Source of the DNA: Candidatus Nitrospira inopinata
GTDB taxonomy: Bacteria; Nitrospirota; Nitrospiria; Nitrospirales; Nitrospiraceae
NCBI RefSeq assembly: GCF_001458695.1
Contig: NZ_LN885086.1
Location: 2,100,001-2,132,000, forward strand
DNA length: 32,000 bases
Direction of reading: 5' to 3'
The position numbers and the translations under genes were made by a program. Position 1 is the stretch's first letter, and each line of letters begins with the position of its first letter. Below the pieces are notes generated by a model. It saw nothing but the letters and a program-made list of their open reading frames with translations. It was not told the DNA's origin and searched no databases. Shown here in pieces: positions 1 to 32,000 of this stretch.

Positions 1-1
1 T

Positions 2-1846
2 CATCCGGCGTTGCCGGAACGGCTGACGGGTGTGCAAGGCCGGTTCGCGTTGGCTGGCGGAGCCGTGCGGTTGGAGCAGATCAGCGGGCATCTCGGCGAG
101 ACGCTCATCGAGGTTCAGGGGACGGTGACGGGCGGAGAATCGAGTCTGCTACAGGATTTTTCGATCCGGGCCAGCGGACCCGCCGCGGACATGCCCCGCG
201 CGGTGGGGTGGAGGGCTTCCCCCGGCTCGATGGAAGGGCGTCTGGTTGCGACGGCGACGCTCACGGGAGCCGCTTCGGCGCCGCATCTTCGCGGCGTCGT
301 GGTGTTTGACCAATCGAAGGTCGCCGTTCCGGGTTTGGGAGAAAAACCGATCGGCGCGCCGGCGACCATCGAATTCGAAGGCGACGTGACGAAATCCGGC
401 GATCTTTCCGTAAGCCGCTTGGAATTGATCGTGCCGCCCGTTCAGGTGCCGGCCAAGGGGCGCATGGTGTTCGGAGATCCCTTCAGCGTAGATATGTCGC
501 TCACGACCGGAACGGTGTCGTTGTCCCGCTTGCCCGAGTGGATCTCAAAAGGAGGGCTGGAGGCCGGCAGCGCGGAGATTGCGCTCGACGTCAAAGGCAA
601 GGGAACGGACTGGAGCGCATGGCGGGTGACCGGATGGGTCGCGCTGACCAACGGCCTGGCGACGGTGGGGGGCGTCGGAGGAGACGGTCGGCTTCAGGAT
701 CTCTACGCGCGGGTCAAGTTGGTGCGCAACGGGGCCGAGATCAAACGGTTGTCGTTCACCCTCCTTGACAGCGACGTCGCCATTGAGGCAGCCGTCAAGA
801 ACTGGGCTTCAAAACCCGTGATCGTCGGGAAAATCGAATCGAACCGGATGGATCTCGGCCTGTTGGTCCCCAAAGGGGATCGATCGGTCGTCCGGGAATT
901 TTTGGAAAATTTGGCTGCGACCTCGCAGGTGACGATGTCCGCGTCGATCGCTCGGGGCCATTATGAGCGGGTACGGGTCACCGCGCTTTCCGCGCGCGTG
1001 AACATTCAGGACGGCGTCGTCGATGTGGACCGGATTTCCGGCGCGTCGAACGCCGGTCAAATCGCCGGCCGTCTTGTGGCGCAGCTTCCTCGCGGGGCTC
1101 CGGCCGAAGTGGAGGCGTCGTTTCGCGCCATGGGTCTGCCGGTTGATGACGTTTTGAGTTTGACCGACGCCAAGGATACTCACGGTATGACCGGCGACAT
1201 GCGCGTGAGCGGCTCGCTCAGGGGGCATGGGCGCAATCCGCACGGCGTGTATCCGTCGCTCGATGGAAAAGTCGAGGTGCTGCTTCAAAACGGGCGTATT
1301 TTTAAATCGAACGAACGGGTGATCTGGAAGATCATCAGCCTCTTGAATCTTCCGGCGGTGCTCCAAGGCAAGGTCGATCTGGAGAAGGAGGGATTGCCCT
1401 ACAACACGATTACCGGGAGCGTGACCGTCAAGAACGGCGTCTTCGAGACGGGCGATCTGATCATCGACAGCCCGATCCTGAAGATTACGGCTGCGGGGCA
1501 ATATGATTTGCCGACCGATCGCCTGGATCTGGCGACCGCCGTGAGTCCGTTCGGCTCGTATTCGCAGTTCTTGAAGGCGATTCCCCTGTTCGGACGGATC
1601 TTCGCCGGAGAGCGAAAGGGGTTGGCCACCGCGATCTTTGCCGTCAAGGGATCCATCCACAGTCCGGAGGTGACCTATCTTCCGGTCAAATCCTTCGCAT
1701 CGGGTCTGTCGGGCTTGGCCCAACTCGCGGTCGACGTCCTTGTCAATTCCCTGACCGTTCCGCTCGACCTCATCGCGCCGGATCAACCGAATCAAGAGGA
1801 GCCGCAACCGAACCTTGAACGTGAGTCCGCTCCGGCGCGTTCCTGA
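2..1846 (+). CDS. AsmA/YhdP-family outer-membrane biogenesis protein, C-terminal part (5' end outside the window)
   Basis: The frame is open from the window edge to TGA at 1844-1846. The C-terminal stretch KITAAGQYDLPTDRLDLATAVSPFGSYSQFLKAIPLFGRIF...AVKGSIHSPEVTYLP fits my memory of the AsmA-like C-terminal region. No search was run. Confidence 0.7.
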   Translation, partial: HPALPERLTGVQGRFALAGGAVRLEQISGHLGETLIEVQGTVTGGESSLLQDFSIRASGPAADMPRAVGWRASPGSMEGRLVATATLTGAASAPHLRGVVVFDQSKVAVPGLGEKPIGAPATIEFEGDVTKSGDLSVSRLELIVPPVQVPAKGRMVFGDPFSVDMSLTTGTVSLSRLPEWISKGGLEAGSAEIALDVKGKGTDWSAWRVTGWVALTNGLATVGGVGGDGRLQDLYARVKLVRNGAEIKRLSFTLLDSDVAIEAAVKNWASKPVIVGKIESNRMDLGLLVPKGDRSVVREFLENLAATSQVTMSASIARGHYERVRVTALSARVNIQDGVVDVDRISGASNAGQIAGRLVAQLPRGAPAEVEASFRAMGLPVDDVLSLTDAKDTHGMTGDMRVSGSLRGHGRNPHGVYPSLDGKVEVLLQNGRIFKSNERVIWKIISLLNLPAVLQGKVDLEKEGLPYNTITGSVTVKNGVFETGDLIIDSPILKITAAGQYDLPTDRLDLATAVSPFGSYSQFLKAIPLFGRIFAGERKGLATAIFAVKGSIHSPEVTYLPVKSFASGLSGLAQLAVDVLVNSLTVPLDLIAPDQPNQEEPQPNLERESAPARS

Positions 1847-1860
1847 GCGCCTCGCCTTTC

Positions 1861-1889
1861 TTGACCGGTGAGGTTCCTCGTGCTAGCAT
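1861..1889 (+). promoter_or_regulatory. Putative sigma-70 promoter TTGACC-N17-TAGCAT upstream of the M24 peptidase gene
   Basis: TTGACC is at 1861-1866, followed by an exact 17-nt spacer and TAGCAT at 1884-1889, about 55 nt before ATG 1946. It has the same architecture as four other sites in the window. Confidence 0.4.
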
Positions 1890-1945
1890 CCCCTTGAAGT
1901 CCGATCCCGACCATGATGCATCATCTTCTCTCCTCTTCTTAGTTC

Positions 1946-3100
1946 ATGAAGCCCCTCGCAGAGTCGCACACGGACAGTGCCGTCCTCTTCATCGCCGCCA
2001 GCGAATACGATTCCAATTTGTATTATGCGACCCGATTCATGGCGCCGGACCCCTTCATTTTTCTTGAAATCAAAGGCGAGCGCCTGCTCGTCATGAGTGA
2101 TTTGGAATTGGATCGCGCCAAATCGCAAGCCTCGGTGGATCGGGTTCTTTCCTATTCCGAGTTGGAGCGTCGGGCCAAGAGGCAGGGCGTTGGGAATCCG
2201 ACGGCGATCGATATCGTCCATGTGCTGTTGAAAAAGCAAAAAATCAAAACGCTTTTGGTTCCGGCGAATTTTCCATTCGCTCATGCCGCCAGATTGCAAG
2301 AATTGGGATACCGGCTCACGGCGAAACGCGATCCGTTTTACGAGAGGCGCGCCGTGAAGACGGCCGAGGAAATTCGTCATATTGAAGAAACTCAGCGGGC
2401 GACGGAGGAGGCCGTCGCGGAGGCGATGGCGGTGTTGCGTCGGTCCTCCGTCAAGAGGGGCGGACTCTGGCTGGACGGAGAGTATCTGACGTCCGAGCGG
2501 ATCAAGAAACTGATCAACGTCAGGCTTATGGAACGAGATTGCGTGGCTCAGCATACGATCGTGGCGGGCGGCGAGCAGGCCTGTGATCCCCATCACGAGG
2601 GCTCCGGGCCGTTGCCGGCCGGCCGCAGCATCATTTTCGACGTGTTTCCCCGATCCGCCGTCAGTCGATATTTTGCGGACATGTCCCGCACCGTCGTCCG
2701 CGGACGGGTGAGCGAGGACCTCAAGCGATTGTATCGGACCGTCAAAGACGCCCAAGAGGAAGCCGTTTCCAAAATCAAGGACGGAGCGGACGGGAAGAAG
2801 ATCCACCAAGGCATTTGCGAGCGGTTTGAGAAGGCCGGTTACAGGACAGGGAAAGTCAACGGACGAATGCAGGGATATTTTCATGGAACTGGCCACGGCG
2901 TCGGGCTCGATATTCACGAGGCTCCCCGCATCAGCAGGACGGGGTCGCTGCTTCAGGAAGGACACGTCGTCACGGTCGAACCGGGTCTCTACTATCCGGG
3001 ATTGGGGGCCGTCCGCATCGAAGATATGGTGGTGGTGACGAGAGACGGATGCCGGAATCTCACCAGGTTTCCAAAGGCCTTTGAGCTGGACAAGGGATGA
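1946..3100 (+). CDS. M24-family Xaa-Pro aminopeptidase / prolidase-like metallopeptidase
   Basis: 384-aa ORF. HGTGHGVGLDIHEAP and VVTVEPGLYYPGLGAVRIEDMVVVT are the metal-ligand motifs of the creatinase/prolidase (pita-bread) fold. Confidence 0.85.
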   Translation: MKPLAESHTDSAVLFIAASEYDSNLYYATRFMAPDPFIFLEIKGERLLVMSDLELDRAKSQASVDRVLSYSELERRAKRQGVGNPTAIDIVHVLLKKQKIKTLLVPANFPFAHAARLQELGYRLTAKRDPFYERRAVKTAEEIRHIEETQRATEEAVAEAMAVLRRSSVKRGGLWLDGEYLTSERIKKLINVRLMERDCVAQHTIVAGGEQACDPHHEGSGPLPAGRSIIFDVFPRSAVSRYFADMSRTVVRGRVSEDLKRLYRTVKDAQEEAVSKIKDGADGKKIHQGICERFEKAGYRTGKVNGRMQGYFHGTGHGVGLDIHEAPRISRTGSLLQEGHVVTVEPGLYYPGLGAVRIEDMVVVTRDGCRNLTRFPKAFELDKG

Positions 3101-3184
3101 ATAAGCCCCCCGCGCCGTGCTTGTGGGGCGCCGGTTCCGACGCAAGCGCGCGTAAGCGGGTCGATTGGCTTGGCCATCCTGTCA

Positions 3185-3586
3185 TCATGATTGCTCATCC
3201 TCGGCCCGACGCTGATACGGTTCTTTTTCCAGCTCTTTGACCAGCCGCTGGAGCCTGGTCCATTCCGTTTCACGGATATCAAGAAACTCCAAACCGAACC
3301 GTCCATCGCGGGACCAACGCACCACGGCCTGGTTGATCCGGATGGGAAGTCCGTCGTTCGGCGATTCGATAGACAACTCCATTCCGGTGCCGGGCCGCAC
3401 GCGCGTGACGCTGGATATTTTGCAGCCGCAAAGAGAAAGGTCTTGCAGGATCCCGTTTCCGGATACGATGTTGATGGAGCTGAATGAGCTGCGAAAGCGA
3501 ACGGGAAACCGCGGATGTCGACGGTTGTCCATAAGAGGCCGAGAGAATCGATCCGTCGGTTGACGCCGCCGGACCTTCCTGCCCAT
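3185..3586 (-). CDS. Stand-alone PilZ-domain protein (predicted c-di-GMP receptor)
   Basis: Both PilZ signature motifs are present: RRHPR (RxxxR) and DLSLCG (D/NxSxxG). The gene lies 23 nt downstream of sthA on the same strand. An alternative start is ATG at 3532. Confidence 0.8.
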   Translation of the reverse strand: MGRKVRRRQPTDRFSRPLMDNRRHPRFPVRFRSSFSSINIVSGNGILQDLSLCGCKISSVTRVRPGTGMELSIESPNDGLPIRINQAVVRWSRDGRFGLEFLDIRETEWTRLQRLVKELEKEPYQRRAEDEQS

Positions 3587-3609
3587 CTCGCCGGTCGAGA
3601 GGCGGTTGG

Positions 3610-5028
3610 TCAGGCTGCTTCAGGAATTGCCTTGATTTTGGAGGCCTGGCCGAGAATGTCCAAGGCCGCCACCCGGTACGCCTCGGCGTACGTGGGAAAG
3701 TTGAAGACGTTGTCGATAAACGATTCGACGGTGGCGCCTTGTTGAAGGGCCAACTGCCCGATGTGAACCAATTCCGTCGCCGAGTCCCCCACGACCTGCA
3801 CGCCCAGCAATCGCTCTCCCAATGGATCGGCCACCATTTTGAGGAGACCATGACCGGCGCCGGAAATTTGGGCGCGCGCGATTTCCTGAAATTTAGCTCG
3901 TCCGACGAGAGGCTCGCGATAACGCTCGCGGGCGCTTCGTTCGTCCAGGCCGATACTGGCCATTTCGGGGATGGTATAGATTCCGACCGGGATGGTCGAG
4001 GCGGCGTCTCCGACCGGCAAGCCGAGCGCGTGTCGAACGGCCCTGCGTCCTTGCTCCATGGCCTTCGACGCCAGGGCGGGCGGGCCGACCATGTCGCCGA
4101 CGGCGTAGATGTTCGGCACGTCCGTTTGGCAATACTCGTTGACCGGCACGGTTCCTTTCGGGGTGACCGTAATGCCCGCTACGTTGAGGTTGAGATCCTC
4201 CAGATTGGCTTGCCGGCCCAACGCGACCAGGAGTTTTTCGCTCTTGATGACGAGTCCGTCTCCCAACGTCGTCACGACGTGAGCGGCGCCGTCCCATCGG
4301 ACTGCCCGAACCGTTTGCCCTCCGAGATAGCGTCCGCCTTTCGATTCGAAGCTGACGATGAATTGGCGCACGAGTTCCTGGTCCATGAATTGAAGAGGTG
4401 TCGGCGCGCGATCGACGAGCGTGACCTCCGTGCCCAAAAGGGAAAAAATCGACGCATATTCACAGCCGATGACGCCGCCGCCGATGATCGTCAAGGATCG
4501 CGGCAGATAGATCATCGAAAGCAACGAGTCGCTGTCGAGAATGTGCTCGTGATCGACGGGGATGTCTTCGGGGTTTCGAGGCCGTGAACCGGTGGCGAGA
4601 ATGATGGTTTGAGCCGTCAAGAGTTGGCTGGCTCCGTCGACCGTTTCCATTTCGACGACGGCGGCGCTGCGAAACCGAGCCCGTCCATGGAACAGATGGA
4701 TGCCGTTTCGTCGCAGTTGAAGGCTCATGAACCTGTCGTGCGCCCGGACGACTTCTTCGAGCCGACTGAGCAACGCCGAAATTTGTGTATCCGGCCTCAA
4801 GCCAAAATCGAATGCCTTGCTGGCGGATTGGAGCCGGTCCAGATGCAGCGCGCTTTCTCTCAAGGTTTTGCTGGGAATCGTTCCGCGGTACACGCAACTG
4901 CCGCCGATGCCGCGCTCCCGTTCGATGAGCGCCACGCGTTTTCCGACCTTGGCGCCTTGGATCGCCGCTTTTTGGCCAGCCGGTCCGGCCCCGATCACGA
5001 TGATGTCGAAGGCAAGAGGTCCGCTCAT
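3610..5028 (-). CDS. sthA: Soluble pyridine nucleotide transhydrogenase (Si-specific NAD(P)+ transhydrogenase)
   Basis: N-terminal GAGPAG FAD motif. Single-Cys GGSCVYRGTIPSK instead of the CxxxxC redox disulfide of lipoamide dehydrogenases. GIYTIPEMASIG and FNFPTYAEAYRVAAL closely resemble E. coli SthA as I remember it. Confidence 0.82.
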   Translation of the reverse strand: MSGPLAFDIIVIGAGPAGQKAAIQGAKVGKRVALIERERGIGGSCVYRGTIPSKTLRESALHLDRLQSASKAFDFGLRPDTQISALLSRLEEVVRAHDRFMSLQLRRNGIHLFHGRARFRSAAVVEMETVDGASQLLTAQTIILATGSRPRNPEDIPVDHEHILDSDSLLSMIYLPRSLTIIGGGVIGCEYASIFSLLGTEVTLVDRAPTPLQFMDQELVRQFIVSFESKGGRYLGGQTVRAVRWDGAAHVVTTLGDGLVIKSEKLLVALGRQANLEDLNLNVAGITVTPKGTVPVNEYCQTDVPNIYAVGDMVGPPALASKAMEQGRRAVRHALGLPVGDAASTIPVGIYTIPEMASIGLDERSARERYREPLVGRAKFQEIARAQISGAGHGLLKMVADPLGERLLGVQVVGDSATELVHIGQLALQQGATVESFIDNVFNFPTYAEAYRVAALDILGQASKIKAIPEAA

Positions 5029-5909
5029 AAGTTCATCGATTGCACGACGGCAAGCACCTTGTCTTTGCCCTTCACCAATTGTTCGACGTCGCCGGTATAG
5101 AGATTCAGTTCCGCGAAGGCCGGGTGGTCTCGAAGGACTTCTTCGGGCATGTCATCGGGGCAAAGCAGATGCGTGGCCAACCGATCGGCAATGCACGTGA
5201 GGATGCATTCCTGGCGGAAGGAAGGAGCATGATCATAGTCGGCATAGTATTGCGCGGCCTCGATGACTTGTCGAGGAAGACCCCATTTTTCTCCGATGAG
5301 GCCCCCGATTCTCGAATGGTGGCCTTCGATCATGATGTCCAACGTCGGTCGGTCGAGCGGAATGTTTTGCTCCTGCGCGATCGTTGTGACGGCTCGCAGC
5401 ACGACCGGTTTCCCGATTTCGTGCAGAAGTCCGCAGAGATAGGCGCTTTCGACGTTGACCCGTCGCGTTCGAGCGACCTCTTTTGCGAACGCGCCGCTGG
5501 CCAGGGAATGTTGCCAGAGCGCCCTGACATGCTCTTCATGGCCCGGAACTTGAAGCGCTCCGGCCTTCAATGAGGCGGTAAAGGCGATTTCCGACAACAG
5601 ATTGATACCCAACATGGCGACCGCATGCTGAAGGGAAACGACGGGGCTTCTGGGCATATAGGCCGGAGAATTGGCGATGCGCAGCACGTGGGCAGCAAGC
5701 GCCTGATCTTTATGGATCAACGCCGATAACTTGGCGGCGTCGGCCTCCGGATCCGATGTCAAAGCCATCACTTCGCTTGCCACTTGAGGCAATAACGGCA
5801 GCTCAAGCGCGCCGCTCTCAACCTTGTGAGACAAGATCTGCTCGATCTTCTCAAGCGGCGACGTCGTGGTTTGAGAATCAAGAGACACGGAGACGACTCC
5901 CCTTCTCAT
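5025..5909 (-). CDS. HDOD-domain signalling protein
   Basis: LPLLPQVASEVMALTSDPEADAAKLSALIHKDQALAAHVLRIANSPAY followed by GLLHEIGK is typical of HDOD. The stop TGA overlaps the sthA ATG (ATGA at 5025-5028). The start is uncertain: ATG 5909 is chosen, but the ORF stays open up to 6056. Confidence 0.72.
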   Translation of the reverse strand: MRRGVVSVSLDSQTTTSPLEKIEQILSHKVESGALELPLLPQVASEVMALTSDPEADAAKLSALIHKDQALAAHVLRIANSPAYMPRSPVVSLQHAVAMLGINLLSEIAFTASLKAGALQVPGHEEHVRALWQHSLASGAFAKEVARTRRVNVESAYLCGLLHEIGKPVVLRAVTTIAQEQNIPLDRPTLDIMIEGHHSRIGGLIGEKWGLPRQVIEAAQYYADYDHAPSFRQECILTCIADRLATHLLCPDDMPEEVLRDHPAFAELNLYTGDVEQLVKGKDKVLAVVQSMNL

Positions 5910-6077
5910 GAATCGCCGCGTTTTCGAGCGGCACACTCCTTTGTCGGCTTGTGACGGCCAGAAGTTTAGGGGGCGAAAACCGGGCTGATCGTTCGATGGA
6001 TTTCTGTCCCGCCGGTGTCTCCGACCCACTTCGGTACGGACGGTTCTTGAGTTCAACCGATTGTCTCAGGGAACGAG

Positions 6078-6110
6078 AGCAGGGGAGAGGGCTTCAGCCT
6101 CTCCCCTGCT
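6078..6110 (-). terminator. Rho-independent terminator candidate downstream of the cytochrome c gene
   Basis: AGCAGGGGAGAG(G)GC-ttca-GCCTCTCCCCTGCT forms a ~14-bp GC-rich stem with one bulge and a 4-nt loop. It lies 32 nt after the cytochrome c stop. On the minus strand it is followed by CTCGTTCCCT, which is only moderately U-rich. Confidence 0.5.
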
Positions 6111-6141
6111 GGAAGAGTTCGGTAGGGGTTGACGCTCTAAC

Positions 6142-6603
6142 TCAAGGCTTGTAGCAGGAACGATCGGCTGGCTTTCCATCGTGAGAAAACTGATTTTCGT
6201 ACGCCATGACCTGCCAAATCTGTTCATCCGTCAACAGGCCCTTGTTCGCTTTCATCTTTGTCTTGGGAATTCCTTCCGCTATGCGCCAGAACCAGTAGGC
6301 GTCAGAATAACGACACACGATCTTGGGATCGCGAAGGTCCCGAGCGCCCTTTTTCACCGGCTTGCCGTCCTTTCCATGGCAGCTGGCGCAGTTGACGTCG
6401 GTTTTGAATTCGCCCAAATAGATCTTACGTCCCTCTTCAATAAATTTGGGGTCGGTCCATCCGCCGGCCGGCATTTTTTTGTCCGCATATTCAGGGGGAA
6501 CAGGTGGCAAGGGAGGCAAATCTTCGGCCGAGGCCATGCCTCCCGAAAGAAGGAGAACGCCTCCCATGACTATGACTGACAACCGAACCATTCTCCGGGT
6601 CAT
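6142..6603 (-). CDS. Periplasmic monoheme c-type cytochrome (class I-like)
   Basis: CASCHG heme-binding CxxCH motif. Sec signal peptide MTRRMVRLSVIVMGGVLLLSGGMASA. Strong SD AAGGAGG 5 nt upstream of ATG 6603. The longer ORF reaching 6681 lacks an SD. Confidence 0.85.
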   Translation of the reverse strand: MTRRMVRLSVIVMGGVLLLSGGMASAEDLPPLPPVPPEYADKKMPAGGWTDPKFIEEGRKIYLGEFKTDVNCASCHGKDGKPVKKGARDLRDPKIVCRYSDAYWFWRIAEGIPKTKMKANKGLLTDEQIWQVMAYENQFSHDGKPADRSCYKP

Positions 6604-6704
6604 TTGCACCTCCTTAAATGTATCTGGGATAGAGTGTGAATTGATGCGGTTTGATTCTGACTCGTCGGGCCTCGCGCGCATGTTCTACCTGCAAACAGCC
6701 GGTA

Positions 6705-6733
6705 ACTATAGCACAAACGGTCGGTTCTCTAAA
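6705..6733 (-). promoter_or_regulatory. Putative sigma-70 promoter with extended -10 (TTTAGA-N17-TATAGT, TG at -15/-14) for the cytochrome c gene
   Basis: The minus strand reads TTTAGA (6733-6728), a 17-nt spacer ending in TGC, then TATAGT (6710-6705). This is about 100 nt upstream of the start codon. Confidence 0.3.
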
Positions 6734-6885
6734 TATATTCGGAGAAAATTTCCAGTGTCCTTCAATGAACGACAGGCCGGTTTTTCGGAAAGTTTGTGGA
6801 CGTGATTCCGCGGGGTCGGTCATTTATACTCCGACTCAAGATTTATTTATTAGGGGGCTAATCGGCAAGGAGGGGGGAGAGAAAG

Positions 6886-7314
6886 ATGATGCGAGATCGT
6901 CGTTTTGCCGCTCTATTGCTCCTGACGGGAGCGTTGTGTTTGGGATGGACGATCTCATCGCCGGCTGACACGGGGAAAATCACGAAGGAGGCGAGAGAGA
7001 CGGTCGAAGCGGTGCAAGAATACACAATTCAGCAGAAAGAGGCGTTTCAGCGGGCGGCCCATGAAGAGTTAATCGCCGTTCAGAAGCAGATCACCGTCTT
7101 GCAAGGCAAGGTCCGCGACATGTCTGCCTCCGCAAGGGTGGATCTTCAGGAATCGATCAACGAGCTTGAAAAGAAAAGGGATAAGATGAAAGAGCAATTG
7201 AAAGAAATGCAGACCACGACCGATGAGAAGTGGCACGCTATCAGATCAAGCGTGGAGACCGCTATCGAGGAGTTGAAAGACGCTTGCCGAAAAGTGATGT
7301 CTCGTGTGCCGTGA
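6886..7314 (+). CDS. Hypothetical exported alpha-helical / coiled-coil protein
   Basis: SD AAGGAGGGGGG lies upstream of ATG 6886. Signal peptide MMRDRRFAALLLLTGALCLGW. The remainder is rich in E/K/Q heptad-like helix. No recognised family. Confidence 0.6.
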   Translation: MMRDRRFAALLLLTGALCLGWTISSPADTGKITKEARETVEAVQEYTIQQKEAFQRAAHEELIAVQKQITVLQGKVRDMSASARVDLQESINELEKKRDKMKEQLKEMQTTTDEKWHAIRSSVETAIEELKDACRKVMSRVP

Positions 7315-7359
7315 CGCAACCAACGATCAAGAAAAGCGGGATTTGAAAGGAGTCTGACT

Positions 7360-7677
7360 ATGAAGGTGGTGAATTGGGCCGATTATCAACAATTCAGCGG
7401 CGAAAAAATGAAAAAGAACAACATCTTTGAAACGAAGCGGTTGTTCTGCGACGTCTATTGCTTTGAGCCGGGGCAGGAACAAAAGGGGCACACGCACGGT
7501 GAGCAGGATAAGATTTATTTTGTCTTGGAGGGAGAAGGGACGTTTCAAGTCGGGGCGGACAAGCGAGTGCTCGGCGAAGGGCAAGGAACGATCGCCCCGG
7601 CCGGTGAGGAACATGGCGTGGTCAACCACACGGGGAAACGGCTCAGAGTACTGGTGTTCGTTGCGCCGAATCCGTAA
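7360..7677 (+). CDS. Cupin-domain protein
   Basis: Cupin motif 1 GQEQKGHTHGEQDKIYFVLEGEG and motif 2 APAGEEHGVVN. SD AAAGGAG lies 7 nt upstream of the ATG. Confidence 0.8.
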   Translation: MKVVNWADYQQFSGEKMKKNNIFETKRLFCDVYCFEPGQEQKGHTHGEQDKIYFVLEGEGTFQVGADKRVLGEGQGTIAPAGEEHGVVNHTGKRLRVLVFVAPNP

Positions 7678-7726
7678 TCGGAAAGCGTGAGAGGAAGTTC
7701 TTCCAACCGCCCTGGGCTTGCCGGTG

Positions 7727-8083
7727 TCAGGGAGAGGGATCGGATGCCATCGGACCGACGGAGATGCAACCTTCGATGAATTCCGCAAGGCACCGGCTGC
7801 CGGGCGGAATGACTTCGTTCACGATAGCTTTAAAATCATCGACCGTTAGCTGATCTCGAACCCGGTCAATCAGCACGTGCCCCTCGACAAGGTCCATGTC
7901 AACGCGTTTGACTCCGGGAATCTGATACAGTCTTTTGGTGATCTGCTCGCGGTACGCCGCGCAATCGGGTCCCGAAAGCGTCAGGGCAATGCGGTCATTC
8001 ACCCGTTGCTCGGCATAAAGATCCCCACCGGTCGAAAGAATGCCCGTGATCATGACAAGAAGCAATGTCCTGAGAAACTTCAT
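7727..8083 (-). CDS. Hypothetical exported protein with a degenerate heavy-metal-associated (HMA)-like fold
   Basis: SD AAGGAAG lies 8 nt upstream of ATG 8083. Signal peptide MKFLRTLLLVMITGILSTGG. LTLSGPDCAAYREQITKRLYQIPGVKRVDMDLVEGHVLI follows the beta-alpha-beta-beta HMA pattern, but only one Cys is present where GMxCxxC is expected. Confidence 0.55.
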   Translation of the reverse strand: MKFLRTLLLVMITGILSTGGDLYAEQRVNDRIALTLSGPDCAAYREQITKRLYQIPGVKRVDMDLVEGHVLIDRVRDQLTVDDFKAIVNEVIPPGSRCLAEFIEGCISVGPMASDPSP

Positions 8084-8201
8084 GATGATACTTCCTTGCG
8101 TTTTGGAAGAGCCAAGGTCTTTACCCAAACGACTTGCCCGCAGGACTTGATCTCGATCTTGGGTTGACGTCGATCGGTAAACGCCTCCACGCGATGTTTG
8201 C

Positions 8202-8230
8202 ACCATACATCACGTGACGCACTCTTTCAA
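8202..8230 (-). promoter_or_regulatory. Putative sigma-70 promoter TTGAAA-N17-TATGGT for the HMA-like gene
   Basis: The minus strand reads TTGAAA (8230-8225), a 17-nt spacer, then TATGGT (8207-8202). This is about 115 nt upstream of ATG 8083. Confidence 0.3.
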
Positions 8231-8385
8231 TGGCGATGACGACCGTAGACGGAGCGGCGTCTCTTGAGGAACTGCTGCGGCGACCGACGTGATTTCCAGG
8301 TGGGCAATGCCCCGCCGTACGGGTTGAACGGTCCATCTGGATTGGAAGAATCGGTCCGGCGGAGCGCGGTAACCGGGAAAGCGTA

Positions 8386-10251
8386 TTACTTGACGATGTG
8401 GTTGACCGCTTCAACGATTGCCCGCGCTCCGATGCCGTAATGGCCGATCAGTTCTTCCGGCTTGCCGCTGTGGGGAATCTGACGCACGGCGAGCTTGTGG
8501 ATCTTGATCCCTTCCGTCGAAACCGCGTTCAGCACGGCATCCCCCAGACCGCCGTGAGCATAGTGATCTTCCACGGTCAGAATGCGGTTCTGCGTCGCCC
8601 TGGCACTGTCAAGCAAGGTGGTGCGGTCGATGGGAACGATGCTATACAGGTCGATCACGCGGACTGAAATTCCCGCCGCTTGTAACTCGTCGTGCGCTTT
8701 TAGCGCCTCAAAAAGCGTGACTCCGGCCGCCACGATCGTGAGGGAATCGGTCTGACTCTGGCGCACGACTTTACTGCCTCCGATGGGAAACGATTCCTCC
8801 GGCCCATACAGAACAGGCGTTTTCGGTCGGCCGGTGCGAATGTACGTCATCCCTTTACGCTGGGCAGCCGCTTCGACCAGTCGATGGGTTGCCGTAGCGT
8901 CCGAGGGGTAGAGCACCGTCATTCCCGGTTGCGCGGCCATCATGGCAATGTCTTCGAGTCCCATTTGCGACGGGCCGTCTTCACCGATGCTGACGCCGAC
9001 GTGAGTGCCGACCAGTTTGATGTTTGATTCGCTGATGGCGGCCATGCGGATGAAGTCATAGGCGCGCGTGAAGAACGCGGCAAAGGTGGCGACGAAGGGA
9101 ATCTTTCCACAGGCGGCAAGGCCTGCGGCAGTGCCAACCATGTTTTGCTCGGCGATAAAATTCTCAAAAAAGCGGTCGGGAAACTGTTTGGCGAATTTGT
9201 CCGTATAAGTGGAGTTCTTGACGTCGGCGTCAAGGGCGACGACGGAAGGATCGGCTTCGCCCATCGCGACGAGCGCCGTGCCGAAGGCTTCGCGTGTCGC
9301 AACAAGGTCGCCCGGTTTATATGACGGGGGCGCCATGGGCTTTGCTGGTTTCTGACGGTGGCTCGGCGGAGGAAGCGTTTTGATTTTCGGAGCGGCTTTG
9401 GTCGGCTTGATGAGCCTTGTCAATTCGTCAATGGCCTTTTGAGATTCGGCGCCCTTGGGAATCGGTTTTCCGTGCCAACTCGGGTGATTCTCCATAAAGG
9501 AGATACCTTTGCCTTTGAGCGTTTTGGCCAGCAAGACGGTGGGCTTGCCCTTGACCTTCGCCGCTTCTGCGAATGCCGCCAGCAAGGCCTTGTGGTTGTG
9601 GCCGTCCACGACCAGCGCGTTCCATCCGAATCCGCGCCAGCGGGCTTTATACGCCTGCATGTCGTGTTGCAACATCGTGGGATCGCTTTGCCCCAAGCGA
9701 TTGACGTCCACGATGGCGCAGAGATTATCAAGCTTGAAGTGCCGCGCCAGTTCGACGGATTCCCAGACGGAACCTTCGACGGATTCTCCATCGCCCATCA
9801 AGACGTACGTCCGAGCGCCGTTTTTCTCAAGCCGTTTGGCGTTCAATGCCAGCCCCACGCCGACGGCCAGCCCTTGACCCAGGGAGCCGGTCGCCATATC
9901 GACGAACGGCAAACGAGGGGTCGGATGGCCTTCGAGGTCTGAGGTCAAGGTTCGCAATTTCAAAAGATCGTCGGTCGGAAACAGCCCTGCCTCCGCCCAC
10001 GCTGCGTAGAGGAGCGGCGCCGCATGACCTTTGGACAGGACGAATCGATCGCTGTTGGGGGTCTTGGGGTTGTGAGGATCGTACCGCATCACGGAAAAGA
10101 ACAAAACGGCGACGATGTCGGCCGCGGAACAGCAGCTCGACGGATGGCCGCTTCCGGCCTCGCTGGTTGAGCGCACGCTGTCAATGCGGAGCTGAGTCGC
10201 TTTATTCTGGAGAAAAGTGAGCAGACGCGGCGAGACGGCTGATCCTGCCAT
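8386..10251 (-). CDS. tkt: Transketolase, short (about 620 aa) animal-type
   Basis: GSGHPSSCCSAADIVAVLFF, DRFVLSKGHAAPLLYAAWAEAG, the TPP-binding GDGESVEGSVWE, NRLGQSDP and HVGVSIGEDGPSQM are present. SD GGAG lies 5 nt upstream of the ATG. Confidence 0.92.
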   Translation of the reverse strand: MAGSAVSPRLLTFLQNKATQLRIDSVRSTSEAGSGHPSSCCSAADIVAVLFFSVMRYDPHNPKTPNSDRFVLSKGHAAPLLYAAWAEAGLFPTDDLLKLRTLTSDLEGHPTPRLPFVDMATGSLGQGLAVGVGLALNAKRLEKNGARTYVLMGDGESVEGSVWESVELARHFKLDNLCAIVDVNRLGQSDPTMLQHDMQAYKARWRGFGWNALVVDGHNHKALLAAFAEAAKVKGKPTVLLAKTLKGKGISFMENHPSWHGKPIPKGAESQKAIDELTRLIKPTKAAPKIKTLPPPSHRQKPAKPMAPPSYKPGDLVATREAFGTALVAMGEADPSVVALDADVKNSTYTDKFAKQFPDRFFENFIAEQNMVGTAAGLAACGKIPFVATFAAFFTRAYDFIRMAAISESNIKLVGTHVGVSIGEDGPSQMGLEDIAMMAAQPGMTVLYPSDATATHRLVEAAAQRKGMTYIRTGRPKTPVLYGPEESFPIGGSKVVRQSQTDSLTIVAAGVTLFEALKAHDELQAAGISVRVIDLYSIVPIDRTTLLDSARATQNRILTVEDHYAHGGLGDAVLNAVSTEGIKIHKLAVRQIPHSGKPEELIGHYGIGARAIVEAVNHIVK

Positions 10252-10289
10252 TGGAACTCCTTTCAGAACGAGTCAGAACGGAGAAAACT

Positions 10290-10327
10290 CATCGTGCTGC
10301 CGCCGACGCGTCGGCGGCAGCACGATG
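10290..10327 (-). promoter_or_regulatory. Perfect 38-bp palindrome (19-bp arms) in the tkt leader; 5'-terminal stem-loop, attenuator or terminator
   Basis: CATCGTGCTGCCGCCGACG/CGTCGGCGGCAGCACGATG is a perfect inverted repeat. On the minus strand it is followed by AGTTTTCTCCGTTCTG, then the tkt SD and ATG 38 nt later. Confidence 0.55.
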
Positions 10328-10333
10328 GCGTTG

Positions 10334-10362
10334 AGGCTAGCAAATCATGGGAGATGAGTCAA
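10334..10362 (-). promoter_or_regulatory. Putative sigma-70 promoter TTGACT-N17-TAGCCT for tkt
   Basis: The minus strand reads TTGACT (10362-10357), an exact 17-nt spacer, then TAGCCT (10339-10334). The -10 element ends 6 nt before the palindrome begins. Confidence 0.4.
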
Positions 10363-10496
10363 TTATTGATGAAGAACACAGCGAGAGTCGAGCGGCCAAG
10401 CAAACATGTTCTTCAAAAACTCATCGCGGTCACATGGTTAACCAAACCGAGTATGAGTTCCGGGTACGGTCGGTATGAGCCGTTGAGTTCATCTTT

Positions 10497-10955
10497 TTAT
10501 GTAGCGGTCTGCACTTCGTTTGAACAGGCGCTTTGAAGGCCGTTATAGGCGCTGACGGCGAAATAGTAGATCGAGCCAGGGTCGAGGTCCATCACGGTTC
10601 CTTGGGATGACGGGACAAATTGCTCATGATCGTACGAGCAGGAACCCCACTGGTTCGGGGATTGTTTCCCATAGTGAATGTAATAACCGACAACGGTTGG
10701 ATCAGTTACCGGGTCCCAGGCCAATGTGACCGTCGATCCGGTTGCGGAGGCAATAGTGGACATCATGAGTCCCTGTTCGTCACCTGCTCCGCAGCCGCTG
10801 AGAAAAAGGCCTATTGCTCCCACCACTCCGGCCAGAATCGAAGGGATTCGTTTAGTCGGAGTTTTCTTCGAATCCGGCATTGTGAAACGAATAGAACGGG
10901 AATGTTTCACTAAGATCTTCCGACAATCAGGTGTTGTGAAATTGTTGCTCATCAT
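10497..10955 (-). CDS. Small lipoprotein with one fibronectin type III domain
   Basis: Lipobox LFLSGC. FN3-like VTLAWDPVTDPTVVGYYIHYG...LDPGSIYYFAVSAYNGLQSACSNEV. Strong SD GGAGGA 5 nt upstream of ATG 10955. Alternative starts are 10880 and GTG 10994. Confidence 0.65.
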   Translation of the reverse strand: MMSNNFTTPDCRKILVKHSRSIRFTMPDSKKTPTKRIPSILAGVVGAIGLFLSGCGAGDEQGLMMSTIASATGSTVTLAWDPVTDPTVVGYYIHYGKQSPNQWGSCSYDHEQFVPSSQGTVMDLDPGSIYYFAVSAYNGLQSACSNEVQTAT

Positions 10956-11064
10956 TACGTTCCTCCAGATGTTGTGTGGCTGAATGCTCCACACATGAGA
11001 CAGGGACTGCTAAAGCCGGGGGCCGATATTAGAGGCCACCCCCTGTCTGCTCTGAGCGGGAAAG

Positions 11065-11080
11065 TGCAATCGAGATGCCG
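11065..11080 (-). promoter_or_regulatory. Sigma-54 type -24/-12 promoter candidate (CGGCATC-N4-TTGCA) upstream of the FN3 lipoprotein gene
   Basis: The minus strand reads CGGCATCTCGATTGCA against the consensus TGGCACG-N4-TTGCW. The GG and GC dinucleotides are correctly spaced. An AT-rich block with an IHF-like TTTCAATATCTTA lies 25-60 nt further upstream. Confidence 0.4.
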
Positions 11081-11310
11081 CAGTGAAGACTTGTAAGATA
11101 TTGAAAAAATTCGTATTTTTTAATTTTTGCAAAGAGAGAACGTGAAGGCAGCAGCCTTCAACGTTTACCAAGCGGTCCTCTGCCAAAAGCGGAAGCGCCG
11201 ATTGATCGCGATTGGATTCTGTGACTTCGCGATGGGAGCGGTTGGTGTTTGGCCCGTTGTTCAGAGCGGAACATTCAGGGAAGTGAGGACTGGCGAGGGG
11301 CCGGGCTCGG

Positions 11311-12150
11311 TCAGGGGGGGCGGTGTCCCATTCGAGTAAAGTACCGAAAAAGCAAGTAACCGTTTAGGAAAATGACAATGCCGAGGATGCCGTAGGTCGT
11401 CAGGGGAGAGGCAAGGTGAAGTTCTCCCAACACTCGCGTGAGACCGAATCCCACCACCAACGCGTCAAACGCCATGGAGATTCGGCGGAATGTTTCAGGG
11501 TCCATCCATCGAATGAGATAGGTGCCCAAAGGAATGCCGACGAGCACGCTGGGGATGATATAGGGAAAGAGCTCCATACTATCCCTGCTGTAGAAACCGA
11601 TCACGCTGTAGGCAATGGCGGTGAGAGAAGACTCGGCGGTGCGAATCACCCCAAGCGCCGCTCGGAAGTCCTGTTTCGCGTAGCCTTGATTATTAAACAA
11701 GAGCGCCAACGGCGGTCCTGAAATCGTCGTGACCGAATACAGGAGACCGATGCCGGTGCCGAAGGGAACGGCGATGGCGCGTTCCGCCTTGATGGGTTTT
11801 CGAATGCCGGCGGCTTGAAGAAGAATCAACGGTAATAGAAAGAAATACGTTACGAACTTGACCCATGCCGGATGAACGAGCGACAGAAGATAGCTCCCGA
11901 TTGAGACGCCGATCACCAGTCCGACGAGGATCGGGGCGACCCGTTTCCAGACGTGCGGAACACTGGAGCGATTGATGAACAGGACGTATCCATTGATCAC
12001 CAGTTCGATCAAGACGAGAGCGGGATTCAAGACGCGATTGGAGTAATACAGCAGGGCAACCGGGACGGTAATGGAAGAAAACCCATAGCCGATGGCGCCG
12101 TTGACGGTCGCCGCGATGAGGGTGATCGCTGCCAGGACGAGATGGTCCAT
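11311..12150 (-). CDS. TauE/SafE-family (sulfite exporter-like) membrane transporter
   Basis: Polytopic hydrophobic protein. The N-terminus MDHLVLAAITLIAATVNGAIGYGFSSITVP is typical of TauE/SafE (DUF81). ATG 12150 lies 2 nt after the Rrf2 stop (TGATCATG). The longer ORF reaching 12288 would overlap the Rrf2 gene. Confidence 0.82.
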   Translation of the reverse strand: MDHLVLAAITLIAATVNGAIGYGFSSITVPVALLYYSNRVLNPALVLIELVINGYVLFINRSSVPHVWKRVAPILVGLVIGVSIGSYLLSLVHPAWVKFVTYFFLLPLILLQAAGIRKPIKAERAIAVPFGTGIGLLYSVTTISGPPLALLFNNQGYAKQDFRAALGVIRTAESSLTAIAYSVIGFYSRDSMELFPYIIPSVLVGIPLGTYLIRWMDPETFRRISMAFDALVVGFGLTRVLGELHLASPLTTYGILGIVIFLNGYLLFRYFTRMGHRPP

Positions 12151-12152
12151 GA

Positions 12153-12590
12153 TCAGGGCTTTCGGGCGCCGGCGGCGAAGTCGGCGAGAGAATAGTTGTC
12201 CAGAATTCCCGCAATCGCGTCGCGCACCGCGCCCATCGCCTGTTGAACGGGGCAGGAAGGACGCCCGGCGTAAGGGCAATCGTCGCATTTCTGATACGCC
12301 GTTTTGCTGACACAGCCGATCGGCGCCAACGGACCGTCCAGGATGCGGATGACCTGTCCGAGAGAGATGGTGTTCGGCTGTTTAATGAGACGGTAGCCTC
12401 CGTTCATCCCCCTCCGACTGGAAAGAAGGCCGGCCCTCTTGAGCGCCAGGAGGATCTGTTCTAGAAACTCGATTGGAATGTGCTGACGAGCGGCGATGTC
12501 GTGGCGTTGCACAAAAGACATGGTGCCGTACGCCGTTGTTAGTTCAAGGAGGGCTCGAAGGCCGTATTCACTTTTCTTGGAAAGTTTCAT
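12153..12590 (-). CDS. Rrf2-family transcriptional regulator with a Cys cluster
   Basis: MKLSKKSEYGLRALLEL winged-helix N-terminus. C-x8-C-x2-C-x7-C cluster (CVSKTAYQKCDDCPYAGRPSC) lies where Fe-S-binding Rrf2 proteins carry their ligands. Confidence 0.88.
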   Translation of the reverse strand: MKLSKKSEYGLRALLELTTAYGTMSFVQRHDIAARQHIPIEFLEQILLALKRAGLLSSRRGMNGGYRLIKQPNTISLGQVIRILDGPLAPIGCVSKTAYQKCDDCPYAGRPSCPVQQAMGAVRDAIAGILDNYSLADFAAGARKP

Positions 12591-12627
12591 GAGAAATAAA
12601 AATTGAGTGAGTTTATCAACAAATGCT

Positions 12628-12657
12628 ACATTAGACCATTAATCCGCTTTCCGTCAA
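12628..12657 (-). promoter_or_regulatory. Putative sigma-70 promoter TTGACG-N18-TAATGT for the Rrf2-TauE operon
   Basis: The minus strand reads TTGACG (12657-12652), an 18-nt spacer, then TAATGT (12633-12628). This is about 35 nt upstream of ATG 12590, in an AT-rich stretch. Confidence 0.3.
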
Positions 12658-12784
12658 GGTCTTTCCCATCGTCAGGCGATCATTGTTGAGAGACTTACGC
12701 AGGATGGATTGCCGTTCAGCCGATGGATGTCGAGCGTCGTGAAGGGCGATATCCGCAAGCCGTTGATCGTAGAGGGAATGTTGC

Positions 12785-12813
12785 TTGACAGCAAACGACA
12801 TTCTTGTTAGCTT
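12785..12813 (+). promoter_or_regulatory. Putative sigma-70 promoter TTGACA-N17-TAGCTT for glyQS
   Basis: Consensus -35 TTGACA at 12785-12790, an exact 17-nt spacer, then TAGCTT at 12808-12813. This is about 60 nt upstream of the glyQ start. Confidence 0.45.
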
Positions 12814-12875
12814 GCGCCGTTGTTTTCGGCGTCTGAAAAACTCGAATCGAACATCCCCTCTATGCCGAGCCTGCC

Positions 12876-13817
12876 GTGAATTTTCAAGATTTGATCCTTG
12901 TCTTGCACGAATTTTGGGCCGATCAAGGTTGCGTGATTCACCAGCCATACGACATGGAGATGGGGGCCGGCACCTTTCATCCTGCGACGTTCCTCCGGGC
13001 ATTGGGGCCCGAGCCGTGGCGATCCGCCTACGTGCAACCTTGCCGTCGTCCCACGGATGGGCGATACGGCGACAATCCGAACCGCCTGCAGCACTACTAT
13101 CAGTATCAAGTCGTGTTGAAGCCTGCGCCGGATAACATTCAAGAGCTGTATCTGGAAAGCCTGGCTCGATTGGGGATCGACCCCAAGCGGCACGACATCC
13201 GCTTCATGCAGGATGATTGGGAGTCGCCGACCTTGGGCGCCTGGGGATTGGGATGGGAAGTGCGCCTGGACGGAATGGAAATTACGCAGTTTACCTACTT
13301 TCAGGAAATCGGCGGCATCGAACTCGGTCCCATTACCGGCGAAATTACGTATGGGACTGAGCGTATCGCGATGTATCTGCAGCAGATCGACAACGTCTTC
13401 GATCTCGCATGGACGGACTCGATTACGTATCGCGATCTCCACCATGAAACCGAAGTGCAGGGGTCTCGCTACAACTTCGAAGAAGGCGACGTGTCGATGC
13501 TGACGCACTTGTTTCACTCATATGAAGCCGAATGCAGGCGGTTGCTCGCCAAGACCGACAAACGGCTGACGCTGCCGGCGTACGACTACTGCATCAAATC
13601 GTCGCACGTGTTCAATCTGTTGGATGCGCGCGGCGCCATCAGCGTCGCCGAGCGGACCGCTTATATCGCCCGCGTGCGGGCGCTGGCCAAACAGTGCGCC
13701 GAACGCTATATCGAAGAGCGGGCCGCTATGGGGCATCCGCTGCTGCGTCACGAGGAACGGCGCGGCGGTCCGAAAGCGACCGCGCCTCGGCCGAGGGTGA
13801 CGGCCGGTCGAACCTAA
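12876..13817 (+). CDS. glyQ: Glycine--tRNA ligase alpha subunit
   Basis: [74 protein letters not shown] and GAWGLGWEV are near-identical in pattern to E. coli GlyQ. GTG start. Confidence 0.95.
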
Positions 13818-13822
13818 CGCTC

Positions 13823-16012
13823 ATGGACAAGCCAAAGAAAGCCGCGCGTCGGAGCATCGCGCCCAAAAGCTCAAAGGCACCACCCCCGCCAGTGGCCCAA
13901 GACCTGCTGCTTGAGGTCGGCGTGGAGGAGTTGCCGTACCAGTTCGTTGCGCCGGCCTTGGTGACGATGAAGGAATCGTCGGAGCGGTTGCTGAAAGATC
14001 AGCGCCTGGCCTTTCGGGCCATTCGAACGATGGGGACGCCGCGGCGGCTGACGATGGTGGCCGAGGGGCTGGCCGCCAAGCAGTCGGCCGTGACGAAGGA
14101 GACGATGGGACCTCCCAAAGCCGCGGCGTTCGACCAGGCCGGCCAGCCGACCAAGGCGGCGATCGGGTTTGCTTCGACGCATGGTGTGCCGGTTCAGAGT
14201 CTCGAGGTGCGGCGGACTCCCAAAGGCGAATACCTGTTTGCGGTGAAGCATGAAGAGGGCCGGCCTGCTGCATCGGTGTTGATGGAGGTCCTTCCCCCTC
14301 TGGTGGCGGGGCTCGCGTTTCCCAAAGCGATGAAATGGAATGAGACCGGCGTGCGCTTTGCCCGTCCGATCCGCTGGGTGCTGGCGATCTACGGAGGGAC
14401 CGTGCTTCCCTTCGACGTGGCGGGCGTGACGGCGTCGAATCAGACCACCGGGCATCGGGTGATGGGCGGAGGAAAATGGATTCGCGTCAAAGACGCCGAC
14501 TCATACTCGGCTCTGTTGGAACGTCAGGGCGTCATCGTCGATCCGCAACGGCGACGACATCTGATTCAACGGCAGATCGACGAAATTTGTCGAGAGGCGG
14601 GATTCGAGCTGCACGAGGACGAGACGTTGCTGGATCAGGCGGTGTATTCGACGGAGTCGCCGACCGCGCTGATCGGATCGTTCAAGGAAACCTATTTGGA
14701 TGTGCCGGAAGAAATCCTGATGACCTCCATGAAGGAGCACCAGGGGTTCTTTTCCTTGCGGCGCAAGGAAACCGGGAGACTGGCGCCCCATTTCATCGCC
14801 GTGGCGAACACCCGCGTGGCGGACATGTCGCTCATTCGGACGGGCAATGAGCGAGTCTTGGAAGCGCGATTGGCCGACGCCAAGTTCTTTTTCGACGAAG
14901 ATCGGAAGGCGCGTCTGAGCGAACGGGTCCCGAAATTGTCCGGCGTCACGTTTCATCAAAAACTCGGCACCATGGCGCAGAAGCAGGAGCGAGTGAAAAA
15001 ACTCACCGGCTTCATCGCCGCGCATCTGTCTTCCGGTCAAGATGATCTGCCGTCGATCTGCGAGCGGGCTGCGGCTCTGGCCAAAGCCGATCTGGTGACG
15101 GGTATCGTCGGCGAGTTCCCGGAACTGCAAGGCATCATGGGGGGCGTGTACGCGCTTCACGATGGAGAGCCGGCCGCAGTCGCCCAGGCCATTCGAGAGC
15201 AATATCTTCCCAAAACGATTGAAGGGGAATTGCCGCGCACGCTTGCGGGACAGGTTCTCTCCCTCGCCGATCGCCTGGATTCCATCGCCGCATTTTTCCA
15301 CGTCGGCGTCGTGCCGACGGGATCGGAGGATCCCTTTGCGCTTCGACGACAGGCCACGGCGGTGGTTCGGATCATGCTTGAAGCGGATCTCCGGGCGGAT
15401 TTGGCGGCGTTCGTCGACAGGGCACGGCAGCTCGTTTCCGATGACGGCTTCAAGGGACTGCCGGATTCAGCATCTCAAGGAACGAGCCGAATCATCGAGT
15501 TCATCCTGGAGCGCGTGCGCCATTATTGCCGGGTCGTGCGTCTGTTGAGGGACGACGTCATCGAGGCGGTGTTGAAACCCCTTGGTGATCGGCCGCTGGA
15601 TCTTGTCGATCTCGTCCGCAAGATGAAGGCGTTGGAAGCGGTGACCAGGAAGCCGGAATTCGACGCTCTGCTTATCGGGTTCAAGCGGGCGCATCGGCTC
15701 GTTGAAAAAGAAGAATGGACCAGGGAAGCGGTGGACCCGACCCTGTTTCAGCATGCCGCCGAGTCCGATCTTCACCGGGCGGTGATGGAAGCGCGAACGC
15801 TCATCGAGGAGTCGATCGCCGCCGGCCGCTATGATCGGACGTTGGACGCGCTCATCGAGCTCAAACCCTCCATCGACGGGTTTTTTTCAGCCGTTATGGT
15901 CAATGCCGAGGACCAGACGGTGCGTCGGAACCGGCTGTCCTTGCTGAAGGACGTTGACGAGTTGTTCGCATCGTTCGCCGACTTTTCGCAGATCATGGTG
16001 CAAGGGGGCTAG
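13823..16012 (+). CDS. glyS: Glycine--tRNA ligase beta subunit
   Basis: LLLEVGVEELP N-terminal signature and its position directly after glyQ. ATG 13823 lies 5 nt after the glyQ stop and gives a 23-aa Lys/Pro-rich extension. In-frame GTG 13892 would give the canonical N-terminus. The ORF-track start at 13532 overlaps glyQ and is rejected. Confidence 0.9.
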   Translation: MDKPKKAARRSIAPKSSKAPPPPVAQDLLLEVGVEELPYQFVAPALVTMKESSERLLKDQRLAFRAIRTMGTPRRLTMVAEGLAAKQSAVTKETMGPPKAAAFDQAGQPTKAAIGFASTHGVPVQSLEVRRTPKGEYLFAVKHEEGRPAASVLMEVLPPLVAGLAFPKAMKWNETGVRFARPIRWVLAIYGGTVLPFDVAGVTASNQTTGHRVMGGGKWIRVKDADSYSALLERQGVIVDPQRRRHLIQRQIDEICREAGFELHEDETLLDQAVYSTESPTALIGSFKETYLDVPEEILMTSMKEHQGFFSLRRKETGRLAPHFIAVANTRVADMSLIRTGNERVLEARLADAKFFFDEDRKARLSERVPKLSGVTFHQKLGTMAQKQERVKKLTGFIAAHLSSGQDDLPSICERAAALAKADLVTGIVGEFPELQGIMGGVYALHDGEPAAVAQAIREQYLPKTIEGELPRTLAGQVLSLADRLDSIAAFFHVGVVPTGSEDPFALRRQATAVVRIMLEADLRADLAAFVDRARQLVSDDGFKGLPDSASQGTSRIIEFILERVRHYCRVVRLLRDDVIEAVLKPLGDRPLDLVDLVRKMKALEAVTRKPEFDALLIGFKRAHRLVEKEEWTREAVDPTLFQHAAESDLHRAVMEARTLIEESIAAGRYDRTLDALIELKPSIDGFFSAVMVNAEDQTVRRNRLSLLKDVDELFASFADFSQIMVQGG

Positions 16013-16122
16013 CCGGGGATGGGGGGCGGTGCCGTTTGAGACGACCGGGCGGCCTCGTCGCGATCAGGAACCGCAGGCCGCATCGTTCAGACCCTGGATG
16101 AACGTCTAAAGGAGACACACAC

Positions 16123-18891
16123 GTGGCAAAGAAATACGTCTACTATTTTGGCGATGGGAAGGCCGAAGGCACTTCGAACATGAAGGAGTTGCTGGGCGGC
16201 AAGGGCGCGGGCCTGGCGGAGATGACCAATTTGGGCATCTCGGTTCCTCCGGGGTTTACGATTTCGACGGAGGCCTGCGTGGAGTATTACAAGCTCGGAA
16301 AGAAATATCCGCCGGGCATGTGGGACGCCACGTTGCAGGCCCTCAAGCGCGTGGAGCGCTCGATGGGATTGAGATTCGGCGATCCCGCGCGGCCGCTGCT
16401 GGTCTCGGTGCGCTCTGGCGCGCGCGCCTCCATGCCGGGCATGATGGACACCGTGTTGAACGTCGGATTGACGACCAAAACGGTCGAAGGACTGGCGGCC
16501 AGAACCCGCAACGACCGATTCGCCCAAGACAGTTACCGGCGCTTCGTGTCGATGTTCGGCAGCATCGTCATGGGCGTGCCTCGCGAACATTTTGAAGCCA
16601 TCTTAAAGCACAAGAAGGAAGAGGTGGGGGTCGAGCACGAAACGCATCTGGACGCCAGACACCTTCGGGAACTGGTGGTGAGCTTCAAGGCGCTGGTCAA
16701 GGAAGAGACGAAGAAAGACTTTCCCGACGATCCGCTGGAGCAGTTGCGCATGGCGATCAACGCGGTGTTTTCATCCTGGTTCGGAGCCAGGGCGATTACC
16801 TATCGCCGCTTATACGGAATTCCGGATTCCTGGGGCACGGCGGTCAACGTGGTGGCCATGGTGTTCGGCAACATGGGAGAGACGAGCGGAACGGGAGTGG
16901 CGTTCACCCGCAGTCCGGTCACCGGCGATCGCGTCTTTTTCGGCGAATGCCTGATGAACGCGCAGGGAGAGGACGTGGTGGCCGGCATCAGAACTCCCCT
17001 GCCGGTCGCCGAGCTCGCCAAGAAGGTGCCGGAGGCCTACAAGGAACTCGAACAGACCTATAAGAAGCTCGAAAAACACTACCGCGACATGCTCGACCTG
17101 GAGTTTACGATCCAGGAGGGCAAGCTCTACATGTTGCAAACCAGGGTCGGCAAGCGGACCGGCATCGCCGCCGTCAAGATCGCCGTGGACATGGTCAAAG
17201 AGGGACTGATCTCCAAGCAGGAGGCGGTGCAGCGAATCGGACCGGATCAACTGGCGCAGTATCTCTATCCCATTTTCGATTCAAAGGAGGAGGCCAAGGC
17301 CAATCCCTTGGGGAAAGGATTGCCGGCCGGACCGGGGGCGGCGGCGGGCAGAATCGCGCTGACTCCGGATCGAGCGGTGGAGATGAAGGCGGCTGGCGAC
17401 CGCGTCGTGCTGGTCCGACAGGAGACCAGTCCCGACGATATTCACGGGATGAACGCGGCGGCCGGATTTCTGACGGCCCGTGGAGGCATGACGTCCCATG
17501 CGGCCGTCGTCGCCAGGCAAATGGGGAGGGTCTGCGTGGCGGGCTGCGAAGCCGTTGAAGTGGACGGGCAGAGCGTGAAGATCGGAGGAAAGGTCTTCCG
17601 TGAAGGAGACTATATTTCGATCAACGGGTCCACGGGCAACGTGTACGAGGGCGATATTCCCGTGGTCGAATCGGAGGTCATCCAAGTCATTCAAGGCACG
17701 TTGGACCCGGCGAAATCGGAGAAATACCAGCGGTTCGCGACGATTTTGTCCTGGGCCGACAAGTACCGCCGCCTGCGGGTGCGGGCCAACGCCGATATTC
17801 CGGAGCAGGCGCGGATTGCTCGCGGCTTCGGCGCGGAGGGGATCGGGCTTTGCCGAACGGAGCACATGTTTTTCGCCGAAGACCGCGTTCCGATCATGCA
17901 GAAGATGATTTTGGCCCGCACCAAAGAAGAGCGGGAAAAGTACCTGGATCAGTTGTTGCCTCTTCAACGGCAGGATTTCATCGGGTTGTATCGTGAGATG
18001 CAGGGATATCCGGTCACGATTCGACTGCTTGATCCTCCGTTGCACGAGTTTCTCCCCAAACGGGAAGACCTGATGGTCGAGATCGCGCAACTCGAATTGA
18101 CGGGAAAAGACGGGGCCGCGCTCGAGGAAAAACGGCGGCTGCTCGCGCGCGTCGAAGAGTTGCACGAGTTCAATCCGATGCTCGGACTGCGCGGTTGCCG
18201 GTTGGGAATCACGATGCCCGAGATCACCAGAATGCAGGCCCGGGCCATCGTGGAGGCAGCCTGCGAACTGGCGAAGGAAGGCAAAAAAATCGTGCCGGAA
18301 ATCATGATCCCTCTGGTCGGCATGGCCTCGGAAATGAAGTCGCAGAAAGATTTGGTCCGCGAGGTCGCCCAGGAGACGATGAAACGGTACAATGTCAAAC
18401 TGTCCTACCTGGTCGGTACGATGATCGAGTTGCCGCGGGCGGCGATGACGGCGGAGCGCATCGCCGAGGAAGCCGAGTTTTTCTCTTTCGGGACCAATGA
18501 TTTGACCCAAACCACGTTCGGATTCTCACGCGACGACGCGGCCAAGTTCATCGATTATTACCGGACTATCAACATCATGGACTCCGACCCCTTTGCCGTC
18601 TTGGATCGAGAGGGAGTCGGAGCCTTGATGCAGCGGGCCATCAGCGGCGGACGCAAGACGAGGCCGGGTATTAAACTCGGCATTTGCGGGGAACACGGCG
18701 GCGATCCGAGCTCGGTCGAGTTTTGTCATCAACTCGGATTGGATTACGTCAGTTGCTCCCCCTATCGCGTGGCGATCGCCAGACTGGCCGCCGCCCACGC
18801 CGCGCTGGCCGAAGCCGGTGAGAAACCGTCCGGTAAAAAACCGTCGAAGACCGTGGTAAAGGCGAAAGCGCCCTCGCGCAAGAAGCGGTGA
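16123..18891 (+). CDS. ppdK: Pyruvate, phosphate dikinase
   Basis: MAKKYVYYFGDG N-terminus. GGMTSHAAVVARQMG phospho-histidine motif. GICGEHGGDPSSV in the C-terminal PEP-utilising domain. SD AAGGAG lies upstream of GTG 16123. Confidence 0.95.
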   Translation: MAKKYVYYFGDGKAEGTSNMKELLGGKGAGLAEMTNLGISVPPGFTISTEACVEYYKLGKKYPPGMWDATLQALKRVERSMGLRFGDPARPLLVSVRSGARASMPGMMDTVLNVGLTTKTVEGLAARTRNDRFAQDSYRRFVSMFGSIVMGVPREHFEAILKHKKEEVGVEHETHLDARHLRELVVSFKALVKEETKKDFPDDPLEQLRMAINAVFSSWFGARAITYRRLYGIPDSWGTAVNVVAMVFGNMGETSGTGVAFTRSPVTGDRVFFGECLMNAQGEDVVAGIRTPLPVAELAKKVPEAYKELEQTYKKLEKHYRDMLDLEFTIQEGKLYMLQTRVGKRTGIAAVKIAVDMVKEGLISKQEAVQRIGPDQLAQYLYPIFDSKEEAKANPLGKGLPAGPGAAAGRIALTPDRAVEMKAAGDRVVLVRQETSPDDIHGMNAAAGFLTARGGMTSHAAVVARQMGRVCVAGCEAVEVDGQSVKIGGKVFREGDYISINGSTGNVYEGDIPVVESEVIQVIQGTLDPAKSEKYQRFATILSWADKYRRLRVRANADIPEQARIARGFGAEGIGLCRTEHMFFAEDRVPIMQKMILARTKEEREKYLDQLLPLQRQDFIGLYREMQGYPVTIRLLDPPLHEFLPKREDLMVEIAQLELTGKDGAALEEKRRLLARVEELHEFNPMLGLRGCRLGITMPEITRMQARAIVEAACELAKEGKKIVPEIMIPLVGMASEMKSQKDLVREVAQETMKRYNVKLSYLVGTMIELPRAAMTAERIAEEAEFFSFGTNDLTQTTFGFSRDDAAKFIDYYRTINIMDSDPFAVLDREGVGALMQRAISGGRKTRPGIKLGICGEHGGDPSSVEFCHQLGLDYVSCSPYRVAIARLAAAHAALAEAGEKPSGKKPSKTVVKAKAPSRKKR

Positions 18892-19997
18892 CGCGCGATC
18901 TTGATTTCATGGCCCTCGCTCTCCGTCTCGCCGAGAAAGGCCGGGGGACGGCCGGCCCCAATCCGATGGTCGGCGCCGTCGTCGTCAGAGAGGGGCGAAT
19001 CGTCGGCCGGGGGTTTCATCTCCGCCCCGGCCTTCCCCATGCCGAAATCCTGGCTCTTCGTCAAGCAGGAGATCTTGCCGCGGGCGCGACGCTCTACGTC
19101 ACGCTCGAGCCCTGTTGCCACCAGAAGAAACGAACGCCCCCCTGCGTTCCGGCCGTGATCGGCTCCGGTATTCGTCGCGTGGTCGTCGCCATGACCGATC
19201 CCAATCCGTCGGTCAGGGGAAGGGGCGTGGCCGCGCTCCGCCGGGCCGGACTTGCGGTGACGGTCGGTGTCGCCCGACAGGAGGCCGAGGAATTGAACAG
19301 GGCTTACTCTCATTGGATGAAGACGAAACGTCCCTACGTCACGTTAAAGGCCGGCATGACGCTGGACGGAAAAATCGCCACGGCGACCGGGGAATCGAGG
19401 TGGATCACCGGTCAACCGTCGCGTCGAGAAGTTCATCGGCTTCGCCGTGAGGTGGATGCCGTCCTGGTCGGCGTAGGGACGGTGATGCGGGATGATTCAT
19501 CGTTGACCGCGCGGACCGGCCCGCGGCTCGCCAGGTTGGCCGAAAGACAGCCGCTCCGCATCGTCGTGGACAGCCGATTGCGCATCCCGCCGAATGCCAG
19601 GATCTTGGCGCAACAGGAAGCTGCGAAGACGGTGGTGGCCACGACCGCGTTGGCCGATCCTGTCAGGAAGCGGGCGTTGCTCGAACGAGGGATCGAGGTC
19701 CTCACGCTTCCCGTCGTGGGAGGAAGCGTCTCGCTGGCCGCCCTGATGAGCGATCTCGGCCGGAGGGGAATTATCTCGGTCTTGTTGGAGGGCGGCGGCA
19801 AGCTGAATGCCGCCATGCTGAAGGCGCGACTCGTCCAGCGCGTCCGTCTCTATGTCGCGCCGCTGTTGCTCGGCGGCGATGACGCGAAAAGCCTTATCGG
19901 AGGAAAAGGCCCGGCTCGCCTGGCTTCAGCGACGAGACTGCGTCATCTGACGACTCGCGCGGTCGGCGGCGATCTGGTCGTTGAGGGCGATCTATGA
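18888..19997 (+). CDS. ribD: Bifunctional riboflavin biosynthesis protein RibD (pyrimidine deaminase / uracil reductase)
   Basis: DFMALALRLAEKGRGTAGPNPMVGAVVV, and the zinc motif HAEILAL...LEPCCHQKKRTPPC. GTG 18888 overlaps the ppdK stop (GTGA). The alternative ATG 18909 would remove conserved N-terminal residues. Confidence 0.9.
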   Translation: MTRDLDFMALALRLAEKGRGTAGPNPMVGAVVVREGRIVGRGFHLRPGLPHAEILALRQAGDLAAGATLYVTLEPCCHQKKRTPPCVPAVIGSGIRRVVVAMTDPNPSVRGRGVAALRRAGLAVTVGVARQEAEELNRAYSHWMKTKRPYVTLKAGMTLDGKIATATGESRWITGQPSRREVHRLRREVDAVLVGVGTVMRDDSSLTARTGPRLARLAERQPLRIVVDSRLRIPPNARILAQQEAAKTVVATTALADPVRKRALLERGIEVLTLPVVGGSVSLAALMSDLGRRGIISVLLEGGGKLNAAMLKARLVQRVRLYVAPLLLGGDDAKSLIGGKGPARLASATRLRHLTTRAVGGDLVVEGDL

Positions 19998-21280
19998 TCG
20001 GTTCGATCCTTGGCGCAGCCCTTCTTGTGTGGATCGGTTGGCAGCCGGTTGACGGTCGCGCCGAGAGCGGAAACGAACCATCGGGCGACCTGGCGGCCAA
20101 GGTGTTCCGGTATCTGGATGCCGGAACGATCGAGGACGCCGATCGTCGGTTGCAAGAGATCCTGACCCATCCGGAATCGTCCATTGAACGAGTGGGCGAA
20201 ATCATCAGAACGGGACGATCCTACGGTGAACAGCCGACCGGCACCGTTCCTGATTTGCACGTGGCGGTTCGGGGGAAGTTCTATTCCGTGTCCATCGCCG
20301 TCCCCGTGTCATATCACCCATCAAGAAGCATAGGCTTGGTCGTCTGTTTGCACGGAGCCGGTTTTGACGGCGAAGCCTATCTGGAACGGTGGCGGGAGCG
20401 ATTGGGTGATGCGTACATCTTGGCCTGTCCGACCTATCCGTCCGGGGCGTGGTTTACGCGACGGGCCGAAGAGTTGGTGTTGGCGACCATTCATGATCTT
20501 CTGAGGAGATACCGCATTGATCCGAACCGGATTTTTTTGACCGGCATGTCGAACGGCGGCATCGGAACGCTGCTGATCGGAATGCACCACGCTCCGTTGT
20601 TCGCGGGCATCGCGCCGATGGCCGGTGGGTTGGACCGTGTGCTGATGCCGTTTCTGGAGAACCTCCGCAATACACCGGTCTACATCATTCATGGAGCAAA
20701 AGATGAGGTCATGCCGGTGGAACTGAGTCGATCCATCGTGCGAGAGCTGGAAGCGTTGGGCTATCCCTATATCTATCGGGAGCACCAACGGGAACATCCC
20801 ATGGCGGGAGGCCACTATTTCCCACGGGAGGAGCTTCCGGATCTCGTCGCGTGGCTCGGCGGTCGCCGTCGCGATCCGCTACCGACCCGGCTCACGGTCG
20901 TGCGGGATGCGAGCCACCTTCAACCGTTCGGGTGGGTGCGTGTGGATGCGACCGATCGGATCGCGGCCTTTTCCGACGACTTAGTCGACAGGACGGACGA
21001 ACGGATCAGACGGCGGGAATACGCCAGGCTCGATGCCTCCATCGTAGAGGCGAATCGCATCGAAGTGAAGACGGAGCGGATTCGGCGGTACAGCCTGTTT
21101 TTGAATGATCGCCTGATCGACCCGTCCAAGCCGGTCGCCGTGGTCACCAACGGACGGGTTTCGTTCGAGGGGCTGGTCGTTCCGTCGCTTAAAACCTTGC
21201 TTCAGCAGGCGAGGCTCCGACAAACGGCCGATGAGCTCTTCCCCGTTCACTTGACGATTGCGGTCGAGGATCAGCCGTGA
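19994..21280 (+). CDS. Exported alpha/beta-hydrolase (esterase / PHB-depolymerase-like) with an extra C-terminal domain
   Basis: Hydrophobic N-terminus MIGSILGAALLVWIGW. Nucleophile elbow GMSNGG, IIHGAKDEVMP, and His in REHPMAGGH. ATG 19994 overlaps the ribD stop (ATGA). Confidence 0.72.
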   Translation: MIGSILGAALLVWIGWQPVDGRAESGNEPSGDLAAKVFRYLDAGTIEDADRRLQEILTHPESSIERVGEIIRTGRSYGEQPTGTVPDLHVAVRGKFYSVSIAVPVSYHPSRSIGLVVCLHGAGFDGEAYLERWRERLGDAYILACPTYPSGAWFTRRAEELVLATIHDLLRRYRIDPNRIFLTGMSNGGIGTLLIGMHHAPLFAGIAPMAGGLDRVLMPFLENLRNTPVYIIHGAKDEVMPVELSRSIVRELEALGYPYIYREHQREHPMAGGHYFPREELPDLVAWLGGRRRDPLPTRLTVVRDASHLQPFGWVRVDATDRIAAFSDDLVDRTDERIRRREYARLDASIVEANRIEVKTERIRRYSLFLNDRLIDPSKPVAVVTNGRVSFEGLVVPSLKTLLQQARLRQTADELFPVHLTIAVEDQP

Positions 21281-21425
21281 GCGGCGGAGGGCGGTGTCGC
21301 CGTGCGAAGGCTTCGAGGGGTGGATTGGGTGGCCGTCCCGCTCGGCTCGTTCTTGCCGAGAAGGCTCCGGTTTGGAGAGAGCTGTCGCAGGTTCAACCTT
21401 CCGGTCGCGCGAGAGCGTTGCGGCC

Positions 21426-22595
21426 ATGACGACTTCCCGCAGCTTCGCGTTGATCTGTACGGTCGGGGTCTTTTGTTTCATCAGTTACAACATGGTGCGG
21501 ATGCCGGCTTTGTCGCTGTTCGCCGAATCGCTCGGCGCGGGCCCGGAACGGATCGGACTGGTCGTTTCCGTTTCAACCCTGACCGGCGTTCTGCTGAAGC
21601 TGCCGGCCGGGGCTCTGTCCGATCTGTACGGCAGGCGCATGCTGTTACGGGTTGGTGTTGTCGCGTTCGGGCTGCCGCCGTTTCTTTACCCCTTCGTAAG
21701 CGACGTCAACGTCCTGACCCTGTTACGGTTTGTTCATGGACTCGCCACGGCCGTTTTCGCTCCCAGCGCGCTGGCGACGGTCGCCGAGCTCTACCGTGAA
21801 CGGCGCGGCGCGGCGTTGGGCACCTATACGGCCTGCACGCAATCGGGAGCCTTGCTGGGGCCGTTTCTCGGAGGGTTTCTGGTGCACAATGCGGGCTTTC
21901 CCACGACGTTCGTGACGGCGGGCCTCTTCGGCTGCGTCGGCATGGCGTTGTTTTACAGCCTGCCGTTGAACGTCGCGACTCCGTCGGTCCAAGACAAGCG
22001 ATTGGCGGCGGTATGGTCCGAGATGTGGAAGGGATTCGCGGCGGTCGCGAGAAACACAAAGGTGTTGGTCACCAGCGTGACCGACGCGGCGAAGATGATC
22101 GCCAATGGGGCCTTGATGGCCTTTTTGCCGTTGTACGGAGTCAAGGCCGGGCTCAATCCGGGAGAAGTGGGGCTCCTATTCAGTGTTCAAGCCTTCACCT
22201 CATTTTTTTCCAAGCCGATTATGGGGCGGGTGTCCGATCGGATCGGACGCCGGCCTCTGATTCTGTTCGGGCTTCTCGTATGCGCGGCGACGTTCGTCTG
22301 TATTCCCCGGGTATCGTTGTTTCCCGCCCTGCTTGTACTCTCGGCCGGCTTCGGCTTCGGCGAAGCCGTCGTGTCTTCCTCCTCGTCGGCTCTGGTGGCG
22401 GACAGTTCCGAGTTCAAACGACTGGGCGCCGGCATGGGGATGCAGGGAACGATCATGGACATCGGCCACGCGAGCGGGCCCCTGTTGGCCGGTCTGTTGA
22501 TCGCGCGGCTGAGCTACGAAGAAGCCTTCGCCGTCATCGCGGCCATTCAACTCGCGGCCGGAGGTCTGTTCTGGGCGGCGACGAGACGCCGATAG
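21426..22595 (+). CDS. MFS transporter
   Basis: About 12 hydrophobic segments. MFS motif A GALSDLYGRRMLL, and a second copy SDRIGRRPLILFG in the C-terminal half. ATG 21426 is chosen because the ORF-track start at 21258 overlaps the hydrolase gene. Confidence 0.8.
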   Translation: MTTSRSFALICTVGVFCFISYNMVRMPALSLFAESLGAGPERIGLVVSVSTLTGVLLKLPAGALSDLYGRRMLLRVGVVAFGLPPFLYPFVSDVNVLTLLRFVHGLATAVFAPSALATVAELYRERRGAALGTYTACTQSGALLGPFLGGFLVHNAGFPTTFVTAGLFGCVGMALFYSLPLNVATPSVQDKRLAAVWSEMWKGFAAVARNTKVLVTSVTDAAKMIANGALMAFLPLYGVKAGLNPGEVGLLFSVQAFTSFFSKPIMGRVSDRIGRRPLILFGLLVCAATFVCIPRVSLFPALLVLSAGFGFGEAVVSSSSSALVADSSEFKRLGAGMGMQGTIMDIGHASGPLLAGLLIARLSYEEAFAVIAAIQLAAGGLFWAATRRR

Positions 22596-22619
22596 GTTGC
22601 CGGCTGGGATTGTCGGCGA

Positions 22620-22628
22620 TGTTATAAT
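22620..22628 (+). promoter_or_regulatory. Extended -10 element TGTTATAAT upstream of ribE
   Basis: Perfect TGnTATAAT at 22620-22628, about 80 nt upstream of the ribE ATG. There is no convincing -35 element at 17 nt. Confidence 0.3.
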
Positions 22629-22710
22629 GGTCGCGAGGCGAGTGGGGAAGATGATGTTGGCCGTCGCATGCGTATGATGCGTGCGTATTAATATGATGGA
22701 GCGCTGAAGC

Positions 22711-23370
22711 ATGTTCACAGGCATCGTCGAGGAAATGGGCGCGGTGGTGTCCGTGGAGAAGACGTTGAAGGGCGCCAGGCTGACTGTTTTGGCCTCGATC
22801 GTGATGGACGATCTCAAGATCGGCGACAGTGTGAGCGTCAACGGCGTGTGTTTGACGGCGGTCTCGATCGGCAAGAACGACTTTTCCGTGGATGTGTCCC
22901 CGGAGACGCTTGCCGTGACCACGTTGGGCGGAGTCGCCGTCGGCGCTCCGGTCAATTTGGAGCGGGCGATGCGTTTCAACGAACGCATCGGCGGGCATCT
23001 GGTGGCCGGTCACGTGGACGGGGTCGGCGTCGTCAAGAGTCGGCGGCAGGAAGGCGAGTCCATCGTGATGACCGTCGAAGCGCCGTCGTCGATCTTGCGG
23101 TACTGCGTGACCAAGGGCTCGATCGCGGTGGACGGCGTCAGCCTGACGATCAATGAGGTCACCGATCGTGCCTTCAGCGTCGCCATTATTCCCCATACGG
23201 CCAAGGTGACGACCTTGGGGCTCAAGCAGGTGAACGAGTTCCTCAATCTTGAGTCGGACTTGATCGGCAAGTATGTCGAGCGATTGCTTCAGGAACGGAG
23301 TCAGCTTCCCAAAACCAAAGCCCCTCCGGTCATCGACACGGACTATCTTCAGAAGCGGGGCTTGATCTGA
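22711..23370 (+). CDS. ribE: Riboflavin synthase (alpha chain)
   Basis: MFTGIVEEMGAV N-terminus, plus the duplicated lumazine-binding repeats GDSVSVNGVCLT and GSIAVDGVSLT. Confidence 0.92.
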   Translation: MFTGIVEEMGAVVSVEKTLKGARLTVLASIVMDDLKIGDSVSVNGVCLTAVSIGKNDFSVDVSPETLAVTTLGGVAVGAPVNLERAMRFNERIGGHLVAGHVDGVGVVKSRRQEGESIVMTVEAPSSILRYCVTKGSIAVDGVSLTINEVTDRAFSVAIIPHTAKVTTLGLKQVNEFLNLESDLIGKYVERLLQERSQLPKTKAPPVIDTDYLQKRGLI

Positions 23371-23405
23371 CGGATTCTTGAGATGGGCCGGAAGTCGGCC
23401 GAACC

Positions 23406-23579
23406 TCACGGCTCATTCCGCGCCGAAGAACGATAGAAGAAATACAGACCGATTCCGGAGAAGACGGAGACGACGATCACCACCAACAGTTGGACATCGA
23501 AGCTGAGCGGGCCGACGAAGACCTTGTAACCCTGCACGACAATGACCGGGAGCGCCACCGCGCCGGCGAGCGCGATCAT
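23406..23579 (-). CDS. Hypothetical small two-helix membrane protein downstream of acs
   Basis: MIALAGAVALPVIVVQGY...LLVVIVVSVFSGIGLYFFY predicts two TM helices. It is on the same strand as acs and directly downstream. The ORF stays open to a GTG at 23630, only 5 nt after the acs stop. No family recognised. Confidence 0.4.
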   Translation of the reverse strand: MIALAGAVALPVIVVQGYKVFVGPLSFDVQLLVVIVVSVFSGIGLYFFYRSSARNEP

Positions 23580-23635
23580 GTGCCGTCGCAAGTAAATGGG
23601 CTCGCCCGGCCTTCTCCCGCCCCTTCCCACGACCG

Positions 23636-25525
23636 TTACTCCTCGATCGTTGAAAGATCGCCGGGGTCCTGACCCAGTTCTTTGGCTTTCAGAACCCGCC
23701 GCATGATTTTCCCGGACCTGGTTTTGGGCAGCGAGGAGACGATGTCGATCTCTGAGGGCACGGCGATCTTGCCCAGCTCCTTGAGCACATGGTCTTTAAT
23801 TGATTTGATCAGCGCCGGACTGTCCTGCTCGCCTTGTTTGAGGATGATGAAGGCCTTGATGGATTCGCCCACCGTTTTGTGCGGCTTGCCGATCACCGCC
23901 GCTTCCGCGATGGCGGGGTGGCTGACTAAGGCGCTCTCCACTTCGGCGGTACCCAGCCGGTTTCCCGCGACCTTGATGACGTCGTCCGCCCGGCCCATGA
24001 ACCAGAAGTAGCCGTCTTCGTCCTTGTGGCAGACGTCCCCGGCGGTATAGCAGTTGGGAATCGTATTCCAATAGGTCTGATACCGTTCAGGATCTTTGTA
24101 GATCGTGCGCATCATCGAGGGCCAAGGTTTCTTGATGACGGCCAAACCGCCGACGTTGGGAAGCAGGCTGTTGCCTTCGCGATCGACCACGTCAGCCTCG
24201 ACGCCCAAGAACGGCTTGGCGGCGGAACCGGGTTTGAGCGGCATGGAAGGGAGCGGCGTGACGAGGATGGCGCCGGTTTCCGTCTGCCACCAGGTGTCCA
24301 TGACGGGTTTATCTCCTCCGGTGACGCGGTGGAACCACTCCCAGGCTTCCGGGTTGATCGGTTCGCCGACGCTGCCGAGGATGCGGAGCGACGACAAGTC
24401 ATATTTTGCCGGCCACTCCTCGCCGTAACGCATCAGGAGTCGAATTGCGGTCGGGGTGGTGTAAAAAATGGATACGCCGTACCGTTCGATCAGGTCCCAC
24501 CAGCGGCCGGGAGTGGGATAGTCGGGTTTGCCTTCGGCGGTCAGGATCGTTGCGCCGTTGAGCAAAGGTCCATAGACGATGTAGCTGTGCCCCGTGACCC
24601 AGCCGGGATCGGCTACGCAAAAGTACACGTCGTCGTCTTTGAGATCGAAGACATACTTGGTCGTGATGTATGTACCCACCATGTAGCCCCCGTGGACGTG
24701 GACCACGCCCTTGGGTTTGCCGGTCGTGCCCGACGTGTACAGGATGTACAGAGGTGCTTCGGCATCGAGGGGTTCCGCCGGACAGATCGCCGATTCGCTG
24801 CGTATCCATTCGTGCCAGTCGAGTTCCTTGGGTGTCGAAAGCGGATGTTCGGACGGTTGGCGGCGCACGATAACGACGTGGTTCACCGTCGGACAGCTCT
24901 TGAGGGCTTCATCCACCACCGATTTCAACGGAATCGTCTTGCCCCTGTCGAATCCCACGTCGGCGGTGATGACCGCCTTGGACTCGGCGTCATGGATGCG
25001 GCTGGCGAGGGCCGGGGCGCTGAAGCCGGAATAGACCACGCTGTGAATCGCTCCGATTCTGGCGCAGGCCAGCATGGCGATCATCTGTTCGGGAATCTTT
25101 GGAAGATAAATGGTCACTCGATCGCCTTTCGCGATGCCGAGTTTCTTGAGCGCGTTGGCGCAGCGGTTGACTTGGCGATAGAGCTCCGCGTAAGTGAAAA
25201 TGCGCTCTTGATCGTGTTCCCCCACCCAGATCAGCGCCACCTTGTTCTTGCGCCAAGTGCGAACGTGGCGATCGAGACAATTGTAGGCGATGTTGCAGGT
25301 GGCGCCGACGAACCATTTGGCCCAGGGATAGTTCCACTCAAGAACGGTGTGCCAGGGAGAAAACCATTCTAATTCCCGCGCCGCGTTGCTCCAAAACCCT
25401 TGCGGATCGGCGATGGATTTTTTGTACTCGGTGTCATAGTCCTTGACGTAGGCGTTGGCGACGGTCTGGGCGGAGGGACGGTGCAGTCGGCTTTCTTTCA
25501 AAAGGGTTTCGATCTCCTCGGTCAT
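23636..25525 (-). CDS. acs: Acetyl-CoA synthetase (AMP-forming)
   Basis: [15 protein letters not shown]-binding motif. WWQTETG, and the C-terminal [15 protein letters not shown] 25525 is preceded by SD GGAAGGAGG. The upstream extension to 25666 is rejected. Confidence 0.93.
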
Positions 25526-25573
25526 GAATGACGACCTCCTTCCATATTGATTGAGAGGCTCCCCCTGGCGTGC

Positions 25574-25602
25574 ATTATGGAGAAAACACGATTCGCCTGC
25601 AA
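25574..25602 (-). promoter_or_regulatory. Putative sigma-70 promoter TTGCAG-N17-CATAAT for acs
   Basis: The minus strand reads TTGCAG (25602-25597), a 17-nt spacer, then CATAAT (25579-25574). This is about 45 nt upstream of the acs ATG. Confidence 0.35.
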
Positions 25603-25679
25603 GCCAATGGAGGGCGTGGACGATGCTCAGATCAGCGGGAGATCGCGTTGCGCAAACGCCGCCCATGACCGACTGATTC

Positions 25680-25708
25680 TTGACAGTGCCGGAGGCCGAC
25701 GGTAGGCT
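25680..25708 (+). promoter_or_regulatory. Putative sigma-70 promoter TTGACA-N17-TAGGCT for the caspase-like gene
   Basis: TTGACA at 25680-25685, an exact 17-nt spacer, then TAGGCT at 25703-25708. This is about 45 nt upstream of ATG 25754. Confidence 0.4.
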
Positions 25709-25753
25709 GAGCCGCGGGTTTTTCTTGCTTCATCGTTGAGAGTGCGGAGGACG

Positions 25754-26656
25754 ATGAGACGATTTCTGCATGGGCTGGGAATAATCGGTGTGCTGTTGGG
25801 GCAAGCGATCGGGGCCTGGTGGTGCGCCGCGCCTTCGGATGCGTACGCCCAGGCGGGGAAACCCGAAGGGCTCTACTACAAGTCCTGGGCCGTCATCATC
25901 GGCATTGAAAACTACCAAGTGGCTCCACCCGTCCCCGGAGCGATCGATGACGCGAAACGAGTCGCGCAGGCGTTTCGGCGGTTGGGATTTGACGAGGTCG
26001 TGGAGATTTACGAAAAGGACGCAACCTCTCGTCGGCTGCAACAGGTTTTCAACGATATTCTGCCGAGAAAAGTCGGTCGGATGGACAGACTGGTCGTCTT
26101 CTACATCGGTCACGCCGGCGCCGCGCGGGATGCGGAGGGAGAGGAACGGAGCTACCTTGTCCCTCTGGACGCGCAGATCGCCCACGTCAGTAAAGCCATG
26201 ACGGTCGAGCAGCTCAAGGAATTTACGCGGCGCACCGCGTCGAAACATACGGTGCTCTTGTTCGACGCGCCGGTCTTCGGATGGGAAGTGACGGCGCCGC
26301 CGCGGTTGTCGCTGGAGGGGCGGGTGGCGCCGGAGGATGAGAGGGAACGGCGGGCCGTCCAGGTGGTCAGCGCAGCGGGCAAGGGAGAGACATCGTTACG
26401 TCCCGACGGCAAGAGTCTCTTCGTGCGACAGTTGTTGGCCGGCCTCTCCGGCGAAGCGGACTCGGACGGAAACGGATGGCTGATGGCTTCTGAATTGGGA
26501 GCCTACCTTGTTGAACGGGTTGAACGTGCGTCCGACGGTGCTCAGCATCCCATCAGCCTCAGAATCGACGGCGACGGCGATACCGTGTTGATCGAAGGGG
26601 CCTCGATTTCGCCTCCGTCGGCGCCCATGTCGGGCGAAGGATCGATGTCTCCCTGA
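25754..26656 (+). CDS. Secreted caspase-fold (peptidase C14-like) protein lacking the catalytic cysteine
   Basis: Signal peptide MRRFLHGLGIIGVLLGQAIGAWWCAAPSDAYA. C14 pattern WAVIIGIENY...DDAKRVAQAFRRLGF...LVVFYIGHAG (His retained), then VLLFDAPVFG where D-[AS]-C-x-S-G is expected. C-terminal LFVRQLLAGLSGEADSDGNGWLMASELGAYL. The ORF-track start at 25736 is a TTG; ATG 25754 follows GGAGG. Confidence 0.72.
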   Translation: MRRFLHGLGIIGVLLGQAIGAWWCAAPSDAYAQAGKPEGLYYKSWAVIIGIENYQVAPPVPGAIDDAKRVAQAFRRLGFDEVVEIYEKDATSRRLQQVFNDILPRKVGRMDRLVVFYIGHAGAARDAEGEERSYLVPLDAQIAHVSKAMTVEQLKEFTRRTASKHTVLLFDAPVFGWEVTAPPRLSLEGRVAPEDERERRAVQVVSAAGKGETSLRPDGKSLFVRQLLAGLSGEADSDGNGWLMASELGAYLVERVERASDGAQHPISLRIDGDGDTVLIEGASISPPSAPMSGEGSMSP

Positions 26657-26684
26657 ACCGCCCATCTGGGCGCCTCAGGGTTTT
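26651..26684 (+). terminator. Rho-independent terminator candidate after the caspase-like gene
   Basis: CCCTGA-acc-GCCCA-tc-TGGGC-gcc-TCAGGG followed by TTTT. It is a two-part stem with a symmetric internal loop, and it includes the stop codon. Confidence 0.4.
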
Positions 26685-26754
26685 CGAGGGAGAAGACCCT
26701 GCGTGATTCGACGTCAACGGATCGATCAGGTCTAAGCCAAGCACGAGCGACTTC

Positions 26755-26925
26755 CTACCCCTGTTCTCCGCCTTTCAGATAGCCCAATCCGATCTTGATG
26801 GCGCGGCGGGTCATTTCCGCCCGACGCTCTACCGGATAGGCGGCCAAGACGGCTGCGGCCTTTGTGTCCTGCACGTCCAAATTCACGATGGTGATGATGC
26901 CGTTGTCGATGTGAATCTCCGCCAT
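26755..26925 (-). CDS. Hypothetical small protein (56 aa)
   Basis: ATG 26925 is preceded by AGGGAGA 8-9 nt upstream. MAEIHIDNGIITIVNLDVQDTKAAAVLAAYPVERRAEMTRRAIKIGLGYLKGGEQG. No family recognised. The ORF track extends it to 26946, where there is no SD. Confidence 0.4.
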   Translation of the reverse strand: MAEIHIDNGIITIVNLDVQDTKAAAVLAAYPVERRAEMTRRAIKIGLGYLKGGEQG

Positions 26926-27029
26926 AAAAGTATTCTCCCTATCCATGTGGTTGGTCGGTCAATCGGCCTTCCGATCCGTGTTGGAAAGGAAAACCGATGA
27001 TATTGCTCTACAGGTTGAAAGGCGTTTCG

Positions 27030-27058
27030 TTGACGGAACCAGGGGGGCATGTTAGCAT
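27030..27058 (+). promoter_or_regulatory. Putative sigma-70 promoter TTGACG-N17-TAGCAT for the four-lipoprotein operon
   Basis: TTGACG at 27030-27035, an exact 17-nt spacer, then TAGCAT at 27053-27058. This is about 75 nt upstream of ATG 27134. Confidence 0.45.
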
Positions 27059-27133
27059 GAAAACGCTTTTCTCTCGTGCTGACGGACGGTGGCCCTCACG
27101 GGGATCGTCCTGTGATTCGGAAGGAGGATTTTT

Positions 27134-27691
27134 ATGATGCGGCGGCAGACGAGGCTGGTCAATACCGGTCTTGTAGCCCTTCTTCTGGTGGGGCTCACGG
27201 CTTGTGGCGGTCCTCCCAAGTGGGTGGAAAGAGGGTCCGGGGCATTCAACGAAAAAGACCGGAAAGCGTTTTATGGGGTGGGGTCGGTGGTGGGCGTGAA
27301 GAACGAGCCCCTTGCCTGGGATACCGCTGAAAATCGAGCGCGGGCGGAAATCGCCAAGACGTTCGAAACCTACACGGGTTACCTGATGAGAGACTATGCC
27401 GCCTCGACGACGGCGGGGGATTTCACGCGGAACACCGAAGAGCAAAACGTCGAACGGGCCATCAAAACGGTCACCACGGTGACGTTGAGCGGCGTGCGTC
27501 CCGTCGATCGCTATAAAAATGAAAAAACCAACACCTACTACGTGCTCACCAAGCTCAGTCTGGAAGACATGAAGAACAATCTTGAACGGGCCAAGGAGCT
27601 GAACGCGGAGGTGCGCGACTTTGTCCGCAAAAACGCGGATCGCCTGTTTGATCGTCTTGAAAAAGAGGAAGAGAAACGGGGGATCCGGTAA
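27134..27691 (+). CDS. LPP20-like lipoprotein
   Basis: SD GGAGG lies 6 nt upstream. Canonical lipobox LVGLTAC. PKWVERGSGAF...FYGVGSVVG...AWDTAENRARAEIAKTFETY follows the LPP20-family pattern as I recall it (PxWV, aromatic-GxG, A..A.A.IAK helix). Charged helical C-terminus. Confidence 0.72.
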   Translation: MMRRQTRLVNTGLVALLLVGLTACGGPPKWVERGSGAFNEKDRKAFYGVGSVVGVKNEPLAWDTAENRARAEIAKTFETYTGYLMRDYAASTTAGDFTRNTEEQNVERAIKTVTTVTLSGVRPVDRYKNEKTNTYYVLTKLSLEDMKNNLERAKELNAEVRDFVRKNADRLFDRLEKEEEKRGIR

Positions 27692-27758
27692 AGCCCACCC
27701 CACGGCCTTGTGAAGCGCGATGGTTAGGATGGTCAGTTAGGTTAAAGGAGTCACCGAC

Positions 27759-28373
27759 GTGATCCGAACCGCGTTCCGGCCCGTCGTTCTATTGTTCGCG
27801 TGCGCGCTTCTCGCGGCGGGCGGCTGCGGGCACGAGGTCAAGGTGACGCGCGTGGACGCCGGCGTCGTGACCGATCTCAGCGGCCGCTGGAACGACACGG
27901 ATTCGCGGATGGTGGCCGAAGCGATGGTGAAGGAAGCCTTGGAATACCCCTGGCTCGGGAACTTCTCGAAGGCGAAACAGCGTCAGCCGGTCGTGGTGGT
28001 CGGCACGGTGGTCAACAGCAGTCATGAGCACATCAACGTCAAGACCTTCATCACGGATCTGGAGCGGGAGCTCACCAACTCTCAAAAAGTCACGTTCGTA
28101 GCGGGCAAGCAAGAACGGGAGGAAGTCCGGGCCGAGCGGAAAGAACAGGCGGTCTATGCCCGCGAAGACACCCAAAAAGCTCCGGGGAAAGAAAGCGGAG
28201 CCGACTTCATGCTGAAGGGAACCATTGCCACGATCGTGGACGAGGCCGACGGCACCAAGGCGGTGTTCTATCAGGTGGACCTTCAGATGATCGATTTGGA
28301 AAGCAACGCGAAGGTCTGGTACGGGCAGAAGAAGATCAAGAAAGTGGTCGAAAGGAAACGGACGGTGTTTTAA
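27759..28373 (+). CDS. LpoB-like (COG3417-type) lipoprotein
   Basis: SD AAGGAG lies 8 nt upstream of GTG 27759. Lipoprotein-type signal (LLFAC / LAAGGC). DLSGRWNDTDSRMVAEAMVKEAL, PVVVVGTVVNSSHEHINVKTFITDLERELTNS and GADFMLKGTI...VFYQVDLQMIDLESNAKVW match my memory of penicillin-binding protein activator LpoB-family proteins. Confidence 0.75.
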   Translation: MIRTAFRPVVLLFACALLAAGGCGHEVKVTRVDAGVVTDLSGRWNDTDSRMVAEAMVKEALEYPWLGNFSKAKQRQPVVVVGTVVNSSHEHINVKTFITDLERELTNSQKVTFVAGKQEREEVRAERKEQAVYAREDTQKAPGKESGADFMLKGTIATIVDEADGTKAVFYQVDLQMIDLESNAKVWYGQKKIKKVVERKRTVF

Positions 28374-28385
28374 CAGGTCCGAGAG

Positions 28386-29900
28386 TTGAAATCCCTCCTC
28401 CTGCGCTTCAGCCGCCGTGGTTCCACGCGGAGGCAGTCAAGCGGTCTCATCGCAAACGGTTCCCTCTTCCTTGTCATAGCCGTCATAGATCTTCTCGTCG
28501 GCTGTGCATCCACCAACCGCTACGCCCTCATTGAGCAAAGTCTGCTCGCGGGCGACCCCGCACAAGCAGCTTCAATCGTCGAACGGGCTGAGTCGCAGTA
28601 CGGATCAAAGAGTCGTCTGTTGTATTTGATGGATCGGGGAATGGCCCTGCATTTGGCGGGAGACTACGCGCAAAGCAACGAAGCGCTTGAGCAGGCCGAA
28701 GAGATCGTCGAGCGACTCTACACCAGGACCGTTCGATCTGAAACGCTGGCGTTTCTGACGAACGACAATGCGCTGCCATATGAAGGGGATCCCTATGAGC
28801 ACGTCATGATCAACGTCGTGAAGGCCCTCAATTATGCGGCGCAGAACGACGTCGGGGGAGCGTTGGTGGAGGCCAGGCGCATCGATCATCGCCTCAACGT
28901 GCTGAGCGACAGGCTCAAGGGCAAGGGCAAGGGAAAGAACGGCTATGGAAACGACGGCTTCGCCCGCTACCTGAGCGGCATGTTGTACGAAGCGGCTGGA
29001 GATCTGAACAACGCGTTCATTGCCTATCGCAATGCCTGCGAGGCCTATGAGTCGATGCGCGGTTGGTCCCAGGTGGCCTGTCCTCCGTCGTTGCGCGCCG
29101 ATCTGTTGTCATCCGCCGAAGCTCTCGGACTTGCGGACGAGGTGGATCGGTATCGAAGCACATATCCCGACGTCGAATGGTTGTCCGCGTCGGCCCGTCA
29201 ACGGCTCGCCCAAGTCGTCATGATCAGCTATAATGGGCGCGCCCCTCGGAAAGAGGATCTGTATCTTGATCTCCCGATCAGTCTGGACGCCTTGCAGTTG
29301 GTGTTGTTGAATCGCGGATTCTCCCCTTCGTTCGGAAGCCGGGATCGGGTGATGGACAGCGTTCTCTACGGACTCAGCGGGCGGGTGGTGAGAGTCGCGC
29401 TTCCCCGCTTGGTTCAACAAAAGACGAAAATTCCTGTCGAGACCATGACGTTGACCGACGAGCAAGGCGCTTCCTATGCCACCCGGTCTGAGCGAGCCCA
29501 GGATCTGACGGCGTTGGCGGAGAAGGCCCTCGCGGAGCGTCTGCCCGCCATGACCGTGAAGGCCGTGGCCCGGGCCGCCACGAAATTTTCCATGGCGGAG
29601 GGAGCGGTCATCGGCTCTCAACAGGCCGTGGGGAGAGACGCCGCGCCCTGGGTGGGGTTGTTGGTCAGCCTGTTGGCCAAGGGGTTGGCCGTGGCTTCGG
29701 AAGAAGCCGATAAACGGAGTTGGCGGACCCTGCCGGATGAAATCCACGTGGCGCGGGTGTGGGTGCCTTCGGGTCGGTATCGGGCAACCGTTCATCCTTC
29801 GGGCGGGGGCGTGGCCGTCTGGGCGGCCGGGGCAGAGGAGCCGTCTCTTAATCTTTCCCCGGGTCAAACGATGTTTCTCATTCGGCGCGTGGTGCAATGA
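28386..29900 (+). CDS. Large TPR-like lipoprotein of unknown function
   Basis: Basic N-region followed by the canonical lipobox DLLVGC. Helical-repeat stretches: LYLMDRGMALHLAGDYAQSNEALEQAEEI, VVKALNYAAQNDVGGALVEARRID, YLSGMLYEAAGDLNNAFIAYRNACEAYE. TTG start 12 nt after the previous stop. Possibly COG3014-type, but that assignment is from memory and weak. Confidence 0.65.
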   Translation: MKSLLLRFSRRGSTRRQSSGLIANGSLFLVIAVIDLLVGCASTNRYALIEQSLLAGDPAQAASIVERAESQYGSKSRLLYLMDRGMALHLAGDYAQSNEALEQAEEIVERLYTRTVRSETLAFLTNDNALPYEGDPYEHVMINVVKALNYAAQNDVGGALVEARRIDHRLNVLSDRLKGKGKGKNGYGNDGFARYLSGMLYEAAGDLNNAFIAYRNACEAYESMRGWSQVACPPSLRADLLSSAEALGLADEVDRYRSTYPDVEWLSASARQRLAQVVMISYNGRAPRKEDLYLDLPISLDALQLVLLNRGFSPSFGSRDRVMDSVLYGLSGRVVRVALPRLVQQKTKIPVETMTLTDEQGASYATRSERAQDLTALAEKALAERLPAMTVKAVARAATKFSMAEGAVIGSQQAVGRDAAPWVGLLVSLLAKGLAVASEEADKRSWRTLPDEIHVARVWVPSGRYRATVHPSGGGVAVWAAGAEEPSLNLSPGQTMFLIRRVVQ

Positions 29901-31027
29901 TGCTCCCCTGCCGAATCAGGCTGCGTCGATCCGCTCTGCGATCTGTTCTCACGGTAAGCTGCATCGGGCTGATCGGGCCGTCCTGGCTCGGTTGCGCATG
30001 GATCGGTGGACAGGCCGAGCCGGCCTGGATCGACGACGCCAATCGAAAATATCCTCCGGCCGAGTATCTGACCGGTATGGGACAGGCCGATAATCGGCAA
30101 GGCGCGGCCGATCAGGCGTACGCGGCCGTGGCGCGGATTTTCAAGGCGGAGGTGGACGCCCGCGCAAAAGATTGGGAGTCCTATTTTGTGATCGAACGGC
30201 GGGGCTCGACGAACGTGGAGCGGAGGTTGACGCTGGAGACCGTCACGAAAGTCTCGACCGACAAGGTGCTTGAGAACGTCAGGGTGCTGGAAACCTGGCA
30301 CGATAGGACCAAGGGATTGTACTATGCGTTGGCCGTGCTGAATCGCGCTCAAGCGGAGGCTTCGTTGTTGGATCGGTTGTCGGCGCTGGACAGGACGATT
30401 GAGTCGGACATCGCGGAATCGCGGCGCGCGTCGGACAAGTTGATCACGGTTCGCAACCTGCGGAAGGCCGCCGGAAATTTGGTGTTGCGGGAGGTGTATA
30501 ATGCCGACCTGCGCGTCGTTCGTCCGAGCGGGCGAGGCGAGGCCTCTCCGTACGACGTGAACGACATATCCAAGGAGCTGGCGCGATTTCTTTCCACCAA
30601 CCTGGTGGTGGCGGTGCGCATGGCCGGCGACCACGCCGAAGTCGCTCAACACGCTTTGATGGAAGGATTGATCCGCGAGGGGATCACCGTGACGGCGGGA
30701 GCCGGTGAGGGGACGGACGCGGCGTTGACGGCGCAAGGCGTCACCCGACTCTTGCCCGTTGAGGTCCATGATCCCTATTTCAAGTACGTTCGATGGTGCG
30801 GCGACGTCGAGGTGCTGGACACAGCGAGCGGCCGCGTTCTGGGCGTTGTTTCACGAGGCGGAAAAGAAGGGCATCTCACGGAGCGGGAAGCGGCGACCAG
30901 GGCCTTGCGCGACATGCAGCAACGCCTGTCGTCGGAAGTGGCGGTCCTGATCGCGGCGCATATTTTCGGGGAAGCCGAACTGCCGACGCCGGAGGGAATG
31001 CCGGCCGGTTGTCCGAGAGATGAGTGA
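29897..31027 (+). CDS. Lipoprotein with an N-terminal LPP20-like domain and a C-terminal domain of unknown function
   Basis: The ATG overlaps the previous stop (ATGA at 29897-29900). Cys-containing signal (TVSC / WLGC). EPAWIDDANRKYPPAEYLTGMGQADNRQGAADQAYAAVARIFKAEV repeats the PxW[VI]...Y/F-x-G-x-G...A..A.A.IxK pattern of the first gene in the operon. Confidence 0.68.
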   Translation: MMLPCRIRLRRSALRSVLTVSCIGLIGPSWLGCAWIGGQAEPAWIDDANRKYPPAEYLTGMGQADNRQGAADQAYAAVARIFKAEVDARAKDWESYFVIERRGSTNVERRLTLETVTKVSTDKVLENVRVLETWHDRTKGLYYALAVLNRAQAEASLLDRLSALDRTIESDIAESRRASDKLITVRNLRKAAGNLVLREVYNADLRVVRPSGRGEASPYDVNDISKELARFLSTNLVVAVRMAGDHAEVAQHALMEGLIREGITVTAGAGEGTDAALTAQGVTRLLPVEVHDPYFKYVRWCGDVEVLDTASGRVLGVVSRGGKEGHLTEREAATRALRDMQQRLSSEVAVLIAAHIFGEAELPTPEGMPAGCPRDE

Positions 31028-31082
31028 TCAAAGGGGACGATGCCGTAACGATTCATCTACCATGACGAGGAGGTGTGACACG

Positions 31083-31352
31083 GTGAGCACGATCGGAAAA
31101 TCGCCGGTGAGCAAGGCTCCGCGGAGTCGGGGCAGAGGGTTGACCAAAACGGGCCCGAAAATTTCAAGTCGGTTGGCCAAACAACGGTTGAACGAGCGGT
31201 TGAAAAAAGACACCGAGTCGTTCAATCAGGACAATCTTGCCGTGACCTTGCGGAAGGAAGGTTATGAGGAGTTGCCGCTGGACGAGTTGCAAGATCGTCT
31301 CTCCAAACTGCCGGGGCCGTTGGCGGAAATCATCCTGAAGGGGAGGGTGTAA
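31083..31352 (+). CDS. Putative antitoxin partner of the PIN toxin (family not recognised)
   Basis: GTG 31083 is preceded by GAGGAGG 8 nt upstream. The gene ends 4 nt before the PIN gene. Very basic N-terminal half and acidic C-terminal half. The ORF-track start at 31020 overlaps the preceding lipoprotein gene. Confidence 0.45.
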   Translation: MSTIGKSPVSKAPRSRGRGLTKTGPKISSRLAKQRLNERLKKDTESFNQDNLAVTLRKEGYEELPLDELQDRLSKLPGPLAEIILKGRV

Positions 31353-31356
31353 ACGG

Positions 31357-31800
31357 ATGCCGTACTATTACTTCGACTCGACAGCGTTGGTGAAACGATA
31401 CAGCATGGAACGGGGGACCAGGATCGTCAATAAACTGCTGGTCAAACGGGGAAAGGTCGCCGTTCTTCCGCCCTGGTCCGTGACGGATTTCTATACCGCC
31501 ATGACCACGCGCGCTCAGGAAGGAAAAATCACCAGGGACGACTGCTACTCGGTGCTCTACAAGTTTGAGATCGAGTCGAAACAGGGATTGTTTCATTTCA
31601 TCGTTCCGACCGTCACGACGTATCTCTCGACCAAGGAATTGGCCCTGGAATATCCGTTTCTACGGTCTCCGCAGGTGATGCATCTGGCGCTGGCGTTGGA
31701 ACTCAAGCCGCTCCGATTGACCGTAGTGAGCGCCGATGCCCAGTTGCTGGTTGCCTCAAAAACGGCGGGCCTGCACATCATCAATCCGGAAGAGGATTGA
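31357..31800 (+). CDS. PIN-domain (VapC-like) type II toxin
   Basis: MPYYYFDSTALVKRY N-terminus with the first conserved Asp. C-terminal VVSADAQLLVASKTAGLHIINPE. SD GGGGAGGG lies upstream. Confidence 0.78.
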   Translation: MPYYYFDSTALVKRYSMERGTRIVNKLLVKRGKVAVLPPWSVTDFYTAMTTRAQEGKITRDDCYSVLYKFEIESKQGLFHFIVPTVTTYLSTKELALEYPFLRSPQVMHLALALELKPLRLTVVSADAQLLVASKTAGLHIINPEED

Positions 31801-31826
31801 CGGCGGCCGTCCGAAAATCATGACGG

Positions 31827-32000
31827 TCAGGGTTTGTCCGTCGAAAGTTTTTTGCCGAGACGGCGGGCGAGCCGCACCATGCCGGGCGAGCGGTCGTCCG
31901 GGCTGAGCAGCACGTTCAGCAGGTGCGGGCTGCTCCGGTCCGCAAAGGCCGAGGCCAGACGTTCTTCAAACTCTCGTTGCGTCTCGACGCGGGATCCCAC
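31827..32000 (-). CDS. C-terminal 57 codons of a gene continuing beyond the window; possibly a thiamine-diphosphate-dependent 2-keto-acid decarboxylase
   Basis: The minus-strand frame is open from the window edge to TGA (31827-31829). VETQREFEERLASAFADRSSPHLLNVLLSPDDRSPGMVRLARRLG resembles the C-terminal ends of indolepyruvate/alpha-keto-acid decarboxylases as I recall them. Too short for the ORF track. Confidence 0.3.
   Translation of the reverse strand: MGSRVETQREFEERLASAFADRSSPHLLNVLLSPDDRSPGMVRLARRLGKKLSTDKP

Follow-up and report, generated by a model that had tools for sequence, protein, structure and literature searches.

A conserved operon of four lipoproteins in Nitrospira, built on a linked LpoB-fold and COG3014 pair

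In Candidatus Nitrospira inopinata, four consecutive genes (g1 to g4) form one tightly packed operon of four membrane-anchored lipoproteins. The operon is conserved and is not a new kind of system, since its core pair recurs across many phyla and has studied relatives in Campylobacter and Helicobacter. The LpoB-fold (g2) and COG3014 (g3) lipoproteins are an ancient, obligately linked pair, and the LPP20 lipoproteins (g1 and g4) are frequent accessory partners. From the observed gene arrangement and co-conservation, the lipoprotein signals and the families and folds assigned, the most likely reading, held tentatively, is that the four products would form a membrane-tethered periplasmic hetero-oligomeric complex, which may lie at the outer membrane and be linked to peptidoglycan enzymes, with a role in envelope and peptidoglycan homeostasis. 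The window is the whole stretch of 32,000 nucleotides analysed, and all positions refer to it.

The four lipoprotein genes lie on the plus strand between positions 27,134 and 31,027, with spacers of 67 nt (g1/g2), 12 nt (g2/g3) and -4 nt (g3/g4, an ATGA overlap), and these coordinates confirm the co-directional arrangement described in the sequence-only reading. A sigma-70-like promoter candidate is present about 75 nt upstream of g1 (27,030 to 27,058, plus strand; TTGACG, 17 nt, TAGCAT, TG extension; 9/12 match); because two such sites were found in the scanned region versus 1.0 ± 1.1 expected by chance, it is weak evidence alone and suggestive. A GGAGG ribosome-binding site precedes g1, and a scan of the plus strand found no terminator-like sites within the operon. 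All four products carry a conserved lipidation cysteine: Cys24 (LTAC) of g1 is kept in 97% of 76 orthologues, Cys23 (AGGC) of g2 in 98% of 88 sequences, Cys40 (LVGC) of g3 in at least 90% of 70 diverse family members, and Cys33 (LGC) of g4 in at least 90% of 37 sequences. The earlier claim of a lipoprotein signal on each product thus stands, but the sites had been mis-assigned for two of them: LFAC Cys15 of g2 is kept in only 30% of the 88 sequences, and VSC Cys22 of g4 is not conserved in the 37-sequence alignment. The LPP20, LpoB-fold, TPR and LPP20 content first proposed is borne out by Pfam and profile comparisons for g1, g2 and g4, and by predicted structure for g3.

The short LPP20-family lipoprotein g1 (27,134 to 27,691, plus strand; 185 aa) scores 24.9 bits against Pfam LPP20, slightly below the cut-off of 25.9, and its orthologues score 26.1 and 27.1 bits. 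The long family member g4 (29,897 to 31,027, plus strand; 376 aa), whose start overlaps the g3 stop, scores 47.5 bits against the same cut-off. The N-terminal pattern common to g1 and g4 reflects true homology, as hhalign aligns g1 with the g4 N-terminus over 147 columns (probability 96.5%, E 8e-10). In g4 a helical hairpin (150-208) separates the LPP20 domain (57-149) from an alpha/beta domain at the C-terminus (221-356) that resembles LptE, PelC, CsgG and HP1454 in fold, and Cys301 and Cys372 (in the GCPR end) are conserved. Foldseek with the AF2 model of g4 (pLDDT 77) gave HP1454 as the best match (4kzs, E 7e-7), then HpaA, CC_3750, FlgT (3w1e and the 8z5n LPHT ring), LptE, CsgG and PelC (dodecamers), all with low TM-scores of 0.2-0.3 on the query. 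The likeness to HP1454 is structural only (TM 0.31 / 0.42), and no match at the sequence level was found.

The product of g2 (27,759 to 28,373, plus strand; 204 aa) scores 141 bits against Pfam LpoB, and has a short linker after the lipidation site and a conserved basic tail at its C-terminus, GQKKIKKVVERKRTVF. Downstream, g3 (28,386 to 29,900, plus strand; 504 aa) has orthologues that carry the NCBI name "COG3014 family protein"; this family comprises 4193 representative clusters, and a lipobox is present in 114 of 140 full-length representatives. Pfam gives weak TPR matches only on the g3 sequence, while Foldseek with its AF2 model (pLDDT 87, pTM 0.85) retrieved TPR proteins, including the pilus-biogenesis TPR lipoprotein PilW. 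The model predicts an N-terminal TPR domain (about 45-272), an alpha/beta region, a helical hairpin and a beta-sandwich C-terminal half. The C-terminal half is unique and conserved; g3 contains an invariant motif, EEADKRSWRTLP, and residues E162, D442, R444 and W446 are invariant among the 70 diverse family members.

Within Nitrospiraceae the four genes are kept together, in the order g1-g2-g3-g4, in 71/71 assessable species. The neighbours of the operon are housekeeping genes (glyS, ppdK, ribD, transketolase and acs), and synteny extends to the flanking pseudo-caspase and the downstream gene pair in about 65-79 loci, which contradicts the earlier description of the region as an accessory stretch. 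The Pfam scan of window genes turned up no flagellar, curli, pilus, secretion, penicillin-binding protein (PBP) or peptidoglycan enzyme gene, in agreement with the earlier statement on the first two and on PBP genes. A YhdP/AsmA-like gene is present at the window start, 25 kb from the operon.

Beyond Nitrospira, the invariant core across many bacterial phyla is an LpoB-like gene followed by a COG3014 gene; LPP20 partners often accompany it but are optional. In 66 of 68 diverse metagenomic loci (locus GC 0.29 to 0.69), the gene immediately after the LpoB-like one is COG3014, and the median gap is 11.5 nt. The pairing also occurs in 8/8 distinct non-Nitrospira loci looked up (L085-L093, where L086 duplicates L085), among them loci from other Nitrospirota, Manganitrophaceae and Omnitrophota. 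An LPP20-like gene follows COG3014 directly in 23/39 loci and an LPP20 gene is upstream of the pair in 11/52, while the full four-gene layout is present in 5/30, some with a g3 that shares only 25-43% identity with that of the window. That the genes are so strictly adjacent and translationally coupled across phyla argues for a joint function.

In the proposed mechanism, the four lipid-anchored proteins would assemble under the outer membrane and maintain envelope and peptidoglycan homeostasis. Through its TPR domain, g3 may serve as an adaptor whose partners would most plausibly be enzymes that remodel peptidoglycan, as suggested for HP0018 of H. pylori and by analogy with E. coli NlpI, a TPR lipoprotein that is a scaffold for peptidoglycan hydrolases and whose loss causes hypervesiculation. 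Its fixed partner would be g2, acting other than as a periplasm-spanning PBP1b activator, and the LPP20 proteins g1 and g4 may provide an oligomerising platform. The short spacers, the scan without internal terminators, the conserved lipidation cysteines, the co-conservation, the TPR and g4 folds, the short linker of g2 and the role of NlpI all favour such a complex. Studies of relatives also argue for it: cells deleted for hp0018 hypervesiculate and lose their helical shape, AmiA and MltD co-immunoprecipitate with HP0018 (one co-IP replicate plus modelling), and this TPR lipoprotein gene adjoins the LpoB homologue hp1457 in enterohepatic Helicobacter (PMC11394524); the C. jejuni lipoprotein genes cj0089-cj0090-cj0091 are co-transcribed (Oakland et al. 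2011, PMC3100323); and HP1454 and HP1456, encoded in one operon, each came down with other envelope lipoproteins in pull-downs (PMC11756786). However, an HP1454-HP1456 interaction was not detected by BACTH in H. pylori, and deletion of hp1456 gave no phenotype, with motor and discs unchanged (PMC11756786). Other points against the complex are the single co-IP replicate behind AmiA and MltD, the lack of any peptidoglycan enzyme gene among the Pfam-scanned window genes, and the putative status of g3 as a homologue of HP0018 and Cj0089, a link drawn from family naming, size, TPR content, lipoprotein character and synteny.

In one alternative, g2 would be a true LpoB-type activator that acts on a class A PBP, with the other three lipoproteins modulating or localising the activation. 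The Pfam score favours this, as does an Aeromonas homologous gene in a ycfL-lpoB-thiK context like that of E. coli lpoB, and a profile of the g2 family picks up solved LpoB structures, if only at E 6.5e-6; however, a search with the single g2 sequence found no LpoB structure, and the score of 90.8 bits against the LpoB equivalog TIGR02722 is below the cut-off of 110.55. Although E. coli LpoB and g2 have the Pfam domain LpoB in common, they are 17% identical, and the conserved basic tail of g2 is absent from E. coli LpoB. The latter has a Pro-rich disordered linker of about 55 aa, needed to reach PBP1b through the sacculus, while in g2 only about 15-20 residues separate the lipid cysteine from the domain, so g2 is unlikely to span the periplasm. 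No PBP gene accompanies it among the Pfam-scanned window genes. As judged from its sequence, g2 is not an E. coli-type LpoB, since the features that define LpoB as the activator of PBP1b are missing. The activator role is very unlikely.

A ring or disc scaffold, in which g1 and g4 would polymerise under the outer membrane like FlgP, FlgT and FlgO, with g2 and g3 as assembly or anchoring factors, for a non-flagellar trans-envelope structure or outer-membrane stiffening, is unlikely but better supported. In its favour, g1 and g4 both belong to the LPP20 family, and the structural matches of the g4 model include FlgT as well as PelC and CsgG, lipoproteins that form rings. The Lpp20 fold is reported for FlgP and FlgT, FlgP self-associates, and both FlgP and FapH are interaction partners of HP1454 and HP1456 (PMC11756786). 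Against this are the low TM-scores, the unchanged H. pylori motor and discs, the scanned window genes, with no flagellar, pilus or secretion gene found, and the optional status of LPP20 beside the invariant g2-g3 pair. Matches of g4 to LptE, PelC and CsgG and of g3 to PilW, with the YhdP/AsmA-like gene, though 25 kb off, could instead suggest export or plug accessories, with the g4 C-terminal domain and g2 assisting a channel for polymer export or lipid/LPS insertion and the TPR protein as a periplasmic adaptor like PelB or of the PilW/PilF type. This is very unlikely: the structural matches are at the level of generic folds, no sequence-level relation to LptE, PelC, CsgG or PilW-type families was found, and neither the window nor the diverse loci inspected have a linked beta-barrel, glycosyltransferase or transporter gene. 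Least probable is that each lipoprotein acts separately as a surface-exposed or vesicle-borne adhesin or antigen, with no joint periplasmic machine. The cj0091 mutant shows less adhesion to INT 407 cells and poorer chick colonisation, Cj0091 is immunogenic (PMC3100323), and Lpp20 is an H. pylori antigen present in extracellular vesicles (PMC12029599), but these defects in adhesion could arise indirectly from changes in the envelope. The g2-g3 pair also occurs in free-living lineages from very different environments (such as Nitrospira and Omnitrophota), and its strict adjacency and coupling argue for a joint function.

Among known systems, the flagellar rings (FlgP, FlgT and FlgO; the Vibrio H-ring and the Campylobacterota basal disc) include an LPP20-family protein, FlgP, and one matched by the g4 model, FlgT. 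The flgO-flgP operon encodes LPP20-type and TolB_N/LpoB-like-fold lipoproteins, the same pairing of folds as in Nitrospira; however, no Pfam match to FlgO or FlgT was found among the operon proteins, and the ring systems are without a COG3014 partner such as g3. NlpI and g3 are both lipoproteins with a TPR domain, and hypervesiculation follows the loss of NlpI and of the g3 relative HP0018, but g3 is twice as long, has its own conserved C-terminal half and shows no detected sequence relationship, so the resemblance is best regarded as analogy, not family membership.

Relatives in the literature are the C. jejuni operon and, in H. pylori, HP0018 together with the lpp20 operon (HP1454, HP1456 and HP1457). 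HP1456 (Lpp20), the founding LPP20 protein, corresponds to g1 and the g4 N-terminal domain; HP1454, a three-domain protein with an Lpp20-like first domain (PMC11756786), resembles g4 in architecture; and HP1457 is an LpoB homologue adjoining lpp20 (PMC11394524, PMC12029599). With HP0018 matching g3, all four Nitrospira components have counterparts, but the H. pylori TPR gene is unlinked from the lpp20 operon, and the literature treats the H. pylori proteins mainly as antigens or as interactors of the flagellar motor, while no flagellar gene is among the Pfam-scanned window genes. The possibility, raised in the sequence-only reading, of an already characterised system is therefore partly realised, as the components match cj0089-91, the lpp20 operon and HP0018 (PMC3100323, PMC11394524, PMC11756786); these studies give phenotypes without mechanism, and the view that no function is assigned holds in that no mechanistic function is on record. 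The C. jejuni cluster, like that of Nitrospira, is made solely of lipoproteins. Cj0089, a TPR lipoprotein of about 450 aa, resembles g3, and Cj0091 (about 207 aa, old COG3417 "SpaP" domain) corresponds to g2, as it is described as orthologous to HP1457 (PMC11394524). However, the TPR gene comes first in C. jejuni, reversing the order in Nitrospira, a small third gene absent from Nitrospira (Cj0090, 122 aa) lies between the TPR and LpoB-like genes, and there are no LPP20 genes, compared with two in Nitrospira. The Aeromonas caviae locus (COG3014, DUF1425, LpoB) has the content and order of the C. jejuni operon, with DUF1425/YcfL as the positional counterpart of Cj0090. The E. coli lpoB locus (ycfL-lpoB-thiK-nagZ) has no COG3014 gene, whereas g2 adjoins one; the Aeromonas COG3014-DUF1425-LpoB-kinase arrangement links that locus to the COG3014-LpoB pairing, and ycfL-lpoB of E. 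coli looks like a remnant.

The operon consists of four lipoprotein genes on the + strand: g1 (27134-27691, 185 aa), a short LPP20-family gene; g2 (27759-28373, 204 aa), encoding an LpoB-fold protein; g3 (28386-29900, 504 aa), encoding a COG3014-family protein with TPRs; and g4 (29897-31027, 376 aa), a long LPP20-family gene. The sequence-only reading had placed all four open reading frames at exactly these positions. Spacers of 67 nt and 12 nt separate g1 from g2 and g2 from g3, while g3 and g4 share a 4-nt ATGA overlap; a GGAGG ribosome-binding site lies 5' of g1, and no terminator-like structure was found on the + strand between g1 and g4. The candidate promoter, a sigma-70-like site at 27030-27058 (+), is only suggestive, because such sites are barely commoner here than in shuffled sequence (2 found, 1.0 +/- 1.1 expected). 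All four products have a lipobox with a family-conserved cysteine, as had been predicted: LTAC in g1 (Cys24, kept in 97% of 76 orthologues), AGGC in g2 (Cys23, 98% of 88 sequences), LVGC in g3 (Cys40, at least 90% of 70 diverse family members), and xGC[AST]W in g4 (Cys33, at least 90% of 37 sequences). The alternative lipoboxes proposed at the same time for g2 (LFAC, 30%) and g4 (VSC) are not conserved. In E. coli, lipoproteins without Asp at position +2 are sorted to the outer membrane; Asp is absent from this position in all four products, which would be targeted to the outer membrane if the E. coli rule holds in Nitrospira.

The domain assignments first made by eye (LPP20, LpoB, TPR, and LPP20) are borne out by Pfam, hhalign, and, for the TPR domain, AlphaFold2 with Foldseek. 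The g4 protein is a clear member of the LPP20 family (Pfam PF02169, 47.5 bits with a cut-off of 25.9), and g1 falls just under that cut-off at 24.9 bits, with orthologues passing at 26.1 and 27.1 bits. In hhalign, the LPP20 region of g4 and the helix that follows it align with the g1 family (probability 96.5%, E 8e-10), so the N-terminal pattern seen in both proteins reflects real homology. The idea of g4 as a fusion of g1-like and g2-like parts, with its C-terminal domain diverged from a g2 copy, was rejected, as hhalign aligns only the signal peptides. In the g4 model (pLDDT 77) the LPP20 domain is followed by a helical hairpin and a C-terminal alpha/beta domain, the same order as in the three-domain layout of H. 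pylori HP1454 (Lpp20-like, helical, alpha/beta). HP1454 (4kzs) is also the best Foldseek match to the model (E 7e-7), with TM-scores of only 0.31 and 0.42 over 313 columns; searches of solved structures with the g4 sequence or profile found no sequence-level match to HP1454. Two further cysteines, C301 (within W300-C301) and C372 (in the C-terminal G-C372-P-R), are invariant in 37 g4 homologues and could form a disulfide pinning the C-terminal tail to the alpha/beta domain.

Searches of solved structures with the single sequences of g1 and g3 gave nothing meaningful, and TPR matches to g3 by sequence are weak. The AlphaFold2 model of g3, built from 50 homologues, is confident (pLDDT 87, pTM 0.85). 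The Foldseek matches of its N-terminal half are TPR proteins, PilW, kinesin light chain, and MamA among them; its C-terminal half is modeled as an alpha/beta region, a long helical hairpin, and a beta-sandwich, for which Foldseek found no solved structural analogue. NCBI gives orthologues of g3 (67-75% identity) the name "COG3014 family protein", and g3 shares the features of that family: sequence membership, the character of a TPR lipoprotein of ~450-500 aa, and an adjoining LpoB-like gene. The family comprises 4193 representative clusters (50% identity; E <= 1e-3), with a lipobox in 114 of 140 full-length representatives. Its invariant motif, EEADKRSWRTLP, corresponds to E439, D442, R444, and W446 of g3, in which the invariant E162 is also present. 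If the hydrophobic helix at 419-437 of g3 were a membrane hairpin conserved in the family, it might have accounted for why the C. jejuni lipoprotein Cj0089 fractionates with the inner membrane; this was discarded because the median hydropathy across the family is 0.82, with values above 1.6 in only 3 of 70 members.

In all 71 Nitrospiraceae species loci with both flanks assessable, the four genes run g1-g2-g3-g4 on one strand, which answers the proposed check for conserved order in related genomes. The best 80 loci in the profile search of genome contigs (alignment A4) all belong to Nitrospiraceae, so this search speaks to conservation within the family. The closest matches of g3 and g4 are proteins from Nitrospira MAGs (91-97% identity). 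At least one genome of the genus, that of Nitrospira sp. CG24B, has two diverged copies of the cluster, L084 (NEWS02000004.1, 103588-117081) and L031 (same contig, 374078-387562), with g3 proteins ~60% and 67% identical to that of the window. In the second copy g4 is shortened to 228 aa, the LPP20 domain plus little else, and the cluster is closely followed by a small ORF/PIN gene pair, acs, and caspase genes. The homologue search returned many COG3014 proteins of ~497 aa at 60-63% identity, which suggests that paralogy of the cluster is widespread in Nitrospira.

Upstream of the operon, Nitrospiraceae loci have a gene for acetyl-CoA synthetase and, on the same strand in 65 of 69, a caspase-fold gene. 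In the window the latter encodes a secreted-type Peptidase_C14 protein (25736-26656, +; Pfam E 1.7e-14) that retains the surroundings of the catalytic His (GHA). Where the catalytic Cys would be expected, this protein and most Nitrospira orthologues have DAPxxGW, so that the product resembles a conserved pseudo-caspase. Orthologues are often longer (~460 aa), with weak or faint C-terminal TPR matches in those inspected, at L084 and at another compared locus (L001). A 63-aa ORF between the caspase-fold gene and g1 (26755-26946, -) has no Pfam match and is probably a real small gene, with tblastn matches in most Nitrospira loci (75 match rows, 63-97% amino-acid identity); it is on the opposite strand and forms a transcriptional break between the caspase gene and the lipoprotein operon. 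Downstream, two genes on the + strand encode proteins of 110 aa (31020-31352) and 147 aa (31357-31800). They begin 8 nt before the g4 stop, keep their place after the operon in 79 and 75 loci, and may be co-transcribed with it. The sequence-only reading called them a toxin-antitoxin pair; neither protein has a Pfam match, and a PIN-domain gene is at the matching position in the paralogous CG24B locus. Elsewhere in the window the Pfam scan identified housekeeping genes (glyS, ppdK, ribD, transketolase, and a dihydrolipoamide-dehydrogenase-like oxidoreductase), so the region is core chromosome. Base composition is unremarkable and the flanks of the operon are syntenic, which together with the housekeeping neighbors rules out an accessory island, and the earlier description of an accessory stretch has to be abandoned. 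Apart from the operon, the Pfam scan of the larger window genes showed one clearly envelope-related gene, a YhdP/AsmA-family fragment (11-1846, +), of an envelope lipid-transport family, ~25 kb away.

Beyond Nitrospira, an LpoB-like gene lies immediately upstream of COG3014 in eight of eight distinct loci from distant representatives (other Nitrospirota, Manganitrophaceae, Omnitrophota, one with a T9SS-type neighbor, and others). Metagenomes scanned with the LpoB-like gene as seed yielded 80 loci with GC of 0.29-0.69 and g3 proteins 24-65% identical to that of the window. COG3014 is directly downstream of the LpoB-like gene in 66 of 68 assessable loci, with a median gap of 11.5 nt. An LPP20-like gene directly follows COG3014 in 23 of 39 and directly precedes the LpoB-like gene in 11 of 52, and the full layout occurs in 5 of 30, in some cases with a g3 only 25-43% identical to that of the window. 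Across phyla, the pairing of an LpoB-like gene with COG3014 behind it is nearly invariant, which is a new comparative point; on this adjacency in distant and metagenomic loci, g2-g3 is the invariant core, and the LPP20 genes are its frequent, ancient, dispensable partners. At one distant locus (L089) the pair and a 59-aa ORF are followed by lgt (6583-7356), for prolipoprotein diacylglyceryl transferase, and at one metagenomic locus (L095, 4671-7226) the COG3014 gene is tandemly duplicated. The matches of a diverse COG3014 profile search were mainly from Nitrospirota, with Cj0089 and its H. pylori homologue HP0018 not among them, and seeking the Cj0089 lipobox among COG3014 representatives gave nothing useful.

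The operon is real, as first proposed, and co-conserved, and has no assigned mechanism. Beyond its established gene structure, lipoprotein signals, folds, and co-conservation, we tentatively infer, at somewhat less than an even chance, physical association, localization, and clients: the four lipoproteins would assemble into a periplasmic complex tethered to a membrane. In its obligate core the LpoB-fold protein would bind the COG3014 TPR protein, with the LPP20 proteins g1 and g4 as an oligomeric platform. The TPR domain of g3 would recruit clients, most plausibly peptidoglycan-remodeling enzymes, as suggested by analogy with NlpI, a TPR lipoprotein of E. coli that serves as adaptor for peptidoglycan hydrolases, and by the HP0018 data. 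HP0018 is the H. pylori homologue of Cj0089; its deletion leads to outer-membrane vesicle chains and less helical cells, and AmiA and MltD co-immunoprecipitated with it (PMC11394524). Against the complex, this partner evidence is thin, no interaction between HP1454 and HP1456 (Lpp20) was detected, and hp1456 deletion gave no motility, disc, or bacitracin phenotype (PMC11756786). FlgP and FapH do interact with both HP1454 and HP1456 (PMC11756786), and the g4 model has FlgT among its further structural matches, with HpaA, CC_3750, LptE, CsgG, and PelC, all at modest TM-scores. The flagellar FlgP/FlgT/FlgO rings have a flagellar gene context that the Nitrospira operon does not share, since neither the Pfam scan of window genes nor the inspected loci showed a flagellar gene; a FlgP/FlgT-like ring scaffold unrelated to flagella is an unlikely reading. 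An accessory for export or a plug, of the LptE/PelC/CsgG kind, is very unlikely, and independent surface adhesins or antigens are slightly less probable again; Cj0091 has a role in adherence and chick colonization (PMC3100323).

That g2 is a true PBP activator is likewise improbable. The protein matches the Pfam LpoB domain with 141 bits and scores 90.8 bits against the LpoB equivalog NCBIfam TIGR02722, under its cut-off of 110.55. A search of solved structures with the single g2 sequence did not find LpoB, while the family profile matched it at only E 6.5e-6, and identity to E. coli LpoB is 17%. The Pfam scan of window genes turned up no PBP gene, in agreement with the sequence-only reading that neither flagellar nor PBP genes are nearby. 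Its long disordered linker lets E. coli LpoB cross the periplasm to PBP1b, where it binds the UB2H domain and stimulates activity. Neither g2 nor related proteins of other phyla have the ~55-residue Pro-rich insert that follows the lipid Cys of E. coli LpoB (alignment A8); only ~15-20 residues separate the lipid anchor of g2 from its domain, so g2 must act near its anchoring membrane. The C-terminal tail of g2 (residues 188-204) is basic and strongly conserved (GQKKIKK...F), and E. coli LpoB lacks it. In COG3014-paired LpoB-like proteins GQKKIKK is invariant and is followed by ~7 residues, usually ending in Phe or Trp (Leu once); the Aeromonas protein has a degenerate version, and E. coli LpoB, without a COG3014 partner at its locus, has no basic tail. 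The TPR half of g3 has conserved acidic residues (E133, E138, E162, D190, and E202). Together with the distribution of the tail, these residues suggest a contact in which it would dock in an acidic TPR groove of g3. Judged by sequence, g2 is not an E. coli-type LpoB, and the complex built on the g2-g3 core is the reading followed here.

In Aeromonas caviae the order is COG3014 - DUF1425 (YcfL) - LpoB - kinase, and in E. coli K-12 it is hinT - ycfL - lpoB - thiK - nagZ, so that the E. coli ycfL-lpoB locus is the Aeromonas locus without its COG3014 gene. The A. caviae locus compared (L083, NZ_AP026896.1) is filed as "plasmid pKAM479_3", and at 4.94 Mb with 18 annotated features is evidently the chromosome. 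Enterobacterial lpoB looks like a derived remnant of the LpoB-like/COG3014 pair. It is possible, though doubtful, that the LpoB-fold and COG3014 TPR pair, often with LPP20, is an ancient, previously unrecognized envelope machine across many diderm phyla. If so, cj0089-91, the lpp20 operon with HP0018, and E. coli ycfL-lpoB would be fragments of one module, and PBP1b activation by enterobacterial LpoB would be a late exaptation after loss of COG3014 and gain of the long linker. The ancestral complex would then differ, for example in tethering and regulating peptidoglycan hydrolases at the outer membrane, or as an outer-membrane-stabilizing lattice. Nitrospira are key nitrifiers with an unusual, enlarged periplasm, and a four-lipoprotein operon in every sampled species is likely important for their envelope. 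The comparison ties Lpp20 and HP1454, HP1457, HP0018, Cj0089-91, and YcfL-LpoB, separately studied and functionally unexplained, into one widespread module, and these gene-module data give a concrete hypothesis for the origin of LpoB. The comparison also nominates the g2-g3 pair, in tractable carriers such as Aeromonas or Campylobacter, as the unit that might explain why H. pylori cells without hp0018 hypervesiculate and change shape.

Literature searches turned up nothing on the function of COG3014 or DUF1425/YcfL. The cluster does have precedents, with counterparts published for Campylobacter and Helicobacter. In C. jejuni, three lipoprotein genes are transcribed together: cj0089 (a 453-aa TPR lipoprotein), cj0090 (122 aa), and cj0091 (207 aa) (PMC3100323). 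In enterohepatic Helicobacter, hp0018 adjoins hp1457, an LpoB homologue orthologous to cj0091 (PMC11394524), and COG3014-LpoB-like adjacency is thus reported for both genera (PMC11394524, PMC3100323). In H. pylori, lpp20 (HP1456) is flanked by hp1457 (PMC12029599), and HP1454, the first domain of which is Lpp20-like, is in one operon with HP1456 (PMC11756786). These reports give Campylobacterota counterparts for all four Nitrospira components, split over two loci; that of g3 would be HP0018/Cj0089, on the basis of family naming, size, TPR content, lipoprotein nature, and synteny. The Nitrospira operon demonstrates no new mechanism but adds a variant and a comparative link: it lacks the DUF1425 gene that Proteobacteria and Campylobacter have, and it unites in one operon the parts that Helicobacter has split.
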